From Kiloniellaceae bacterium (lineage in GTDB: Bacteria > Pseudomonadota > Alphaproteobacteria > Kiloniellales > Kiloniellaceae), in NCBI GenBank assembly GCA_009377535.1, contig WHTV01000007.1, positions 1,891 through 65,890 of the forward strand: 64,000 nucleotides of DNA. Direction: 5' to 3'. A program made the translations under genes and the position numbers. Numbering within the stretch: the stretch's first letter is position 1; the number at the start of each line of letters is the position of its first letter. Positions 1 to 64,000 of the stretch are shown here, piece by piece. The notes below the pieces were generated by a model. That model was given only the letters and a program-made list of their open reading frames with translations, ran no database searches and was not told where the DNA came from.

Positions 1-1
1 A

Positions 2-406
2 ACTGGCCGCCGCGGCCAGGACCTCGGCAGCCTGGTGGCCGACGACTCCTCCGCGCTCGAAGGCTGCCTCGGTGAAATGCTGAGGGCGCAGGGCGTGCCC
101 CAGGATCTGGTCTCGCAGGTCGTCGAGCAGCTGCGGTTCGATACCCTGGCGGCTCAGGGTTTAGTGCTCGCCCGACAGGCCGACCAGCGGGAGATCGATC
201 CGGAGATCGCGCCCCACATCGACCAGACTTTCAAGAAGGACACGACCTGCGAAGCGCAGCGCGTTCTCCTGAAGGCTTGGCGCATCCGCCGGGTCGCTGA
301 GCCGAAGAACGGCGACGCCCCGGAGACCGCCTATGCCGAGAAGATCTACAAGATCCGCCGGATCCTGGAGCAGATCAACCGCTCCGGCGTGGAATGCTTT
401 ACCTGA
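2..406 (+). CDS. hypothetical protein, 5'-truncated by the window edge
   Basis: Frame is open from base 2 to TGA at 404-406 with high-GC codon usage; no recognisable motif. Confidence 0.5.
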   Translation, partial: TGRRGQDLGSLVADDSSALEGCLGEMLRAQGVPQDLVSQVVEQLRFDTLAAQGLVLARQADQREIDPEIAPHIDQTFKKDTTCEAQRVLLKAWRIRRVAEPKNGDAPETAYAEKIYKIRRILEQINRSGVECFT

Positions 407-455
407 CCCGGAGGGCCCGCCGAAGAGGCCCCGCAATCACTGGGTGGAGACTGCA

Positions 456-848
456 ATGAGCAAGTTCTGGATGGCACTGCCGATCGCCGCGATAATGATC
501 GCCGTGATCGGGAACGACAATGAGCTGCTGGCCCAGACCGCCCGCATCCCGCCGCCGTGACCGGACGACAGCGACCTCTCCGCGCGCTACCTCGTCCAGG
601 GGGTCCGGTAGAGGCCGATCCCGGTCCTCGGCCGTGGCCATTGGGCCCGGAAGGCGGCCGGCAAGAAGGACGAGCGGCCGCCGCGCCTTGCCGTCACCGA
701 TTCTGGCGAACCGATTGTCATCCGTGGGAACCGGCTGCCCGGCCTGCCCGAGGCGGGTCAGGGAAGCGCAGCAACGTGCCAGGGAAAGGGAGGGCCGGCC
801 GAAGAAGCGCCTTCCACTCCATCGCCGAAGGGATTTCATCCAGCATAA
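456..848 (+). pseudogene. possible degraded exported-protein gene
   Basis: GGAG SD, then ATG 456 and signal-peptide-like MSKFWMALPIAAIMIAVIG; frame continues through in-frame stops TGA 558-560 and TAG 609-611 to TAA 846-848. Confidence 0.25.
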
Positions 849-1079
849 CGATGGCAGCCCGTCCTAATCCGGCTTGACTACTGCGCCACACGCAGAGGAG
901 GACTACTCGATCTTTCAATACTATCTTGATCAGAGCGGACTGCCTCTAACGCTGCTCTGGTGCAGCGAGTACAAAGGGGACTTTGCGCGGGTCTGCAGGG
1001 ATGCGCGCGAGAGGGCAAAAGCCGATTCTCGTCAACGCAAGCGAACGGCTTTGGGCCGTCCAGACAGGGGAGCTTCGGT

Positions 1080-2183
1080 CTAGTCCAGATTCAGCAGGTA
1101 GGCGGTGGAGCGGCCACCTGCCTCGCTCGGGCGCAGGGCGCCCAGCTCAATCAGCTCGTTGATGTCGCGTTGTGCGGTCGGTTGCGAGCACTTGCCGAGA
1201 GCAGCCCATTTCCTGGTCGTGATTTTGCCTTCGAAGCCATCGAGGAGGCGGTTCAGCACCTTGGTCTGGCGCTCGGAAAGGGCCTTGCCCTGCAAGTTCT
1301 GCCAGAAGCGCTGCTTGGCGAGGACCTGCTCGATCGTGGCCTCTGCTTCATCGATGGCTGCAACGAAACACTCGAGGTACCAGACGAGCCAGTCGGTGAT
1401 TTCGAGATCGTTCGACTGAGTACTTTCGAGGATCTCGTAATAGGCCTTTCGTTTGTTGCGGATGGCGCTCGACATGGAATAGAAGCGATGCGGGCTCGCT
1501 TCGGCCTGGGCCAGCGCCATGTCGGCCATGGCACGCGCCATGCGGCCGTTGCCATCATCGGTCGGATGGATGGTCACGTAATAGAGGTGCGCAATACCCG
1601 AGCGCAGGATGCCGTCAAGCCCGGCTGGCGGGGCGTTGAACCAGGCGAGGAAGCGATCCATTTCTGCGGGCAAGCGCTCGGCGGGCGGCGCCTCGTAATG
1701 CACCTTCTCGCGGCCCAGGGCGCCGGAGACCACCTGCATAGGGCCCTCTTTGTCCAGTCGCCAGCCTGCGACGGTGATTTTATGCATGCCGGAATAGCCG
1801 GTCGGGAAGAGAGCGACATGCCAGCCGAAGAGACGCTCGGCCGTCAGCGGCTGGTCATAGTTGTGCGTGGCATCGATCAGCATGTCGACGAGGCCTTCGA
1901 TCCGGCGGTCGTCCTTGCTGGCGCCGGCATAGGGAATACCAAGCCGGCGAGCGATGGAGGAGCGCACCGAATCTTCGTCGAGGTGTTCGCCTTCGATTTC
2001 CGATGTGCGCAGAGCATCCTGACTCAGGGTGCGCAGGCGCGCCTCGTCAGAGAGTGGCCGGATGACATTTCTCATCTGTCCAAGCACCTGGCCCTGGCGG
2101 CGGGCAGCCTCGGCCAGGTGGTCCAGGAGCCGGGCCCGGTCCCAGGTGAAATTCGGCCAGTTGTCGTGTTGCCAGATATACAA
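1080..2183 (-). CDS. Fic family protein (DUF4172 N-terminus, Fic domain, C-terminal wHTH)
   Basis: MYIWQHDNWPNFTWD N-terminus; Fic motif variant HPTDDGNGRMAR; C-terminal KCSQPTAQRDINEL HTH; TTG start with GAGGAG SD. Confidence 0.9.
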   Translation of the reverse strand: MYIWQHDNWPNFTWDRARLLDHLAEAARRQGQVLGQMRNVIRPLSDEARLRTLSQDALRTSEIEGEHLDEDSVRSSIARRLGIPYAGASKDDRRIEGLVDMLIDATHNYDQPLTAERLFGWHVALFPTGYSGMHKITVAGWRLDKEGPMQVVSGALGREKVHYEAPPAERLPAEMDRFLAWFNAPPAGLDGILRSGIAHLYYVTIHPTDDGNGRMARAMADMALAQAEASPHRFYSMSSAIRNKRKAYYEILESTQSNDLEITDWLVWYLECFVAAIDEAEATIEQVLAKQRFWQNLQGKALSERQTKVLNRLLDGFEGKITTRKWAALGKCSQPTAQRDINELIELGALRPSEAGGRSTAYLLNLD

Positions 2184-2190
2184 GGTTTGG

Positions 2191-2231
2191 TCTCCTCAGG
2201 GATGAGGAGAATCCTGACGATTTTCTCCTCA
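2191..2231 (-). promoter_or_regulatory. three TGAGGAGA/TCTCCTCA boxes upstream of the fic gene (operator or SD-sequestering hairpins)
   Basis: TCTCCTCA 2191-2198, TGAGGAGA 2203-2210, TCTCCTCA 2224-2231; the first is the SD of the fic gene. Confidence 0.5.
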
Positions 2232-2360
2232 CTTTCTGAAGAGAATATAGCGCATCCTGATGAGATTGGCAAACCACTCTAATCAAAAAATGATCAGAAT
2301 AAGGCCCTCAATCTCTTCACGCGCGCGCCTCCCTGCCTCCTGACGGCCGCCCTTCGCCTT

Positions 2361-2561
2361 ATGACAGGAAAAACCGGGGTCTTTGAGGACGCGGGGGCGC
2401 TGGCCGATCAGCTGCCGGCCGCGGCCGGCGAGCGCGGACCGCAGGCGCCGGCAACCCTGGCCGCGCGGCGTCCCTGGCCGACGGCCTGGATCGAGGCGCT
2501 GGCGGGCTTCTTCCGCGAGCCGCGCACGCCGCAGGCGCGCGCAGCGCCCGAGCCCCGTTGA
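2361..2561 (+). CDS. hypothetical small protein
   Basis: 66-aa ORF with host-like codon usage; no motif. Confidence 0.25.
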   Translation: MTGKTGVFEDAGALADQLPAAAGERGPQAPATLAARRPWPTAWIEALAGFFREPRTPQARAAPEPR

Positions 2562-2742
2562 CTCACCACTACCTGGCCCTTCGCCGAGGGCGAACCGCAC
2601 CCTCGGGAGCGCTCAAACCTAAGGTGCCAAGTCTTGCATGCGAACATATCCGGTCCAAGGTGGCCGAAAGTTGGACGGTCCGGCAGATCAGCGGATAAAT
2701 CGTCCAACTCGTTCTTCTTTTGTCCCTGGAGGAAATACGCGC

Positions 2743-2755
2743 TAAACACTTGATT
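2743..2755 (-). promoter_or_regulatory. IHF-consensus site
   Basis: Minus strand reads AATCAAGTGTTTA, an exact WATCAANNNNTTR match, 5 bp outside the att duplication. Confidence 0.5.
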
Positions 2756-2760
2756 TCAAA

Positions 2761-2817
2761 TGGTGCCCCTGGCCTGACTCGAACAGGCACGCCCTTGCGG
2801 GCAACAGATTTTGAGTC
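2761..2817 (-). repeat. att site: displaced 57-bp copy of the tRNA-Leu 3' half
   Basis: Matches 12864-12920 at 55/57 positions, from the anticodon arm to CCA. Confidence 0.95.
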
Positions 2818-2894
2818 AGTAGAAATACGTTTCTAGGTATTTCGCCCGTTTTCGCTGATGCTCCATTTTCCCATATAATTCAGGGATATATGCG

Positions 2895-2923
2895 TTGCAT
2901 ACCGCGAATGGGATTCGTAGACT
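2895..2923 (+). promoter_or_regulatory. putative sigma70 promoter of the integrase
   Basis: TTGCAT (2895-2900), 17 bp, TAGACT (2918-2923); the spacer holds a CGAAT-ggg-ATTCG palindrome. Confidence 0.45.
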
Positions 2924-2945
2924 TTCGCCCTGATTCGCTGTTTCG

Positions 2946-2967
2946 TGCTTACCTATTGCTTACCCGG
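2946..2967 (+). repeat. integrase arm-type site (TGCTTACC tandem), left arm
   Basis: TGCTTACCTATTGCTTACCCGG, identical to 12787-12808. Confidence 0.7.
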
Positions 2968-2986
2968 ACCGGAGTAACGTCCTCAA

Positions 2987-4192
2987 ATGAGACTTAGCCT
3001 AACCCGCATTAATGCCCTTTCCGCTGGCGCCAAGGAGTTTATCGAGTGGGATGACGAACTGCCCGGCTTTGGCGTTCGCGTGAAGCCCAGTGGGGTCAAG
3101 AGCTACGTTCTCCAATACCGGAATGCCGATGGGCTGTCCCGGCGCAAGACCATCGGCCGACATGGCGTCCAGACGGTCGAGGAAGCGCGCAAGGCCGCGA
3201 GAAAACTCAAGGCAGCGGTGGAACAAGGCGAGGACCCGGCCGCCGATTCCCGAGCGCGAAGGAATGCCCCCACTGTGGAGGCCCTGTGCGAGAGGTATTA
3301 CGAAGAGCACGCCAAGGTCCACAAGAAGCCCCGCAGCGCGAAGGAGGACCGCCGGCTTATCGACAAGCGGATCAAGCCGGCGATCGGCACCATGAAGGCT
3401 GCAGCGGTCACCCAGAATGACGTTACGAAGCTTCATCTGGCTTTGCGGAAGACGCCCTACGAGGCCAACCGCGTACTGGCCCTCCTCTCGAAGATGTTCA
3501 AGCTGGCGGAGGTATGGGGAATGCGCCCGATGGGCTCCAATCCCGTCTTGCACGTGCAGCGTTATCCGGAAAGAAAACGCGAAGGCTGCCTTGACCCAGA
3601 AGAGGTTGGCCGGCTTGACGCGGTGCTCAGCAAGGCGGAGCAGACCCGCGAGATTCACCCCACCTTGATCGCTGGCATCCGGCTCTTGTTCTATACCGGT
3701 TGCCGTCTGTCCGAGTTGGTTTCGATTCGGTGGGCCTGGGTCGATTTGTCGGCCGCTTCAGTCCGTCTGCCGGACAGCAAGACCGGCCCCAAAACAGTTC
3801 ATCTTGGAAATGAGGCGCTGCCCATCCTCACAAATCTTCCCAGGCAATCGGACTACGTTTTGCCGGCAATCAAGAACCCTGAGGCACCTCTGAGCGGCGC
3901 TACACTCGATCATGCTTGGCGGCGAGTCCGTAGCAAGGCAGGCCTTCAGGGTTACCGCCTCCACGATCTGCGCCATACCTTCGCATCCTGGGGAGTCAAC
4001 GGCGGCGAGAGCCTGCCCATTATCGGCGCGTTGCTCGGTCACCGCGAAATGCAGACTACTCAGCGCTATGCCCACCTTTCGCAATCGCCCCTCAAGAAGG
4101 CCGCAGATGACATCAACGCCCGCATGCGGGCGGCGATTGAAGCTGCGGAGAATCGTCAAAAGGCGGCGACAATAGCCCCAGCAATTGACTGA
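2987..4192 (+). CDS. tyrosine recombinase/integrase with N-terminal arm-binding domain
   Basis: FGVRVKPSGVKSY arm-binding domain; catalytic GCRLSE, HDLRHTFAS, LLGH, QRY. Confidence 0.97.
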   Translation: MRLSLTRINALSAGAKEFIEWDDELPGFGVRVKPSGVKSYVLQYRNADGLSRRKTIGRHGVQTVEEARKAARKLKAAVEQGEDPAADSRARRNAPTVEALCERYYEEHAKVHKKPRSAKEDRRLIDKRIKPAIGTMKAAAVTQNDVTKLHLALRKTPYEANRVLALLSKMFKLAEVWGMRPMGSNPVLHVQRYPERKREGCLDPEEVGRLDAVLSKAEQTREIHPTLIAGIRLLFYTGCRLSELVSIRWAWVDLSAASVRLPDSKTGPKTVHLGNEALPILTNLPRQSDYVLPAIKNPEAPLSGATLDHAWRRVRSKAGLQGYRLHDLRHTFASWGVNGGESLPIIGALLGHREMQTTQRYAHLSQSPLKKAADDINARMRAAIEAAENRQKAATIAPAID

Positions 4193-4374
4193 AGGTGGGC
4201 CGAGTTGAGGGCAAGACGTCCGGCTGCACCTGGTTTCTGGCTATATCCGCGCCCAAACCGGAAAGCGGTCGTCTGCTATCATCCAAACGCGAATCGCTGT
4301 TTGCCTAAGTCGTCGGGCACGCGCGCCCACAATGCTCAAGTACTCGTTGGCCAGAGTGAAGCGGCACTTTGCAT

Positions 4375-7300
4375 TCAATTCGTTTCCTCTGCTATGGCCC
4401 TAAGTTTAACGACGTATTCTGCCCCAAGCGGCGCTCCAACTGCTTCCGAAGTTGCGAGGAGAAGCTTTGCGATAAAATTTTGATCATCATTGGGCATCGC
4501 CAAAACTGCGTTGATGGCGGGCACGGTCTCACGTGGCCGGGAAAGACGAAAAGACTCTTTGGTAATTATTCTCTTCCATCCTGCCCGCTGCCACCTGGCG
4601 AGATAGGACGTCAGAAGGCGCTTGAAGTGGGAATAGTTGATCCGTTCGAAGAAGCGCAGTCCGATCACCCAGAATTCGTACGGTTCTATGTGCTGTTTCC
4701 CAAGAGTCCTTTTGATAATCTCAACAATTAATTGGTCGAGTTGGCCGAGAGGAGATGGCCTTCCGTGCCAATGACTAAAGACTGCCGCGCTGAGCTGCGC
4801 GGATTCCATTTCGCTGCCGAAAGCGGTTTCGAGATCGGCCATAGCCTCTGGACGGCCGGCCAGAACAGCTCGAATTCCAAAAGCAAGAATGGCATCAGTT
4901 ACCACTTGTTCGACCGCAGGATCGATAGGCGCTCCCTTTTCTAGCGCAGGCACCTGCCCTCTTTCGGGAGACAGCGGATCAAAGCGCGTCTTCAGCCGTT
5001 CCGCATTCTTGGAAATGTGTGCTGCACTCTCGACATACTTAATGAAGTGGGTCGGAAACCGATCGGAATCTAAGCTTTCAATATCCGCTTGCAAAACCCT
5101 TGAGCGAAGCTCGAATTCCATAATAGGAATTGGGCCGTGCAACAGTTGACCGCTGAGACCCCTCGCAATCCCCTCATCGAGGCCTGATCCCGCTTCGGTT
5201 ATTGCCAACAAGTACCAACTCAGATCAATGGGGCCGAGCGGCAGTTCCCGAATAGCTGGCAAGGGATCAGGATTACTGCAGGTCCCAGGCTGCATCGTAA
5301 TCGGATCCCCACCAATTTTAACGTCTATCCCTTCGATGCGCGACTGCGCCCATAGCACAGCATGACGAATGACGCGGTGGCAGTAGGCAGCGCGCAGTGT
5401 TGTGTCTGCATCGACAGCCGCCAAGGCCTCTAGGGCTTCCGCAAGCCCTCTCAACGCTCGGCCCACGCCCCCTGCCTCTAGGGCAGCCACCGCAGCATCC
5501 GCACGAAGTCCGACCGTCATAACACGCATGTCATCAGTTTCGGCGAGGCTGCCCGCGCTGTGCGCTTCGAGAAACCATTTCTCGGCTTGCGGCCACTCGT
5601 CACATTTTGCTGCACTAATTGCCGCCTCTCGCAACGCAAAAGCGCGTTCAATCGGGTTGTCGTGACCAAGTTGATCGGCTATCCCGCGAAGAATCCCAAG
5701 CGCCATCTCGTGCTGATCGTGCCGCCAATATACCTTGGCACGAGCGCGAGAAAGGATCGGGTCATCCCCTAGAACCGCCTTTGCATCATCAAGAATCGCC
5801 AGCGCCCCTTTCGCATCATCTAGATATTCATCATGCATGACTGCTCGCGCCACCCAGCATTGCACGGTGAGGGGGCGAATGCCCCAATCGCCCGTCTTCT
5901 TCGCCATGCGCTGATAGCGGACCGCGGCATCCGACGCATCTAAGTCCCCCCTACGCTCCTGCGAGACCCACGGCCCGTTGATCGATAGGGAATAGTCGGA
6001 GAAACTCTTGTCGATAGGTGTTAGCCAGATCGGCCGCTCGCTTGCATCGAGTTTATCGAGTTCGTCAATGATGTATTCCAACCGATCGACGGAAGCGAGA
6101 CCAGCACTGCCTATGCCAAACAGCGCACCGTAGAACTCCATGCGATTCCCGTCAGGCGAACTTTCGATATTGGCTTTTAGACCACTCAGGAATTGTTCAG
6201 CTTCGACCATGCTCCTAAAGCGACGAAGAAGGTTGATCCAGCCATCAAGGTAATTTGCAACACCCATCGTGCCGAGGATGGCCATAAGCGCCATTGATTC
6301 TGAGCCATTCTTCAACTCGCCCGGTGGCAAACTGCTTATCTCATTAAGCAGCGCCGCCACAACCTCGGCCGCCCTTTCCCCTTCACCCGCCGCGGCAACC
6401 ACCTTAAATTGCGCGGTCCTAAGAAATATCGAGGCGGCAAGGTTTTCTGGGAAGATCGGAGCATCAGTCCGGAAGTGGTGAAGAAGGATTAGCTGCTCAG
6501 CAAGAAGCTCAATTGTGCGAACTCCTGCTGTCAACACAGCTTGAGCGACCATGGTCAAACAGTATGGCGATTTTCCGGCGATCGCGTGCATCAGTATTGC
6601 ATCGATGTCTACAGCATCAATCCCGCTCTTCCTAAGCATCTGGAGCGCGATTTGTTCGTGGATACGTGTCTGCTCATCGGCGACCAGCACTTCACGCCCG
6701 CACCCGCTAGCCAGCGGTGAGACGCGGTAAAGATCCCTACCGATTGCTTCAATCCACGGACCAACAAGTTGATCCAAGGATTCGCCCGGGCGGGATAACT
6801 GCGGCGACAATGCACCAATTACAATCGCGAGTGACCGATTGAAGCGCCCAATGGCAATGCTTAATCGGTAGAGGAGAGTCCGCGTTTCATCTGGGAGCGC
6901 GGCGATCAAGTCTCGTCGCGCTTCATCGCGGGCTGTGTCGATGTCATCGGAAGTTATGCCGCGCCCGATTACATCACCGATCTTCTCGTCTGGCCACCCG
7001 CGCGCAGCCATCCCACTTGCAAAGGCATGCGTAAGTTGGGGGTGACCACATGCACCTGCCAAGTAGGCGAGCCGCCCCCATTTGTTGGGGTCCCCCCCAT
7101 AGATGCTAACAAGCGCGTGAGCTTCTTCTTCCGTAAAGTAAGGGCAATCGACTACGCATCGATGATCGAGCCCAATGGCCGACAATGCCTTTGAGGATGG
7201 GGGCCGATAACACGTTACAAGCGCTACACAGTCCCGACGGCGCAATGCCTCCATCACTCGACTGAGCGACAACGCAACTCCCGGATCGTCAAGTTGATTT

Positions 7301-8469
7301 AAATCTTCAAGGATAAATACCGTATATTTGATCCCGCCTATTCGGGCGAATAAGGCATCAAGGCGGCTTCGTGCTTCAGCAGCCTTGGCATCCCGAAAGT
7401 CCGCTATGACAAACGCGCCAGCGAGCGCGCGGGCCACCGCCCGCGAAACGCTTGACTTTCCAAGTCCGCTGCCACCTACGATAACGCCAGCACCAAATTG
7501 CAGGAGAGCGTCAGCCGCCGACGACTCGACGGCACTTCGGGGTACTACCGCTTTCGGGGCGGGAAGCGTGTCGCTCCTGATGAGCCAGCCAATCTCATCG
7601 CCGGGAAGAATATTGCCGATGCCTGTGGCGCCGGCAAGCGGTCTAACTAATCCTGATGCGAGTTGCCCAAGTGCCTCGACCATGGCACGCGGCATCATGA
7701 GACTGGTTGCCGCATCTATTGCTTCGTAGAGTTCGGCGCGCGTAAGAACGCGATCCCGGGGCGTTCTGATTACGCTTTTTTTCAACACCCTATAAACCAA
7801 TACATCGGCAATCCGCCGCGCCTCTGGAGCGGGAACATTGAATTTGTCTCGGCCTACGACGATTAGATGCTGTTCCAGCTCTTCGCGAAGTGTTGAAAAA
7901 TCGGGCTTACCACAAGCCCAATGTATCTTCATGAGGAGGTCGTGGCGGAGCGCATCGTCATTTCGAGCCTTGACGAACTCTCGTACCGCTTCGGGGAACT
8001 TCTCACTTTCCAACACTGCGCGGATTGGCGCAGCGTCCGCTCCAGCGGCCGCTTTCCGCCAATATTCCAACCCGGCCATCCCTGACAGGCGGTCAGCGGT
8101 CGCTTTCTCAATCGCTATTTCAGATGTGGTGAAGTACCGAAGCTCAACCCGGAGGCCAGGATTACGCTCGACAAGGTCGACAAACGCGGTGACCGCATCG
8201 CGGATGCTCCCGCTATTCAAGGTAACTGATCCAGACCTTTCTGTGTCCTTAACTTGAACGGCGTTGAGCACGCCTTCGGCTACAGTCGCATAGTCTTCGG
8301 CGACCTCCAGAAAGAGACGTCCCTTGTCGTCTAGATCGAGCCATGCAAGGGCCGCAGCCACAACCTGATACGAATACCCTCTTAGCGAATCGATCGCCTG
8401 GCGAGCAGCATCGCCCTCGGGGAAAGGTTCCGGAGTACTACCTGAGGTAAAGAGATCATCGATTGTCAT
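4375..8469 (-). CDS. Cap4/DUF4297-like nuclease - STAND NTPase - helical/TPR repeat protein (Avs-like candidate defence protein)
   Basis: N-terminal RGYSYQ...EVAED...QVK nuclease signature; Walker A GGSGLGKS (~aa 331); Walker B VFILED; STAND GxP motif GHP (~aa 474); long Ala/Leu-rich helical C-terminus. Confidence 0.75.
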   Translation of the reverse strand: MTIDDLFTSGSTPEPFPEGDAARQAIDSLRGYSYQVVAAALAWLDLDDKGRLFLEVAEDYATVAEGVLNAVQVKDTERSGSVTLNSGSIRDAVTAFVDLVERNPGLRVELRYFTTSEIAIEKATADRLSGMAGLEYWRKAAAGADAAPIRAVLESEKFPEAVREFVKARNDDALRHDLLMKIHWACGKPDFSTLREELEQHLIVVGRDKFNVPAPEARRIADVLVYRVLKKSVIRTPRDRVLTRAELYEAIDAATSLMMPRAMVEALGQLASGLVRPLAGATGIGNILPGDEIGWLIRSDTLPAPKAVVPRSAVESSAADALLQFGAGVIVGGSGLGKSSVSRAVARALAGAFVIADFRDAKAAEARSRLDALFARIGGIKYTVFILEDLNQLDDPGVALSLSRVMEALRRRDCVALVTCYRPPSSKALSAIGLDHRCVVDCPYFTEEEAHALVSIYGGDPNKWGRLAYLAGACGHPQLTHAFASGMAARGWPDEKIGDVIGRGITSDDIDTARDEARRDLIAALPDETRTLLYRLSIAIGRFNRSLAIVIGALSPQLSRPGESLDQLVGPWIEAIGRDLYRVSPLASGCGREVLVADEQTRIHEQIALQMLRKSGIDAVDIDAILMHAIAGKSPYCLTMVAQAVLTAGVRTIELLAEQLILLHHFRTDAPIFPENLAASIFLRTAQFKVVAAAGEGERAAEVVAALLNEISSLPPGELKNGSESMALMAILGTMGVANYLDGWINLLRRFRSMVEAEQFLSGLKANIESSPDGNRMEFYGALFGIGSAGLASVDRLEYIIDELDKLDASERPIWLTPIDKSFSDYSLSINGPWVSQERRGDLDASDAAVRYQRMAKKTGDWGIRPLTVQCWVARAVMHDEYLDDAKGALAILDDAKAVLGDDPILSRARAKVYWRHDQHEMALGILRGIADQLGHDNPIERAFALREAAISAAKCDEWPQAEKWFLEAHSAGSLAETDDMRVMTVGLRADAAVAALEAGGVGRALRGLAEALEALAAVDADTTLRAAYCHRVIRHAVLWAQSRIEGIDVKIGGDPITMQPGTCSNPDPLPAIRELPLGPIDLSWYLLAITEAGSGLDEGIARGLSGQLLHGPIPIMEFELRSRVLQADIESLDSDRFPTHFIKYVESAAHISKNAERLKTRFDPLSPERGQVPALEKGAPIDPAVEQVVTDAILAFGIRAVLAGRPEAMADLETAFGSEMESAQLSAAVFSHWHGRPSPLGQLDQLIVEIIKRTLGKQHIEPYEFWVIGLRFFERINYSHFKRLLTSYLARWQRAGWKRIITKESFRLSRPRETVPAINAVLAMPNDDQNFIAKLLLATSEAVGAPLGAEYVVKLRAIAEETN

Positions 8470-8486
8470 TTGTACCTAGAGTGCCA

Positions 8487-8948
8487 TCAAATGGCACTTC
8501 TGTCTTCTTCCTCCCTCTGAAACCCCTGAACGGCCAGCACGGCGCGCGCTGCCTCTTTGTCGGCTTGCTCGCGCGATAGTCCGCCCTCGAATTCCACAAT
8601 TGCGGCTCGCTCCTCGAATTCCGCAATCAGATCGCTTTCCGCAGGCGTAACAGGTGTGCGCGGTGTAATAGGTCCCCCACTATCAAGGATTTTCAAGGGC
8701 TCTGCGCCGCTTGGGGCCGTTACACCGCCCGGGTCGGGCGGTGTGCAAGGGTGTGACGAAACGGCGTATTTGCCGGCTTCCGCAACACCTTGCACACCCT
8801 GCGACGGGCCGCGTGTAACCGGCGCCAACCGCACGGATGGGGCTGAGAGGCCCGGGTGCAAGCCGGCCGTTACACCTTGCACACCCGCTACACCCTGGCT
8901 CTTGGGGGCGGGCGCGGCCCAACGCGCGAAGAGGTCACGCATTGGCAT
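8487..8948 (-). CDS. hypothetical protein overlapping ori-like repeats; C-terminal FEERAAIVEFEGGLSR motif
   Basis: Overlaps the DUF927 gene stop; EERAAIxExxGGLSR-type motifs are typically seen downstream of satellite primases (recalled, not searched). Confidence 0.6.
   Translation of the reverse strand: MPMRDLFARWAAPAPKSQGVAGVQGVTAGLHPGLSAPSVRLAPVTRGPSQGVQGVAEAGKYAVSSHPCTPPDPGGVTAPSGAEPLKILDSGGPITPRTPVTPAESDLIAEFEERAAIVEFEGGLSREQADKEAARAVLAVQGFQREEEDRSAI
8645..8895. repeat. iteron-like ACACC/GGTGT repeat cluster, putative replication origin
   Basis: ACACCTTGCACACCC at 8785-8799 and 8872-8886; inverted GGTGTGCAAGGGTGT at 8740-8754; GTTACACC at 8719 and 8869; GTGTAAC at 8813; IHF-like TATCAAGGATTTT at 8681. 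Confidence 0.55.
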
Positions 8949-11379
8949 CGCCCTCCAAGATTCGGCCGGACACCCGGTAGACCCTCACCGGCCCGTCCGA
9001 GCCCGGCAACCTCACTGGTGTGGTCGATTTGCCCGCGGAATCGGGCAGGAGATACCCCCTGTTGCGCAGCACGCGCGCGACGGATTGGGGGTCGAGCCCG
9101 GCCGCAATCTCCCCTTTGAAGACGGGCGGGAAGATCAAGAATTCACTGCCGTCCGTAGTCTGGCGGCTGAAGCCGGCGCGATTGATCGTCGGTCGCCCAG
9201 GGTCCGCGCCGTCGAGCTTGGTGAACCGGCTTTCACCGTGACGGGCCAGGAAGTCGCGGACCCGCTCAAGGGCCTCTCTCTCTTCCGCTGGGAGCACTCC
9301 GCCGCGCTGCTCCAGCCAGTCCCTAAAGCACCGCTCAGCCGCCCCAGTCGACTCTCCATCCGACCAGGGCAAGATCCCCATAACCGTTGCCAGTTCGCCG
9401 GCGGCGGCAACCAGCCCGAAGCGCTGCGCTACGCGCCTAACCTGGCCGTCGGCGTTGTTGGGGCAGATGTTCGAAACAAAGCGCTCCACGGCCTCTCGAA
9501 CCTTCTCAGCTATCGCGTCGCTGTCATTGGCGACCTTCGCAACGAAAGCCCGGATCGGTGTGCCGTAGAAGCTTCCGGAGGCCTGCTGAAGGCGATTTGC
9601 GAGGGCAGCGGGCCCTTCCATGCCATGAAGGTCTTCGAACAGCCCCAGCCCAGCCCCGGCGTCCGCCTGGAGATCAACCAGCCGCGTTTCCTGTCCCGCC
9701 TGGATACGCTTTCCGGCTTCATTCAGCTTGTCGGCCAGCGACAGCTCCCCGGTGGAAAGAAACAGCAGCTGCCAGCGCGCCGGTGGGCGCGCCATCCCGT
9801 CTTTGCGCGCTCGGCTCTTGCCTTCGCCGTTGGCCAGCATATAGGCGGCTGCACCGGCTTCGCGCCCGTCAACCTGCCCCAACTCGTCCAAGCACAGGAG
9901 GGCATGATTGTGAGCCTGGGCCGTGCCTTCCAAGCCGTTGGCGGTTGCCCGCCAAGTGCGGATATAGGGTTTGCTGCCGCCGCCCCACATGCCGCCGGCA
10001 ATCCGCAAGGCGGTTGTCTTGCCAACACTTGAGGGGCCGCGTAGATGGAAGCCGCCGCCCTCTTGCGAAACGAACGGCAGCAGCGGCGCAGCAAGCGCTA
10101 CCGCCGCCGCAAAGGCCAAGCGGGAGTTGCCGACACAATAGGACCCGATTTCACGTTGCCAGCCAGCGAGGTCGCCCGCCGGCACGAAGGCGTGATCGAG
10201 GGGACTCTCGGTCTGGAGCCGAACCGGCTCGCCCCCCGCGCCATACGTCCGGTCAGGCAGGACATAGCAGCCGCCATGCCAGCCAATCCGGGGCACACAT
10301 CGCAATCGGGCGGGCGGCGCGGTCTGAGCGATGTAGTCGTGCAGCCGGGTCTTGCTCTTGGCGCCGCCGGAAAGCGACAGACCCAGCGCCAACAGCGTTT
10401 CGCGATAGCTCGAACCGTCGCCAGCAAGCATCGCCATCGGCATTGCCCATTCGTGGGCCGCGCCATCGCGGTCAATGACGCGCAACAGCCTGCCCCACTG
10501 CTGCCCCGATCCGTCCCGAGTGTCCGCCAGCACCTCCAGGCGCGAGCAAACCGGCTTCCAATCCATATCGCCGTCGTCGGTTTCCTCGCCGTACTCGACC
10601 CCGCGGGTCGTCAGCTTGAAAGGCCAGCAAACCGAAGCCGCCGGATCGAGGAACTCGAGCAGCCGATCTTCCTGGCCGGCGGCCTCGACCAGCGTTGCAA
10701 GCTGATCCGCCTGCCAGTCGACCGGCAGCGGGTCAGCCAGGTCCCATTTCTCCGGGAAGTCGGCTGGCACCGATACGATACCTATGGAAAGCGCGCCGGC
10801 CGCCGCCGCAAGGCGGGCAACCGTCTTGGCGTAGGCCTGCCCCTCATGGTCATTGTCCGGCCAGATGACCACCGTTCGCCCTGCCAGCGGTGACCAGTCG
10901 GCCTTGTCGGCCGCTTTGGCGCCGTTGGGCGACGTTGTGCTCACGTAGGTGGGGAATAGGGCCGCAGCGGCATCAGCCGCCTTCTCGCCTTCGACGACCA
11001 GCACCGGCACGTCCGGACGTGCCGCGAGTCGGTCAAGGCCGTAGAGAGGACGGGGAGTCAGCCAACCCTTCGAGCGCCATTCCTGGTGCCCGCCGGGCGC
11101 CTTACAATACGTAAGCGGTCGGAATTCCTTGCCGGCGGGAAGGTCAACCCGCCCTACGTAACCTAACGTAAGGCCCGCAGCGTCGCGGTAGGTGTACATA
11201 GCTACGTAACGTAAGGTCTGCCCACCTACGTAAGCATGAAGGGGCGGCTCTGGCGCTTCGGCGGGGACGGGCATAACAGGCTGCCAGTCCTCCATCTTCG
11301 ACCCATTGCCCTTAGATACGTCGGCAGCGCCCAAGTCCTGGCTCGGCGCTGCCGGCTCAAACATCGCCTCACGATCCAT
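8935..11379 (-). CDS. Toprim primase - DUF927 helicase fusion
   Basis: Toprim VLVVEGEKAAD and VVIWPDNDHEG; Walker A GPSSVGKTT; DUF927 WRATANGLEG and LCLDEL. Confidence 0.9.
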   Translation of the reverse strand: MDREAMFEPAAPSQDLGAADVSKGNGSKMEDWQPVMPVPAEAPEPPLHAYVGGQTLRYVAMYTYRDAAGLTLGYVGRVDLPAGKEFRPLTYCKAPGGHQEWRSKGWLTPRPLYGLDRLAARPDVPVLVVEGEKAADAAAALFPTYVSTTSPNGAKAADKADWSPLAGRTVVIWPDNDHEGQAYAKTVARLAAAAGALSIGIVSVPADFPEKWDLADPLPVDWQADQLATLVEAAGQEDRLLEFLDPAASVCWPFKLTTRGVEYGEETDDGDMDWKPVCSRLEVLADTRDGSGQQWGRLLRVIDRDGAAHEWAMPMAMLAGDGSSYRETLLALGLSLSGGAKSKTRLHDYIAQTAPPARLRCVPRIGWHGGCYVLPDRTYGAGGEPVRLQTESPLDHAFVPAGDLAGWQREIGSYCVGNSRLAFAAAVALAAPLLPFVSQEGGGFHLRGPSSVGKTTALRIAGGMWGGGSKPYIRTWRATANGLEGTAQAHNHALLCLDELGQVDGREAGAAAYMLANGEGKSRARKDGMARPPARWQLLFLSTGELSLADKLNEAGKRIQAGQETRLVDLQADAGAGLGLFEDLHGMEGPAALANRLQQASGSFYGTPIRAFVAKVANDSDAIAEKVREAVERFVSNICPNNADGQVRRVAQRFGLVAAAGELATVMGILPWSDGESTGAAERCFRDWLEQRGGVLPAEEREALERVRDFLARHGESRFTKLDGADPGRPTINRAGFSRQTTDGSEFLIFPPVFKGEIAAGLDPQSVARVLRNRGYLLPDSAGKSTTPVRLPGSDGPVRVYRVSGRILEGDANA

Positions 11380-11692
11380 GCCGCACCCCCAGCATGTCGG
11401 CCAGCCGCCTAGCGGCCTCCCCCTGTCGAAGGCCTGCGAGATAGGCTGCGAGCGAGATCACGTCACCGCCGGCATCGCCCGTGGCGAAATCCGCCCATTT
11501 CCCAGAGGTCAGATTGATCTTGAACGATCCTGGCCTTTGGTCGGTCCTGTTGGGGTTCCGGGCAACCCACTCATTGCCTAGCAGGCGCCCATCCGGCAGC
11601 CACCGCGCCACTAGCTCCGGGAGCCGCTGAAGGGCGGCTCGATTGATTTCCGGGAAGTTGGGGCCCGGATTTTCGCTGCCTCGCTTAGACAT
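11369..11692 (-). CDS. stand-alone primase N-terminal (zinc-ribbon-like) domain protein
   Basis: NPNRTDQRPGSFKINLTSGKWADFATGDAGGDVISL; start ATG 11692 overlaps the alpA stop and its stop overlaps the DUF927 start. Confidence 0.75.
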   Translation of the reverse strand: MSKRGSENPGPNFPEINRAALQRLPELVARWLPDGRLLGNEWVARNPNRTDQRPGSFKINLTSGKWADFATGDAGGDVISLAAYLAGLRQGEAARRLADMLGVRHGS

Positions 11693-11936
11693 GCTCGGAA
11701 CCCTGGTCAGAGGTAGTCCGGCGCAGGTTAGTCTCAGCCCAGGCAATGAGGTCGCGGCGACGATAGCGGACTGCCTTGCCACCGATTTTGACGTAGTGTG
11801 GCCCCCCGCCGCTCACGCGCCAGCCCTGCAGTGCGCGGACCGAAAAGCCAATGAAGGTTGACGCCTCGCTTTCGGTCAGCAGCCGATCCAAGTAGTCCGG
11901 ATCACGTGCCAGGTTTTCGGAGATATGTTGGAACAT
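11685..11936 (-). CDS. AlpA/Xis-like HTH protein (recombination directionality factor/regulator)
   Basis: LLTESEASTFIGFSVRALQGWRVSGGGPHYVKIGGKAVRYRRRDL, a typical HTH_17/AlpA pattern. Confidence 0.88.
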   Translation of the reverse strand: MFQHISENLARDPDYLDRLLTESEASTFIGFSVRALQGWRVSGGGPHYVKIGGKAVRYRRRDLIAWAETNLRRTTSDQGSEHV

Positions 11937-11937
11937 G

Positions 11938-12012
11938 GTGTTCGCCCTTCTGCTTGCTGTTGCGATGGGCGAACGCTAGGCGGCAAAACCGCCAACAAAT
12001 ATTCCAACAAAT
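11938..12012 (-). promoter_or_regulatory. alpA leader: CCAACAAAT direct repeats and RBS-covering hairpin
   Basis: CCAACAAAT at 11992-12000 and 12004-12012; GTTCGCCC...GGGCGAAC inverted repeat overlapping the RBS. Confidence 0.4.
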
Positions 12013-12022
12013 TGGATCGGGT

Positions 12023-12781
12023 TTATTGTTTCTTGGAGGCTCGGTCAGCCTTGAAAGAGCCTGACACAACCTGCCGGATTGTCTCATCCGACAAGTCTTG
12101 AAAGACCCCGGCCCGATCCGGATAGGCCTCACAAAGATATGCGCGGATTTCAGGATACAGCCGCTTCATCGGCGCTTCGAAATCGACCTTCCCGGCAGCC
12201 TTCAGCGCCTCATAGGCGGCGAAGACTTCCGATTTGACCGAGGGGCGCCCAACCGGCCTGGGCTCGCTCCTGTCGCCCCCTGTCGGTAGGAGCAGCTCGT
12301 CGACTGCCTTGGGCTCGATAAGCCGCACCGAGACGAACTCCAATCCGCTGCCGGACACCTTGCAGCCATCCCAGTCGATCCTGCCACCCCAAACGTCCGA
12401 TGGAATCAAGGCAGGCGCGTCAGCGACGTGGCGGGGGACAACAAACCCGAGGGCAAGGACCTCGCCGGAACGAATGCCGGCGACCGTATCGGCCTGCATG
12501 CGTTCCCACGCCGCTCGCAACTTGGCGTAGTAGTCTTGATTTGGCTTCATCGCCGCAAAAATTGCGAGGAGGCCGGTGCTGATATCCGGGGCAGGTTCCG
12601 TTGGCATGCTGAAGCCGGGAGGCTTGGCCGCGCACAGCTCGCGATAGGTGCGGATGCGAGCCGGCTTGGCAAAGCGTCCGGGACTGGCCTGTAATGTCGC
12701 GGCAGCCTGCCAAAGCGATAGCCGGGCATCAGGCGTGAGGCGTCGAACGAAATCAGGGGAGAAGGCGGCGGACTTCGCCAA
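12023..12781 (-). CDS. hypothetical protein of the element (possible regulator)
   Basis: 252-aa ORF between the att arm and alpA; C-terminal GRPS...SDETIRQVV HTH-like segment. Confidence 0.7.
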   Translation of the reverse strand: MAKSAAFSPDFVRRLTPDARLSLWQAAATLQASPGRFAKPARIRTYRELCAAKPPGFSMPTEPAPDISTGLLAIFAAMKPNQDYYAKLRAAWERMQADTVAGIRSGEVLALGFVVPRHVADAPALIPSDVWGGRIDWDGCKVSGSGLEFVSVRLIEPKAVDELLLPTGGDRSEPRPVGRPSVKSEVFAAYEALKAAGKVDFEAPMKRLYPEIRAYLCEAYPDRAGVFQDLSDETIRQVVSGSFKADRASKKQ

Positions 12782-12786
12782 TTCGC

Positions 12787-12823
12787 TGCTTACCTATTGC
12801 TTACCCGGCGCCTTCTGCTTACC
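12787..12823 (+). repeat. integrase arm-type sites (three TGCTTACC), right arm
   Basis: TGCTTACC at 12787, 12798 and 12816. Confidence 0.7.
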
Positions 12824-12863
12824 TGCGCTGCGCCACTCAAAATTCGCAAGCCATTGTTTTTAT

Positions 12864-12950
12864 TGGTGCCCCTGGCCTGACTCGAACAGGCACTCCCTTG
12901 CGGGAAACAGATTTTGAGTCTGTCGCGTCTACCAATTCCGCCACAGGGGC
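12864..12950 (-). tRNA. tRNA-Leu(CAA)
   Basis: GCCCCTG acceptor stem, ACAGA-CTCAAAA-TCTGT anticodon arm, long variable arm TCCC-GCAA-GGGA, GCCTG-TTCGAGT-CAGGC T arm, encoded CCA; 87 nt. Confidence 0.97.
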
Positions 12951-13033
12951 CCCGAAACTCCGGCCCGAAGCCTTGGCGCGGGCCGGAGAAAGGGCCGGAG
13001 ACGGCGGAAACCGCCGCGATCCGGCCGGAGCGC

Positions 13034-13061
13034 ATCATAGCCGGGGCGGCGCGCTTGGCAA
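13034..13061 (-). promoter_or_regulatory. sigma70 promoter for tRNA-Leu
   Basis: Minus strand TTGCCA, 16 bp, TATGAT. Confidence 0.55.
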
Positions 13062-13593
13062 CTGACGACTTGCCTTTCGCGGCCGCAAAGCCGGCGCATC
13101 GGGCGCAGCGCAGGGCCCGCTCGCGCTTTTCTATAGCACTGATTTGGCAGACACGTTTAAATGCAATGTGCAAGTGCTACGTTCAGATTTGTGCCATTTG
13201 CCGGGAGACTCTCGCCCTGTGCAGCTTTGCGAGGAGCGGGCCGGAGGAGGCGAAGTGCAGTCGAACGTGGCAGGCAGACGCTAGGTAGAGCACAGAGTCG
13301 GAACTTTAATGGTGGATGGGCGCGAGGGTTACGCTCCCCGCGCCTCAGAGGGAAGGACCTGGCATCGCGACAGCGGGACGTACGGCAGATCCCGCCGGTT
13401 TGCCTTCACCGGGCATGTGAGTCACCGGCATGTGGGTCACTGATTGTGTGGCGCACTGGGCAGTTAAGTGGTTTCTCACGGTAACGGGTTCGGAGATTGC
13501 GGACAGGCGGAACACCGCCGCCGAACTCCACTGCATTGCGATGGCTGCAGGACGTAGGAGAGGGACTCCCTTGCTTGTCTTGGAGTAGCCGTT

Positions 13594-14127
13594 GTGATGA
13601 AGAATGAACATGATTTTGACAGGGACGAAATCACTCACCGAAATGTGAAGGCCGTGGTCAAGTGGTTCAACGTGACCAAGGGCTTCGGCTTCGTACAGTT
13701 GAGCGAAGGCGCCCCCGACGCCTTCCTGCACATCTCCGTAGTGGAAAGAACCGGCAACCGCGAACTGTATGAAGGCACTGCCATCGTGTGCGACCTGATG
13801 CAGGGCCGCAAAGGATTGCAGGTGGCCGAGATCCACAGCGTGGAAGCGGGCGCCATGCCGGCGTTTTCCTCCGGCCACAGCCCTCACGGCGGACCAGGCG
13901 GACAGAGCGGCGGCGGCGCCGAGGTGATCGAAGGGACCGTGAAGTTCTTCAACACAGAGAAGGGCTTCGGCTTCGTGATCCCGGATAACGGCGGCAAGGA
14001 CATCTTCGTCTCAGGGCGCACCCTGGAACGTTTTGGCTTGCCGGCGCTGCAGCCGAACCAGCGTGTGCGGCTGCATACCCGCATGGGCCAGAAGGGACCG
14101 ATGGCCGAGCAGGTCGAATTGCTCTGA
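13594..14127 (+). CDS. cold-shock protein with two CSD domains
   Basis: VKWFNVTKGFGF...DAFLH and VKFFNTEKGFGF...DIFVS RNP motifs joined by a Gly-rich linker. Confidence 0.93.
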   Translation: MMKNEHDFDRDEITHRNVKAVVKWFNVTKGFGFVQLSEGAPDAFLHISVVERTGNRELYEGTAIVCDLMQGRKGLQVAEIHSVEAGAMPAFSSGHSPHGGPGGQSGGGAEVIEGTVKFFNTEKGFGFVIPDNGGKDIFVSGRTLERFGLPALQPNQRVRLHTRMGQKGPMAEQVELL

Positions 14128-14207
14128 GGTCTCGCCGGCGCGCGGCACGGCACCATCCCCGCCCCCGGGAAACGAACATCGTTTCCCCTGGCCGGCTGGA
14201 CTGAGCG

Positions 14208-14612
14208 CTATTGCAGCCGGCTCTCCTCTTCCTCCGGCAGGTCGGCGGGCGGCAGGTTGCAGGGGCCGGCCTGGTGATGCACCAGCTTCCAGCCTCCGCC
14301 CTCGCGCACGAAGACATTGGTGGCGGCCAGCAGACTCTCGCCGATCAGCTCGTAGCAGGTGACGAAGGCGGCGTCGCCGTAGCGGTGCGCCCTGGCGCCG
14401 CGCATCCCTATGCCGCCGGTATCGGGATTGGAAAGGATCGCCGCCCAGCTCTGCATCACCTGCTCGCGCCCGCTCAACGAAGGCCAGCCCGGATGGGTGC
14501 AGGCCACCGAAGCATCTCGCGCCCAGAGGTCTTCCATCGCCGCCATGTCCTTCATCTGGAAGGCGAGGTAGAAGGCCTCGTTGGCAAAGAGGATGTCGGC
14601 GTGCTCCTGCAT
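14208..14612 (-). CDS. NTF2/SnoaL-like protein
   Basis: ANEAFYLAF...MEDLWA...CTHPGW...WKLVHHQAGP. Confidence 0.85.
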   Translation of the reverse strand: MQEHADILFANEAFYLAFQMKDMAAMEDLWARDASVACTHPGWPSLSGREQVMQSWAAILSNPDTGGIGMRGARAHRYGDAAFVTCYELIGESLLAATNVFVREGGGWKLVHHQAGPCNLPPADLPEEEESRLQ

Positions 14613-14762
14613 GGCTCTCTGCTGGGGGTCGGGATGGCCCCGCAGCCTAACATGATCGCTGCCCGGTTGCCCCCGTCAACTGGCCCTGCTAAAGGGGGCT
14701 GCAGCGGAACCCCTGGCGCCCGGCGTTGCGGCGCCGGCAGGACGGAAAGGGTCTGATCGGGC

Positions 14763-15344
14763 GTGCTGCGGCGACTCTACGATTGGACCATGGACCTGGC
14801 CGGCCACCGCCACGCGCTGGTGGCGCTGGCCGTCATCTCCTTTGCCGAGTCCTCGTTCTTCCCGATCCCGCCGGACGTGCTGCTGATCCCGATGATCCTG
14901 GCGGCGCGCCAGCGCACCTGGCTGATCGCCACCGTCTGCACCGTCGCCTCGGTGGTCGGCGGCGTCGCCGGCTATGCCATCGGCGCCCTGCTGTTCGACA
15001 CCCTCGGCCAGCCCATCGTGGTGTTCTACGGCTACCTCGACCGCTTCCAGGAGTTCCAGGTCCGCTACGAGGAATGGGGGGCCTGGATCGTCGCCGGCGC
15101 CGGCTTCACACCCTTCCCCTACAAGGTGATCACCATCACCTCGGGGGTGATGGACCTCGACTTCGGCGTCTTCATGGCCGCCTCGACGATCTCACGCGGC
15201 GCCCGCTTCTTCCTGCTGGCGGCACTGCTGTGGCATTTCGGCCCGCCGATCCGCGCCTTCATCGAGCGCTACCTGCCGCAACTCACCATCATCTTCTTCG
15301 TGCTGCTGCTTGGTGGTTTCGTCGCCCTGCGCTATCTGTTCTGA
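14763..15344 (+). CDS. YqaA/DedA (SNARE-associated) membrane protein
   Basis: SFAESSFFPIPPD and TPFPYKVITI motifs. Confidence 0.9.
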   Translation: MLRRLYDWTMDLAGHRHALVALAVISFAESSFFPIPPDVLLIPMILAARQRTWLIATVCTVASVVGGVAGYAIGALLFDTLGQPIVVFYGYLDRFQEFQVRYEEWGAWIVAGAGFTPFPYKVITITSGVMDLDFGVFMAASTISRGARFFLLAALLWHFGPPIRAFIERYLPQLTIIFFVLLLGGFVALRYLF

Positions 15345-15367
15345 CGCAAGCGGAGCCCGACCGTCGC

Positions 15368-15892
15368 ATGACCCTGTCACAGCTCTTCCAGCATCCACGC
15401 ATCCTGCCGGGCCTGCTCGTGCTCGCCTGCCTCGGCGCCCTCGGCAGCGCGCTGGCCTCGCAGTACTGGGGCGGCCTTTATCCCTGCGTGCTCTGTATCT
15501 ACCAGCGCTACGCCTATGGCGCTGCCATGGCGGCCGCCGCCCTGGCCTTCCTGCTGGCGGGCTCGCCGCTCGGCCGTCGCCTGGGCCTGGTCGGCGCCGG
15601 GCTCGCCTTTGCCGCCGGCAGTGCCATTGCCCTCTTCCATGTCGGGGTCGAACAGAAGTGGTGGCGGGGCACCGCCGAATGCCACGCCCCTCAGCTGCCG
15701 GAGAATGTGACTGTCCAGCAGCTGCGCGAATTCCTGCTGAACCAGCCCTTTGCGCCCTGCGACAGGGTTCCCTGGGAGCTGTTCGGCATCTCCATCGCCG
15801 GCTTCAACGTCCTGGCCTCCGCCCTGCTGGCCGCGCTAACCTTGTGGGCAGCCTTCACGTTCGGCCGCCGGAAGGAGGAACGCCAGGGATGA
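15368..15892 (+). CDS. dsbB: disulfide bond formation protein B family
   Basis: PCVLCIYQRY CxxC plus a second Cys pair (AEC...APCD); four TM segments; true ATG at 15368. Confidence 0.85.
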   Translation: MTLSQLFQHPRILPGLLVLACLGALGSALASQYWGGLYPCVLCIYQRYAYGAAMAAAALAFLLAGSPLGRRLGLVGAGLAFAAGSAIALFHVGVEQKWWRGTAECHAPQLPENVTVQQLREFLLNQPFAPCDRVPWELFGISIAGFNVLASALLAALTLWAAFTFGRRKEERQG

Positions 15893-16497
15893 CGCCAGAG
15901 AAGAACGGCAGCAAGAGCCCGCCGCCGCAGGACGCGCCGCCAGCAGCCGAGACGCCGCCGCGCGGCACCCTGCCCGGCGACCTCGACCCCGAGGCGCGCC
16001 TGGCGCGCATCATCCGCGTCGACCACGCCGGCGAGTACGGCGCGCGGCGCATCTACGAGGGACAACTGGCGGTGCTCGGCAAGACCGCCTGCGCGGCGAC
16101 CCTGAGGCACATGCACGCGCAGGAACTCGCCCACCTGCGCACCTTCGAGGATCTGCTGGTGCAGCATCGGGTGCGCCCGACGGCGCTGCAGCCGGTCTGG
16201 CACGTCGCCGGCTTCGCGCTCGGCGCCGCCACGGCTTTGCTCGGCGAGAAGGCGGCCATGGCCTGCACCGTTGCGGTCGAGGAAGTCATCGACGCGCACT
16301 ACGCCGGCCAGCACGGGCAACTCGGGGACGATCAGGCGGCGCTAAAGGACGCCATCGAGACCTTCCGCCAGGAAGAACTCGAACATCGCGATATCGGGCT
16401 GAAACACGGCGCCGAGGAAACTCCGGGCTATGAGATCCTGACCGGCGCGGTGAAGGCCGGCTCGCGCCTCGCCATCTGGCTGTCGGAGCGGTTCTAG
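15889..16497 (+). CDS. coq7: demethoxyubiquinone hydroxylase (Coq7)
   Basis: IIRVDHAGEYGARRIYEGQ, ELAH and ELEH di-iron motifs; ATGA overlap with dsbB. Confidence 0.9.
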   Translation: MTPEKNGSKSPPPQDAPPAAETPPRGTLPGDLDPEARLARIIRVDHAGEYGARRIYEGQLAVLGKTACAATLRHMHAQELAHLRTFEDLLVQHRVRPTALQPVWHVAGFALGAATALLGEKAAMACTVAVEEVIDAHYAGQHGQLGDDQAALKDAIETFRQEELEHRDIGLKHGAEETPGYEILTGAVKAGSRLAIWLSERF

Positions 16498-17054
16498 GAC
16501 TCCAACTCGCTGTCCCAATAAAGAAAATCCCGCCAGCTTTCGTGGAGGAAGTTTGGCGGAAAGCAGCGGCCGTTTTCCTGCAGTTGGTAAGTCGATGGCT
16601 CCTGCACCGGCCTCAAGAGCCTCATGCCGCTCTCCCTGAGCAGGCGGTTTCCCTTTACCAGATTGCAGTCCTGGCAAGCGGTCACGACATTCTCCCAGGA
16701 CGTGCGCCCGCCGCGCGAGCGCGGAACGATGTGGTCGAAGGTAAGATACTCCGCCCGGAAATCGTCGCCGCAGTACTGGCACTCGAAAGAGTCGCGCAGG
16801 AAGACGTTGAAGCGGGTGAAGGCGGGCCGGCGGTCCAGGCTGACGTACTGCTTCAGCGAGATCACGCTGGGCAGCTTCATCTCGAAGCTGGGTGACCGCA
16901 CCACCGTGTCGTATTCCGAGACGATGTTCACGCGCTCGAGGAAGACGGCCTTGATGGCGTCCTGCCATGACCAGAGCGACAGGGGAAAGTAGCTCAACGG
17001 ACGAAAGTCTGCGTTGAGCACGAGAGCCGGATAAACTTGCGCAGCACCGGTCAT
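16494..17054 (-). CDS. HNH endonuclease (conserved alphaproteobacterial type)
   Basis: ALVLNADFRPLS; CQYCG...TFDHIVPRSRGG...NVVTACQDCN. Confidence 0.92.
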   Translation of the reverse strand: MTGAAQVYPALVLNADFRPLSYFPLSLWSWQDAIKAVFLERVNIVSEYDTVVRSPSFEMKLPSVISLKQYVSLDRRPAFTRFNVFLRDSFECQYCGDDFRAEYLTFDHIVPRSRGGRTSWENVVTACQDCNLVKGNRLLRESGMRLLRPVQEPSTYQLQENGRCFPPNFLHESWRDFLYWDSELES

Positions 17055-17454
17055 GCCCGATCCATCCTTCCTCTGCGTCTGCCCTTCCTCTGTGCCTGCA
17101 CGGTCTTTTCAGGTCTCGAATGTCGAACCCTTGGGACGCGCTATAAATACTAAATGCCGCTGGGACATACAAGATATTGGGATTGTCTCCCGTCCGCCCT
17201 GGCAGCGAATTTCATCGAAGCGTCATCTGCAGCGGCGCACCGGCGCGATCCTCGGCCGCTGCCTAGAGGGCAAAAACCCTTGATTCGAAAGAGACAGGTA
17301 AGCCTTACCGGCATTTACCGAACTACCGTCGGAATTCAATCTAAGATTTTGTTCATTCGCCTTAACATAGAATTTTAACCAGTTTGATCGATGACTCTGG
17401 GCGGGAAATTCCACAAAAGGACGCTGTCCTGGGAAGAAGGGGCTCTGCGCGGTC

Positions 17455-19653
17455 ATGTTTTTGTTCAAAATGTCGAGGTCCCGGAGTTCGACGCCCGCCC
17501 GCCGGCTGCTGGACCAACTCACCATCGCGCGCAAGCTGCCGTTGGTGATCACCATGGCTGCACTGGTCTCGGCCTCCGCCGTCGGTGCCACCAGCTACAT
17601 GAAGGCGGCGTCGAACATGCGGGCCGAAGCCGAGATGAAGCTGACTGCCCTCATGCAGGTCCGGCGCACCGCCCTGGCAACCTATCTCGATACCATCCGG
17701 CAAGACCTGCGCCTCCTCGCCTCGAATGAGACGGTCCTGCGTGCCGCCGCCGACCTCAGCAGCGCCTGGCATGAGTTCGGCCCCGAGGCAGAAAGTCGGC
17801 TGCAGCAGTCCTACATCACTGACAACCCGCACCCGACCGGCCAGAAGGAAAAGCTCGACCAGGCCGAGGATGGTTCGCTCTACGGCGTCTACCACGGCCA
17901 CTACCATCCGTGGTTCCGCCAGGTCCTGCGCGAGCGCGGCTACTACGACATCTTCCTCTTCGACGTCGAGGGCAACCTGGTCTACACGGTGTTCAAGGAG
18001 CTCGACTTCTCCACCAACCTGATGACAGGCCGGTGGCAGGACACCGACCTCGGCAAGGTCTTTCGGGCGGCCCTTGCCAATCCGAGCGCGGAGCATCAAG
18101 CCTTCTTCGACTTCGCGCCTTATGCGCCCAGCCACGACGCCCCGGCAAGCTTCATCGCCGCGCCGCTGATCGACGGCGAAGGCAAGCTCATCGGCGTCCT
18201 CGCCTTCCAGATGCCGATCGACAACCTGAACGGCGTCATGCAGGATGGGGCCGGGCTGGGCGAATCCGGCCAGTCCTTCATCGTCGGCAGCGATCTGCTC
18301 ATGCGCAGCGATTCGCGTTTCAGCCAGGAAAGCACGATCCTGGCGCAGACGGTGGACAACGATGCCGTCGTCAAGGCCCTGAGCGGCGCGGACGGCGTCG
18401 TCGAGCTGGTCGACTATCGCGGCCATCCGGCGCTGACCGCCTTCGGTCCGCTCGACTTCCTGGGCGCCCGCTGGGCGGTGATCGCCGAGGGCGAGAGCGA
18501 GGAAATCTTCGCCAGCGCGCGATCAATGCGCAACGACAGCATCCTCATTACCTTGATCACGCTACTCGTCGTCTCGGCTTTGGGATACCTGATGTCGCGC
18601 GGCATCGTGCGCCCGCTCTCCGCCATGACCGCTGCAATGCGCGAGCTGGCCGGCGGCAACAAGGAAGTCACCATCCCGGCACGCAGCCGCAGCGACGAGC
18701 TCGGCGACATGGCCGCGGCCGTCCAGGTCTTCAAGGAGACCGCGATCGAGGCCGAACGCCTGACCACCGAGCAGGCGGCACGCGAGGCCCGGGCCGAGGT
18801 CGAGAAGCGCCAGGCCACCCTGAAGCTGGCCGACGATCTGGATGGCAGCATCAAGACCGTGGTCGATGCCGTTTCCGAGGCGGTTGGGCGCATGCAGGCG
18901 GCGGCCGAGAGCATGAGCCGGAGCGCCGGACACACCGACCAGCAGGCATCGGCGGTGGCCACCGCAGCCGAGGAAGCCTCAGCCAACGTGCAGACCGTCG
19001 CCACCGCTTCAGATGAACTGGCCAGCTCGATTCAGGAGATCAGCCGCCAGGTCAGCCAGTCGACGGAGATCTCGCGCGAAACGGTCGGCATCGCCGACCA
19101 TGCCAATGACACGGTCCGCAGCCTGGCCGAAGGCGCCCAGAAGATCGGCGACGTGGTGAAGCTGATCAATGACATTGCCGAGCGGACCAACCTGCTGGCG
19201 CTCAACGCGACCATCGAAGCCGCCCGTGCCGGCGAAGCCGGCAAGGGCTTCGCCGTTGTGGCCGGCGAGGTCAAGTCCCTGGCCAACCAGACCGCCAAGG
19301 CAACCGAGGAAATCTCGCAGCAGATCGGCGGCATGCAGAACGCCACGGCGGAGACGGTCAAGGCGATCGAGAACGTGCGCGGCTCGATCGACCGCATCAG
19401 CGAGGTCTGCGGCAACATCGCCTCGGCGGTGGAAGAGCAGAATGCCGCCACGCTGGAAATCTCCCGCAACGTGCAGGAAGTCGCCCAGGGCACCAAGCGC
19501 GTGACCTCGAACATCCGCGGCGTGACCGAGACGTCGGCAGAAACCGGCCAGGCGGCCGGCCAGGTCGCCAGCGCCACCCAGGAGCTCTCGGCGGAAGCGC
19601 AGCGGCTGCGCAGCTCGGTCGAGGGCATCCTCGCGTCGATGCGCGCGGCGTGA
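17455..19653 (+). CDS. methyl-accepting chemotaxis protein (Cache + HAMP)
   Basis: Two TM segments, GYYDIFLFD Cache region, HAMP DELGDMA, signalling motif [26 protein letters not shown]. Confidence 0.95.
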
Positions 19654-19671
19654 TGTCCGGCGGCGTCAAAT

Positions 19672-19932
19672 CTAACCGCGATCCTGCCCGCGGCGGCGGC
19701 CTGAGGCGAGCCTGCTCGCCCAGGCACGCGCGCGGCGGATAAATGCCTTCGCCACCTCGCGCACCCGCGGCGAGCCGCCGGCCAGGAGCAGGACGCCGAG
19801 CGGGACCATCCAGAAGCCGAGCACCGGCAGGAAACCGAGGACGCCACCGACGATCAGCAGGAGCCCGATGCTCCAGCGCAAGGGCGCCCAGGCCCGCACG
19901 GCCCAGCTGTAGAGGGGATTTGGCTTCTGCAT
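19672..19932 (-). CDS. small membrane protein (PGPGW-like)
   Basis: GLLLIVGGVLGFLPVLGFWMVPLGVLLL; ATG at 19932. Confidence 0.7.
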   Translation of the reverse strand: MQKPNPLYSWAVRAWAPLRWSIGLLLIVGGVLGFLPVLGFWMVPLGVLLLAGGSPRVREVAKAFIRRARAWASRLASGRRRGQDRG

Positions 19933-19963
19933 GCTTGGTAGCGGCTCCTCCGCAGCCCAACGC

Positions 19964-20662
19964 CTACCCGGAAAGGTTCGTTCCGGCGTCGGGCAGGGTC
20001 TCCGGAAAGAGGTACTGCACCAGGGCCGCGACACAGAGCTGCAGGCCCTCCTGGTCGATGCCGTGGCCGAGGCCCGGCCGGCGGTAGGCGGCGGTCGGCA
20101 CTTTGTTGGCCTGCAAGACGGCCTCGGCGGCGGGCATGGCCTCGAAGGGCACCACCGGATCAGCATCGCCATGCACCAGCAGCACCGGCGGGCGGCTGAC
20201 GATCTCCCCCGCCAACACCTCCGGCTTCACCAGCGCACCGGAAAAGCCGACCACGAGAGCGCAGGCCTTGGGCCGCCTGAGCGCCGTGTGCAGCGCCATC
20301 ATGGTGCCCTGGGAAAAGCCAACCAGTGCCAGGCGGTCATCGCCGAGTCCATGCGCGGCCAACTCGGCATCGAGGAAGGCATCGAGCATCGGCGCGGCAG
20401 CGCGCACGCCCGCCAACATGGTCTCGGGCTCGCGGCTCTGCAGGCTGAACCACTGGCGTCCCATCGGGGCCATGTCGCAGGGATAAGGGGCGTTGGGCGA
20501 CACGAAGGCGGTATCCGGCAGCAGCGGCTCCAGCATCGGCGCCAGCGAGATCAAGTCATTGCCGTCGGCGCCGAGGCCATGTAGGAACGCCACGAGGGCC
20601 CGTGCGCCCCTGCCCGCCGCCTTGCCCTGCCGCGGGCCGTCCAGATCCATAATGCCGCTCAC
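19964..20662 (-). CDS. phospholipase/carboxylesterase
   Basis: FLHGLGADG, GFSQG nucleophile, HGDADPVV, GHGI. Confidence 0.92.
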   Translation of the reverse strand: MSGIMDLDGPRQGKAAGRGARALVAFLHGLGADGNDLISLAPMLEPLLPDTAFVSPNAPYPCDMAPMGRQWFSLQSREPETMLAGVRAAAPMLDAFLDAELAAHGLGDDRLALVGFSQGTMMALHTALRRPKACALVVGFSGALVKPEVLAGEIVSRPPVLLVHGDADPVVPFEAMPAAEAVLQANKVPTAAYRRPGLGHGIDQEGLQLCVAALVQYLFPETLPDAGTNLSG

Positions 20663-20694
20663 CGCCGAACCATCCTTCCGTATCGAGAGAAAAT

Positions 20695-21351
20695 CTATGC
20701 TGTCCGCTTCACGATGCGGCCGAGCGCCACGCCGGGATGGCGGTAGAGATGCCAGAGAAAGCGCGCCGCCGTGCTGCGGTGGGGCCGCCAGATCTCACCC
20801 AGGGCCAGCATGGCCTTGGGATCCGGCCGCGACTCCAGCTTCTTCAGATGCTGCGCGGCGATGCAGAGCGCAAGGTCGCCGGCCGGCAGGACGTCGGGCC
20901 GCCCCAGCGCGAAGAGCAGGTAGATCTCGGCTGTCCAACGGCCGATGCCCTTGATCCGGGTGAGCGCCGCGATGGCCGCCTCGTCGTCCAGCCCGGCCAG
21001 GCCGTCGACGTCGAGGCCGCCGCCGGCGATCTCCTCGGCCAGGATGCGGCCGTAACGCATCTTCGGCCGGCTGAAGCCGACCGCGCGCAGGTCGTCTTCG
21101 GTTGTCTTGAGGAATTCCTCGGCGGTCAGCGGCGCGACCCGCGTTTCAAGACGATCGATGATGGCGCGGGCCGACTGCACGGATACCTGCTGCCCGGCGA
21201 TCATGCGGATGAGGCCGGCAAAGCCGGGCGCGCTGCCGCGTTCCGGGGGCAGGCCGCAGCGCCCATAGGCCTCGGCGATGTCGGGGTCGCCGGCGGCCAG
21301 GGCTTCCATCGCCGGGCGCAGGCGTTCGTCGGGAATCGGTTCGGGGATCAT
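20695..21351 (-). CDS. alkA: DNA-3-methyladenine glycosylase II (HhH-GPD)
   Basis: QQVSVQSA, LTRIKGIGRWTAEIYLLF, DVLPAGD. Confidence 0.85.
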   Translation of the reverse strand: MIPEPIPDERLRPAMEALAAGDPDIAEAYGRCGLPPERGSAPGFAGLIRMIAGQQVSVQSARAIIDRLETRVAPLTAEEFLKTTEDDLRAVGFSRPKMRYGRILAEEIAGGGLDVDGLAGLDDEAAIAALTRIKGIGRWTAEIYLLFALGRPDVLPAGDLALCIAAQHLKKLESRPDPKAMLALGEIWRPHRSTAARFLWHLYRHPGVALGRIVKRTA

Positions 21352-21390
21352 CGCTGGACTTTAGCCGCCATCTGCCGTACCGCCAATCGG

Positions 21391-22272
21391 ATGTCGACAC
21401 TCGAGGTCACCCGCTTCGCTCCCTCGCCCAGCGGCCTGCTGCACCTGGGCCACGCCTATGCGGCGCTCTTCGCCGCCCGCGCCGCCGCCGGCGGGCGGGT
21501 GGGAGGGCGTTTCCTGCTGCGCATCGAGGACATCGACGGCGACCGAGCGCGGCCCGAATTCGAGGCGGCGATCTTCGCGGACCTGGCCTGGCTCGGCCTT
21601 GCCTGGGAGGAGCCGGTGCGGCGCCAGTCCGATCACCTCGCCGACTACGCCCACGCACTCGATGCCCTGCAGGCGCGCGGCCTGGTCTACCCCTGCTTCT
21701 GCAGCCGCAAGGAGATCGCTGCGGAGATCGCCCGTGCCGGGGCCGCGCCGCACGGTCCCGCCGAGTCGGTCTATCCCGGCACCTGCCGAGCTCTGGATGC
21801 CGGCCTGCGCGAAGCGCGGTGCGCCGCCGGCGTTCCCTTCGCCCTGCGCCTCGACATGGCGCGCGCCCTTGCCGAGGCGGAGGCGGAGAATGGCGGTGCG
21901 CTCACCTGGCACGACCGCGCCGGCGGCAGGCAGTGCTGCGATCCGCGGCCGCAAGGCGACATCGTGCTGGCCCGCAAGGATGTCCCCGCCAGCTATCATT
22001 TGAGCGTCGTGGTCGACGACGCCGCCCAGGACATTACCCTGGTGACCCGCGGCGCCGACCTCTTCGAGGCCAGCCATGTGCACCGCCTGCTGCAGCAACT
22101 GCTCGGCCTGCCGGTGCCGCAATACCATCACCACCGCCTCGTCACAGATGGGCAGGGCCAGCGCTTGGCCAAGCGCAGCGCCGCCCTCGCTCTCAGTGCC
22201 TTGCGCGAGGCCGGCCGAAGCCCGGCTGAAGTCATCGCCATGTCCGGCATCGAGGAAGATCTGACGCCATGA
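21391..22272 (+). CDS. gluQ: tRNA glutamyl-Q(34) synthetase
   Basis: TRFAPSPSGLLHLGH, YPCFCSRKE, RLAKR; lacks the anticodon-binding domain; ATG 21391. Confidence 0.9.
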   Translation: MSTLEVTRFAPSPSGLLHLGHAYAALFAARAAAGGRVGGRFLLRIEDIDGDRARPEFEAAIFADLAWLGLAWEEPVRRQSDHLADYAHALDALQARGLVYPCFCSRKEIAAEIARAGAAPHGPAESVYPGTCRALDAGLREARCAAGVPFALRLDMARALAEAEAENGGALTWHDRAGGRQCCDPRPQGDIVLARKDVPASYHLSVVVDDAAQDITLVTRGADLFEASHVHRLLQQLLGLPVPQYHHHRLVTDGQGQRLAKRSAALALSALREAGRSPAEVIAMSGIEEDLTP

Positions 22273-22447
22273 CGGAGAGGGAAAGCATGGCCCGGCAGAG
22301 TTTCGCCGAGTTCTCCGCCGCCGAGGCCGCCTGCACCGATCTCTGGACTACGCGGAAAAGGACCTGCTGCAGCTGGCCGCCGAGTTCACTGTTGCGCAGC
22401 GCCTCATCGACAACCGGCGGCGAGCGCAAACCGCTGCTGCCACAAGG

Positions 22448-23239
22448 CTAGCCGCCGAGCTCGGCGAGCTGGGCCGCCGCCGCGCGCAGCACCGGCACGT
22501 GGCTCTTCGCCTGCTCGATGGTCATGCGCATCAAGGGAGCGTGCACCGCGAGGGCCGCGAAGAAGCGGCCGGCCGCGTCAGTCACCGGTACGGCAACGGC
22601 GACCATGCCTTCGAGAAATTCTTCGTCGTCGGTGCCGACCTGGGACTTGCGGATCTCGTCGAGGGCGGCGCCCAGCTTGTCGGCCTCGGTGATGGTCTTG
22701 GGCCCGCGCGCTTCCAGCGTCAGGCTGCGCAGCAGCGGCGCGCGCAAGGCCGGTGCCAGAGTGCTGAGGAAGAGCTTGCCGCTGGCAGTGCAATGCAGAG
22801 GCACCCTGGTACCGGCCGGCAGCTGCAGGCGCAGCGGCCATTCCGACTCGACGCGGTCGAGGTAGACCATCTCGCCGTCCTTGGGAATGGAGAGATTGCA
22901 GGTCTCGCCGATGCGCCGCGCGGCCGAGGCGAGGATGGCATGGCGTGCCGTCGCCAGGCTGGAGCCGCCGATCAGGCTCTGGGCCAGCGCCAGCAGCCGC
23001 GGTCCTGCCACCAGCCCGCGCCCGCCCAGCTCCTTGCGCAGATAGCCGTCGGCCTCCAGCGCCGAGCAGATGCGGTAGGCGGTGGCCTTGGGCAGGCCGC
23101 TCTGCTCGGTAATCTCCTGCACCGAAGCGGGATGGTCCCTACGCGCTACCAGCTCGAGCAGTTGCAGGACGCGCGCCGAGCGCGATTTCGCCGCCTTGGG
23201 CTTGGCTAAGTATCCGGGTTCTCTGCTCATAGGTGTCAT
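22448..23239 (-). CDS. IclR family regulator (IseR-like by context)
   Basis: N-terminal HTH LPKATAYRI; PLHCTASGKLFL effector domain. Confidence 0.9.
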   Translation of the reverse strand: MTPMSREPGYLAKPKAAKSRSARVLQLLELVARRDHPASVQEITEQSGLPKATAYRICSALEADGYLRKELGGRGLVAGPRLLALAQSLIGGSSLATARHAILASAARRIGETCNLSIPKDGEMVYLDRVESEWPLRLQLPAGTRVPLHCTASGKLFLSTLAPALRAPLLRSLTLEARGPKTITEADKLGAALDEIRKSQVGTDDEEFLEGMVAVAVPVTDAAGRFFAALAVHAPLMRMTIEQAKSHVPVLRAAAAQLAELGG

Positions 23240-23282
23240 CTGCTACACCTTCCGCCGGACTTTGCGCAACTTCCGACGACCC

Positions 23283-24671
23283 CTACTGCAGCTGATAGAC
23301 GCCGGCGCCCTTGTTGACCAGCAGCAGGGTCGAGAGCTCCGGCAGCAGGGCGATGAGCAGCCAGGCGACCATCAGCGCGCCGAGATAGGGCAGCGTGTAG
23401 CGCAGCAGGCGGAAATAAGGGATGCCGGTGATCCCGCTGGCCACATAGAGGTTGAGGCCGTAGGGCGGCGTGATGAAGCCGATGGCGTCGCCAACCAGGA
23501 AGATCACCGCGAAGTGAATCGGATCGACGCCGATGCTGGCGGCGATGGGCGCCAGGATCGGCGCCAGGATGATGGTGTTGGGGAGCGACTCCAGCACCGT
23601 GCCGGCGACCAGCACGATGGCCATGCAGGCAAAGAGCACCGCATGGTAGCCGCCAAGCCCGCTCAGCATCTCGGTGACGAAGGCGTTGGCGCCGAGCAGC
23701 GAGAGAATCTGTTGCATTACCACGGAAACCGCAATGAGCGGCGCCAGCAGGCCGGTGATCTGACCCGAGCGCATGATGATCGACGGCAGTTCGGCGAAAC
23801 TGAAACCGGGGATGATGAGGCGCTGTAGAAAGCCGGCATCCTCCGGCAGGGCGCCGGGCGACCCCTCGCTCGGCGGCAGCAGGCGCTGCGCGATGGGATA
23901 CATGAGGAGCCCGGCCAGCATGCAGAAGCCGGCGGTGATGCCGGCTGCTTCGGTCGGCGAAAAAGCGCCGGTGTAGATGCCCCAGATGACCAGCAGGATG
24001 GCGAAGAAGCCGAGCCAGGCGCCGAGCGCCATTTTCAGCGTCCGCAGCAGACGGAACTGGATGAGATGCCCCCAGCCGTTGCGATGGCAGATGAACCAGC
24101 AGACCGCCTGCATGGCGATCACCATGAGGCAGCCGGGGATCAGGCCGCCGATGAAGAGGTCGCTGATCGACAGGTTCATGAGGAACCCGTAGACGATGAA
24201 GATGATCGACGGCGGGATGATGATGCCGACCGTGCCTCCGGCTGCCGCCGTCGCGGCGGCGAAGTTCGCATCGTAGCCGCCCTTCTTCATCTCCGGAAAC
24301 ATGATGGAGCCGATTGTGGCGGTGGTCGCCGAGTTGGAGCCGGAGATCGCCGCGAAGAGGCCGCAGGCGCCGAGCGAAGCCATGGCGAGGCCGCCGCGCA
24401 GCCAGCCGAGCACCGAGTAGGCGAAGTCGGAGAGCCGCTTGGCGATGCCGGCCGACTTGATGAGGTCGCCGGTCAGAATGAAGAGCGGCAGCGCCAGCAG
24501 GCCGAAGAAGTTCAGGCCCTCGTAGAGCGTCACGCCGATGTTGGCGAGGGTGAAGTCGATGACCAGGCTGACGCCGACCACCCAGAAACCGATGACCAGG
24601 AAGATCGGCACGCCGAACGCGAAGAGGATCGTGACGCCGATGGAGATGAGGGTAACCCAGAGCCCGTCCAT
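23283..24671 (-). CDS. TRAP transporter large permease DctM (IseM-like)
   Basis: LLALPLFIL, GSNSATTA, GIIIPPS, ITPPYGLNLY. Confidence 0.93.
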   Translation of the reverse strand: MDGLWVTLISIGVTILFAFGVPIFLVIGFWVVGVSLVIDFTLANIGVTLYEGLNFFGLLALPLFILTGDLIKSAGIAKRLSDFAYSVLGWLRGGLAMASLGACGLFAAISGSNSATTATIGSIMFPEMKKGGYDANFAAATAAAGGTVGIIIPPSIIFIVYGFLMNLSISDLFIGGLIPGCLMVIAMQAVCWFICHRNGWGHLIQFRLLRTLKMALGAWLGFFAILLVIWGIYTGAFSPTEAAGITAGFCMLAGLLMYPIAQRLLPPSEGSPGALPEDAGFLQRLIIPGFSFAELPSIIMRSGQITGLLAPLIAVSVVMQQILSLLGANAFVTEMLSGLGGYHAVLFACMAIVLVAGTVLESLPNTIILAPILAPIAASIGVDPIHFAVIFLVGDAIGFITPPYGLNLYVASGITGIPYFRLLRYTLPYLGALMVAWLLIALLPELSTLLLVNKGAGVYQLQ

Positions 24672-24678
24672 GTCTTCC

Positions 24679-25197
24679 TCAATCCCCGAAGATGTTGGTG
24701 TTGAGGTTGAAGGGCCGGCCGGCCCGGAAGTCGCCGAGATCGCGCCAGAAGTTCTGCAGCACGCGGACGATCAGCAGGCTCCAGGCAAAGGGTGTCGCCA
24801 TGTAGAACCACCACTGCATGACGTCGTCGGTGCCCTGCACGATGGCGAAGTTGTCGTAGGAGAGCCCTACCTGCTCGCCGGTGTAGAAGATGACGATGGC
24901 GGCGAAGACGATCCACAGCAGGGCATCGAGGCAAAGGCAGGCGAACTGTCCGCGATAGGGCAGGCGCAGGCGCAGCTCGTCGAAGCGCAGGTGGGCACGG
25001 ATCTTCACGTTGTAGGCACAGCCCAGCCAGACGATCCAGAGGAAGAGGTACACCGGCACCGTGGTGCTCCAGGGCACCTGCTCGTTGAACAGGAAGCGCC
25101 GGATCACCTCGACGAAGATGATGCCCGCCATGGTCACGTAGCAGACCAGGATAATGATCTTCTCGACGTTTGTGTCGAGCCACCGCAGAACCGCCAT
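24679..25197 (-). CDS. TRAP transporter small permease DctQ (IseL-like)
   Basis: Four TM segments, EVIRRFLF, AHLRFD; ATG at 25197. Confidence 0.9.
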   Translation of the reverse strand: MAVLRWLDTNVEKIIILVCYVTMAGIIFVEVIRRFLFNEQVPWSTTVPVYLFLWIVWLGCAYNVKIRAHLRFDELRLRLPYRGQFACLCLDALLWIVFAAIVIFYTGEQVGLSYDNFAIVQGTDDVMQWWFYMATPFAWSLLIVRVLQNFWRDLGDFRAGRPFNLNTNIFGD

Positions 25198-25295
25198 CTT
25201 CCTCTCGTCAGCTTGACCGGCGTGCCATTCCGGCGGGCGCGGACGGGCCGGCAAAGGCCGGCTCGGCCCCGGGCCGAAGTCCATCGGAACTCAGG

Positions 25296-25338
25296 AAAAA
25301 TCCGGCGGGGAAAGGGAAAGCTGAACTTTCCCCGCCGG
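25296..25338 (-). terminator. 13-bp hairpin plus U-tract between dctP and dctQ
   Basis: CCGGCGGGGAAAG / CTTTCCCCGCCGG followed by ATTTTT on the minus strand. Confidence 0.6.
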
Positions 25339-25356
25339 TCTCGGGGCTGCCTGCCC

Positions 25357-26586
25357 TTACGCCTTCCACCAGCGCCGCGGCTCGACGTTCTCCGGCAGGG
25401 TATCCTTGGGAATCTCGCGGGCGATGTCGTAGATGGTCTTGTAGGTGTCCATCCCGCCGGCCCAGTCGTTCAGGCGCTCGCGCCACTGTTCCCAATCTGC
25501 CGGTTGGAACTCCGGCGAACACATCTCCTCGGCCTCGCGCTTGGCGGCCTCGCTGAACATGGAGACCCGCGTGCCGGTCCTGGCGAAGATGGTGTTCGGC
25601 AACTGTGGATCGGAGAAGCCCACGGTGTTGACCAGCGCCGCCTCGTTGGCCGCCTGCACGTGGACCTGGGTCAGGTAGGCCGACTCCATCACTGCGTCCT
25701 GCAGTTCGCCGTCCAGCTTGTCGAAGGTGGCGGCGTTCATCGCCGTGTGCTCGGTGCCGCAGAAGAATTCCAGGTTGAGCACCTGGGAGACTACCGGCGC
25801 CATGTTGGCGTAGGCGACCGCCGAGGCCCAGGTCTCGGCGCCGTCAATGAGGCCCTGCTTCAGGCCGTCCAGGGTCTCCTCCCAGGCGATCGGCGTCGGA
25901 TTCAGCTTCATCTTCTCCATGGCGATGCGGCCCAGCTGCGTGCCGGTGACACGGTTCTTGGTGCCGGCCAGCTCGCCGATGCTGGTGACCAGCGGCTTGT
26001 CCTTCCACTTGAGGCCGAGCTGGATGCCGCGCAGCTCCGCATGGCTGAACAGGAAGTGCAGGTTGTGGCGCTTGCGCAGCGGCTCGCGCAGCACCTTCTC
26101 GCTGCCCGGATGGTAGAGGAAGTAGTACTGCGCCGCGCGGCTCGGGAACAAGTAGGCGTAGTCGAGCACGTTCAGGTAGGGCGCACCGCCGGCCGAGTTC
26201 TGGGTCGAGGCGGCGAAAATGTCGACGATGCCCTGCTGCGTCTTCTTCACGCAGTCGAGCTGGCCGCAGATCTGGTTGCTGCCGATGAACTCGACGCGGA
26301 TGGCGCCGTCGGTGCGCTCCTCCAGGTCGGCGGCGAACTGCAGGCAGCCGGCGCGCTCGATCAGAAGATTGCGCTCGTTGAAGCCGGCGGCGCCAAACTT
26401 CAGCGTAACCTTGGGTTCGGACTTGAAGCGCTTGTCATAGGTCGAGTTGGCGGCCTCGGCGAGACGCGCCATCGAGACCAGCCCCGTCATCGAGCCGGCC
26501 GCCAGCAAGGTCGAGGTAATGCCGTACTGCCGGGTCAGGCGCAGCAGGTCACGGCGCGATAGGTGCTTCAGTTTGTCGCTAAGCAT
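25357..26586 (-). CDS. TRAP substrate-binding protein DctP with Tat signal (IseK-like)
   Basis: SRRDLL twin-arginine motif; KNRVTG and LKQGLIDGAE DctP motifs. Confidence 0.9.
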   Translation of the reverse strand: MLSDKLKHLSRRDLLRLTRQYGITSTLLAAGSMTGLVSMARLAEAANSTYDKRFKSEPKVTLKFGAAGFNERNLLIERAGCLQFAADLEERTDGAIRVEFIGSNQICGQLDCVKKTQQGIVDIFAASTQNSAGGAPYLNVLDYAYLFPSRAAQYYFLYHPGSEKVLREPLRKRHNLHFLFSHAELRGIQLGLKWKDKPLVTSIGELAGTKNRVTGTQLGRIAMEKMKLNPTPIAWEETLDGLKQGLIDGAETWASAVAYANMAPVVSQVLNLEFFCGTEHTAMNAATFDKLDGELQDAVMESAYLTQVHVQAANEAALVNTVGFSDPQLPNTIFARTGTRVSMFSEAAKREAEEMCSPEFQPADWEQWRERLNDWAGGMDTYKTIYDIAREIPKDTLPENVEPRRWWKA

Positions 26587-26768
26587 GGTTCCTCCCATTT
26601 CCCCAGGGGGCGTTGCCCCTCGGCCGCTTCTTCTGCGGAGTTCTCATTAAACGAGATTTATAGTTTCATTATTGCGATTGCGCCTGCGGAAGGCAAGCGA
26701 TATGTAATATTCGTGCCTTACGACAGTGCAATGCGTTCGATAGTTGTCTTCACCGAAGGGGCCGGGAC

Positions 26769-28466
26769 TTGATCGCAGCAGATCGGGCGGGCGCGCCACG
26801 GCGGACGGACCGCCGCGTCGCGTCCACCGCGCAGGATGCCGGCTCTGCCGGCGCTTACGACTACATCGTGGTCGGCGGCGGCTCCGCCGGCTGCGTGCTG
26901 GCCAACCGGCTCTCTACCGACCCCGCCAAGCGTGTGTTGCTGCTGGAAGCCGGCGGGCGCGACTGGAATCCCTGGATCCACGTTCCGGTCGGCTACTTCA
27001 AGACCATGCACAACCCCAAGACCGACTGGTGTTACAAGACCGAGCCGGACAAGGGCCTCAACGGGCGGCGGCTCGACTGGCCGCGCGGCAAGGTACTGGG
27101 CGGCTCCTCCTCCATCAACGGCCTGCTCTACATTCGCGGTCAGAAGGAGGATTACGACCACTGGCGCCAGCTCGGCAACGCCGGCTGGTCCTACGACGAC
27201 GTGCTGCCCTACTTCATCCGCTCGGAGGACCAGGAGCGCGGCGCCGACGACTACCACGGGGTCGGCGGGCCGCTGGCCGTGTCCGACATGCGCATCCGCC
27301 GCGCGCTCTGCGACAAGTTCATCACGGCGGCCGGCGAACTCGGCATTCCGCCGCGCCAGGATTTCAACGGCGCCGCGCAGGAAGGCGCCGGCTACTTTCA
27401 GCTGACCGCCAGGAACGGCCGCCGCTGCAGCACCGCCGTCGGCTACCTCAATCCGGCGCGCCCACGCCCCAACCTGGAGATCGTCACCCACGCGCAGACC
27501 GAAAGGGTGCTCTTCGACGGCCGCCACGCGGTGGGCGTCACCTACCGTCGCAAGGGCAGCCCGCGCGAGGCGCGTTGCCGCGGCGAGGTCATCCTCGCGG
27601 CTGGCGCCATTGGCTCGCCGCAGATCCTGCTGCTCTCGGGTGTCGGCCCCGGCGGCCAGCTTCAGAGCTTCGATATTCCGCTGGTGCATCACCTAGCGGG
27701 CGTCGGGCGCAACCTGCAGGATCACCTGCAGGTTCGCATGGTGTTCAAGACGCGCGGTCCGATCACCATGAACGACCAGGTCCACAATCCCTTCAAGAAG
27801 ATGCTGATGGGGCTGGACTACCTGCTGTTCCGCCGCGGCCCGCTGACCATGGGCGCGAGCCAGGTCTGCGTCTTCGCGCGCACTACGCCGGAGGCGGCGA
27901 CGCCGGACATCCAGTTCCACCTGCAGCCCTTGAGCGCCGACAAGCCGGGTGAAGGATTACATCGCTTCTCCGCTTTCACCTCCTCGATCTGCCAGCTACG
28001 CCCGGAGAGCCGCGGCGTCATCGAGCTGCGCAGCCCCTTCGCACAGGACTACCCGGCGATCCACCCCAACTACCTGGCGACGGTGAAGGACCAGCAGGTG
28101 ACCGTGGCCGGCATGAAGATGTCGCGCGCCATCGCCGCCACCGAGACCCTGGCGCCGCTGATCGACCACGAGCTTTCGCCGGGCGCTGAGACCGCCAGTG
28201 ACGAGGATCTGCTGGTGGCCGCGCGCAACCTCAGCCAGACCATCTACCACCCTGTCGGCACCTGCAAGATGGGGCGCGACGAGACGGCGGTGGTGGACGA
28301 GCGCCTGCGCGTGCGCGGCCTGGAGGGCCTGCGCGTGGTCGACGCCTCGGTCATGCCAACCCTGGTCTCCGGCAACACCAACGCGCCCACCGTCATGATC
28401 GCCGAGAAGGCCAGCGACATGATCCTGGCGGACGCGAGGCCCAGTGGCGCGGCGCGGTCCAATTGA
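26769..28466 (+). CDS. GMC oxidoreductase (choline dehydrogenase family; IseJ isethionate dehydrogenase-like by context)
   Basis: GGGSAG FAD motif, PRGKVLGGSSSING, NLQDH, YHPVGTC, GNTNAP. Confidence 0.9.
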   Translation: MIAADRAGAPRRTDRRVASTAQDAGSAGAYDYIVVGGGSAGCVLANRLSTDPAKRVLLLEAGGRDWNPWIHVPVGYFKTMHNPKTDWCYKTEPDKGLNGRRLDWPRGKVLGGSSSINGLLYIRGQKEDYDHWRQLGNAGWSYDDVLPYFIRSEDQERGADDYHGVGGPLAVSDMRIRRALCDKFITAAGELGIPPRQDFNGAAQEGAGYFQLTARNGRRCSTAVGYLNPARPRPNLEIVTHAQTERVLFDGRHAVGVTYRRKGSPREARCRGEVILAAGAIGSPQILLLSGVGPGGQLQSFDIPLVHHLAGVGRNLQDHLQVRMVFKTRGPITMNDQVHNPFKKMLMGLDYLLFRRGPLTMGASQVCVFARTTPEAATPDIQFHLQPLSADKPGEGLHRFSAFTSSICQLRPESRGVIELRSPFAQDYPAIHPNYLATVKDQQVTVAGMKMSRAIAATETLAPLIDHELSPGAETASDEDLLVAARNLSQTIYHPVGTCKMGRDETAVVDERLRVRGLEGLRVVDASVMPTLVSGNTNAPTVMIAEKASDMILADARPSGAARSN

Positions 28467-28487
28467 TGTCCTACATTTTGGCCATGC

Positions 28488-28558
28488 TCGGGCTTGACCC
28501 GAACATCCATGGCGCAGCGCTGTGACAGTGGCGCAATGGAGCCTCGGGTCAAGCCCGA
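28488..28558. repeat. REP/RIME-like palindromic element between convergent genes
   Basis: TCGGGCTTGACCCGA (28488-28502) and its reverse complement TCGGGTCAAGCCCGA (28544-28558). Confidence 0.7.
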
Positions 28559-28582
28559 AGGTGACGACTGGAGGGAAGGGCG

Positions 28583-29449
28583 CTAGTCCTCGAAGCGGCC
28601 GGAGAGGCCTTCGACGATAGCCTGGTAGGCTGGCTCGACCTCGGGCGCGAGGATGCCATGGCGCAGCGCGAAGTGCAGGTTCACCAGGGCGACGTTGAAC
28701 TTGAAGTCGTCGCTGTCGCGCAGCCGCTCCAGGACCTGGCCGACCGGCCAGAGGGAGAAGGACTCCACCTCGTCGTCGTTCGGCTTCGGCACAAAGTCCG
28801 CCGGCAGCTCGAGATCGAAGCAGAAGGCGAGGTCGTTGCGCAGACCCTCTGCGCGCTCGCAGATGTAGCGGATCGCGCCGACCGGCCGGGCGCAGGCGGC
28901 CAGTCCGGCCGGCACGCTGGCCTCCTCCGCCGCTTCCTTGATGACGTTGTCCATCAGCCCGAGGCCATAGGGCTGGCCGCCGGCCACCAGGTGGTCGAGC
29001 TTGCCCGGCGCCACCGTCTTGTGCTTCGCCCGCTTGCCGACCCAGAGCTGAGGCCCCTCGGCGGTGCGGACGTAGCCGTTCACGTGCACGCCGTAGGCCA
29101 GCACGCCGAATAGCGGTACCGCGCCGCGCTCCATCCTGAACAGCGGCGCTTCGCCCCAGCGCCTGGAAATGCCATAGTCCTCGCCCCGCCACTTGGGAAT
29201 CTCGCCGGCGGCGTGCAACTCGCGCAGCGCCTCCTCGAGGATCGCCGAGCGCGTTTCGAAGTCGCCGTAGCGCGCCGGCAAGGCCACGGCCGCATCGGAG
29301 ACCGCGAAGACCCTGGGAAAATCCTGCAGGCGCCGGGCAAAGCCATGCGTCACCCAGCCGAGCGGCCGGGCCTCGCCCTCCAGCACGAAAGGGCGATAGT
29401 TTTCCGGCTGCCAGCTGTGGCAGGCCTTCAGGCGATCGAGGTAGCTCAT
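28583..29449 (-). CDS. NUDIX hydrolase with DUF4743 domain
   Basis: YGVHVNGY, PGKLDHLVAGG, KEAAEEA Nudix box. Confidence 0.88.
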   Translation of the reverse strand: MSYLDRLKACHSWQPENYRPFVLEGEARPLGWVTHGFARRLQDFPRVFAVSDAAVALPARYGDFETRSAILEEALRELHAAGEIPKWRGEDYGISRRWGEAPLFRMERGAVPLFGVLAYGVHVNGYVRTAEGPQLWVGKRAKHKTVAPGKLDHLVAGGQPYGLGLMDNVIKEAAEEASVPAGLAACARPVGAIRYICERAEGLRNDLAFCFDLELPADFVPKPNDDEVESFSLWPVGQVLERLRDSDDFKFNVALVNLHFALRHGILAPEVEPAYQAIVEGLSGRFED

Positions 29450-29593
29450 GGCGCGGAAGGTAAGGGCTGCGATGCGGGATGGCTATCGGCTTTTGCGGTT
29501 CCGGGGACAAGAGTCGTGGCCGCGTGCGCCCGCAGCCGGTATAGCTGGAAACCGAGCGGTTACCGGCCTCAGACCACCAGGGGAAGGCGTTTC

Positions 29594-30373
29594 ATGGACT
29601 GCAGTGAATTGAACTGGCGCGTGGAGGAAGCCTGCATGAACGCCTGGCCAGCGTCGCGACAGCTGCTCCTCGGCGGCTGGCTGCTGCGCGCATCGGGCGG
29701 CGACGTGCGCCGCGCCAACTCAGTCAATCCGCTGCGCGGCGGTCCGCGCGATCCCGCCAAGGTGCTGGCTGCGGCGGAGTCGGTCTACGCTGCGCTGGAA
29801 CAGCCGACGATCTTCCGCACCCCGGATATCGCCGAGGGCATGGCCGAACGCCTGGCGGAGCTTGGCTACCTGGCAGAGAGCGAGACCGCGACCCTGTACT
29901 GCAACCTTTCCGGAAAACCGGGCGTTTCCCAGGGAGCGGCAGAACTGACACCCACACCGAGCCGGGAGTGGCTGAGAGCCCGTGCCGCCTTGAGCGCGGT
30001 GGACGCCGAAGGATCGCAACTCTACGCGGCTATGCTGGCCGGCATCCTGCCGGCGAAGGCCTTCGCCGCCGTCCGCCACGAGGGGGAGATCGCCGCCCTG
30101 GCCTATGCCGTCGTCCATGACGGCCTGGCGGTGATCGAGTCGGTGGTCACCGACACCCGGTGGCGGCGGCGCGGCTATGGGCGGCGGGCCATCGGCGAGC
30201 TGCTGGACTGGGCCCGGGCAGCCGGCGCGCAAGGCGCCTGCCTGCAGGTTCTTGCTGACAACACGCCCGCGCTTGCGCTTTATCGGACGCTCGGCTTCGA
30301 CAGGACGCTCTACTGCTATCGCTACCTCCGCAAAGGAACCATCGGTCAGCGGCAGGCGAAGGTCGCCTCGTAG
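29594..30373 (+). CDS. GNAT acetyltransferase
   Basis: NAWPA...RRANSV; RRRGYGRR acetyl-CoA motif; LQVLADNTPALALY. Confidence 0.88.
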   Translation: MDCSELNWRVEEACMNAWPASRQLLLGGWLLRASGGDVRRANSVNPLRGGPRDPAKVLAAAESVYAALEQPTIFRTPDIAEGMAERLAELGYLAESETATLYCNLSGKPGVSQGAAELTPTPSREWLRARAALSAVDAEGSQLYAAMLAGILPAKAFAAVRHEGEIAALAYAVVHDGLAVIESVVTDTRWRRRGYGRRAIGELLDWARAAGAQGACLQVLADNTPALALYRTLGFDRTLYCYRYLRKGTIGQRQAKVAS

Positions 30374-30585
30374 CCGCTAGCCTCTCTGTCTTCGTCGACC
30401 AGGTAGGCGTCCTGGTCGTAGTGATCATCACAGTAGTCGTCCGCCTTTTCCGCCACCTCGTCGTAGTCGTCGTCATCACTGTAGGTGTAGCTGACGGTCG
30501 GCTCGGTCGCCTCCGTCTGATAGGCGGCGCAGCCCGGCAAGAAGGCCAAAGCCAGCGCGCCGGCGGTCAGGTATAGCACACGCAT
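30346..30585 (-). CDS. small acidic lipoprotein (paralog A)
   Basis: Lipobox FLPGC; mature part homologous to 37028-37285. Confidence 0.75.
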   Translation of the reverse strand: MRVLYLTAGALALAFLPGCAAYQTEATEPTVSYTYSDDDDYDEVAEKADDYCDDHYDQDAYLVDEDREASGYEATFACR

Positions 30586-30784
30586 GGTCGTCTCCTCTGC
30601 TGTGGCCCCCTGCAAATCTACAACGCTGCGGGCAGGGTTGAGTTCCGGTGACGGCCAAGGCACCCTGCGGTCGAAAGCGCCGACGCTGGCGGCGACCTTC
30701 GGCTGCAGTATGATTTTTTTGCCGGCTGCTTGTCGGCTGGAGGCATACTCGTTCGTCCTCTGGGTGACGCAGGAGGGGTGCTCG

Positions 30785-31165
30785 ATGCTTTATGCTATTC
30801 TCTGTTACCACGACGAGGCTGAGGTCGACTCCTGGTCCAAGGAAAAAGATGACGCTGTGCTCACCAAGCGGGCGCAGGTGACAGACCCGCTGGCAGCCCA
30901 GGGAAAGCTCGGCCCCGTCGCCCGCCTGATGCCGACCACGGCCGCCACCACGGTCAGGTCGGGCCGCGAGCCCCTGGTCATCGACGGCCCCTTCGCCGAA
31001 ACCAAGGAGCAACTTCTCGGCTTCTACCTCGTCGACTGCGCGACCCTGGAAGAAGCCATTGACGTCGCACGTGGTCTTGGGCGGGACGAAACGGGCGGCT
31101 TCGAAATTCGCCCGCTGCGCCTGTTCCAGCCGGCGGCATTTCCCTCGCCAGCGTTCCTCGAGTGA
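30785..31165 (+). CDS. YciI family protein
   Basis: DGPFAETKEQLLGFY motif; ATG 30785. Confidence 0.9.
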   Translation: MLYAILCYHDEAEVDSWSKEKDDAVLTKRAQVTDPLAAQGKLGPVARLMPTTAATTVRSGREPLVIDGPFAETKEQLLGFYLVDCATLEEAIDVARGLGRDETGGFEIRPLRLFQPAAFPSPAFLE

Positions 31166-31171
31166 CATGAC

Positions 31172-32446
31172 GTGACGGATCTCGCCTGGATCAACACCGC
31201 TCTCACCTCCGCGCGGCCGCGGGCGCTGGGCGCGTTGTTGCGCTATTTTCGCGACCTGGACCAGGCGGAGGAAGCTTTCCAGGAAGCCTCCCTGCGTGCG
31301 CTGAAGAACTGGCCGGTGAATGGCCCGCCGCGCGATCCGGTTGCCTGGCTCACGCTGGTGGGCCGCAACGCGGCACTCGACGATCTCCGCCGCCGCAGCA
31401 AGAGCCAGGCACTGCCTCCCGATGACGTCATCTCGAACCTCGGCGACGCCGAAAGCGACCTCGCCGAACGGCTCGACAGTTCGCACTACCGCGACGACGT
31501 CCTGCGCCTCCTGTTCATATGCTGTCATCCCAATCTGCCGGCTACCCAGCAGATTGCACTTGCCCTGCGCATCGTCTCCGGCCTCTCGGTCACGGAGATC
31601 GCCCGCGCCTTCCTGGTGAGCGAGAGTGCGATGGAGCAGCGCATTACCCGGGCCAAGCGCCGCGTCTCCGCGGCCAGCGTCGCCTTCGAGACGCCCAATG
31701 CCTACGACCGGGCCGAGCGGCTCGGCAGCGTGGCGGCGATGAACTACCTGCTGTTCAACGAGGGCTATTCGGCAAGTGGCGGCGAGGCCTACATTCGGCT
31801 GCCCCTCTGTGAAGAGGCGATCCGCCTCACCCAGCTTCTGCTTCGCCTCTTTCCGAGCGAACCCGAGATCATGGGGCTGGCCGCGCTGATGTTCCTGCAG
31901 CATGCCCGCGCGCCGGCGCGCCTGGACGAAGACGGCAGCATCGTGCTCCTGGAGGACCAGGACCGCCGCCTGTGGGACCGCGATATGATCGCCGAAGGGC
32001 TTGTGCTGGTGGAAAAGGCGCTGCGCCACCGGCGGCCGGGGCCCTACCAGGTGCAGGCTGCGATCGCTGCCGTGCATGCCCAGGCCAGCCGGCCGCAGGA
32101 CACCGACTGGGCGGAGATCGAACTGCTCTATGCCACTCTCGAGCGCCTGCAGCCGTCCCCCGTCGTCACGCTCAACCGGGCCGTCGCGGTCGCCAAGGTG
32201 CGCGGCCCACAGGCAGCGCTCGACATGGTCGAGCCGCTCGCCGAACCGCTCGCCGGCTATTTCCACTTCTTCGGAACCCGAGGCGCTCTGCTCATGCAGC
32301 TCGGCCGCAGCGAGGAGGCGCGCGTGGCCTTCGACCGCGCTATCGCGCTCGCCAACACGTCCGCGGAGGCCGCCCACATCCGCCAGCACCTCGACCGCCT
32401 GATGGCAGACAGCGCGCAGGGCCGAGGCGCTGCAGCCTCGACGTAA
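31172..32446 (+). CDS. ECF sigma factor with C-terminal DUF6596/TPR extension
   Basis: AEEAFQEA, LRLLFICCHP, MEQRITRAK, YLLFNEGY, GPYQVQAAIAAVH. Confidence 0.92.
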   Translation: MTDLAWINTALTSARPRALGALLRYFRDLDQAEEAFQEASLRALKNWPVNGPPRDPVAWLTLVGRNAALDDLRRRSKSQALPPDDVISNLGDAESDLAERLDSSHYRDDVLRLLFICCHPNLPATQQIALALRIVSGLSVTEIARAFLVSESAMEQRITRAKRRVSAASVAFETPNAYDRAERLGSVAAMNYLLFNEGYSASGGEAYIRLPLCEEAIRLTQLLLRLFPSEPEIMGLAALMFLQHARAPARLDEDGSIVLLEDQDRRLWDRDMIAEGLVLVEKALRHRRPGPYQVQAAIAAVHAQASRPQDTDWAEIELLYATLERLQPSPVVTLNRAVAVAKVRGPQAALDMVEPLAEPLAGYFHFFGTRGALLMQLGRSEEARVAFDRAIALANTSAEAAHIRQHLDRLMADSAQGRGAAAST

Positions 32447-32497
32447 CGCCCCCTACCGCCCGCCGCCGGAGCCGGCCAATAAGTAAAGGAGACTGCC

Positions 32498-32863
32498 ATG
32501 AAGTATCTCTGTCTCGTCTATGGCGAGGAGAAGGATCTCGACGCCTTGCCCGAGAACGCCTGGGACGTGCTCGTGCGCGACTCGCTGTCCTACGACGAGG
32601 CGCTACGCCGCAGCGGGCACTATATCGTCTCGGATGCACTTCAACCCGTCAGCACGGCCGCCAGCCTCCGAGTCCGCAACGGCCGGCTGTCGGTAACCGA
32701 CGGTCCCTTCGCCGAGACCAAGGAGCAACTGCTCGGTTTCATTCTCATCGAGGCCAGGGACCGGAACGATGCCATCGAGGCCGCCGCGAAAATCCCTATG
32801 GCGGGACTTGGCACCATAGAAGTGCGGCCCGTGCGCGAACTGGAGGAGCCGCGTAACGACTGA
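32498..32863 (+). CDS. YciI family protein
   Basis: MKYLCLVY; DGPFAETKEQLLGF; IEVRP. Confidence 0.9.
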   Translation: MKYLCLVYGEEKDLDALPENAWDVLVRDSLSYDEALRRSGHYIVSDALQPVSTAASLRVRNGRLSVTDGPFAETKEQLLGFILIEARDRNDAIEAAAKIPMAGLGTIEVRPVRELEEPRND

Positions 32864-33006
32864 TCCCAAGAAAGCGCTCTTGAGGCGAAGTACCGCGCGA
32901 CCCGGCCATCGCTCCCAGCCCTCTAAAAAGAATCCGACGGAATGTCGGACGGCCGGCTGCTCTTTCGTCCTTCGGGAAATGTCATGAAGAGGGAAAGCTG
33001 CAAATC

Positions 33007-33975
33007 ATGATCAGCACTCGCCGAGCCTTCACGAAAGCCCTTGTCGTCGCTGCTGCGATCATTTGGACGGGCCTGCCCGCGCCGCTGCCGGCGCAACAAC
33101 GCAGCGACCCGGCGGCAGCTGAGCTCGGAGCGGGATTTTCTTCCGCGACGGCCGACGTAAACGGCACGACGCTCCACTACGTGCGCGGCGGAACCGGGCC
33201 CGCTATAATCCTGCTGCACGGCTTTCCCCAGGACTGGTACGAATTTCACCAGGTCATGCCGCGACTGGCAAAGAGCTTCACCGTAGTCGCCGTCGACCTG
33301 CGCGGCATCGGCGGATCCCGGGCCACGCCCGGCGGCTACGACGCCGCGAACCTGGCCGAGGACATCCGCCAGCTCGCCCGGCAGCTGCAACTGGAACGCA
33401 GCTACCTCGTCGGTCACGACATGGGCGGCATGGTGGCCTACGCCTTCGCCCGCCTCTATCCGGACGAAGCGCGCGGCGTCATGACGCTCGACGTCCCGCT
33501 TCCGGGCATCGAGCCTTGGGAGGCGGTCAAGGCCGATCCGTTGCTTTGGCACATCAATTTCCACCAGACGCCGGACCTGCCGGAGCTTCTGGTTGCGGGG
33601 CGACAAGCGCTCTATTTCCGCCATTTCTTCGATCTCGGCACCGTCGACAAGGAAGCCATCGGCAGTGAGGCTGCGGCGCACTATGCCAGGGCCTATGCCG
33701 CGCCGGAGCAGCTGCGGGCAGCGTTCGAGTTGTATAGGGCCCTGCCGGCCAACGAAGAGTTCAACGCGGCCCAGCGGGGTGCCATAGACCTGCCGCTGGT
33801 GCTGGCCGGCGGCGACCAAAGCTTCGGGCCGCTGCTGCCGGGCCTCGCCGAGACGCTGCACACATTCGGTTGGAGCAACGTCTCCGTCGAGATCGTCGAA
33901 AACGGCGGACACTACCTGCCTGACGAGCAGCCAGCGGCAGTGGCCGCTCTCATCGAACGCTACGCAGCGATGTAG
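33007..33975 (+). CDS. alpha/beta hydrolase (epoxide hydrolase-like), exported
   Basis: LLHGFPQ, GHDMGG nucleophile Asp, GHYLPDE; signal-like N-terminus. Confidence 0.88.
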   Translation: MISTRRAFTKALVVAAAIIWTGLPAPLPAQQRSDPAAAELGAGFSSATADVNGTTLHYVRGGTGPAIILLHGFPQDWYEFHQVMPRLAKSFTVVAVDLRGIGGSRATPGGYDAANLAEDIRQLARQLQLERSYLVGHDMGGMVAYAFARLYPDEARGVMTLDVPLPGIEPWEAVKADPLLWHINFHQTPDLPELLVAGRQALYFRHFFDLGTVDKEAIGSEAAAHYARAYAAPEQLRAAFELYRALPANEEFNAAQRGAIDLPLVLAGGDQSFGPLLPGLAETLHTFGWSNVSVEIVENGGHYLPDEQPAAVAALIERYAAM

Positions 33976-34008
33976 AGAGGTCAGCACCGCAATACAAAGG
34001 AGGAGAAA

Positions 34009-34731
34009 ATGACCAATCTCGCATTCGAAACCACCAACCCACCGCATCTCGTGGTGTCGCGGGATGAATGGCTGAAGGTGCGCAAGGCGCACCTCAAGAA
34101 CGAGAAGGCGCTGACGCGTATGCGCGACCTCGTCGCTGCCGAGCGGCGCGAACTGCCCTGGGTCAAGGTCGAGAAGGAGTACGTCTTCGATACACCGGCA
34201 GGCAAGCAGACCCTGGCCGAGCTGTTCGGCAGGAACAGCCAGCTCATCATCCACCATTTCATGTTCGGGCCCGACTGGGAGGCCGGCTGTCCGAGCTGCT
34301 CCCTCGAGGCCGACCATGCCGAGGGCGCCATCGTGCATCTCGAGCATCACGACGTCAGCTATGTGCGGGTGTCGCGGGCGCCGCTCGAAAAGCTGGAAGC
34401 CTACAGGAAGCGCATGGGCTGGCAGGTGAAGTGGGTGTCGTCCTACGGCAGCGATTTCAACTACGACTACCACGTGTCCTTCACCAAGGACGACCTCGCC
34501 GCAGGCAGGGTCGACTACAACTATGCCATGGTCGAAGGCTACGACGAACTGCCGGGCCTGAGCGTCTTCTACAAGGACGAGAACGACGACGTCTTCCATA
34601 CCTACTCCAGCTACGCGCGCGGCAACGAGGAGGTGAACGGCGCTTTCATCTATTTCGACATCACGCCGAAGGGCCGCAACGAGAAAGAGATCATGGACTG
34701 GGTGCGGCGCCACGACGAGTACGATCGATGA
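34009..34731 (+). CDS. DUF899 thioredoxin-like protein
   Basis: RRELPWVKVEK, HFMFGP, GCPSCS, FHTYSSYARG. Confidence 0.9.
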   Translation: MTNLAFETTNPPHLVVSRDEWLKVRKAHLKNEKALTRMRDLVAAERRELPWVKVEKEYVFDTPAGKQTLAELFGRNSQLIIHHFMFGPDWEAGCPSCSLEADHAEGAIVHLEHHDVSYVRVSRAPLEKLEAYRKRMGWQVKWVSSYGSDFNYDYHVSFTKDDLAAGRVDYNYAMVEGYDELPGLSVFYKDENDDVFHTYSSYARGNEEVNGAFIYFDITPKGRNEKEIMDWVRRHDEYDR

Positions 34732-34742
34732 AGGAGGAGGTC

Positions 34743-35093
34743 ATGCGCCTTCGGGGAAGCTGCCACTGCGGCAAGATCGCCTACAGCCTCGATGAAGAGC
34801 CGCCGACCGAGGCGATCGAGTGCAACTGCTCCATCTGCCGGCGCAAGGGTTCGCTGCTTGCCGCCTTTGCACCGGACAATTTCCATCTCGAAACGCCGCG
34901 CGACGACATCGCCGTCTACACCTTCGGCAAGCAGGCCATCCGCCATCAGTTCTGCAAGACCTGCGGGTGTACGCCTTTCGCCGAAGGGACAGGCCCCGAT
35001 GGCGAGGCGATGGTGGTGCTCAATCTCCGCTGTGCGGATAATCTTGACCCTTCGGCGATCAAGGTGACGCAGTTCGACGGGGCCAGCCTATGA
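34743..35093 (+). CDS. GFA (CENP-V) family protein
   Basis: GSCHCG, CNCSIC, FCKTCG. Confidence 0.9.
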   Translation: MRLRGSCHCGKIAYSLDEEPPTEAIECNCSICRRKGSLLAAFAPDNFHLETPRDDIAVYTFGKQAIRHQFCKTCGCTPFAEGTGPDGEAMVVLNLRCADNLDPSAIKVTQFDGASL

Positions 35094-35145
35094 TGCAACC
35101 GGCGCCAGGCAGGCAACCGCGCGGCGTCGCTCATCGGAGGACGTC

Positions 35146-35580
35146 ATGAACGATCATAACCTCGAGCGGGCGCTGTTCCGCGCGCTGTTGGCGCTGCGCA
35201 TCACGCTCGGACTGTTTCTGCTCCAGTGGGGCGTGGAAAAGTTCGTTGTCCCGGAAATCAACGTGGCGATCTGGGGTTACTTCTACGGCTTCTCTGTGCC
35301 GCTGGCCCTGGGTTACCTCTTTGGCGCCGTCGAAATCGCCATCGCCTGTTGCCTCTTTCTCGGCGTTTTCCGTACTGCAGCCTACGGGGGCGCACTGGTA
35401 TTGCATGCCGTGAGCGTGCTGGTGTCCTGGCGCCAGCTCATGGACCCCTGGGGTGACGACGCGAACCATTTGTTCATCGCCGGTGTTCCGGTGTTGGGTG
35501 CCCTGGCGGCGCTCTTCCTGCTGCGCCACTGGGATCGCGGAGTTGTTGCGAGCCAAGCTTCCCCGAAGGCTCAGGCTTGA
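35146..35580 (+). CDS. DoxX family membrane protein
   Basis: LRITLGLFLLQWGVEKF, GAVE; hydrophobic. Confidence 0.75.
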   Translation: MNDHNLERALFRALLALRITLGLFLLQWGVEKFVVPEINVAIWGYFYGFSVPLALGYLFGAVEIAIACCLFLGVFRTAAYGGALVLHAVSVLVSWRQLMDPWGDDANHLFIAGVPVLGALAALFLLRHWDRGVVASQASPKAQA

Positions 35581-35629
35581 CGCCTGAGGTGTGGCTCTGC
35601 GACTCGGTCGATGCTCCAAAGTGAACAGC

Positions 35630-36070
35630 TTATCCGGTGAGCATCTGAGTGTAGCGCCGCTGCATCTCTTCGGGCTCGATCTCTTCGAGGGAGTGGCCGA
35701 TCAGCCAGTCGTAGCCGAAGGGATCGCGCAGGGTGCCGGAGCGCTCGCCGTAGAAATGATCCTGGGGCGCACGCAGCAGGCGCGCGCCCGCAGCGACCGC
35801 CTGCTCGATCATGGCATCGGCGTCGTCAACATGCAGGTGGATAACGAAGCTGCTCGGCGCATCGGGATCGGGCGCGTGGATGCCGAACTCGGGAAACTCG
35901 TCGGAGAGCATCAGGGTGGTGCCGCCGAGCTCCAGCTCGATATGGCCGATGCGCCCGCCAGGCTCGACGAGGCGGAACTTCTCGGTAGCGCCGAAAACCT
36001 GCTTGTAGAAATCCACTGCCCGCTGCGCCGACCTGGCGCGCAGGTAGACGAAAAGTTCGTGAACAGCCAT
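35630..36070 (-). CDS. VOC/glyoxalase family protein
   Basis: AVDFYKQVFGA, GHIEL, DHFYGERSGTLRDPFG. Confidence 0.9.
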   Translation of the reverse strand: MAVHELFVYLRARSAQRAVDFYKQVFGATEKFRLVEPGGRIGHIELELGGTTLMLSDEFPEFGIHAPDPDAPSSFVIHLHVDDADAMIEQAVAAGARLLRAPQDHFYGERSGTLRDPFGYDWLIGHSLEEIEPEEMQRRYTQMLTG

Positions 36071-36144
36071 GGGCATCTCCCGCTTGGAAAGGGCTGGCAG
36101 CATTGTCGACCAGGCCGGCGCCGGCTGTCTTGAAGGAATTCGAC

Positions 36145-36972
36145 CTAGAGCGGGACATGCCGCGGCGCGGCAGGCGCGCGGCGGCGGTAGGCGCCGGGCG
36201 AAAGGCCGGCCAGGGCGCGGAACTCGCGGGCGAAGTGCGCCTGGTCGGCATAGCCCTCGGCGGCGGCAAGCTCGGCCCAGGCGATGTCCGGCTCGGCAGC
36301 CAGGCGATCGAGCGCACACCCGAAGCGCTGCACGCGGCACCAGGCCTTGGGCGCCAGGCCGACGGCTTCGCGAAAGCGCTGGGTGAAGTGGCGATGACTG
36401 AGGTTGCAGGCGGCCGCCACCGCGGCGACCGGCACGTTCCCCCGCAAGCCTGCAAGAGCAAAGGCGATGCGCGGGTCGACGCGCCTGAGTGACGGCAAGC
36501 GCGCCTGCAGGGTGGCCTCGAAAAGGGCGAGGCGACCGGCCGGGGAGCCTTCCTCCACCAGGCGCCCACGCAGACACTCGACGGCGGGCCTGCCCCAGAC
36601 GTCGTCCAGAGCATGGTGGGCGCCGATGAAGGCGCCGGCCGGCGCGCCGAGGAGGAAGCCTGCAGCGCCCGGGCGCAGCAGCGCGCCCACGCTGGCAGAG
36701 GGAATCGAGACATCCTTCAGATAGGGCGCGGCGCGCGCACCGCCGATGACCGCCGGGCTGACGCTGAAGCCCACCGCATCGCTGACGTCGCAGAATACCC
36801 GCAGTGGCCGGTCGTCGAGCCGCACTACCAGGTGCAGTGCACCGGTCGGCAGCACCAACTCGCGGCCGGTTCCGGCTGATGCGGGCGCGCCGCCGTCGGA
36901 AGCCCAGAGCAGTTCGACGAAAGGCCGCAGGGCGGTGATGGGGGCGCGGCTGAGAGTCATGGCGGTCAGCAT
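36145..36972 (-). CDS. AraC family regulator (DUF6597)
   Basis: LVLPTG; FREAVGLAPK; GYADQAHFAREFRALAG. Confidence 0.9.
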   Translation of the reverse strand: MLTAMTLSRAPITALRPFVELLWASDGGAPASAGTGRELVLPTGALHLVVRLDDRPLRVFCDVSDAVGFSVSPAVIGGARAAPYLKDVSIPSASVGALLRPGAAGFLLGAPAGAFIGAHHALDDVWGRPAVECLRGRLVEEGSPAGRLALFEATLQARLPSLRRVDPRIAFALAGLRGNVPVAAVAAACNLSHRHFTQRFREAVGLAPKAWCRVQRFGCALDRLAAEPDIAWAELAAAEGYADQAHFAREFRALAGLSPGAYRRRAPAAPRHVPL

Positions 36973-37027
36973 AGAAGGTCAAGCCGGCCTTGGGGAGCCC
37001 TCACCGTACGGCGCCCGAACAACCGGG

Positions 37028-37285
37028 TCAGCGGCAGACGAAACTGATCTCGTAGCCGCCGGGCTCACGGTCGGTGTCGAACTCGTCGGCATCCTTGCCG
37101 TAGGCCTGCTCGCAGTAGTTGTCGGCGAACTCGGCAGCCAGGGCGCGGTCCTCGGTGTCGACATAGCTGAAGGTGACCACCGGCGCGTCGTCGGGCGGTG
37201 GCTCGTTGTCGGCGCGGTAGCTGGTGCAGGCGACCGGCAGCAGCGCGACGACAGTCGCGCAGGCGGCGAACGTCATAGAGCGCAT
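37028..37285 (-). CDS. small acidic lipoprotein (paralog B)
   Basis: Lipobox LPVAC; 24/52 ungapped identity to 30346-30585. Confidence 0.75.
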   Translation of the reverse strand: MRSMTFAACATVVALLPVACTSYRADNEPPPDDAPVVTFSYVDTEDRALAAEFADNYCEQAYGKDADEFDTDREPGGYEISFVCR

Positions 37286-37355
37286 TCCGCTTCTCCATTA
37301 CAGTTGGGTCCGCGCTCTAAACGCGTTGATCGGAATTCCGGTTCCGCCGGTTCAC

Positions 37356-37679
37356 TCAGGTTTCCGGCAGACAGATCCTGGCGCCGTTGGAATAGGCCAC
37401 CATGAGCTCGGCCACTTCCGACCCGACGTTGCGGGTCTGGTGTAGGGCTCCCCGGGGGATCAGAACGGTCTCGCCGGGCTCCAGCGGCAACCAGTCACTA
37501 CCGCGCCGTTGTTCAATGCGCCCGGACAGGACATGCACGGCTTCCGAACAGTCGGGATGGCGATGCGCAGGCGACGTCACGCCGGGCGCGACCGTCATGC
37601 GGGCAAGACTGAGGCCGGCTTGCGGATCTATGGCGTCTTCCATGAGCCATTGCATGGTGACGCCGGATGGCAGACTCAT
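37356..37679 (-). CDS. cupin domain protein
   Basis: HRHPDCSE...IPRGALH cupin motifs; ATG 37679. Confidence 0.85.
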   Translation of the reverse strand: MSLPSGVTMQWLMEDAIDPQAGLSLARMTVAPGVTSPAHRHPDCSEAVHVLSGRIEQRRGSDWLPLEPGETVLIPRGALHQTRNVGSEVAELMVAYSNGARICLPET

Positions 37680-37783
37680 TGGTGATTCCTCCCACGTCCG
37701 CGGCGGGAGCCAGCCTACCTCAGGCCGTGGCAGACGCAAGCCGTGCCGCGAGGACCGCTCGCAGCCATTCACCTGACCGAAGG

Positions 37784-38128
37784 CTAGCGCTGCCTCTGAA
37801 CCTGATGCTGCTGCCCCACATGCTTCTGCGAGGTCAGCACCGTCTCGACCTGGAAGACCTGGCGCAAGCAGCGGGCAATGTAGTCGCCGGCGGCCACGTC
37901 GAGGCCGTTCACCTGCACGTCGATGGAGAGTTCGCGGCCGCCCTGTCCCGTGACGTCGCTGTGCCAGCGGGTCGGCACCAAGCCGCGCTTGGCGAAGAGC
38001 TGCAGAACCCGCGGCATGACCCCCGGCTCGGCCTCGGCCAGGATGGAAAAGCAGTAGACGGTCGCGCACGCAGGTAACGGGCGCGTCAACTCAGGAAGAG
38101 GCTGGGAAAGAGAACTCTGAGCGGCCAT
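37784..38128 (-). CDS. stand-alone ACT domain protein
   Basis: FSILAEAEPGVMPRVLQLFAKRGL ACT motif. Confidence 0.82.
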   Translation of the reverse strand: MAAQSSLSQPLPELTRPLPACATVYCFSILAEAEPGVMPRVLQLFAKRGLVPTRWHSDVTGQGGRELSIDVQVNGLDVAAGDYIARCLRQVFQVETVLTSQKHVGQQHQVQRQR

Positions 38129-38167
38129 GAAACGGCCCTCCTGTACGGTCACACCTAAAGACGAATC

Positions 38168-38242
38168 ACGAAAACCCGACTACCCCCTGGGTGCCGGGTC
38201 CGTAATTCGAATGGCGATGCCGAACGGAAGCTCAGTGCTCAT
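38168..38242 (-). promoter_or_regulatory. putative leader peptide (MSTELPFGIAIRITDPAPRG) and attenuator terminator
   Basis: 21-codon uORF 38242-38180 with I-A-I-R-I, overlapping hairpin ACCCGGCACCC/GGGTAGTCGGGT followed by TTT; TTGACT -35 at 38275-38280. Confidence 0.6.
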
Positions 38243-38302
38243 GATCTGCCGATGAGACGCCCTGTGGCCGCAAAAGTCAACCGAATCGGGCCTTAACCAA
38301 AC

Positions 38303-39385
38303 TTAAGCCGACCACACAAGGCGGCGCTGGCGCAGCATGGTCTCGTCGAAGGCACCCTGGTAGTCCGCCGCCTTGCCGGCGAAATCCATGAAGGAGGCAT
38401 GGATCCTCCGCGTCAAAGCGTCGGTCTCGCCGATTTCGCCGATCACCTCCAGGGTGATCTTACCGAGGCGGGCAACGATTTCGTCGGGGAACCTGCGCAA
38501 CTCGACGTCGTAGTCGTTCAGCAGCGGCTTGAAAGCCTGGATGTTATGGTAGGTGAAGTCGGTCGTGGTGTCCTGCGCCGTGGCCGCCGCGGCGTAGCGC
38601 ACGATGGCCTGCAGGTCGGCCGGCAGGGCCTCGAACTTGGCCCTGTTGACGGAGATCTCCAGGCCGGGCCCCGGCTCGTGGAAGGCCGGCACGTAGTAGT
38701 ACTTGGCGACCTTCTGCAGGCCGAAGGCGACGTCGTTCCAGGGGCCGATCCACTCGGCCGCGTCGATGGCGCCGGACTGCATGGCCGGCAGAATCTCACC
38801 CGGCGGCAGCAGCAGCACGAGGGAGCCGGCGCGGCGCATCACCTCGCCGCCGAGGCCGGCCATGCGGATCTTGAGGCCCTGCAGGTCCTCCCACCTGTTG
38901 ATCTCGCGGCGGAACCAGCCGCCGGCCTGCACGCCGCTCGATCCGGCATAGAAGGGGACGACGCCGAAGTCGGCATAGGCCTCCTCCCACAGCGCCTGGC
39001 CGCCGCCGTAGGTCAGCCAGGCCGGCAGCTCGACCGAGTTGAGGCCGAAAGGGATGGTGGTGAAGTAGTTGAAGGCCTTCGACTTGCCGACCCAGTAGTA
39101 AGGCGTGCCGTGCAGCAGGTCGGCCGTGCCGCTCTGTACCGCATCGAAGCTCTCGAAAGGCGGCACTAGTTCGCCGGCGGCGAAGAGCTTGATGATGAGG
39201 CGCCCGCCGCTCATGGCGTTCACCCGCTCGACGAAACGTTCGGCGTTCACGCCGACGCCCGGCGCGCCCTTGGGCCAGGGCATCACCATGGCCCACTCGG
39301 TGCGCTCCTGGGCGATGGCCGGCGCGGCCAGGCTGCTGGCGGCGGCGGCGGCACCCGCGCCCTTCACGAACTCGCGACGTTTCAT
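38303..39385 (-). CDS. TRAP substrate-binding protein (TakP/monocarboxylate type), Tat signal
   Basis: MKRREFV...APAIAQ; KIRMAGLGG, AAEWIGPWND, FHEPG. Confidence 0.9.
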   Translation of the reverse strand: MKRREFVKGAGAAAAASSLAAPAIAQERTEWAMVMPWPKGAPGVGVNAERFVERVNAMSGGRLIIKLFAAGELVPPFESFDAVQSGTADLLHGTPYYWVGKSKAFNYFTTIPFGLNSVELPAWLTYGGGQALWEEAYADFGVVPFYAGSSGVQAGGWFRREINRWEDLQGLKIRMAGLGGEVMRRAGSLVLLLPPGEILPAMQSGAIDAAEWIGPWNDVAFGLQKVAKYYYVPAFHEPGPGLEISVNRAKFEALPADLQAIVRYAAAATAQDTTTDFTYHNIQAFKPLLNDYDVELRRFPDEIVARLGKITLEVIGEIGETDALTRRIHASFMDFAGKAADYQGAFDETMLRQRRLVWSA

Positions 39386-39467
39386 CTTGCTTCCTCCCAA
39401 AGGCGGCGGCTGCATTTCCACAATCGGACGGTTTGCGCGGGAGATTAGCTGCCTTGGCGGCAGAAAG

Positions 39468-41549
39468 CTACGCCGCCTCTTGGGTGGCGCGGTCGACGAT
39501 GTCGACGATGTCGTCGAGGATGGCGGTGAGGTCGTAGTCCTTGGGCGTGTAGACCGCCGCGACGCCGACCCGCTTCAGTGCGGCCGCGTCCTCCGGCGGA
39601 ATGATGCCGCCGGCGACCAGCGGCACGCGGGCAATGCCTGCCTGCGACATGCGCGCCAGTACCTCGCCGACCAGGGCGACGTGGGAGCCGGAAAGGATCG
39701 ACAGCCCGATCACGTGAACACCTTCCTCCAGCGCCGCGCCGACGATCTGCGCCGGGGTCAGCCGGATGCCCTCGTAGACCACCTCGAAGCCGGCGTCGCG
39801 GGCGCGCACGGCGATCTGCTCGGCGCCGTTGGAATGGCCGTCGAGGCCGGGCTTGCCGACCAGCATCTTCACGCGGCGGCCAAGCCGGCGCGACAGCGCC
39901 TCGACCCGTGCCCGCACCGGGGCAAGGGAGTCCTCCTCCGCCGCCGCCTGGGTGGCGGCACCGCCGACGCCGGTCGGCGCGCGGTATTCGCCGAAGACCC
40001 GGCGCAGCGCCTCGCCCCACTCGCCGGTGGTCACCCCGGCATGGGCGCAGGCGATGGAGGGTTCCATGATGTTGGCGCCGTCGCGCGCCGCCGCTTCGAG
40101 AACGGCCAGCGCCTTCCCCACGGCGCCGCGGTCGCGCGCCTGACGCCAGGCCTCCAGGCCGGCGAGCTGGCCGACCTCCGCCTCGGGGTCGGGTGCCAGA
40201 AAGCCGCCGTCGGCTCCTTCGACCAGCGGCGAGGGCTCGCTGTCCTGGTAGGCGTTCACGCCGACCACCGTCTGCTGGCCGCTTTCGATGGCCTCCAGGC
40301 GCCGCGCCGCGCTCTCGACCAGTTGCTCCTTCATGTAGGCGCTCTCCACCGCCACGACAGCGCCGCCCATGGCCTTGATGCGCGCGAGTTCGGCGCGCGC
40401 CTCGGCCTTCAGCTCCGCGACCTTGGCGGCGATCACGGTGGAGCCGTCGAAGATGTCCTCGTATTCCAGGAGGTCGGTCTCAAAGGCGAGGATCTGCTGC
40501 AGGCGCAGGCTCCACTGCTGGTCCCAGGGTCGCGGCAGGCCGAGCGCCTCGTTCCAGGCCGGCAGCTGCACGGCGCGCGCCCTGGCGCCCTTCGACAGGG
40601 TCACCGCCAGCATTTCCAGGAGAATGCGGTAGACATTATTTTCCGGCTGCTGCTCGGTAAGGCCGAGCGAGTTCACCTGCACGCCGTAGCGGAAGCGCCG
40701 GTACTTCTCCTCTTCGATGCCGTAGCGCTCCCGGCAGATTTCGTCCCACAGCTCGGTGAAGGCGCGCATCTTGCAGATCTCGGTGACGAAGCGCAGGCCG
40801 GCATTCACGAAGAAGGAGATGCGGCCGACCACCTGCGGAAAGTCCGCCGCCGGCACCTGGCCGGACTCGCGCAGCGAATCCAGCACTGCAACCGCCGTCG
40901 CCAGGGCGAAGGCGAGCTCCTGCACGGGCGTCGCCCCGGCCTCCTGCAGATGGTAGGAGCAGACGTTGGTCGGGTTCCACTTCGGCACCTCGCGGTAGGT
41001 GAAGGCGATCACGTCGGTGATCAGCCGCAGCGAGGGCTCCGGCGGGAAGATGTAGGTACCGCGCGAGAGGTATTCCTTGATGATGTCATTCTGCACCGTG
41101 CCGGTGAGATCGCCGCGCGCCGCGCCCTGCTTCTCCGCGCAGGCGATATAAAGCGCCAATAGCCAGGGCGCCGTGGCGTTGATGGTCATCGAGGTGTTCA
41201 TGCGCGCGAGCGGGATCTCGGCGAAGAGCTTCTCCATGTCGCCGAGGTGGCTCACCGGCACGCCGACCTTGCCGACCTCGCCCTTAGCCAGGGGATGGTC
41301 GGAGTCGTAGCCGGTCTGCGTCGGCAGGTCGAAGGCGACCGACAGGCCGGTCTGCCCGCGCGCCAGGTTCTTGCGGTAGAGCGCGTTGGAGGCGGCCGCC
41401 GTCGAGTGGCCCGCATAGGTGCGGATCAGCCACGGCTTGTCGCGCCCGCGCGTTTGGACAGGATCGTGCCCGCGCAGCGGCTTTTCTGCCTTCCCGGCCT
41501 CGGATCTGTCCGCCTTATCGCCCAGCTCTGTCACGCCCGCCTTCTCCAC
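39468..41549 (-). CDS. ecm: ethylmalonyl-CoA mutase (MeaA), B12-dependent
   Basis: PWLIRTYAGHS, GLSVAFDLPTQTGYD, GKPGLDGHSNG B12 motif; divergent from ccr. Confidence 0.95.
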   Translation of the reverse strand: MEKAGVTELGDKADRSEAGKAEKPLRGHDPVQTRGRDKPWLIRTYAGHSTAAASNALYRKNLARGQTGLSVAFDLPTQTGYDSDHPLAKGEVGKVGVPVSHLGDMEKLFAEIPLARMNTSMTINATAPWLLALYIACAEKQGAARGDLTGTVQNDIIKEYLSRGTYIFPPEPSLRLITDVIAFTYREVPKWNPTNVCSYHLQEAGATPVQELAFALATAVAVLDSLRESGQVPAADFPQVVGRISFFVNAGLRFVTEICKMRAFTELWDEICRERYGIEEEKYRRFRYGVQVNSLGLTEQQPENNVYRILLEMLAVTLSKGARARAVQLPAWNEALGLPRPWDQQWSLRLQQILAFETDLLEYEDIFDGSTVIAAKVAELKAEARAELARIKAMGGAVVAVESAYMKEQLVESAARRLEAIESGQQTVVGVNAYQDSEPSPLVEGADGGFLAPDPEAEVGQLAGLEAWRQARDRGAVGKALAVLEAAARDGANIMEPSIACAHAGVTTGEWGEALRRVFGEYRAPTGVGGAATQAAAEEDSLAPVRARVEALSRRLGRRVKMLVGKPGLDGHSNGAEQIAVRARDAGFEVVYEGIRLTPAQIVGAALEEGVHVIGLSILSGSHVALVGEVLARMSQAGIARVPLVAGGIIPPEDAAALKRVGVAAVYTPKDYDLTAILDDIVDIVDRATQEAA

Positions 41550-41714
41550 TCTCGCCTAGCCTTATTATAGGACGGCGCCGGCCCTTCTGCATTCCCTGTT
41601 GCAGCGCACCTAGGCGACCCCAGACCGCCAAACTCACGTTATCATGTTTCTTTTGGAAGCGAGAAATGACAGAAAATTCCAAAAAAATCACCTATAACGT
41701 AAAGAACGATGTCA

Positions 41715-41752
41715 TTGTGCATTGCACAAAAGCGACCGGGTGTCTATAGAAT
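41715..41752 (+). promoter_or_regulatory. ccr promoter with a PhaR-like palindrome over the -35
   Basis: TTGCAC, 17 bp, TATAGA(AT); palindrome TTGTGCA-T-TGCACAA at 41715-41729. Confidence 0.55.
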
Positions 41753-41904
41753 CAGGGAAAAGCCGCGCTGCTCATGGGTATCCTGCGCCGAAAAGCGCAG
41801 TTTTCCACTGACTTCCGGCAAATGCCGACGCAGTTGCGAAGGAACTTGGCAGAGCCGCCCCCGTTCACGGCAGGGGAGCCGGCGCAGACTGGAGGGTTTG
41901 AGTG

Positions 41905-43215
41905 ATGGCCAAAGTGCTTGCAGGTGCCGCTAAGGGATCGAGCGAGGGCGCCGAGACGGCGGCGCCACAGCCGCCGCTGAAGGATCTCTACGAGGTCGGC
42001 GAGGTTCCCCCGCTGGGCCACGTGCCCGACAAGATGCACGCCTGGGTGATCCGCCGCGAGCGCCACGGCGAACCGGAAAAGGCCATGCAGATCGAGGTGG
42101 TCGACACGCCGAAGCTCGACAGCCACGACGTGCTCGTCATGGTGATGGCCGCGGGCGTGAACTACAACGGCGTCTGGGCCGGCCTGGGCACGCCGATCTC
42201 TCCCTTCGACGTGCACAAGGCGCCCTATCATGTCGCCGGCTCTGATGCCGCCGGCGTGGTCTGGGCCGTCGGCTCCCAGGTGAAGCGCTGGAAGGTCGGC
42301 GACGAGGTGGTGGTGCACTGCAATCAGGACGACGGCGACGACGAGGAGTGCAACGGCGGCGACCCGATGTTCTCCCCCTCCCAGCGCATCTGGGGCTACG
42401 AGACGCCGGACGGCTCCTTCGCCCAGTTCGCCCGTGTCCAAGACCGCCAGATCATGCCGCGGCCACGCCACCTGACCTGGGAGGAGAGCGGCTGCTACAC
42501 CCTGACGCTCGCTACCGCCTATCGCATGCTGTTCGGCCACCGCCCGCACATCCTCAGGCCCGGCCACAACGTGCTGGTCTGGGGCGCCTCCGGTGGCCTC
42601 GGCTCCATGGCGATTCAGCTGATCGCCACGGCCGGCGCCAACGCCATCGGCGTGATCTCCGACGAGGACAAGCGCGACTTCGTCATGTCGCTGGGCGCCA
42701 AGGGCGTCATCAACCGCAAGGACTTCGACTGCTGGGGCCAGCTGCCGCCAGTGAACAGCGAGGGCTTCGGCGACTACATGCGTAAGGTGCGCGAGTTCGG
42801 CAAGGCAATCTGGCAGGTCACCGGCAAGGGCAACGACGTCGACTTCGTCTTCGAGCATCCCGGCGAGCAGACCTTCCCGGTCAGCTGCTTCGTGGTGAAG
42901 CGCGGCGGCATGGTGGTGTTCTGCGCCGGCACCACGGGCTACAACTTGACCTTCGACGCGCGCTTCGTGTGGATGCGCCAGAAGCGCATCCAGGGCAGCC
43001 ACTTCGCCAACCTGATGCAGGCCAGTCAGGCCAACAACCTGATGGTGGAGCGACGCATCGACCCCTGCATGTCGGAGGTCTTCGCCTGGCGCGACATCCC
43101 GCGTGCCCACACCAAGATGATGAAAAACCAGCACCGGCCCGGCAACATGGCGGTGCTGGTGCAGGCGAAGCGCCCGGGACTGCGCACCCTGGAAGACGCG
43201 GCGGCAGAAGACTGA
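41905..43215 (+). CDS. ccr: crotonyl-CoA carboxylase/reductase
   Basis: KDLYEVGEVPPLG, GVNYNGVWA, WGYETPDGSFAQF, QKRIQGSHFAN. Confidence 0.97.
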   Translation: MAKVLAGAAKGSSEGAETAAPQPPLKDLYEVGEVPPLGHVPDKMHAWVIRRERHGEPEKAMQIEVVDTPKLDSHDVLVMVMAAGVNYNGVWAGLGTPISPFDVHKAPYHVAGSDAAGVVWAVGSQVKRWKVGDEVVVHCNQDDGDDEECNGGDPMFSPSQRIWGYETPDGSFAQFARVQDRQIMPRPRHLTWEESGCYTLTLATAYRMLFGHRPHILRPGHNVLVWGASGGLGSMAIQLIATAGANAIGVISDEDKRDFVMSLGAKGVINRKDFDCWGQLPPVNSEGFGDYMRKVREFGKAIWQVTGKGNDVDFVFEHPGEQTFPVSCFVVKRGGMVVFCAGTTGYNLTFDARFVWMRQKRIQGSHFANLMQASQANNLMVERRIDPCMSEVFAWRDIPRAHTKMMKNQHRPGNMAVLVQAKRPGLRTLEDAAAED

Positions 43216-43231
43216 GGGCGGGAAACCAGCC

Positions 43232-43831
43232 ATGGCGATCGCCTGCCTGGCCGCGGAAGCGGATTACGCGAACGACAAGCTAGCCCGGTGCGGCTATGCG
43301 CTGATTGACGGCTCGGCGCTCGATCTCGCCGCGGCCGTCGCTTCCTTCGACGCATTGCGTGCGGGTTCGCAGGAGTCCGCAGGCATCGCGCCGGACCATC
43401 CGCTGGTTGCGGCGCTGCTCTCGCAGCCTGCCGTGCGCGAGCTGGTCGCCGAGGCCGTCGGGCCCGGCGCCCGTCCGTTGCGCGCGCTTGCCCTTGACCA
43501 GACGGGCCACGCCAACCGCTTCATGGCCTGGCATCAGTCGCCGGGTGCGGCTTCGGACGAGGCGCTGTCGTGCGGTCTGATCCTGCGCTGGTACCTGGAC
43601 CTCATCGGCCCCGCCGACGGCGGCCTGCGGGTGCTGCCCGGCAGCCACCTGGCCGGCTGCCTCAGCTCGGAAGAGATCGACAAGCTGGCCGCCGGGACCC
43701 CGGCCGTTGAGCTGGCCGTCTCCGCCGGCACGGTCCTGGCGCTGCGCCCGCTGCTGGTGCAGGGCGCCCGCCGGCGCACGACAAGAGGGCATCGCCGGGT
43801 CCTGCAGGTAGAGTTGGCCGCACAGCCCTAA
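43232..43831 (+). CDS. PhyH-family protein lacking two Fe ligands (possible pseudoenzyme)
   Basis: WHQS instead of WHQD; LRVLPGSH retained; RPLLVQ instead of RPLLxH; HRRVL. Confidence 0.65.
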   Translation: MAIACLAAEADYANDKLARCGYALIDGSALDLAAAVASFDALRAGSQESAGIAPDHPLVAALLSQPAVRELVAEAVGPGARPLRALALDQTGHANRFMAWHQSPGAASDEALSCGLILRWYLDLIGPADGGLRVLPGSHLAGCLSSEEIDKLAAGTPAVELAVSAGTVLALRPLLVQGARRRTTRGHRRVLQVELAAQP

Positions 43832-43872
43832 CACCCCGTGGTAAGATCCAGCAGCGTAGAAGGTTGAGAGAG

Positions 43873-45546
43873 ATGTCGATCGTGCATGCCGAGGCCGACC
43901 GCGAGAGCCTGATCCTGCCCGACCTGCTGGCGACCTGCGCTGCGGCGCTGACTGCGGCCGAGGCCTTCGGCGAAGCGGCACGGCACGCCGTTGCCCGGCT
44001 GGTCGCTCCCGGTGGCAAGGTCGACGCGGCCCTGCTGGAGCGCGAGCAGTTTGCCGCCCACGGCTATGCCTGGCTCGCGACCTACGTCGCGGCGCTGCGC
44101 GAGATGCTGCACTGGGCCGAGCGCCTGCAGGCCGCCGGACAGCTCGGCGAGCTGGAAAATCTCATGCTGCAGGCTGCCTACGGCGAATACCTCAGCCAGC
44201 TGACCGGGGGCATCGCCCTCAGCCAGGTCGAGGTGCTGCGGCCCGGCGACCTCGGCCTCGGCGGAGCCGACATCGCCATGCTGGAGATGCCGGCGGTGAG
44301 GAAGCTGACCGCGAACGGCAACGCGCTGCGCATGGCGATCGCCGCGCACCTCGCCGAGGGCCGCTTCGGCGAGGCGGGGCTCGCCGACGAGACGCTGGAG
44401 ATGATCCGCGGCCAGTTCCGCAAGGTGGCCGAGGATCACAAGGAAGCCGCGCACCAGTGGCACCTGAAGGACGCACTGATCCCGCTGGAAGTGGTCGAGC
44501 AGTTGGCCGGCCTCGGCGTCTTCGGCCTGACCGTGCCGGAAGCCTTCGGCGGCGCCGGCCTCGGCAAGCTCGCCATGTGCGTGGTGACCGAGGAGCTGTC
44601 GCGCGGCTACATCGGCTTGGGGTCCCTGGGCACCCGCTCGGAGATCGCCGCCGAGCTGATCCGCCTCGGCGGCACCAAGGCACAGCAGGAGAAGTGGCTG
44701 CCGCTCATCGCCTCCGGAGAGATCCTGCCGACCGCCGTCTTCACCGAGCCCAACACCGGCTCCGACCTCGGCAGCCTGCGCACGCGCGCGGTGCGGGACG
44801 GCGACACCTACAAGATCACCGGCAACAAGACCTGGATCACCCATGCCGCGCGCAGCGACCTGATGACGCTGCTGGCGCGCAGCGATCCCGACGAGGCCGC
44901 CTATCGGGGGCTTTCCATGTTCCTGGCCGAAAAGCCGCGCGGGACAGAGGCCGAGCCCTTCCCGGCCCCGGGCATGACCGGCGGCGAGATCAAGGTGCTC
45001 GGCTACCGCGGCATGAAGGAGTACGAGCTGGGCTTCGACGGCTTCGAGGTGAAGGCGGAGAACCTGCTGGGCGGCGTCGAGGGCCAGGGCTTCAAGCAGC
45101 TGATGGCGACCTTCGAGTCGGCGCGCATCCAGACCGCGGCCCGCGCCGTCGGCGTGGCGCAGTCGGCCCTCGAGCTCGGCCTCGCCTACGCCCAGGACAG
45201 GAAGCAGTTCGGCAAGGCGATCATCGAGTTTCCGCGCGTGGCGGGCAAGCTCGCCTGGATGGCGGTGGAGACCATGGTGGCGCGCCAGCTCACCTACTTC
45301 GCCGCGCGCCAGAAGGACTCCGAGCGGCGCTGCGACATCGAGGCCGGCATGGCCAAGCTGCTGGGCGCGCGCGTCGCCTGGGCCAACGCCGACAACGCCC
45401 TGCAGGTGCACGGCGGCAACGGCTATGCCGAGGAATACAAGATCTCCCGCGTGCTCTGCGACGCGCGCATCCTCAACATCTTCGAGGGCGCCGCGGAGAT
45501 CCAGGCCCAGGTGATCGCGCGAGGGTTGCTCTCAGGTCGGAACTAG
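43873..45546 (+). CDS. mcd: acyl-CoA dehydrogenase, (2S)-methylsuccinyl-CoA dehydrogenase type
   Basis: ~560 aa with N-terminal extension (QFAAHGYAWLATY), FTEPNTGSD, VHGGNGY; adjacent to ccr/ecm. Confidence 0.88.
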   Translation: MSIVHAEADRESLILPDLLATCAAALTAAEAFGEAARHAVARLVAPGGKVDAALLEREQFAAHGYAWLATYVAALREMLHWAERLQAAGQLGELENLMLQAAYGEYLSQLTGGIALSQVEVLRPGDLGLGGADIAMLEMPAVRKLTANGNALRMAIAAHLAEGRFGEAGLADETLEMIRGQFRKVAEDHKEAAHQWHLKDALIPLEVVEQLAGLGVFGLTVPEAFGGAGLGKLAMCVVTEELSRGYIGLGSLGTRSEIAAELIRLGGTKAQQEKWLPLIASGEILPTAVFTEPNTGSDLGSLRTRAVRDGDTYKITGNKTWITHAARSDLMTLLARSDPDEAAYRGLSMFLAEKPRGTEAEPFPAPGMTGGEIKVLGYRGMKEYELGFDGFEVKAENLLGGVEGQGFKQLMATFESARIQTAARAVGVAQSALELGLAYAQDRKQFGKAIIEFPRVAGKLAWMAVETMVARQLTYFAARQKDSERRCDIEAGMAKLLGARVAWANADNALQVHGGNGYAEEYKISRVLCDARILNIFEGAAEIQAQVIARGLLSGRN

Positions 45547-45553
45547 CGGCGGC

Positions 45554-45727
45554 TCAGGCCGGCGGCCAGACTGCCGTGGCCACGATGTTGAGCAACTGTT
45601 CGAGGGACTCGCCGGCAAGGGTCAGCGCGGCGATCCCGGCGACGGATATCAGGGCAGCGATCAGCCCGTACTCGATCGCGGCGGTGCCCCTTTCGTCCTC
45701 GCCGATCCAATTCAGAACGTCCAGCAT
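45554..45727 (-). CDS. Flp/Fap type IVb pilin (57 aa, not in the ORF track)
   Basis: MLDVLNWIGEDERG|TAAIEYGLIAALISVAGIAAL; AGGAA SD. Confidence 0.85.
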   Translation of the reverse strand: MLDVLNWIGEDERGTAAIEYGLIAALISVAGIAALTLAGESLEQLLNIVATAVWPPA

Positions 45728-46110
45728 TTCCTGTTCCGATCTTTTTTTTCCGCAAGGCCTTCAGCCTGCCGACTGCGTGTTAGCATTCAGTGAAGCTTTG
45801 CCGCCATTTGCGGGGCATTCGAGGCAAATGCACCGCTGCCGCCTGCCGACCGCAAAGACCCTGGCAGGGGCTTGCAACCATCGGATAGCCGGCATCCTCA
45901 AAAGAGGCGCCTGCCCTCACCAATGAGAGCGGGCGGAAACCGCCGATCCGGGATAGCGTCCCACTGTCGCGGAGGCCCCGTAAAAGTCGGGATGCTGCGG
46001 ACGCGAAGCCCGTGTCCCCCGCGACAAGCTGTGGATCAAGGCGCACCTCGACAGCGCATCCGGCCGCCGAGCCACCGGCGTGCGGTCGGGCAACCTGGCG
46101 CCGCCGCATG

Positions 46111-46953
46111 TCAGGGCCGCGGTTGCCCCGACGGGGCCGCCTCCGTCCCGACCATCCGCCGCATTGCCTCTGCGGTCTCCGCATCGGCGGGGAAGAAAGT
46201 CTCGATGACGAGTTCGGAGAGGCTGATGTCGAGGGCAGTGCCGAAGACCGTGGTAGTGCTGAGAAAGCGCAGGGTGCCCCCTTCGGTCTTCAACTCCAGC
46301 GGTACGGCGACTCCGCCCAGCGGATCTTCCGCGCCGGGCCGATAAGGCCACGCCGCCGGCGGCACGGGATAGCCCTTCAATTCCTCCAGAAGCTCGCTGA
46401 GCCGCACATCAGCCGAGGCGTCGATCTGGCGTGCCAGACGCTCCAATATGTGCGTGCGCCACTCGCGGAAGTTCGCGACGCGCGGGGCGAGTCCCGCCGG
46501 GTGCAGGCTGAGTCGCAGCACGTTCACCGGCGGCTTCAGCAGCCTTTCGTCGACGCCGGCCAGCAACGGCGCCACGGCACGGTTGGCGAAGACCAGAGAC
46601 CAGTGACGGTCGACGGCCAGTGCCGGGTGCGGCTCGTGGCCCGTCAGGATCAGTTCGACCGCGCGGCGTCCTGCCGCCAGCTCGGGATCGTCCAGCTTGC
46701 GCTCGCGGTAGACCGGCGCGAAGCCGGCGGCGACCAGCAGGGCGTTGCGCTCGCGCAGGGGAATCGTCAGCTGCTCGGCGAGGCGCAGCACCATGTCGCG
46801 GCTCGGCGCCGCGCGACCGGACTCGACGAAGCTCAGGTGGCGCTGGGAGACCTCGGCCGCGAGGGCGAGATCGAGCTGGCTCAGGCGCCGGCGCCAGCGC
46901 CAGCTGCGCAGCAACTCGCCGACTGGGGAGGAGGAGGTGGTGGTGGTTGTCAT
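46111..46953 (-). CDS. XRE-family HTH regulator with MmyB-like ligand-binding domain
   Basis: LSQLDLA...SQRHLSFVESGR; HEPHPALAVDRHW; FGTALDISLSEL. Confidence 0.92.
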   Translation of the reverse strand: MTTTTTSSSPVGELLRSWRWRRRLSQLDLALAAEVSQRHLSFVESGRAAPSRDMVLRLAEQLTIPLRERNALLVAAGFAPVYRERKLDDPELAAGRRAVELILTGHEPHPALAVDRHWSLVFANRAVAPLLAGVDERLLKPPVNVLRLSLHPAGLAPRVANFREWRTHILERLARQIDASADVRLSELLEELKGYPVPPAAWPYRPGAEDPLGGVAVPLELKTEGGTLRFLSTTTVFGTALDISLSELVIETFFPADAETAEAMRRMVGTEAAPSGQPRP

Positions 46954-47087
46954 CTCGCACAGTAGCAGGTGCAGAATCGCCTGACCAATTACCTCCGGGG
47001 TAATCGACCGGTGGCGGCAAGTCCCCCATCTTCATGGGCAGCACGCCGTCTTTCCTCACGGCGGCTACAACCCGAAAGGAGCCCGCC

Positions 47088-47495
47088 ATGCCGATGAAGT
47101 CTTCCCTGCCCTCCCTGCCCAGCCTGCTGCTAGTCGACGCGGCGACCTGCGTCGTCCTAGGCCTCGCGCTGGAATTCGGCGCCAGACCGATCGCGGCACT
47201 GACAGGCCTGCCGGAAAGCCCGCTTCTCTATGCCGGCCTCAGCCTCCTTCCTATCGCCGCCATCATGGCGCTGGTCGCGCTGCGTCCGGCGCTGCAGCCA
47301 GCGGGCGCCTTGTTAGTGATCGCCGGCAATGCAGCCTGGGCGATCGCGAGCCTCGCGCTGCTCGCCACCGGCTGGGTTACGCCCAACGGCCTCGGCATCG
47401 CCTTCGTCGTCGTCCAGGCCCTCGTCGTCGCCGTGCTGGCGATGCTGGAGCGGGCGGCCCTGCGCCGCATGGCGCCGCACCCGCGCGCAGCCTGA
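47088..47495 (+). CDS. hypothetical membrane protein
   Basis: LLVDAATC...GNAAWAIAS...QALVV; four TM segments; divergent from the MmyB-type regulator. Confidence 0.75.
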   Translation: MPMKSSLPSLPSLLLVDAATCVVLGLALEFGARPIAALTGLPESPLLYAGLSLLPIAAIMALVALRPALQPAGALLVIAGNAAWAIASLALLATGWVTPNGLGIAFVVVQALVVAVLAMLERAALRRMAPHPRAA

Positions 47496-47526
47496 ACCAT
47501 CCAACGCCAGAAACTAGGAGAAAGCC

Positions 47527-47868
47527 ATGACCGCCTATGCCGTCGCCGACCTGCACAAGTGCAAGATGGGCCCGGAGATCGTCGCGTACCTGGAGAAGAT
47601 CGACGCCACGCTGCAGCCCTTCGGCGGCCGTTACATCGTGCACGGCGGCAGGAAGACCGTGCTGGAGGGGACTTGGAGCGGCGACCTCATCATCATCGCC
47701 TTTCCTGATCGGGAAAAGGCCGCGGCTTGGTACGCCTCGCCGGCCTACCAGGCGATCATGAAGCTGCGCCGCGACAACAGCGAAGGCGACGTCATCCTGG
47801 TCGACGGCGTCGGGGAGGATCACCGGGCGACCGACATCCTGCAGCCCCAGGCTGCCCGCTGTACTTGA
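47527..47868 (+). CDS. DUF1330 protein
   Basis: PFGGRYIVHGG, FPDREKAAAWYASPAYQ. Confidence 0.9.
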   Translation: MTAYAVADLHKCKMGPEIVAYLEKIDATLQPFGGRYIVHGGRKTVLEGTWSGDLIIIAFPDREKAAAWYASPAYQAIMKLRRDNSEGDVILVDGVGEDHRATDILQPQAARCT

Positions 47869-47900
47869 CCTTGACCACACATATTAGAAAATTCCGCCCG

Positions 47901-48599
47901 CTAGCGTGCATCGTGGAAGATGATGCCCAGAGCATGCCGCTGCCCGGAACGAACCCGGCTCACCCCGTGGCGCATGTTCACACGGTAGGCGCCGCGTGTG
48001 CCCTGCACCGGACGATGATGCACGGGGAAGACGACGGCGTCGCCCCGACCCAGCGGCACCACCTCGACTCGCGACTGGCGGCGGGGGCGCTGCTCGGTCA
48101 GCACGAACTCGCCGCCAGTAAAGTCGTGGCCCGGTTCCGCCAGGAGAACGGTGACCTGCAGGGGAAAGACCTCCTCGCCGTAGAGGTCCTGGTGGAGGCA
48201 GTTGTAGTCACCCGCGCCATATTGCAGCAGCAGCGGCGTGGGCCTGGTCTGGCCGGCCCCATGGCAGCACTTGAGGTAGGTCCGATGGTCTGCCGGGAAG
48301 CACGCCTCCATGCCGAGGGCTGCGTTCCAGCGGTTGGCGACCTCGGCCAACGGCGGATAGAGGCTTTCGCGCAGCCCGGCCACGATCTCCGGCAGGGGAT
48401 AGGCGAAGTAGCTGTACTCGCCGCGCCCGAAGCCGTGGCGCGCCATGACGATGCGGCTACGGAACAGCGCGCGATCGTCATAGCTGCGCAGCAGGGCCTG
48501 GCAATCACGGGCGCCAAGGAGACCGGGCAGCACCGCATAGCCTTCAGCGTCGAGCGCCTCGGCGAGCGCCGCTTCCTTCACCCCTGCCGCAGGCTTCAC
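47901..48599 (-). CDS. 2OG-Fe(II) oxygenase (type commonly next to ada)
   Basis: NCLHQDLYG, GGEFVLTEQRPR, MRHGVSR. Confidence 0.9.
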   Translation of the reverse strand: MKPAAGVKEAALAEALDAEGYAVLPGLLGARDCQALLRSYDDRALFRSRIVMARHGFGRGEYSYFAYPLPEIVAGLRESLYPPLAEVANRWNAALGMEACFPADHRTYLKCCHGAGQTRPTPLLLQYGAGDYNCLHQDLYGEEVFPLQVTVLLAEPGHDFTGGEFVLTEQRPRRQSRVEVVPLGRGDAVVFPVHHRPVQGTRGAYRVNMRHGVSRVRSGQRHALGIIFHDAR

Positions 48600-49702
48600 G
48601 GCTGCCGCCCAGACGCCTCGCGCGCCAGCAGGGCGCGCTTGCGCTCGACGCCCCAGCGGTAGCCGGAGAGATCGCCGTCACTGCGCACTACGCGATGGCA
48701 GGGGATCGCCACTGCCAGACGATTGGCGGCGCAAGCGCCCGCTACCGCGCGCACCGCCTTTGGCTGGCCGATGCTGCGGGCGATGTCGGTATAGCTGACC
48801 GTGGTGCCGACGGGGATCTCGCTGAGGGCACGCCACACGCGCTGCTGAAAGGCGGTGCCGCGCAGGTCCAAGGGAAGATCAAGGCCCAGCCCCGGCGCCT
48901 CGACAAAGCCGACGATCTTCGCCATCCACTGCTCGAAGGCGGCATCACCGCCGATCAGGTCGGCCTTTGGGAAGCTGTCCTGCAAGGTGTGCACCAGCGC
49001 CTCCGCATCGTCGCCCAGGAGAATCGCGCAGACCCCCTTATCGCTGGCGGCGGCGAGGATGGCCCCGAGGGAGGACTGACCGACAGCGAAGCGGATGCGG
49101 GTGCCGGCGCCGCCGGCGCGGTAGGCGGTTGGCGTCATGCCGAGCAGCTCGGTCGACTTGGCGTAAAAGCGGCTGCTGGAGTTGAAGCCGGCGTCGTAGA
49201 TCGCCTCGGTCACCGTGGCGCTGCGGCCAAGCCCCTCGCGTAGCCGGGCGGCACGCTGGGCCGTCGCATAGGCCTTGGGCGTCACCCCCGTCGCCTGCTT
49301 GAAGACGCGGTGAAAGTGAAAACGGCTCATGCCGGCGGCCTGCGCCAGGGCATCGAGGCTCGGGATCTCCTCGGCTTCGGCGATCAGGCGGCAGGCCTCG
49401 GCCACCGCCGCGGCATGGCGCCCGCCGCCGGTGGCGGCAACCTCCGGCCGGCAGCGCTTGCAGGCCCGGAAGCCGGCCGCTTCCGCCTCAGCAGGGGTGG
49501 CATAGAAGCGCACGTTCTCCCGCTTCGGCTTGCGCGCCGGGCAGGTCGGCCGGCAGTAGATCCCGGTGCTGGTCACCGCGGTGACGAAGCGGCCGTCGGC
49601 TGCCGGGTCGCGCCGCAAGAGCGCTTCCCAGCGCGCGTCCGCCGAGGCGAAGGGCGCTCTGGCCCCGCTCATGGTTTCATCGGTCATGGCTTGAAGCGTC
49701 AT
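48596..49702 (-). CDS. ada: bifunctional Ada regulator / O6-methylguanine-DNA methyltransferase
   Basis: GIYCRPTCP, GFRACKRC, AraC HTH, AIPCHRV. Confidence 0.95.
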   Translation of the reverse strand: MTLQAMTDETMSGARAPFASADARWEALLRRDPAADGRFVTAVTSTGIYCRPTCPARKPKRENVRFYATPAEAEAAGFRACKRCRPEVAATGGGRHAAAVAEACRLIAEAEEIPSLDALAQAAGMSRFHFHRVFKQATGVTPKAYATAQRAARLREGLGRSATVTEAIYDAGFNSSSRFYAKSTELLGMTPTAYRAGGAGTRIRFAVGQSSLGAILAAASDKGVCAILLGDDAEALVHTLQDSFPKADLIGGDAAFEQWMAKIVGFVEAPGLGLDLPLDLRGTAFQQRVWRALSEIPVGTTVSYTDIARSIGQPKAVRAVAGACAANRLAVAIPCHRVVRSDGDLSGYRWGVERKRALLAREASGRQP

Positions 49703-49940
49703 CTCTTTCATCCTTGACTGAATTGCTCTGTGATTGTTCCGAGGCGGAACTCCGCCCCTCACTGACGCCATCCTGCGCGCCTGGCGGCGGCGCTTCACTC
49801 CGAAGCTTGCGCGGGCATTCCGGTCACCGGCGAAAGGATTGCGCGGCAACAAGCGGGGTGATGGCGCCATGCTGGGCGAGCAATGGTTCTGCCATCGCCG
49901 CCCTGGTGCGGCCCCAAGGCAATACAAAGGGAGTTTCCTC

Positions 49941-50705
49941 ATGGACAGTCTGAGCGGCAAGGTCGCCATCGTCACCGGAGCCAGCTCCGGCATCGGCCGC
50001 GCCACTGCGAAGCTTTTCGCCCAGGAAGGCGCCAGCCTCGTCGTCGCCGCCCGCGGCCAGGCCGGGCTCGACAGCCTGGTCGCCGAGATCGAGGCGAGCG
50101 GCGGGCAGGCCGTGGCGCTGGCTGGTGACGTCCGGGGCGAGCAGCTGGCGACGGATCTGGTAGCCACGGCGGTGGAGCGCTTCGGCGGCCTCGACATCGC
50201 GGTGAACAACGCGGGCACGCTCGGCGAGATGGCGCCGGTCCACGAACTCTCGACCGCCGGCTGGCGCGAGACCATCGACACCAACCTGACCAGTGCCTAC
50301 CTCGGCGCCAAGCACCAGGTGCCGGCGATGGTGGCGCGCGGCGGCGGCTCGCTGATCTTCACCTCGACCTTCGTCGGTTACTCCGTGGGTTTTCCCGGCA
50401 TGAGTGCCTATGCGGCCGGCAAGGCCGGGGTGATCGGCCTGGCCAAGGTGATCGCCGCCGAGTACGGCGCTCAGGGGGTGCGCGCCAACGCCATCCTGCC
50501 GGGCGGCACCGACACGCCGATGGGCCGCGTGGTGATCTCTTCGCCGGAGATGCGCAGCTTCGTCGAGGGTATGCATGCCCTGAAGCGCCTGGCGGAGCCG
50601 GAGGAAATCGCGCGCTCCATGCTGCACCTCGCCTCGGACGCCGGGAGCTTCATTACCGGCACGGCCTTCCTGGTGGACGGCGGCGTCTCGATCTGCCGGA
50701 CCTGA
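49941..50705 (+). CDS. SDR family oxidoreductase
   Basis: TGASSGIG, NNAG, YAAGK. Confidence 0.93.
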   Translation: MDSLSGKVAIVTGASSGIGRATAKLFAQEGASLVVAARGQAGLDSLVAEIEASGGQAVALAGDVRGEQLATDLVATAVERFGGLDIAVNNAGTLGEMAPVHELSTAGWRETIDTNLTSAYLGAKHQVPAMVARGGGSLIFTSTFVGYSVGFPGMSAYAAGKAGVIGLAKVIAAEYGAQGVRANAILPGGTDTPMGRVVISSPEMRSFVEGMHALKRLAEPEEIARSMLHLASDAGSFITGTAFLVDGGVSICRT

Positions 50706-50720
50706 AGGGCAGCGACGTCC

Positions 50721-51770
50721 TCAGCCGGCCCAGGCCTGGAACAGCAGGCCGGCGAGGAAGGAGCCGCTCAGCGCGAGGCCCAGGTAGAGCAGGAAGACGC
50801 GCTGCTTCACCAGGGCGAAAACGGCGATGGCGGCGGGCAGCGAGGTGACGCCGCCGGCGACCAGGAAGGCGAGGCCGGCGCCGGGTGCCATGCCCTGGCC
50901 GAGGAGGCCGCCGACCAGGGGCAGCGCGGCGTAGCCGTTGAGATAGGCCGGCACGCCGACGACGGTGGCCGCGGCGATCGGCAGCAAGCCTTCGCCGCCC
51001 AGCGCGCCGACGACCCATTCCGCCGGCACGTAGGCCAGCATAAGGCTCTCGATGAGGAAGGCGAGGGCGAGCCACTTGAAGAGGAAGGCCGTCGTCTTCC
51101 AGCCCTCGCGGGCGAACTTGGCAACGCGCGCGTCTTCCTGCCAGAAGCGCCAGACGACGGGCTTTGCCGAGCGCACCTTGGCGCCGCCGCAGCCGCCGTT
51201 GCCGACGCCCTCACGCAGTGGATCGGCAAGGCCGCCGGCGTGCATCAGGCCCAGGGTGGCAAAGCCGCCGAAGAGGCCGAGGCCGACCGCCGCGAGCGTC
51301 TTGGCAATGGCGAATTCGCTGCCCAGCACACCGGTCGTCAGCACGAACATCGAAGGGTCCATCACCGGCGAAGCGAGCCAGAAGGCCATCACGGCGGAAA
51401 GCGGCACGCCCATGGCGAGCAGCGCCGCAATAAGAGGAATCACCCCGCAGGAGCAGAACGGCGAAAGGCCGCCGGCCAGCGCCGCCAGCACGATCATCGC
51501 GTAGGGCGAGCCGGTGAAGGCGCGGGCGATCAAGTTGTCGGCCCCGGAGGCGCCAGCGTAGGCAGCGATGCCGATGGAGAGCAGCAGGTAAGGTGCGGTC
51601 TCGAGCAGGGCCTCCAGGGTAAAGTCCGCGCTGGCGGCGCCCTGCGTCGGATCGGCGGCGAAGAGCAGCGCGAGGATTACGGCGGAGGCGAGCCAAACGC
51701 GGGCGTCGGACCAGGCAAAGCGGGCGGCCTCAAGGCCGGCGGTGCGGACTCTCAGGGCAAGCTCGGTCAT
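50721..51770 (-). CDS. DUF318/ArsP-family permease
   Basis: PFCSCGVIP, FWLASP, PAYLNG, GGVTSLPA. Confidence 0.85.
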   Translation of the reverse strand: MTELALRVRTAGLEAARFAWSDARVWLASAVILALLFAADPTQGAASADFTLEALLETAPYLLLSIGIAAYAGASGADNLIARAFTGSPYAMIVLAALAGGLSPFCSCGVIPLIAALLAMGVPLSAVMAFWLASPVMDPSMFVLTTGVLGSEFAIAKTLAAVGLGLFGGFATLGLMHAGGLADPLREGVGNGGCGGAKVRSAKPVVWRFWQEDARVAKFAREGWKTTAFLFKWLALAFLIESLMLAYVPAEWVVGALGGEGLLPIAAATVVGVPAYLNGYAALPLVGGLLGQGMAPGAGLAFLVAGGVTSLPAAIAVFALVKQRVFLLYLGLALSGSFLAGLLFQAWAG

Positions 51771-51780
51771 CGCGATACCT

Positions 51781-51794
51781 CTAGATTTCTAGTT
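51781..51794 (-). promoter_or_regulatory. ArsR operator copy upstream of the permease
   Basis: CTAGATTTCTAGTT, 13/14 identical to 52155-52168. Confidence 0.55.
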
Positions 51795-51825
51795 CTATTG
51801 GCGCAAAGAAAAGCGGCCGCGGACT

Positions 51826-52140
51826 TCATGCCGCGTCCTCCGTCGTGAGGCTGACACCGGTGCAGCAATTGTCGGTGAGAAAGCCGACGGTGCGCCGCAT
51901 GGCTTCGTAGTCCGCCCGATTCACCACCTCGCGGCCCTGGCGTTCCTGAATCACCAGCCCGGCCGCGACCAGGGTGGAGAGGTGGTGGGCCAGCGTCGAG
52001 GCGGGCATCTTCAGATGCGCCGCAATCTCACCGACATTGAGGCCTGCCTCGCCCGCGCGCACCAGCAAGCGGTAGATGGCGAGGCGCGTCTCATGGCCGA
52101 GGGCGGCAAGGGCGCGGGCAATAACGGCGTTTTGCGACAT
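51826..52140 (-). CDS. arsR: ArsR/SmtB regulator with C-terminal vicinal Cys-Cys
   Basis: ALGHETRLAIYRLL, STLAHHL, DNCCTG. Confidence 0.88.
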   Translation of the reverse strand: MSQNAVIARALAALGHETRLAIYRLLVRAGEAGLNVGEIAAHLKMPASTLAHHLSTLVAAGLVIQERQGREVVNRADYEAMRRTVGFLTDNCCTGVSLTTEDAA

Positions 52141-52148
52141 ACCTAACG

Positions 52149-52175
52149 ATATAACTAGATTCCTAGTTTTGTCAA
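52149..52175 (-). promoter_or_regulatory. arsR promoter with palindromic operator
   Basis: TTGACA -35 with AACTAG-GAAT-CTAGTT in the spacer. Confidence 0.65.
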
Positions 52176-52258
52176 GCGGCAGAGAGCGCGGCAAGAAAAG
52201 CGGAACCTTTCCCGGTTCCGCCGCATCCAATGGTCAATAGTGTGGGTAGAATGAGGCG

Positions 52259-52966
52259 ATGACGAGAGCCATGGGAACGGTCACAGCGGCGATGCAAGGC
52301 CCCCTCTCCCGCCCGCTGACGCCGGACGACGACACCGCCCTGGTCGTGGCGGCGCGCGGCGGCGACACCGCGGCCTTCGAGGCGATCATGCGGCGGCACA
52401 ACCGGCTGCTGTTCCGCACCGCGCGCGCCATCCTGCAGAACGAGGCCGACGCCGAGGACGTCGTTCAGGAGGCCTACCTGAAGGCCTTCCTGCACCTCGG
52501 CGGCTTCGCCGGCGCCTCCCGCCTGTCCACCTGGCTGGTGAAGATCACCGTGAACGAGGCGCTCGCCCGACTGCGTCGCCGCATGCCGGCCGGCGCCCCC
52601 GAGCAGCCGGCGGAGGATAGCATGGTGCCGGAGACGACCGCCGAGACAAGCCCCGAAGCCGCCGCCGCGCAGGGGGAGATCCGCCGCCTGCTGGAGGCGG
52701 CCATCGATGCCCTGCCGCAGGCGCAACGCACCGTCTTCATGCTACGCGCGGTCGAGGAGTTCAGCACTGAGGACACCGCCGCCTGCCTCGGCATCCCGAC
52801 CGACACGGTGAAGACGCGGCTGCACCGTGCCAAGCAGCTACTGCGCCGCCGCCTGCAGCACCGCGTCGCCACCGCGCTCAGCGAAACCTTCCCCTTTGCC
52901 GGGGCGCGCTGCGACCGCGTGGTCGTCGCCGTGCTGGGCAAGCTCAACGCGCCGCCGCCCGGCTAG
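52259..52966 (+). CDS. ECF RNA polymerase sigma factor
   Basis: DAEDVVQEAYLKAF, LSTWLVKI, TVKTRLHRAK. Confidence 0.92.
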   Translation: MTRAMGTVTAAMQGPLSRPLTPDDDTALVVAARGGDTAAFEAIMRRHNRLLFRTARAILQNEADAEDVVQEAYLKAFLHLGGFAGASRLSTWLVKITVNEALARLRRRMPAGAPEQPAEDSMVPETTAETSPEAAAAQGEIRRLLEAAIDALPQAQRTVFMLRAVEEFSTEDTAACLGIPTDTVKTRLHRAKQLLRRRLQHRVATALSETFPFAGARCDRVVVAVLGKLNAPPPG

Positions 52967-53069
52967 CGAAGGCTCCGTTCACCGATTTCTCCGGTCCTCC
53001 CGCTCGCGCTCTCGCACCGGGCGACCGGCGAAGCCTTGCCTGAATCCATCCGACACTGAGGAGAGAAAG

Positions 53070-53633
53070 ATGACCGACACCACCGTTCTGCTGCCCCGCC
53101 GTTCCTTCTTCGCCGCCGCAGGCCGCACAACGCTCTCGGCCGGGGCGGTGATGCTGCTGGCCGGCTGCGGCACGCGCCAAGCCGCCATGGCCGCCGATCC
53201 GTCGGCCGACGCGAACATCCTGAACTCGGCGCTCGGCGCCGAGCAGGAGGCCATCGCCGCCTATCAGGTCGGCGCCGAGAGCGGTCTGCTGTCGCAGCCG
53301 GTGCTCGACCTCGCGGTGCAGTTCCAGGGCCACCACAAGGAGCACGCCGACGTCCTCGCCAAGATCGTGCGCGACCTCGGCGGCCAGGCGGTGGAGCCGC
53401 TCGCCAGCTACGACTTCCCGACCGACCAGCTGAAGAGCGAAGCCGACGTGCTGCGCTTCGCCGCCGGATTGGAGAAGGGCGCGGTCAGCGCCTACCTCGG
53501 CGCGGTACCGCTGTTCGCCGAGCGCGAACTGGCCAAAGCGGCCGCCAGCATCCTCGGCGACGAAGCCATGCATTGGGCGGTGCTGCGCTGTGCTCTGGGT
53601 GAGAACCCGGTCCCCGTGGCTTTCGTGTCCTGA
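53070..53633 (+). CDS. ferritin-like domain protein (Tat/lipoprotein-like signal)
   Basis: PRRSFF, LLAGC, ExEAIAAY...HKEH, EAMH di-iron-type motifs. Confidence 0.85.
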   Translation: MTDTTVLLPRRSFFAAAGRTTLSAGAVMLLAGCGTRQAAMAADPSADANILNSALGAEQEAIAAYQVGAESGLLSQPVLDLAVQFQGHHKEHADVLAKIVRDLGGQAVEPLASYDFPTDQLKSEADVLRFAAGLEKGAVSAYLGAVPLFAERELAKAAASILGDEAMHWAVLRCALGENPVPVAFVS

Positions 53634-53645
53634 TTTCTTCCCCAC

Positions 53646-54038
53646 ATGACCTCAGGAAAAGCAAGCCTCGCCGCGGCGGTGCTGCTGGCTCTGTTGGCAG
53701 TCACCGCCGCGGCAGCGGCTGCACCGCTCGGCGATGCGGCGCCCGGCGTGGCGATTTACGAACGCTGTCAGGCCTGCCACTCCCTCGAGCGCAACCGCAC
53801 CGGCCCCAAGCACTGCGGCCTGCTCGGCCGACCGGCCGGCGGCGTCGCTGGCTTCAGCTATTCCGCAGCGTTGCGCGATTCAGGCATCGTGTGGTCCAAG
53901 GAGAGCCTCGAGCGCTTCCTGGAAGCGCCGCTCACCGCCGTGCCTGGCACCCGCATGGGCTATGCCGGTGTCAAGGATCCGCAGGAGCGCGCCGACCTCA
54001 TCGCCTTCCTGGCCGCCGCCGCTCCCTGCAAAGATTAG
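53646..54038 (+). CDS. class I c-type cytochrome
   Basis: CQACH haem motif, GPKH, PGTRMGY. Confidence 0.92.
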   Translation: MTSGKASLAAAVLLALLAVTAAAAAAPLGDAAPGVAIYERCQACHSLERNRTGPKHCGLLGRPAGGVAGFSYSAALRDSGIVWSKESLERFLEAPLTAVPGTRMGYAGVKDPQERADLIAFLAAAAPCKD

Positions 54039-54108
54039 GGCTGTACTTCCGCCGGAGAGGCTGTCTTTGCTTGCAGCTGACATCTCTACTGCTGCAGGAC
54101 ATTCAGCC

Positions 54109-54738
54109 ATGTATCCCGTCAATCCGGAACTCTTCGCCGGCTTCGTCTTCGCCGTCGTCGTGCTGATCCTCATGCCGGGGCCGATCGTCACCCTGGTGGT
54201 CGCCAACTCGCTGGCCTACGGCCAGCGCATCGGGCTCGCCACCGTGGCCGGATCGAGCAGCGGCAACGCCCTGCTGGTCGCCGCCGGCGCACTCGGCCTC
54301 ACCACCTTGCTGGCGCTGGCGTCCGAGCTCTTCGAGGTGCTGCGCTGGGCCGGTGTCGCCTATCTGGTCTACCTCGGCATCAAGCAGTGGCGTCAGGTGT
54401 TCAGCGCCGGGCCGATGGCGCAGATGCCGGCGATGCGCTCCCACCGCGGCGTGTTCTGGCAGGGCGCGCTGGTGGCCATCACCAATCCCAAGACCATCTT
54501 CTTCTACGCCGCGTTCTTTCCGCAGTTCATCGATCCCGGCCTCGCGGTCGGGCCGCAGCTCATCGCCATGTCGGTCGCCATGGTGGTGATCGCCACCGCC
54601 CTCGACAGCCTCTACGCCGTGCTCGCCGGCCGAGTGCGTGGGGCCTTCGCCTCGGCGCGCGCCAACCGGGTGCGCCACGGCATCACCGGCACCCTGCTGC
54701 TCGGCACCGGCCTGGGGCTGGCTTTGGCAAGGCGCTAG
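54109..54738 (+). CDS. LysE/RhtB family translocator
   Basis: MPGP, TNPKTIFFYAAFFPQF. Confidence 0.92.
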   Translation: MYPVNPELFAGFVFAVVVLILMPGPIVTLVVANSLAYGQRIGLATVAGSSSGNALLVAAGALGLTTLLALASELFEVLRWAGVAYLVYLGIKQWRQVFSAGPMAQMPAMRSHRGVFWQGALVAITNPKTIFFYAAFFPQFIDPGLAVGPQLIAMSVAMVVIATALDSLYAVLAGRVRGAFASARANRVRHGITGTLLLGTGLGLALARR

Positions 54739-54825
54739 CGCGGCAAAGAGTCGCGGCGCCAGCAGCAGCAAAACCGTCGGAAAAGCTCTGGCCTCCGCCG
54801 GGGCGGCGGGTTTAAGGTCGCGCCC

Positions 54826-55026
54826 ATGAAAACCTTCTTCTTCGTGCTGGTGCTGATCGCCGCCTTCATCACGCTTGGCGTGCTGGCCACCGGCATCATC
54901 GGCATGGCCCGCGGCGGCGAGTTCAACGCCAAGTACGGCAACAAGCTGATGCGCGCGCGCGTCATCGCCCAGGGTGTCGCCCTGGCGCTCTTTGCCATCG
55001 CCGTCCTGGTCGGCAGCCAGGACTGA
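54826..55026 (+). CDS. HIG1-domain twin transmembrane protein
   Basis: NKLMRARVIAQG motif. Confidence 0.88.
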   Translation: MKTFFFVLVLIAAFITLGVLATGIIGMARGGEFNAKYGNKLMRARVIAQGVALALFAIAVLVGSQD

Positions 55027-55063
55027 GCCCCCAGGGACGAGACGAGAAAGCGACGCCCGCGGC

Positions 55064-55648
55064 ATGGTCAAACTCACGCGCATCTACACCAGGGGCGGCG
55101 ACAAGGGCAAAACCGCCTTGGGCACCGGCCAGCGGGTGGTCAAGCATCACCCCCGCGTCGCCGCCTACGGCACGGTGGACGAGGCCAACGCCGCCGTCGG
55201 TCTGGCGCGCCTGCACACCGCCGCCCTGCCGGACGCCGAGATCGATGCCATCCTCGACCGCGTGCAGAACGACCTCTTCGACCTCGGCGCCGACCTGGCG
55301 ACGCCGCAGGTGGCGCAGCCCAAGTATCCGCCGCTGCGCATCGTGGCCGAGCAGGTCGAGCGCCTGGAGGGCGAGATCGACCGCCTGAACGCGGACCTTG
55401 CGCCGCTCAACTCCTTCGTGCTGCCCGGCGGCACCCCTGCCGCCGCCCATCTGCATCTGGCGCGCACAGTCGCGCGGCGGGCCGAGCGCGAGGTCACCCT
55501 GCTGGCCGAGAGCGAGGCGATCAATCCGGAAGCCATCCGCTACATCAACCGCCTGTCCGATCTGTTCTTCGTCATGAGCCGCTACCTGAACGACCGCGGG
55601 GCCGGCGACGTGCTCTGGGAGCCGGGCGCAAACCGGCAGAAATCCTAG
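55064..55648 (+). CDS. pduO: cob(I)alamin adenosyltransferase (PduO type)
   Basis: IYTRGGDKG, YGTVDEAN, RTVARRAER, NRLSD. Confidence 0.93.
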   Translation: MVKLTRIYTRGGDKGKTALGTGQRVVKHHPRVAAYGTVDEANAAVGLARLHTAALPDAEIDAILDRVQNDLFDLGADLATPQVAQPKYPPLRIVAEQVERLEGEIDRLNADLAPLNSFVLPGGTPAAAHLHLARTVARRAEREVTLLAESEAINPEAIRYINRLSDLFFVMSRYLNDRGAGDVLWEPGANRQKS

Positions 55649-55669
55649 GGCTACGGCGGGGCGGTGTCG

Positions 55670-55698
55670 TTGACAGTGTACAATCATGCTCCTATTGT
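55670..55698 (+). promoter_or_regulatory. sigma70 promoter upstream of etfB
   Basis: TTGACA, 17 bp, TATTGT. Confidence 0.6.
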
Positions 55699-55827
55699 GC
55701 GGTTGCGAGATAGGCAGCTGACGTTTCCGTATGTCCGTCGACCCGGGGAATTGCGCAACGATCTTGCGCGGCATCGGGCGGCGGATTCTTTGACAGCACT
55801 AGACAAAAGGGTGGTCGCAGAGTTGCG

Positions 55828-56577
55828 ATGAAGGTTCTCGTACCGATCAAGCGCGTCATCGACGCCAACGTGAAGGTCCGCGTGAAGGCGGACAGGACCG
55901 GGGTAGAAACGGCCAACGTGAAGATGGCCATGAACCCCTTCTGCGAAATCGCGGTCGAGGAGGCCGTGCGCCTGAAGGAGGCCGGCACCGCCAGTGAGGT
56001 GATCGTGATCTCCATCGGTTCGGCTCAGGCGCAGGAGACCCTGCGCACCGGCCTCGCCATGGGCGCCGACCGCGGCATCCTGATCCTCTGCGAGGGCGAC
56101 CCGGAGCCGCTGGCCGTGGCCAAGCTGCTGAAGGCGGTCGTCGACAAGGAGGGCCCCGAGCTGGTCATCCTCGGCAAGCAGGCCGTCGACAACGACAACA
56201 ACCAGACCGGTCAGATGCTGGCTGCGCTGCTCGGCTGGCCGCAGGGCACCTTCATCTCCAAGATCGAGAAGACCGACGGCAGCTTCGCCATCACCCGCGA
56301 GGTGGACGGCGGCCTCGAGAAGCTCGAGCTCAAGCTGCCGGCGGTGGTGACCACCGACCTACGCCTCAACGAGCCGCGCTATGCTTCGCTGCCCAACATC
56401 ATGAAGGCGAAGAAGAAGCCGATCGACACTTTGAGCCCGGCCGACCTCGGCGTCGACGTCAGCCCGCGGCTGACCATCATCGCGGTGAACGAGCCGCCGG
56501 CGCGCAAGGCCGGTGTGAAGGTCGCCTCGGTCGCCGAACTGGTCGACAAACTGCGCAACGAAGCGAAGGTGATCTGA
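55828..56577 (+). CDS. etfB: electron transfer flavoprotein beta subunit
   Basis: [34 protein letters not shown]. Confidence 0.97.
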
Positions 56578-57509
56578 TGTCCACGCTGATCGTCGCCGAG
56601 CACGACAACGCGGAACTCAAGCCCGCCACGCTCAACGCCGTCATCGCCGCCGGACAGCTGCCCGGCGAGACTCACATCCTGATCGCCGGGGCCGGCTGCG
56701 GGGCCGTCGCCGCGGCCGCCGCCAAGATCGCCGGTGTGAGCAAGGTGCTGCAGGCCGACGACGCGGCCTACGCCCACGGCTTGGCCGAAAACCTGGCGCC
56801 GCTGGTGGCCAAGCTCGCCCCCAACTACAGCCACGTGATCGCCGCCGCCACTACCTTCGGCAAGAACGTCATGCCGCGCGCGGCCGCGCTGCTCGACGTG
56901 CAGCAGATTTCCGAGGTCGCCGCCATCGAGGGCGAAGACACCTTCGTGCGGCCGATCTATGCCGGCAACGCGCTGGCCACCGTAAAGTCGGGTGACGCTG
57001 TGAAGGTGCTGACCATCCGCGCCACGGCCTTCGACGCCGCCGCGGCCGAAGGCGGCGCCGCCGCCATCGAGGCGGTCGAGAGTACCGGCGATTCCGGCCT
57101 CGCAACTTTCAAGGGCCAGGAGCTCACCAAGTCGGAGCGGCCCGAGCTGACCACCGCAGGCATCGTGATCTCCGGCGGCCGCGGCATGCAGAGCGGCGAT
57201 AACTTCGCCCTGCTGGAGCGTGTCGCCGACAAGCTGGGCGCCGCCGTCGGCGCCTCGCGCGCCGCCGTGGACGCCGGCTTCGTGCCCAACGACTACCAGG
57301 TCGGCCAGACCGGCAAGGTGGTGGCGCCCGACCTCTACATCGCCGTCGGCATCTCCGGCGCCATTCAGCATCTCGCCGGCATGAAGGACTCCAAGGTCAT
57401 CGTCGCCATCAACAAGGACGAGGAGGCGCCGATCTTCCAGGTCGCCGACTACGGCCTGGTCGCGGATCTCTTCGAGGCGATGCCGGAGCTGGAAAAGGAA
57501 CTGGGCTGA
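56577..57509 (+). CDS. etfA: electron transfer flavoprotein alpha subunit
   Basis: [32 protein letters not shown]. Confidence 0.97.
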
Positions 57510-57584
57510 ACCGGATGGCACGCTTGCCGTCCGCGCGGACGGCGGCCGCGCCCCGCTCGCTAGAACAGAGGCATCTTGGACCAC

Positions 57585-58493
57585 ATGGCACAACAGGACG
57601 CACCCGCCGGGGCCCTCACGGAAATCAAGTCCATCGGCGTCATCGGCGCCGGCCAGATGGGCAGCGGCATCGCGCACGTCTGTGCGCTGGCGGGCTACGA
57701 CGTGAAGCTTTCCGACGTTTCCGCCGAGCAGGCCGCCAAGGCGATCGAGGTCATCGCCGGCAACATGGATCGCCAGGTCAAGCGCGGCAAAATCAGCGAG
57801 GCCGAGAAGGCCGCCGGGCTGGGCCGCATCTCCTCGGGCACCGGCCTGGAGATGTTCGCCGACAGCGACGTCGTCATCGAGGCCGCCAGCGAGAACGAGG
57901 GGATCAAGCGCGATATCTTCAAAGCGCTCTGCCCGATGCTGAAGCCGAGCGCGCTGATCTGCTCCAACACCTCGTCGATCTCCATCACGCGGCTCGCCTC
58001 GGTCACCGACCGGCCGGCGAAGTTCATGGGCATGCACTTCATGAATCCGGTGCCGCTGATGCAGCTGGTCGAGCTGATCCGCGGCATCGCCACGGACGAG
58101 GCGACCTTCGAGACGGTACGCCGGCTCTCCGATAAGCTCGGCAAGACCACTGCTACGGCCGAGGACTTCCCGGCCTTCATCGTGAACCGCATCCTGCTGC
58201 CGATGATCAACGAGGCGGTCTACACGCTCTACGAGGGCGTCGGCTCGGTGAGCTCCATCGACACTGCCATGAAGCTCGGCGCCAACCACCCGATGGGCCC
58301 CCTGGAGCTGGCCGACTTCATCGGCCTCGACACCTGCCTCGCCATCATGTCCGTGCTCTACGACGGCCTCGCCGACAGCAAGTACCGGCCCTGCCCGCTG
58401 CTGGTGAAGTACGTCGAGGCCGGCTGGCTCGGCAAGAAGGTCGGCCGCGGCTTCTACGACTACTCGACCGACACCCCCGTCCCGACGCGCTGA
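57585..58493 (+). CDS. hbd: 3-hydroxybutyryl-CoA dehydrogenase
   Basis: [31 protein letters not shown]. Confidence 0.95.
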
Positions 58494-58651
58494 GGCGTGA
58501 TCGAGAGGGTTGCGCGGCTTTCGCTGGACCGAAGATCGAACTTAGCCGGAGCTGGGTGAGGGGAAATCGCTCCAGCAATGAAGCCCTGCCGCAAGACTCC
58601 CGTTGTGAACCGACACACAGTCCTCCTGCGCAAAGGCAACCGATAAAATCC

Positions 58652-58876
58652 TCACCCGCGCTGCCACCAGGCGCCGAACTGCGCGGCGATCGACAGGAAC
58701 AGCCCGATGCCCATGACGGTCCACGATCCCCAGAGCACCGGATCGCGCAGGCTCGCCGGCGGCGCATCGCCAAAGCTAATGAGCGCGAACCAGCCGAGGC
58801 CGGCGGCCATCACCAGGAAAGCCAGCAACTGCAGCGCCTTCCAGCGCCTCGACGTTCGCTCGATCTGCTGAACCAT
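58652..58876 (-). CDS. small two-TM hypothetical protein
   Basis: Strong AG-rich SD; two hydrophobic segments. Confidence 0.65.
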   Translation of the reverse strand: MVQQIERTSRRWKALQLLAFLVMAAGLGWFALISFGDAPPASLRDPVLWGSWTVMGIGLFLSIAAQFGAWWQRG

Positions 58877-58939
58877 CCTTCTCCTTCCTTATGCCGCGTC
58901 CCGCAGCCGCGAGCCGAAGCATCCCCCTGTCACCGCGAA

Positions 58940-58966
58940 CCTCTCCCCCGCGAGCGGGTCGAGAGG
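58940..58966. repeat. CCTCTC...GAGAGG palindromic intergenic repeat remnant
   Basis: CCTCTCCCCCGCGAGCGGGTCGAGAGG resembles the common alphaproteobacterial CCCTCTCCCCGCxxGCGGGGAGAGGG repeat (recalled). Confidence 0.4.
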
Positions 58967-58984
58967 AGGGTGATTCCGGCTGCG

Positions 58985-59653
58985 TCAGCGGCGAATAAAT
59001 TCGAAGGTCTCGCCCGCAGCGTTTTGGTATTGCACCTTCAGCAACTCGCCGGTCGGCCCATACCACAGGTCGCGGTCGAGTTCGCCCGAGAGCTTGTAGT
59101 GCTCGGCCTCCACTTGGCCGCCGCTGGCTTCGATGGTTTCCTTGCCCATGAGATCGCTGCGCACCCGGTAGACGCTGTCGCTGTCGGCCGAGAATAGCTT
59201 GCCCGCGCTCAGGCGGTCTTTGCTCCACCAGCTGTCGATGGCCACCGGGCCGGAGAGCTCCTCTTCCGTGCCGTTGACGGTGCGGCTGTAGTGGCCTTCC
59301 TTGCGCACGATGGAGATCTCGTACTCGGTGCCGTCGTCGTAGGTCATGCCGGCGAGCGATTCGAGTTCGTCGCCGTGCCAGCGCTCGATGCGCTTGTGCT
59401 CGTAGCGAAACACGGTGAGGAAGGCGAACTTCACCGCCATGTCGGTCTCCACCGAGACCTTCAGGGTGCTGTTCTCGCGCTCGAAGACCAGACGGTGTTC
59501 GCCGATCTTGCTGCCGTCGCGCAGCACGTCGAAGACCATCGGATCCTCGGCGGCGGCCGTCGCCGCCAGGCCGGCAAGGCAAGGCCCCGCGACGGCGGCG
59601 GTGAACAACAGCGCCCGGAGGCGGCTGCGCGCAGGCGGAACGGCGAAACCCAT
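58985..59653 (-). CDS. exported protein, DUF6134-like
   Basis: Signal peptide; FDVLRDGSKIGEH, YRYEH-like FRYEH, LWYGPTG. Confidence 0.75.
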   Translation of the reverse strand: MGFAVPPARSRLRALLFTAAVAGPCLAGLAATAAAEDPMVFDVLRDGSKIGEHRLVFERENSTLKVSVETDMAVKFAFLTVFRYEHKRIERWHGDELESLAGMTYDDGTEYEISIVRKEGHYSRTVNGTEEELSGPVAIDSWWSKDRLSAGKLFSADSDSVYRVRSDLMGKETIEASGGQVEAEHYKLSGELDRDLWYGPTGELLKVQYQNAAGETFEFIRR

Positions 59654-59769
59654 GGGCTATGCCCTCCTCGAAGGCGAGCGGCAAGCATACGTCTGCGGCC
59701 GACTATTGTGGCCGTCGCCTCACTTGCGTACAAGTCTGCCGTGCAATCCGGCAGGGCTATTAACCAATT

Positions 59770-60408
<639 letters not shown>

Positions 60409-60435
60409 GGACGCGAAAAGCCTCCTAAGGGCCGA

Positions 60436-61878
60436 ATGAACGCCAAGACGCAAAAGCTGCCCGCCCCGGGCGGACCGACCGGCGCCCCGGAAAGCGACGG
60501 GGCCAACAGCATGTGGGGCGGCCGCTTCGCCGCCGGACCGGCCGAGGCGATGGAGCAGATCAACGCTTCCATCGGCTTCGACCGGCGACTCTACGCCCAA
60601 GATATCGCCGGGTCCAAGGCGCACTGCGCCATGCTGGTCCACCAGCGCATCATCAGCCAGGAGGACGGTGCCGCCATTCTCGGCGGCCTGGATGCCATCC
60701 TGAAGGAGATTGAGGCGGGCAGCTTCGTCTTCAAGACCAGCCTGGAAGACATCCACATGAACGTGGAGGCGCGGCTTGCCGAGTTGATCGGCGATGCCGC
60801 GGGGCGGCTGCACACCGCACGCTCGCGCAACGACCAGGTGGCCACCGACGTGCGCCTGTGGACGCGCGACGCCGTCGACCGCCTGGAAGCCTCCCTGCGC
60901 GACCTGCAGGCCGTGCTGCTCGACCAGGCCGAGGCCGAGGCCGACACCGTGATGCCGGGTTACACCCACCTGCAGGCCGCCCAGCCGGTGACCTTCGGCC
61001 ACCACATGCTGGCCTACGTGGAGATGTTGGGCCGCGACCGCGGACGCCTGCAGGATTGCCGCCGGCGCATGAACGAGTCGCCGCTCGGCGCCGCCGCGCT
61101 TGCCGGCACCTCCTTCGACATCGACCGCGACGCGACCGCCGCCACGCTCGGCTTCGACCGCCCGATGGCCAATTCCATCGACGCCGTATCCGACCGCGAC
61201 TACGCGCTGGAGTTCCTCGCCGCCGGCGCCATCGTCGCGCTGCACCTGTCGCGCCTTGCGGAGGAGATCGTGCTGTGGTGCTCGGCCGGCTTCCGCTTCG
61301 TCACCCTGTCGGACGCCTTCACCACCGGCAGCTCGATCATGCCGCAGAAGCGCAATCCCGATGCCGCCGAGCTGATCCGCGGCAAGGCGGGCCGGGTGAT
61401 CGGCGCGCTCGCCAGCCTGCTCATCGTCATGAAGGGGCTGCCGCTGTCCTACGGCAAGGACATGCAGGAAGACAAAGAGCCCCTGTTCGACGCCGCCGAC
61501 ACCCTGCAGCTCTGCGTCACCGCGATGACCGGAATGATCGCCGACATGAAGGCGAACCGTACGGCGCTGAAGGCCGCCACGGCGCACGGCTTCCTCACTG
61601 CCACTGACCTGGCCGACTGGCTGGTGCGGGTGCTCGGCATGCCCTTCCGCCAGGCCCACCACGTGACCGGCAGCATCGTAAAGCTGGCCGAGGATCGCGG
61701 CTGCGGGCTGGAACAGCTGCCCCTGTCCGAGATGCAGGCGTTCGAAGCGGGCATCACCGAGGATATCTTTTCCGTGCTCTCCGTGGAGAACGCCGTCGCC
61801 AGCCGCCTGAGCAGCGGCGGCACGGCGCCCGAGCGGGTGCGCGAAGCCGTTGCCGCAGCCAAGGAGCGCTTCCTATGA
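60436..61878 (+). CDS. argH: argininosuccinate lyase
   Basis: [27 protein letters not shown]. Confidence 0.97.
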
Positions 61879-62141
61879 CGGTCACCCCCCGGCGGACCCG
61901 CTCCGCAATACACCTGCTGCTGACGGTGGCCCTCGCGGCACCTCTGGTGCTTGGCCTCGGCGCCTGCGGCAAGAAGGGCTCGCCCAAACCGCCGCCGGGC
62001 GAAGAAAGCCAGTACAGCCATCCGCGGCCCTATCCTGCGCCCGCGACCGTGGCACCCAGCGGCAACAGCCAAGGCGAGGACGATGCCGGCCCGCTGTCGA
62101 TCTTCAACAACGACAGCCGCAGCAGGACCAAAACCTACTAA
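61875..62141 (+). CDS. small lipoprotein (LptM/LppL-like)
   Basis: [10 protein letters not shown] lipobox; between argH and lysA. Confidence 0.8.
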
Positions 62142-62181
62142 AGCCCGTTCCCCCTTGAGGAACGGCAAGGAAAGCGATTCG

Positions 62182-63534
62182 ATGACCAGTCGTTACTTCA
62201 GCTATCGCGACGGGCGGCTGCATGCCTCCGAAGTGGCCCTCGATGCCCTGGCGGCAGAGGTCGGCACGCCCTTCTACTGCTATTCCGCCGACGCCCTGGA
62301 GCACGGCTACCGGCATTTCGCAGCCGCACTGTCCGGGCTGCCGGCGACCATCTGCTACGCGCTGAAGGCCAATTCCAATCAGGCGGTGATCGGGACCTTC
62401 GCGGCGCTCGGGGCCGGGGCCGACGTGGTCTCCGAAGGCGAACTGCGGCGCGCCCTGGCCGCCGGCGTGCCGGCGCATAAGATCGTCTTCGCCGGCGTCG
62501 GCAAGACCGCCGCGGAACTCGCCGCCGGCCTCGATGCCGGCATCCTGCAATTCAACGTGGAATCCCTCTCGGAGCTGCGGCTGCTCTCACAGATCGCGAC
62601 GGCGCGCGGCACCACGGCAGCGGTCGCCCTGCGCGTCAATCCGGACGTCGATGCCGGCACCCACGCCAAGATCACCACCGGCCGGGCCGACACCAAGTTC
62701 GGTATCGACGCCAAGGAAGCGCGCGACTTCCTGCTCGCCAACCGCGACATCCCCGGCCTCCGGGTCGAGGGCCTGGCGGTGCACATCGGCTCGCAGCTGA
62801 CCGACATCGCGCCTTACCGCCTGGCTTTCGAGCGCCTGATCGCGCTGTACCGGGAGTTGCGCGCCGCCGGCGTTGCGCTGAGGCGCCTCGATTTCGGCGG
62901 TGGCATCGGCATCAGCTACGAGCACGGTCCGACGGGTGAGGAGGTCGCCGAGGCCGACGCCCGGGTCACTGCCTATGCGGAGATGGTGCGCGCGCTGGTC
63001 AAGGACCTCGACGTCGAACTGGTGTTCGAGCCGGGCCGCCTGCTGGTCGGCAACGCCGGCGTGCTGGTGACCCGCGTGCTCTACGTGAAGGACAACGGCC
63101 CGCGCCGCTTCATCATCGTCGATGCGGCGATGAACGACCTCATTCGCCCGTCGCTCTACGACGCCTGGCATGAGATCGTGCCGCTCAAGGCAGCGGCGCC
63201 GGGGGCCGAGCGGCGCCCGGTCGACGTGGTCGGCCCGGTCTGCGAATCGACCGACACCTTCGCCAGGCAGCGCCCCCTCCCGCCTATTGCCGAAGGCGAC
63301 CTGCTGGCCTTCTCCTCCACCGGCGCCTACAGCTTTGTGATGGCGTCGACGTACAATTCCCGGCTGTTGGCTCCGGAAGTCATGGTGCGCGGGGACCGCT
63401 CTGCGGTAGTGCGCGCGCGGATGGATTATGAGACAATGATCGGACAGGATCGCATGCCGGACTGGCTGGCGGCGGCGCCGGACGAAGACTTAAGTCCTAA
63501 CAGACAAGCGGGGAAAACGCGCGGCGCGGCCTAG
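62182..63534 (+). CDS. lysA: diaminopimelate decarboxylase
   Basis: YALKANS PLP-lysine, HIGSQ, EPGR, GPVCESTD. Confidence 0.97.
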   Translation: MTSRYFSYRDGRLHASEVALDALAAEVGTPFYCYSADALEHGYRHFAAALSGLPATICYALKANSNQAVIGTFAALGAGADVVSEGELRRALAAGVPAHKIVFAGVGKTAAELAAGLDAGILQFNVESLSELRLLSQIATARGTTAAVALRVNPDVDAGTHAKITTGRADTKFGIDAKEARDFLLANRDIPGLRVEGLAVHIGSQLTDIAPYRLAFERLIALYRELRAAGVALRRLDFGGGIGISYEHGPTGEEVAEADARVTAYAEMVRALVKDLDVELVFEPGRLLVGNAGVLVTRVLYVKDNGPRRFIIVDAAMNDLIRPSLYDAWHEIVPLKAAAPGAERRPVDVVGPVCESTDTFARQRPLPPIAEGDLLAFSSTGAYSFVMASTYNSRLLAPEVMVRGDRSAVVRARMDYETMIGQDRMPDWLAAAPDEDLSPNRQAGKTRGAA

Positions 63535-63635
63535 GTTCTGAGACGGAACGCTCTAGTTCCGGGGTTAGAGAGATAGCCTGCGGCTTTCTTGGGGGCGTCA
63601 CCGCAGGCGCCTGGACGCAGAAACAGGAAGCACGC

Positions 63636-64000
63636 ATGAGCGAGACAGGGCGCAAACGGCCCTCCCCCCAGCCCGAGCAGGCCGATCCCGCGCAGGGTCC
63701 CAGCCCCACCCGGGCCGAAGCCAGGCGGATGCTGGCCCGCTTCTCCTTCCTTCTCACCCTGGCGCGCAGTGCCGTCGCCTGGGAAAGCATCTGGCCCGCC
63801 GCCTGGCCGGTCCTCGGCGTCCTCGGCGCCTTCCTCGCCATCGCCCTCTCCGGCCTGCTGCCTGCGCTCGACGGCTGGCTGCACAGCACCTTGCTGGCGA
63901 CCTTCGCCGTGGCGCTGCTGGCGGCCCTGGTCTACGCCACCCGGCGCGTTTCCCTGCCCGACGAACACGCCGGCAAGCGCCGGTTGGAGCGCGACAGCGG
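63636..64000 (+). CDS. TIGR02302/DUF4175-type membrane protein, 3'-truncated
   Basis: ATG 63636; AWESIWPAAWP N-terminal motif; usual position after lysA. Confidence 0.75.
   Translation, partial: MSETGRKRPSPQPEQADPAQGPSPTRAEARRMLARFSFLLTLARSAVAWESIWPAAWPVLGVLGAFLAIALSGLLPALDGWLHSTLLATFAVALLAALVYATRRVSLPDEHAGKRRLERDS

Follow-up and report, generated by a model that had tools for sequence, protein, structure and literature searches.

The tRNA-Leu(CAA) gene in this DNA from a Kiloniellaceae bacterium borders a small island, which raises the question whether the island is a complete phage satellite without capsid and relaxase genes, as the original prediction held, and by what means such an element would move. 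All positions refer to the window, i.e. the whole stretch of 64,000 nucleotides that was analysed, and the features of the island are collected in Table 1.

Table 1 Features of the island and its insertion site
Feature	Position	Strand	Basis
Distal att copy, native tRNA-Leu(CAA) 3' half, anticodon loop to CCA	2761..2820	-	direct repeat
Two arm-type sites TGCTTACC (2946, 2957), just upstream of int	2946..2964	+	
P4-type tyrosine integrase, 401 aa, inward-facing	2987..4192	+	Pfam Arm-DNA-bind_3 9e-15
Cargo slot, int stop codon to stop codon of 153-aa gene	4193..8486		backbone homology break
Cargo gene, 1364 aa	4375..8469	-	PADLOC LmuA 2.3e-11, residues 23-251
153-aa backbone protein, replication module	8487..8948	-	conserved C-terminal motif
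Candidate replication origin, iterons GGTGTGCAAGGTGT	8653..8885		2 direct and 2 inverted copies
Toprim + DUF927 primase-helicase, ORF 814 aa	8935..11379	-	DUF927 3.9e-80, Toprim
Separate primase N-terminal domain, ORF 137 aa	11369..11782	-	PRK07078 match
AlpA/Xis-like HTH_17 protein, 83 aa	11685..11936	-	Pfam HTH_17 (PF12728) 5.4e-9
Conserved uncharacterised 252-aa protein, first gene after attL	12023..12781	-	no Pfam family
Three arm-type sites TGCTTACC (12787, 12798, 12816)	12787..12823	+	
attL, tRNA 3' part from element	12864 to about 12916	-	repeat spans 12857-12923
tRNA-Leu(CAA), intact	12864..12950	-	Rfam tRNA match

The island comprises 10,103 bp (~10.1 kb) between tRNA-Leu(CAA) and a displaced copy of the tRNA 3' half. 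The two ends carry a 67-nt direct repeat (2754-2820 and 12857-12923; 91% identical; spacing 10,103 nt), and the 60 nt of the repeat inside the tRNA are 95% identical. The att repeats had been described as intact; the repeat is there, but its copies are not identical and differ at three positions within the tRNA part, two of which form a compensatory pair in the variable arm. The variable-arm allele of the distal copy (GCCC..GGGC) is the native tRNA allele of the congeners G010 and G008, and the tRNA of G010 is identical to the distal copy at 58 of 58 positions. Moreover, in three congeners the left flank of the window directly abuts the tRNA, and the element is absent from this site. In total, we conclude that the element recombined into the anticodon loop of tRNA-Leu(CAA) and rebuilt the tRNA with its own 3' half. 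Because the same site is empty in congeners and the sister elements described below are bounded by like repeats, the island is more than a chance arrangement. The tRNA repeats are the only DNA that the element has in common with the rest of the genome, and cos or pac mimicry by shared DNA was rejected on this ground.

The integrase also matches Pfam Phage_integrase (PF00589; 9.4e-24) and phrog_1 (2e-64), and shares 79% and 69% identity with its counterparts in the sister elements L036 and L037, respectively. All five arm-type sites in the window lie in the two arms of the element, a number reached in 0 of 100 shuffles, and the 3+2 layout is kept in L036 as well as in L037, though the latter targets a tRNA-Lys-like site. 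The AlpA-like protein matches phrog_66 (excisionase/regulator; 9e-7) and is 89%, 87% and 78% identical in the sister elements.

The 252-aa gene, alpA, the primase N-domain gene, the Toprim-DUF927 gene and the 153-aa gene form one tight co-directional string, in which the genes overlap or abut from alpA on and the 252-aa gene lies 87 nt upstream of alpA. A scan for promoters and terminators gave nothing above shuffled expectation. The Toprim-DUF927 protein, for which homologues indicate a start near 11364 (809 aa), matches only DUF927, Toprim and DUF6371 in Pfam, in addition to phrog_1139 (primase; 2.9e-97) and the SCCmec Cch1 helicase in NCBIfam (3.6e-12), and is 85%, 76% and 63% identical to its counterparts in L036, L037 and L045. 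The preceding ORF aligns to positions 20-112 of the fused 759-aa model PRK07078. Its homologues in L036, L037, L045 and L050 are called at 107-114 aa, and the gene likely encodes 107 aa from a start near 11692, overlapping the alpA stop. We rejected the possibility that the split primase is a pseudogene, since most relatives preserve the split in a different frame, and fused forms occur elsewhere. The 153-aa protein belongs to no family in Pfam, PHROGs, NCBIfam or PADLOC; its identity to the counterparts is 59% in L036 and 54% in L037. In L014, L017, L018, L025 and L026, too, its C-terminal motif comes after the primase. Within its gene, just past the primase, lies the candidate iteron origin, with direct copies at 8785 and 8872 (87 nt apart) and inverted copies at 8653 and 8740. 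The 87-nt spacing recurs in L036 (4009, 4096) and L037 (3999, 4086); thus, the spacing is constant in all three elements, while the iteron sequence is specific to each.

DNA homology of the backbone to L036, L037 and L050 ends at about 4104-4140 and restarts at about 8560-8572, and the slot thus delimited has a GC content of 0.53-0.58 compared with 0.65-0.67 in the backbone. The 1364-aa protein in this slot has an N-terminal LmuA/Cap4-like nuclease region, a P-loop NTPase with weak AAA and Rad50-type matches (residues 312-450) and a long C-terminal region. From these matches it is a candidate Avs/STAND-like anti-phage protein, and no homologue of it was found in the sister elements. Three sister elements share the six-gene backbone and carry different defence cargo in the same slot: AAA_21/DUF4435 and Mrr in L036/L050, a 9,561-nt element that occupies tRNA-Leu in the Kiloniellaceae MAG GCA_054682135.1 and is bounded by perfect 56-nt repeats; UvrD-DarT-DarG (ADP-ribosylglycohydrolase) in the 9.7-kb L037; and Mrr in L045. 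The anticipated relatives with the same backbone and other cargo at the same tRNA were thus found, and the content of this slot, bounded by the 153-aa gene and the integrase, is a candidate defence system in any member of the family.

The relatives of the element come from sediment and soil metagenomes. Contigs that run from att to att in the Logan collection (L036, L037, L038) were considered as circles and rejected as such, since assembly of an integrated copy flanked by repeats would yield an identical contig; in L050, the L036 element is indeed integrated. Logan contigs from four metagenomes held fragments that are 80-95% alike and no circular joint, and no sequencing run with a near-identical element sequence was listed.

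The original gene list stood for int, the alpA-like gene, the two primase genes and the large cargo; its single hypothetical gene became two conserved hypotheticals, the 252-aa gene having been omitted. A further ORF of 76 aa (11902-12132) was rejected as a gene, because it overlaps the 252-aa gene and alpA and is uncalled in the sister elements. An AlphaFold2 model of the 252-aa protein (pLDDT 93) had no fold match in the PDB or BFVD, and a search of the ESM Atlas with the two uncharacterised proteins of the element returned unnamed clusters only. By sequence, the 252-aa protein belongs to a large family with 1029 representatives at E<=1e-3 (about a thousand clusters at 50% identity). The gene always adjoins alpA, in the same att-bounded island as a P4-type integrase, and overlaps int by ATGA in L069 and L071. 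We propose that the protein serves Int and AlpA as an accessory factor and that its gene takes the place of iolg in PICMI.

Together with AlpA and the integrase, this family marks islands of 5-11 kb in 11 of 400 other alphaproteobacterial genomes. Their replicons are interchangeable (DUF3987, as in the related island L052, Toprim/AAA_25, inovirus G2P-type or Rep_trans), and their cargo consists mostly of defence genes; one member instead carries a cation efflux protein and a cytochrome c. They measure 5.0-10.9 kb and are flanked by tRNA repeats of 39-51 nt, which are perfect in six of seven elements and 96% identical in the seventh. Fixed element length was considered as a packaging signal and dropped, with three close members at 9.56-10.10 kb and the wider family at 5.0-10.9 kb. 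The variation in size, which gives no sign of a fixed packaging length, was counted against the satellite reading. No member of the 252-aa family was found in IMG/VR or among 50,697 phage records. The family offers a cheap search handle for such islands in Alphaproteobacteria, and the current satellite finders, with models for PICI, PICMI, P4, cfPICI and PLE, would miss them.

More distant relatives link the replication module to capsid-bearing elements. Primases 45-53% identical to that of the island sit in ~16-kb, tRNA-integrated, cfPICI-like elements of Azospirillum oleiclasticum (also an IMG/VR UViG), Pseudoroseomonas aerophila and Novosphingobium, which carry portal, protease-capsid, HNH and TerL genes and in which no tail genes were seen. 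The only relative in IMG/VR is distant and capsid-bearing. The distant relatives L013, L018/L035 and L020 have capsid, portal, head-tail connector and terminase genes, none of which occurs in the element in the window. The portal, capsid and TerL genes lie where the element has its cargo, as would be expected if the island descended from a cfPICI-like satellite or prophage, had decayed with loss of the capsid module, and were now fixed in the chromosome and inherited vertically. In addition, the backbone diverges from that of the L050 element as much as the chromosomal flanks do (76-80% and 78-82%), which also fits long vertical residence with replacement of cargo. By contrast, none of the six backbone genes is disrupted, and all are conserved in four elements; the arm sites and iterons are intact; the att repeats are perfect in L050 as well as in all but one of the seven further family members; the primase is absent from 18 congeners; L037 occupies a different tRNA; and the element is tRNA-proximal, with older island material lying beyond it. 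We consider decay improbable.

Helper functions were sought within the element and in the genome. Searches of the element with Pfam, PHROGs, NCBIfam and PADLOC, as well as a fold search, detected no capsid, portal, terminase, psu/sid or relaxase gene, and none of its eight ORFs matches relaxase, coupling protein or T4SS families (Pfam, NCBIfam, PHROGs). The 153-aa, 252-aa and 76-aa ORFs have no match in the four collections that would suggest a hidden relaxase or packaging gene. No packaging signal or gene (terS, cos or Rpp-like) was identified in the element; likewise, it contains no P4-type regulatory RNA and has no Rfam C4/isrK match. The claim of an intact element with an int, AlpA and primase core and without capsid or relaxase genes was therefore borne out, and the profile search proposed as its refutation revealed no concealed relaxase or packaging gene.

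A host gene transfer agent had been suggested as a possible helper. RcGTA-like clusters are common among Alphaproteobacteria, a general fact that favours such mobilisation. However, PF05065, PF04860, PF20441, PF03237, PF03354 and PF05876 were not found in the 91%-complete genome, i.e. no HK97 capsid, portal or large-terminase family was detected in a search that did detect the Caulobacter control. These negative results leave the genome without a visible helper of any kind and also count against the satellite reading. Moreover, an HK97-type capsid gene occurs in only 3 of 18 congeners, so that there is no conserved GTA cluster in the genus sample. Finally, an RcGTA-type particle takes up random DNA of about 4 kb, less than the length of the element. 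We regard mobilisation by a GTA as highly improbable, and this part of the original prediction was not upheld.

The island might also be a replicative integrative defence island that excises and replicates but is no phage satellite. It would then pass from cell to cell in extracellular vesicles, through natural transformation, or with the help of a conjugative system that acts in trans on an unrecognised oriT, as cargo-type tycheposons and 'phage defence elements' do. Transfer of similar elements in vesicles has been documented (tycheposon preprint, 10.1101/2020.12.28.424599). In keeping with this possibility, the element has no packaging gene and the genome no phage structural gene, relatives of the 252-aa family are absent from the viral collections searched, and the cargo with the efflux protein and cytochrome c is not defensive. 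On the other hand, PICMI, I55 and VEIMEs, the closest experimentally studied minimal islands with int, AlpA and a replicase, all travel in virions (PMC10803314, PMC12595487, PMC9618062); the primase lineage also occurs in capsid-forming satellite-like elements; and the element showed neither a relaxase nor an oriT-like feature. We judge such a non-satellite island to be a real possibility, with a probability short of even.

Altogether, we give about an even chance to the reading that the element is an intact, self-replicating integrative island of an undescribed alphaproteobacterial family, working in the manner of minimal capsid-less satellites and cargo islands (PICMI, VEIME, tycheposon); its status as a phage satellite is plausible, with the scales about level. 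According to this reading, AlpA, probably with the 252-aa protein, would drive excision, and the primase-helicase would start replication of the excised circle at the iteron origin. With no capsid, terminase, relaxase or T4SS gene of its own, the element would spread by hijacking the virions of an incoming rather than a resident phage. The DNA would probably be packaged as concatemers without remodelling of the capsid, while the cargo would protect the host. Packaging as concatemers is established for capsid-less satellites (PMC10803314, PMC9618062). A broader claim, which we put forward tentatively and consider somewhat doubtful, is that the element belongs to a widespread, unnamed family of alphaproteobacterial minimal satellites with an Int/252-aa/AlpA excision module, swappable replicons and one anti-phage slot, in which the 252-aa protein is the IOLG counterpart and incoming virulent phages package concatemers without a packaging gene of the element's own. 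If dependence on phage is borne out, minimal satellites would extend to soil and sediment Alphaproteobacteria. Small and well delimited, with arm sites, an origin and only one cargo slot, the element is a convenient natural test bed for the genes needed in excision, replication and spread.

How does the island compare with known systems? It has no relaxase, coupling protein or T4SS as in ICEs and IMEs, and no PHROGs or Pfam match to the P4-like set (psu, delta, sid, epsilon, alpha-type primase, CI RNA). With SCCmec it shares a DUF927-type helicase (Cch) in a non-conjugative integrative element; SCC elements differ in their serine recombinases, orfX site and Firmicutes hosts, and have neither AlpA nor the Toprim fusion. 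DUF927 helicases are also encoded by phiAH14b, a described satellite, and by a PICI-like Pseudomonas record of 10 kb (PMC4936722).

Gram-negative PICIs are defined by an int, alpA and pri core with the origin downstream of pri (PMC10111431), an arrangement that the element shares, at a size close to the PICI median of 9.5 kb (PMC10085698, PMC10111431). The PICI quorum, however, is at least four of int, regulator, primase-replicase, capsid morphogenesis and terS (PMC10085698; SatelliteFinder), and the element reaches three of these five, with capsid-morphogenesis and small-terminase families absent (Pfam, PHROGs); moreover, its integrase is not co-oriented with alpA-pri. With cfPICI-like alphaproteobacterial elements it shares a primase lineage, but it has no portal, capsid or TerL gene and fails the cfPICI definition of an own capsid, portal, head-tail connector and terminase.

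Like VEIMEs, the element has no capsid genes, combines an integrase, primase/helicase and AlpA with defence-type genes, and is integrated in a member of the Alphaproteobacteria, one of several host groups of VEIMEs; VEIMEs are defined as concatemers in marine virions (PMC9618062), whereas the element is seen integrated or as att-to-att contigs only. These capsid-less, virion-borne elements have been reported in Alphaproteobacteria (PMC9618062), and the view that minimal satellites are described mainly in Gammaproteobacteria and Firmicutes is out of date. Like tycheposons, it has an inward-facing tyrosine integrase at one end, a small replication module at the other and cargo between (10.1101/2020.12.28.424599), as well as partial tRNA repeats and further island material distal to it at the same tRNA. 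Tycheposons are described in Prochlorococcus and other marine oligotrophs, and membership also calls for an integrase of a lineage-specific clade and for shared hallmark profiles; the likeness noted here is one of layout.

The PICMI model requires a DUF3987/DUF5906 primase and integration beside fis (PMC10803314). The element has an accepted integrase (PF00589, the alternatives being PF00239 and PF07508) and an accepted AlpA (PF12728, the alternative being PF05930), but its primase is of the Toprim-DUF927 type rather than PF13148 or PF19263, and it lies in tRNA-Leu(CAA) and not at the mandatory fis site (PF02954), so that 'PICMI-type' does not apply. It is also larger (10 kb vs 6 kb), has an alphaproteobacterial host and carries its integrase convergent with the replication string. 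Like PICMI, however, it is small, with an int, AlpA (HTH_17) and primase core, no genes for capsid remodelling or packaging and a variable defence slot. Both have an uncharacterised gene between int and alpA; in PICMI this is iolg, which excision requires and which shares an ATGA overlap with int. The 252-aa family is likened to IOLG by gene position and by the ATGA overlap in L069 and L071.

The only tRNA gene detected by ARAGORN in the first 20 kb of the window is tRNA-Leu(CAA), and the island is bounded by a 67-nt direct repeat (91% identity; spacing 10,103 nt), of which 60 nt, 95% identical, lie within this gene. The repeat covers the tRNA from its CCA terminus back to the anticodon-stem 5' strand. 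Of the three mismatches within the tRNA, two compensate each other in the stem of the variable arm, which reads GCCC..GGGC in the distal copy and TCCC..GGGA in the tRNA that is in use. The left flank of the element (2623-2760) is joined directly to the 3' end of tRNA-Leu(CAA) in three congeners (G008, G018 and G004). Moreover, a search of 18 congeners did not detect the primase gene in any of them (E<=1e-30). We conclude that the element is a true insertion with defined ends. In G010, the closest congener, the native tRNA matches the distal repeat copy at 58 of 58 positions; thus, the working tRNA-Leu(CAA) has a 3' half supplied by the element, as expected for a crossover in the anticodon loop. 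Two congeners carry extra partial copies of this gene (G005 C10:330819-330881, 39 kb from the intact gene, and G016 C1:765030-765096, at a distance of 1.3 kb), indicating that it is a recurrent integration hotspot in the genus. Just past the tRNA, a 38-nt repeat (13657-13694 and 13939-13976) represents two adjacent cold-shock-domain coding segments.

The DNA to the left of the element comprises window positions 1-2753 and 1,890 nt upstream on contig C295. Another contig of the source genome, C110, opens with a third 3'-half copy of the tRNA (C110:1-63; L043), the contig start falling precisely within the anticodon loop, and continues with folE, an SDR gene and a HATPase gene, which is the flank neighbouring tRNA-Leu(CAA) in eight congeners and in a related Kiloniellaceae MAG (L050). 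Because this third copy adjoins the native flank, the left DNA has the appearance of an older, second island, at least 4.65 kb long, in which no integrase was seen, and there is probably a tandem array of islands at tRNA-Leu(CAA); the alternative is that the MAG is a strain mixture.

From the tRNA, the minus-strand genes of the element encode a 252-aa protein, an 83-aa HTH_17 protein, a primase N-domain ORF, a Toprim-DUF927 primase-helicase, a 153-aa protein and a 1364-aa cargo protein. ORFs of the element matched no capsid, portal, terminase, psu/sid or relaxase families in Pfam, PHROGs, NCBIfam or PADLOC. The original prediction had listed the same inventory, including these absences, but with one rather than two conserved hypothetical proteins (252 and 153 aa). 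The cargo protein has weak P-loop matches at residues 312-450 (Rad50) and 330-423 (AAA). Its gene has a GC content of 0.53-0.58, clearly below backbone and host (~0.65), and the protein has no homologue in sister elements; short contigs ~85% similar to the cargo region are present in two soil/sediment metagenomes (X2 and X3).

Features of the window and of related islands
Feature	Position	Strand	Remarks
Fic/DOC gene	1080-2183	-	left of element, alongside ORFs of no assigned family
Direct repeat	2754-2820; 12857-12923		67 nt
TGCTTACC x2	2946-2964		just upstream of int
Integrase, 401 aa	beside distal repeat	+	inward-facing; Arm-DNA-bind_3
Cargo protein, 1364 aa	4375-8469	-	PADLOC LmuA model, 2e-11, first 250 residues
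GGTGTGCAAGGTGT, inverted copies	8653, 8740
GGTGTGCAAGGTGT, direct copies	8785, 8872		87 nt apart
HTH_17 protein, 83 aa	second gene from tRNA	-	AlpA/Xis-like
TGCTTACC x3	12787-12823		beside tRNA
tRNA-Leu(CAA)	12864-12950	-	ARAGORN; Rfam tRNA, 58.7 bits
Inovirus G2P-type rolling-circle initiator	L071:12397-13482		island with the Int/252-aa/AlpA module
Rep_trans	L069:3848-5053		island with the Int/252-aa/AlpA module
Toprim_2/AAA_25 with C-terminal HTH	L070:3738-5282		island with the Int/252-aa/AlpA module
DUF3987	L052:2377-4581		island with the Int/252-aa/AlpA module

The integrase retains the R...HxxR...Y residues in its translated sequence. All five copies of the octamer TGCTTACC in the 64-kb window lie in the two arms of the element, a number reached in 0 of 100 shuffles. 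The same 3+2 layout is found in the sister elements L036 and L037, of which L037 terminates in a tRNA-Lys(UUU)-like sequence, yet keeps the layout. As a predicted set of arm sites, it is consistent with the integrase having an Arm-DNA-bind_3 domain.

The alpA, primase N-domain, primase and 153-aa genes each overlap or abut the next, and the 252-aa gene lies in the same direction 87 nt upstream of alpA. On the fused model PRK07078 (759 aa), the N-domain covers positions 20-112 and the large protein positions 134-301. A frameshift error is ruled out as the cause of this split, because it is preserved, in different frames, in most relatives; as fused versions also occur, the split is a natural two-gene arrangement. 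The 5' half of the 153-aa gene contains four copies of GGTGTGCAAGGTGT, and the 87-nt spacing recurs in L036 and L037, each with its own slightly different iteron that is identical among its copies. An element-specific iteron at constant spacing would be expected for an origin recognised by its cognate initiator; this candidate origin lies downstream of the primase, as in Gram-negative PICIs (PMC10111431).

Primases 85%, 76% and 63% identical, detected by protein search, are encoded on three contigs that carry the six-gene backbone of the element. The contents of the cargo slot, from the 153-aa gene to the integrase, are unrelated from element to element.

Sister elements: protein identity to the window element, and cargo
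Gene	L036	L037	L045
int	79%	69%	not on contig
252-aa	56%	50%	34%
alpA	89%	87%	78%
N-domain	79%	74%	63%
primase	85%	76%	63%
153-aa	59%	54%	not called
Cargo	AAA_21/DUF4435 ATPase, Mrr-like nuclease	UvrD helicase, DarT, ADP-ribosylglycohydrolase	Mrr restriction enzyme, 848-aa protein

The L036 element is integrated between tRNA-Leu(CAA) and folE in the NCBI Kiloniellaceae MAG GCA_054682135.1 (L050), where it ends in perfect 56-nt repeats 9,561 nt apart, and the chromosomal flanks are 78-82% identical to those in the source genome. The search proposed in the original prediction is thus positive, as the backbone occurs at tRNA-Leu(CAA) in a relative with other cargo (AAA_21/DUF4435 and Mrr-like). 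The tRNA in L050 is flanked by the same cold-shock-domain gene as in the window. A Logan contig (L038; 9,792 nt, 30-nt terminal overlap) represents a further capsid-less element of ~9.8 kb, with a 59% identical primase, an integrase co-oriented with HTH_17 and pri, no member of the 252-aa family, and three cargo genes of no assigned function.

With a profile of the 252-aa protein, 1029 representatives were retrieved at an E-value cutoff of 1e-3 (~1000 clusters at 50% identity), and none has a Pfam family; the AlphaFold model is confident (pLDDT 93) and has no fold match in PDB or BFVD. Members occur in 11 of 400 other alphaproteobacterial species sampled. At every locus with enough flank, the gene adjoins an alpA homologue, and a P4-type integrase 36-46% identical to that of the window lies within the same att-bounded island. 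Seven such elements (5.0-10.9 kb) end in 39-51-nt repeats of the tRNA 3' half; the repeats are perfect in six elements, and in L067 they are 96% identical. Islands of this family use unrelated replicons, i.e. a DUF3987 primase-helicase, Toprim_2/AAA_25, an inovirus-type G2P initiator, Rep_trans, or DUF736 with a protein of no assigned family. The cargo is mostly defence (McrBC, Abi_2, type I/IIG restriction-modification and a Prok-E2/ThiF/JAB protein), replaced in one element by metal-resistance genes, and capsid, terminase and relaxase genes are absent from all of these elements. An ATGA overlap joins the 252-aa family gene to the integrase stop in two co-oriented members (L069:2684-2687 and L071:16627-16630). 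The same overlap with int defines the layout of iolg in PICMI, where the gene is needed for excision (PMC10803314). Because of this likeness, which is by position alone, we propose that the 252-aa protein may assist the Int/AlpA excision complex as an accessory factor.

Primase relatives at 45-53% identity lie in tRNA-integrated elements of ~16 kb in Azospirillum oleiclasticum (L018; IMG/VR L035), Pseudoroseomonas aerophila (L013) and a Novosphingobium MAG (L020). Integrated at tRNA-Ser or tRNA-Arg, these elements carry int and a split DUF927 primase and add TerL, HNH, a portal and a protease-capsid fusion; tail genes were not seen in the stretches read. Their layout is that of cfPICI (PMC10085698), making them candidate capsid-forming satellites in Alphaproteobacteria. 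DUF927 also occurs among deposited phage records, namely in the described satellite phiAH14b (PMC4936722) and in a PICI-like Pseudomonas record of 10 kb. Together with the capsid-bearing relatives, these records indicate that satellites use the lineage to which the replication module of the window element belongs. The window family has the defence slot in place of the morphogenesis block.

Judged from sequence, the gene set and logic of the element are those of minimal satellites, and it is very probably an intact island, predicted to be competent for excision and replication. No near-identical sequencing run was among those listed for the element, and no circular joint was present in the metagenome contigs examined, all from distant relatives. 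Apart from the tRNA repeats, the element and the rest of its genome have no DNA in common. That the element is an immobile remnant has a small probability. HK97 capsid, portal and four large-terminase families had no match in the source genome (91% complete, 317 contigs) and were detected in control genomes. Any helper would have to come from outside, as is the case for PICMI and PLE. The chances are about even that transfer would depend on phage particles, and movement by other routes is a somewhat weaker possibility. An HK97 capsid gene of any kind is present in only three of 18 congeners, so the genus sample has no conserved GTA; the GTA helper entertained in the original prediction is thus left with little probability.

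Under the formal rules, the element falls outside both PICI and PICMI: PICI requires four of five core components and the element has three, and PICMI requires a primase of the DUF3987/DUF5906 type and a site adjacent to fis. Genes required for cfPICI and P4-like elements are also absent. By contrast, the organisation of the element matches the definition of tycheposons, a likeness on organisation alone. Integrative replicons that are minimal, lack a capsid and carry defence cargo have precedents in PICMI, VEIME, tycheposons and phage defence elements. What is new is this element family with its 252-aa marker protein, together with its spread in Alphaproteobacteria beyond the setting of marine plankton and the clean series of cargo swaps across sister elements.

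Follow-up and report, generated by a model that had tools for sequence, protein, structure and literature searches.

What is the function of the one large gene carried by a 10-kb element integrated at a tRNA-Leu gene in the 64,000 nucleotides of Kiloniellaceae DNA analyzed here (the window)? A preliminary description had proposed that its product, which we call P0001, joins a Cap4-like nuclease to a STAND NTPase and a repeat sensor, and that it represents a new Avs-like anti-phage system carried by a satellite. We consider it likely that P0001 acts as an Avs-like (antiviral STAND-type) immune receptor, complete in one intact protein and armed with a nuclease effector. It is an uncharacterized protein of the Avs3/Avs7 architecture and no new kind of system.

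The gene and the element that carries it

The gene is a single intact open reading frame that starts with ATG, encodes 1364 aa, and occupies exactly the interval given in Table 1. A word-indexed search returned 564 matches, and relatives fell into 2373 representative clusters at E≤1e-3; 868 of these passed E≤1e-30. Because so many homologs exist, most of them co-linear across about 1340-1375 aa, we regard the frame as a real gene and not as a chance frame. No model in PADLOC, Pfam, or NCBIfam spans the protein, and searches of PADLOC 2.0, Pfam, NCBIfam, and PDB sequences turned up no named homolog. As had been noted, the GC content of the gene (0.54-0.57, about 0.55) is low. The flanks are at about 0.65, with 0.65-0.67 between 8.5 and 11 kb and 0.62-0.65 on the left side of the island, and the gene also lies below the rest of its element.

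P0001 was delivered to this site by the tRNA-Leu element, which is bounded by a 67-nt att repeat (2754-2820, 91% identical to 12857-12923) and whose integration site is empty in a congener. The element encodes an integrase (Phage_integrase, 9.4e-24, and Arm-DNA-bind_3, 8.9e-15, in Pfam; phrog_1, 2.2e-64) and a primase-helicase (DUF927, 3.9e-80, in Pfam; phrog_1139 DNA primase, 2.9e-97). The ORFs of 153, 137, and 252 aa had no significant match in Pfam or PHROG; related elements keep the C-terminal part of the 153-aa ORF behind their primase, and the most closely related element also has the 137-aa ORF beside its primase, with 70% identity. P0001 is the last gene of the leftward operon of the element and lies 17 nt past the 153-aa ORF, which follows the primase; the palindrome over the stop of that ORF ends 10 nt ahead of the P0001 ATG.

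Table 1. Positions in the window of the P0001 gene, its domains, and the features of the tRNA-Leu element
Feature	Position	Strand	Evidence
Displaced partial copy of tRNA-Leu 3' part (att repeat, left island end)	2754..2820	-	Repeat search
22-nt perfect direct repeat, copy 1; two TGCTTACC half sites, candidate integrase arm site	2946..2967	+	Repeat search
Tyrosine integrase with arm-binding domain	2987..4192	+	Pfam, phrog_1
P0001 gene, 1364-aa nuclease-NTPase-sensor protein (stop codon included)	4375..8469	-	ORF listing, homologs
All-alpha TPR-like solenoid, candidate sensor, aa 597-1364	4378..6681	-	AF2, fold matches, profiles, conservation
Winged-helix domain, aa 506-596 (three helices and beta hairpin)	6682..6954	-	AF2 secondary structure, conservation
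Helical lid, aa 446-505, invariant G475-H476-P477 (GxP-type motif)	6955..7134	-	AF2, conservation
P-loop nucleotide-binding domain, aa 296-445 (Walker A G332-S339, Walker B D/E388-D389, T419)	7135..7584	-	AF2, profile, Foldseek
Cap4/DUF4297-type PD-(D/E)xK nuclease domain, aa 23-255	7705..8403	-	PADLOC LmuA, Foldseek, motif conservation
Palindrome with 9-bp stem, AGTGCCAT-TTG-ATGGCACT, over stop of 153-aa ORF	8479..8499	.	Sequence
153-aa ORF with short internal repeats, directly upstream of P0001	8487..8948	-	ORF, repeat, related elements
Toprim and DUF927 primase-helicase, P4-alpha-like replication protein	8935..11379	-	Pfam, phrog_1139
137-aa ORF, start uncertain, weak CHC2 zinc-ribbon similarity	11369..11782	-	Conserved beside primase
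83-aa HTH_17 protein, excisionase/AlpA-type regulator	11685..11936	-	Pfam HTH_17 5.4e-9, phrog_66 9.2e-7
252-aa ORF inside island	12023..12781	-	No Pfam/PHROG family match
22-nt perfect direct repeat, copy 2	12787..12808	+	Repeat search
Intact tRNA-Leu(caa) (integration site, right island end)	12864..12950	-	tRNA, repeat, congener empty site

Phage satellites and P4-like or PICI-type islands carry defense cargo (Rousset et al. 2022, PMC9122126). The element resembles them in being small, tRNA-integrated, and att-bounded; in having the P4-like/PICI-like set of an integrase, an AlpA/excisionase-type HTH regulator, and a P4-alpha-like primase-helicase; and in carrying one large, compositionally foreign gene of defense type. 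It differs from P4-like and PICI elements in that no psu/delta/sid, capsid-remodeling, terS, or packaging genes were recognized; the Pfam and PHROG searches of the element revealed no capsid-redirecting, small terminase or packaging, or helper-exploiting gene. Its host, a marine Kiloniellaceae-like alphaproteobacterium, lies outside the taxa in which such satellites were defined. The element may plausibly be a phage satellite.

Three modules in one chain

All of the motifs listed in the preliminary description were located in the translation, and the AF2 models and Foldseek searches agree with the layout it had proposed, a Cap4-like nuclease followed by a STAND-like NTPase with a winged helix and a helical-repeat sensor. 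The conservation figures that follow are drawn from 82 diverse family members with identity down to 26%.

The N-terminal domain is a predicted Cap4/DUF4297-type PD-(D/E)xK nuclease. Its motifs (A25-IDSLRGYSYQ35, E55-VAED59, and Q72-V-K74) make up the complete signature, that is, the GxxYQ helix, the acidic E...D strand, and QxK, and the signature is kept family-wide, with G31, Y32, Y34, Q35, E55, D59, Q72, and K74 conserved at 94-100%. The PADLOC LmuA model PDLC03848 (Cap4-type) matched aa 23-251 with an E value of 2.3e-11; Pfam Cap4_nuclease and NCBIfam DUF4297_antiphage each gave 14 bits, against cut-offs of 26.2 and 300, respectively. In Foldseek the nuclease fold was clearly matched by HerA-DUF4297 (9c1m) and LmuA (9nxx/9hr5) and also by the N terminus of Avs3 (8dgc).

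The middle of P0001 is predicted from its model to be a NOD module composed of a P-loop domain, a lid in which GHP is invariant, and a winged helix. The AF2 model of the N-terminal part (pLDDT 90.5) contains the nuclease, a five-strand P-loop core (strands within aa 327-441), the lid (447-502), and the winged helix (508-590). The motifs are G332-GSGLGKS339, V383-FILED389, L417-VTCYR422, and G475-HP477, of which K338 is conserved at 100%, D389 at 96%, T419 at 95%, and G475-H476-P477 at 98-100%. The LVTCYR sensor that had been pointed out is thus present in P0001, but its arginine, R422, is kept in just 45% of the family. On the helix after the winged helix, H604 is 87% conserved; it is a candidate MHD-like histidine, a role that we infer.

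Is this NTPase a STAND protein, as had been claimed? In a Foldseek search with the N-terminal 660 aa, the top match was SeAvs3 (8dgc_A; E 1.3e-9, 759 aligned columns), below which came HerA-DUF4297 (third), MalT, CED-4 (TM 0.53 by target), the Pyrococcus STAND-TPR protein 6mfv, LmuA, and resistosomes of plant NLRs; every one of these ranked above FtsH, p97, and Rix7. The ESM Atlas neighbors of P0001 were Cap4+AAA_22 and NB-ARC+TPR clusters. The sequence profile of the P-loop core, on the other hand, was nearest to classical AAA+ proteins (VCP-like, E 1.4e-11, in a PDB profile search), with no solved STAND protein among the best 60 PDB matches, and the Pfam nSTAND models matched few members, 1-3 of 32, and those weakly (nSTAND3, 3 of 32; nSTAND5, 2 of 32). 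Assignment of the core to STAND by sequence, the sensor-1 arginine included, therefore fails. The STAND layout, a tripartite NOD followed by a repeat sensor, is nevertheless present in the model, and it is the fold, together with the GxP motif and the winged helix, on which the STAND call rests.

The C-terminal 765 aa are modeled as a TPR-like solenoid (pLDDT 94.5, all-alpha). In fold searches this model retrieved generic TPR proteins only and matched no solved Avs sensor, 8dgc included; TPR profile matches were weak. Because the sensor is unlike any solved Avs sensor, P0001 is not Avs1-5, and the sensor offers no pointer to a trigger. Invariant within it are Q687, R947, and the loop P1061-G-x-C-S-N-P-x-P1069; for Q687, R947, G1062, S1065, and P1069, a host-factor site and a small-ligand site are equally possible.

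A mobile family and the rival explanations

The P0001 family is large, unnamed, and horizontally mobile across phyla: its members, about 1350 aa throughout, are spread over phyla that intermix in the family tree, and some copies reside on megaplasmids. None of the other 126 species genomes in the order of the host contains a member, nor does any of the 50,697 phage records searched. In keeping with the claim that there is no partner, the gene stands alone without a conserved neighbor; among 80 family loci no partner gene is conserved, and the commonest neighbor cluster occurs in five. Copies often adjoin RM, DISARM, and TA genes, and direct neighbors include RM methylases, type I S subunits, DrmMI, RES, AbiEi, and nSTAND3. 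One copy lies within a type I RM operon; others are found beside UvrD/MTase/HepT-MNT, SNF2/DUF1156/DUF499, or PIN-TPR/PLD genes, and some adjoin transposases, integrases, or TA modules. A DUF927 primase is a neighbor in only one of the 80 loci, that of the window, and the family is not typical satellite cargo.

Could P0001 instead be a defense nuclease driven by an AAA+-type ATPase, a hydrolysis-driven ring or remodeling motor on the model of HerA-DUF4297 and other nuclease-NTPase systems? The repeats would then not read a phage protein and would serve as a scaffold or as a binder of nucleic acid or a host factor. The family profile does match VCP-like proteins, Cdc48, p97, Rix7, and midasin from Walker A to sensor 1 (E 1e-11 to 1e-7), among weak matches Pfam AAA (PF00004) occurs most often (17 of 32 members), T419 occupies the polar sensor-1 position of AAA+ proteins while R422 is not conserved, and HerA-DUF4297 is the third fold match. 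Past sensor 1, however, the consensus lacks the classical AAA+ arginine fingers; a winged helix after the lid together with an invariant GxP is STAND- or ORC-like rather than classical AAA+; STAND proteins rank above AAA+ proteins in the fold search; and the standard STAND sensor layout places a TPR solenoid, here of 765 aa, on the chain that carries the NTPase. We therefore consider a motor of this kind unlikely.

It is also rather improbable, in our judgment, that the main beneficiary of the gene is the mobile element rather than host immunity, with P0001 acting in addiction or stabilization or else attacking competing elements, which could be plasmids, other islands, or, during mobilization of the element, the helper phage itself. 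Consistent with such a role are the position of P0001 at the end of the operon of the element, its GC content below that of the rest of the element, and the family copies on megaplasmids and beside transposases, integrases, and TA modules. But no such element is linked to the gene in 79 of the 80 loci, so that its function cannot depend on the element, and no antitoxin-like partner is conserved; moreover, a role of this sort overlaps an Avs-like mechanism and does not exclude it. Very improbable is a role outside immunity, as a STAND regulator or housekeeping nuclease, for instance a MalT-like, ligand-controlled switch acting on host DNA metabolism. MalT and MalT-like TPR clusters are among the fold and feature neighbors, and the invariant sensor residues could build a small-ligand pocket, yet P0001 has no DNA-binding output domain; the Cap4-type nuclease effector is known from defense systems only, according to Pfam and PADLOC descriptions and PMC13581612; the spread across phyla is patchy, and none of the 126 other species genomes in the order has the family; and its loci lie in defense-island neighborhoods.

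For the receptor that we favor, we infer anti-phage activity and a trigger by analogy with SeAvs3 and SeAvs7. In the resting state, the sensor and an ADP-bound NOD would keep the nuclease inactive. Upon infection, the solenoid would clasp a phage-made protein, opening the NOD for ATP binding and oligomerization, with a tetramer as the probable product. Gathered in this way, the Cap4 domains would cut double-stranded DNA without sequence specificity, halting phage replication at the cost of the cell. As accessory cargo, the gene would guard the pair of host and element from phages that the element cannot exploit.

There is a small chance that the family is a separate lineage whose sensor site recognizes a target that is not a phage structural protein. 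Its NTPase stands between classical AAA+ and STAND: the core is AAA-like in sequence but lacks arginine fingers and a conserved sensor-1 arginine, whereas a winged helix and a lid with GxP are present. The invariant sensor site might bind a conserved host factor (compare EF-Tu, which Avs7 co-opts), a nucleic-acid end, or a small molecule. If so, the trigger logic would be one so far undescribed for nuclease-armed NLR-like proteins.

Relation to Lamassu, Avs3, and Avs7

LmuA of Cap4-type Lamassu is the nearest sequence match to the nuclease domain (E 2.3e-11). LmuA and DUF4297, however, are separate proteins that need SMC (LmuB) or HerA, whereas the nuclease of P0001 is fused to its NTPase and sensor. 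Lamassu is ruled out: no SMC-type LmuB is conserved in the 80 loci, and the neighbors in the window are an integrase and a primase module.

Like P0001, SeAvs3 (8dgc) combines a Cap4-type nuclease at the N terminus, a NOD, and a TPR-like sensor at the C terminus in one polypeptide. Avs3 is longer, as had been stated (2028 aa in chain 8dgc_A versus 1364), identity is only 12%, and the P-loop core of P0001, unlike that of Avs3, is AAA-like by sequence. That no characterized Avs matches P0001 over its full length is borne out: no AVAST, Avs, or Dsr1 model in PADLOC matched (AVAST at E≤0.1), and the sensor retrieved only generic TPR proteins. With no AVAST match, no 8dgc match for the sensor, and the difference in length, identity with Avs3 is ruled out, and because a search with the modeled sensor fails to bring up that of Avs3, nothing leads us to expect that P0001 senses terminase. 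P0001 is less novel than had been proposed: although uncharacterized and not Avs1-5, it is one of a very large family of unnamed proteins that share the architecture of Avs3 and Avs7.

Finally, Lee et al. (Nature 2026, PMC13581612) describe SeAvs7 (1523 aa) as a Cap4 nuclease (aa 2-225), a STAND NTPase, a winged helix, and a TPR sensor. There, SeAvs3 and SeAvs7 are Cap4-STAND-TPR tetramers, and Avs7 is modeled as an autoinhibited monomer that becomes an ATP-bound tetramer cutting dsDNA. Its bilobed sensor (aa 561-1523) is common to Dsr1 and occurs with at least 20 different effectors, whereas the P0001-type sensor was found solely with its own N terminus and the PADLOC Dsr1 models do not match P0001. 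The Avs7 structures 9N00, 9N01, and 9YIX were absent from the fold and sequence matches of P0001, possibly because they are missing from the libraries. The same paper reports a census of STAND defense families with 198 defense-associated clades and 684 sensor clusters, which probably already contains the P0001 family. Sizes are comparable and motif spacing is similar (K292/D358/R395/H545 in SeAvs7 versus K338/D389/(R422)/H604 in P0001), and, by analogy, the mechanistic model for Avs7 would be the best template for P0001.

The P0001 gene and the element that carries it

The gene for P0001, the 1364-aa nuclease–NTPase–sensor protein, lies where the preliminary description had placed its frame, and every motif listed there is found in the translation. 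The frame is intact and its motifs are all conserved, which rules out a pseudogene or a chance reading frame; as judged from its sequence, the ORF is a real gene. Its GC content is 0.54–0.57, lower, as had been claimed, than that of the adjacent primase region (0.65–0.67) or of the DNA outside the island (0.62–0.65). A word-indexed search returned 564 relatives, more than 120 of them full-length at 50–63% identity, and when 1.84 billion representatives were searched exhaustively with HMMER, 2373 clusters matched at E ≤ 1e-3, of which 868 passed E ≤ 1e-30. The relatives found by HMMER are mostly co-linear with P0001, are 1340–1375 aa in length and extend down to 28% identity.

P0001 is carried by an island at tRNA-Leu(caa). 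At 2754–2820, 67 nt repeat the 3' part of the tRNA gene and match 12857–12923 at 91%. DNA synteny across the genus is mostly too divergent, and one genome (G105) yielded an empty tRNA-Leu(caa) site: at locus L106 (1501–3098) the left flank, the tRNA gene and the right flank are contiguous (76% identity over 1569 nt). Therefore, the stretch from 2821 to 12856 is an insertion of ~10.0 kb. Just within the ends of the island is a perfect 22-nt direct repeat, TGCTTACCTATTGCTTACCCGG, each copy of which (2946–2967 and 12787–12808) contains two TGCTTACC half sites; the copies are candidates for the arm-type sites bound by the integrase.

P0001 is the final gene of a leftward operon and starts 17 nt past the 153-aa ORF. 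The C-terminal part of that ORF (~45–65 aa) is conserved directly past the primase in two related elements (L101 and L102), so the ORF belongs to the element backbone. GC falls at the cargo junction, at the same place as a palindrome, AGTGCCAT-TTG-ATGGCACT (8479–8499; 9-bp stem), which overlaps the stop codon that closes the 153-aa ORF and reaches to 10 nt from the P0001 start; an operator, a hairpin and a recombination scar are all possible readings of it.

Homologues of the primase occur in nine other genomes of the host's order, in gene orders unlike that of the window, and what lies past the primase in these related elements includes genes for a ParB-like protein, an RTX protein, a transposase, a T7-type scaffold protein and unknowns. 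Among relatives of the island primase, the closest is at locus L099 (G117:C12); it is 48% identical and has the same primase-linked 137-aa companion ORF. At 7198–7947 of L099, 2 kb from the primase relative, a gene encodes a T7-type capsid assembly (scaffold) domain; the replication module may therefore have some relatives that reside in phage-like elements or in elements encoding a capsid. The gene set of the island resembles those of P4-like and PICI-like satellites. No helper-exploiting gene was recognised among the island genes, nor is there any sign of helper dependence, so the island is treated here as a hypothetical satellite.

Features of the island (window coordinates) and of P0001 (aa positions)
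Feature	Position	Strand, source or remark	Mean pairwise identity (82 members)
P0001 gene	4375..8469	(-); 1364 codons, ATG start; ORF listing	
Tyrosine integrase with arm-binding domain (Arm-DNA-bind_3)	2987-4192	+	
153-aa ORF	8487-8948	short internal repeats, e.g. 8780-8799 and 8867-8886	
Toprim-DUF927 primase-helicase	8935-11379	DUF927 3.9e-80, phrog_1139 2.9e-97	
137-aa ORF	in island		
HTH_17/excisionase-type protein, 83 aa	in island		
252-aa ORF	in island	no assigned function	
tRNA-Leu(caa), intact	12864-12950	-	
AIDSLRGYSYQ	aa 25-35	translation	
EVAED	aa 55-59	translation	
QVK	aa 72-74	translation	
GGSGLGKS	aa 332-339	translation	
VFILED	aa 383-389	translation	
LVTCYR	aa 417-422	translation	
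GHP	aa 475-477	translation	
Alpha/beta nuclease domain	aa 26-255	N-part model	0.41
Helix + disordered linker	aa 277-292	N-part model	
P-loop core, five strands	aa 296-441	N-part model	0.28
Helical lid	aa 447-502	N-part model	0.37
Winged helix: three helices + beta hairpin	aa 508-590	N-part model	0.41
Sensor			0.19-0.33

Predicted domains of P0001

In Pfam, P0001 matched AAA (E 0.005) and Cap4_nuclease (E 0.058), both under the cut-off, and its sole NCBIfam match was DUF4297_antiphage, at 14 bits. In PADLOC 2.0 the model for LmuA, the Cap4-type nuclease of Lamassu, matched aa 23–251 (E 2.3e-11), and the AVAST/Avs, Dsr1, bNACHT and PDC models gave no match. Sequence searches of the PDB returned nothing useful with the single protein, only AAA+ and weak DUF4297 matches with a full-length or an N-part profile, nothing meaningful with a profile of the lid and winged helix, and only weak TPR matches with a sensor profile.

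We folded two alignments of 82 diverse members, one of the N-terminal 660 aa (A2) and one of aa 600–1364 (A3). The N-part model (pLDDT 90.5, pTM 0.79) resolved the domains in the table, and the C-part model (pLDDT 94.5, pTM 0.90) is a solenoid of ~40 helices with one small hairpin. The top Foldseek match of the N-part in the PDB is terminase-bound SeAvs3 (8dgc_A; E 1.3e-9, 759 columns, 12% identity), followed by HerA-DUF4297 (9c1m), MalT (8bob) and CED-4 (TM 0.53 by target), then by the Pyrococcus STAND-TPR protein 6mfv, LmuA (9nxx, 9hr5) and plant NLR resistosomes and, lower, by FtsH, p97, Rix7 and RFC at ~1e-4. Fold matches of the C-part were generic TPR proteins (Ctr9, Ski3, APC/C subunits and IFIT5; E ≥ 1.5e-4, TM ≤ 0.3), with no Avs sensor among them. 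The proposed nuclease–NTPase–sensor architecture is thus borne out by the model folds, and the STAND label by fold only. Across the 82 members the nuclease signature (G31, Y32, Y34, Q35, E55, D59, Q72 and K74) is 94–100% conserved, K338 100% and D389 96%, so that both predicted enzymatic activities, nuclease and NTPase, are under selection family-wide.

The evidence on whether the NTPase is of the STAND or the AAA+ type is mixed. Counting for STAND are the lid followed by a winged helix in the N-part model; the GxP-type motif G475-H-P477 in the lid, 98–100% conserved among the 82 members; H604 (87% conserved), which is in an 'hHE..IA' helix just past the winged helix and appears to occupy the position of MHD-type histidines; and the presence of a TPR sensor on the same chain as the NTPase, together with the fold ranking. 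By sequence, on the other hand, the best PDB matches of the family profile are classical AAA+ proteins (VCP-like at 1.4e-11, Cdc48, p97, Rix7 and midasin), no solved STAND protein is among the top 60, and the commonest weak Pfam match in members is AAA (17/32, against 3/32 for nSTAND3, 2/32 for nSTAND5 and 1/32 for nSTAND1). Yet classical AAA+ arginine fingers are absent from the family consensus. The arginine of LVTCYR, previously read as sensor 1, does not hold family-wide: only 45% of members have it. For T419 the conservation is 95%. From sequence and model together, we conclude that the NTPase is a NOD-type module (P-loop domain, lid and winged helix) with a core that stands apart in its sequence. 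With its AAA+-like sequence and STAND-like fold, it is a test case for the relationship between NLR-type switches and other AAA+ ATPases.

Strictly invariant in the sensor, aa 597–1364, among 82 members with identity down to 21%, are Q687, R947, G1062, S1065 and P1069. A non-helical loop, PG-x-CSNP-x-P (aa 1056–1075; window ~5245–5304), breaks the solenoid and holds the last three of these residues. A Pfam scan of the C-terminal half gave no match, the sensor alone found only generic TPR and MalT-TPR clusters in the ESM Atlas (all <0.9), and nothing in the sensor pointed to terminase, portal or capsid as the trigger. Nor was there any sign of effector swapping: in a homology search with the sensor alone, the only matches were sensors joined to their own N-terminus and some C-terminal fragments of ~770 aa. 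At two loci, L034 (10001–15319) and L045 (10001–15225), the family gene is broken into two ORFs and contains ~1.2 kb of additional DNA; these are probably insertion-disrupted copies, and the stand-alone ~770-aa database proteins are likely to be fragments of split genes of this kind.

Distribution and neighbourhoods of the family

The family ranges over Alpha-, Beta- and Gammaproteobacteria, Latescibacterota, Binatota, Acidobacteriota, Planctomycetota and others. Its members include a 1365-aa 'AAA family ATPase' of Cupriavidus sp. 30B13 on CP188224.1 and the product of the gene at NC_018696.1:369319-373398, and there are homologues in Pseudomonas, Paraburkholderia and Agrobacterium. With P0001 as query (E ≤ 1e-20), the gene was not found in any of the 126 further species genomes of the host's order. 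In a tree of 67 full-length members built with FastTree, P0001 falls in a clade (support 95) that also holds copies from Latescibacterota, Binatota, Bdellovibrionota and Acidobacteriota, and cross-class pairings are many. Copies also occur on megaplasmids of Rhizobiales and Burkholderiales, where they are annotated 'hypothetical protein', 'AAA family ATPase' or 'tetratricopeptide repeat protein'; none was found among 50,697 phage records.

Each of five homologues that lie on long contigs is a solitary gene with surroundings of the defence type. One is within a type I RM operon, adjoining HigB/HTH; another adjoins UvrD, an N6/N4 methylase, HepT/MNT and ResIII; a third has an SNF2/NOV_C helicase on one side and DUF1156/AAA_15/DUF499 on the other; a fourth has PIN-TPR-GreABC and PLD genes nearby; and the fifth has HTH_3 genes on one side and a lipase-like gene on the other. 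A scan of one genome per species found relatives in 137 species, from which 80 loci were retained, and all ORFs within 5 kb of the family gene were clustered. The commonest neighbour cluster occurred in only 5 of the 80 loci, and therefore there is no conserved partner gene, in keeping with the single-gene status originally proposed. The 145 nearest neighbours include RM methylases (N6_Mtase 4, Eco57I 3, MmeI 3), type I S subunits, DrmMI (3), RES (2), AbiEi (2), T5orf172 (2), nSTAND3 and AAA_13; the association with defence genes is a qualitative one. Among the same 80 loci, a DUF927 primase adjoins the family gene in the window's copy only, and an integrase lies within 10 kb in only three others. 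Carriage by satellites is therefore not characteristic of the family.

The crotonyl-CoA carboxylase/reductase (Ccr) encoded at 41902–43215 of the window is 92–95% identical to Kiloniellaceae/Pelagibius proteins, which identifies the host as Kiloniellaceae/Pelagibius-like, of a marine alphaproteobacterial family. The host assembly, in 317 contigs, is probably a MAG. The window is a clean example of a defence-type gene brought in by an element that is minimal, tRNA-integrated and equipped with a P4-alpha-like replication module, and it extends the pattern of mobile elements carrying defence cargo to a poorly studied host group.

Comparison with known receptors

SeAvs3 and SeAvs7 are Cap4–STAND–TPR proteins that are autoinhibited in the apo state and form ATP-bound tetramers, in which the assembled Cap4 domains cut dsDNA (PMC13581612). 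By analogy with these two proteins, we infer that P0001 works like an Avs: the solenoid would bind a phage-made protein, the NOD would open and take up ATP, P0001 would oligomerise, and its Cap4 domains would cleave DNA, aborting the infection. It is not Avs3 proper, from which it differs in sensor, size and model matches; as for Avs7, PADLOC 2.0 gave no match to a Dsr1-type sensor. The absence of any AVAST/Avs match in PADLOC 2.0 and of an Avs sensor in the fold search upholds the earlier view that it is distinct from the characterised Avs types. The LmuA match notwithstanding, Lamassu is ruled out because the LmuB partner is absent.

The analysis itself shows the domain folds, the conserved catalytic signatures, the solitary gene, its mobility and its defence-type neighbourhoods. 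The P0001 family is best filed as an uncharacterised one among the nuclease-armed STAND-like receptors, a class already known. The survey by Lee et al. (Nature 2026, PMC13581612), whose seeds included BLAST matches to Cap4, distinguished 589 STAND clades, of which 198 are associated with defence, and 684 sensor clusters. Its text names no family matching P0001, and the family is probably already in that census. The preliminary interpretation is upheld in part, as to architecture, single gene and distinctness, and its claim of novelty was overstated: Avs3 and Avs7 already exhibit this architecture and the likely mechanism, and current concepts are unchanged. The Avs families that have been tested are mostly enterobacterial in origin. 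If active, the P0001 family would add to the known set a widespread, environmentally dominant Avs-like receptor.
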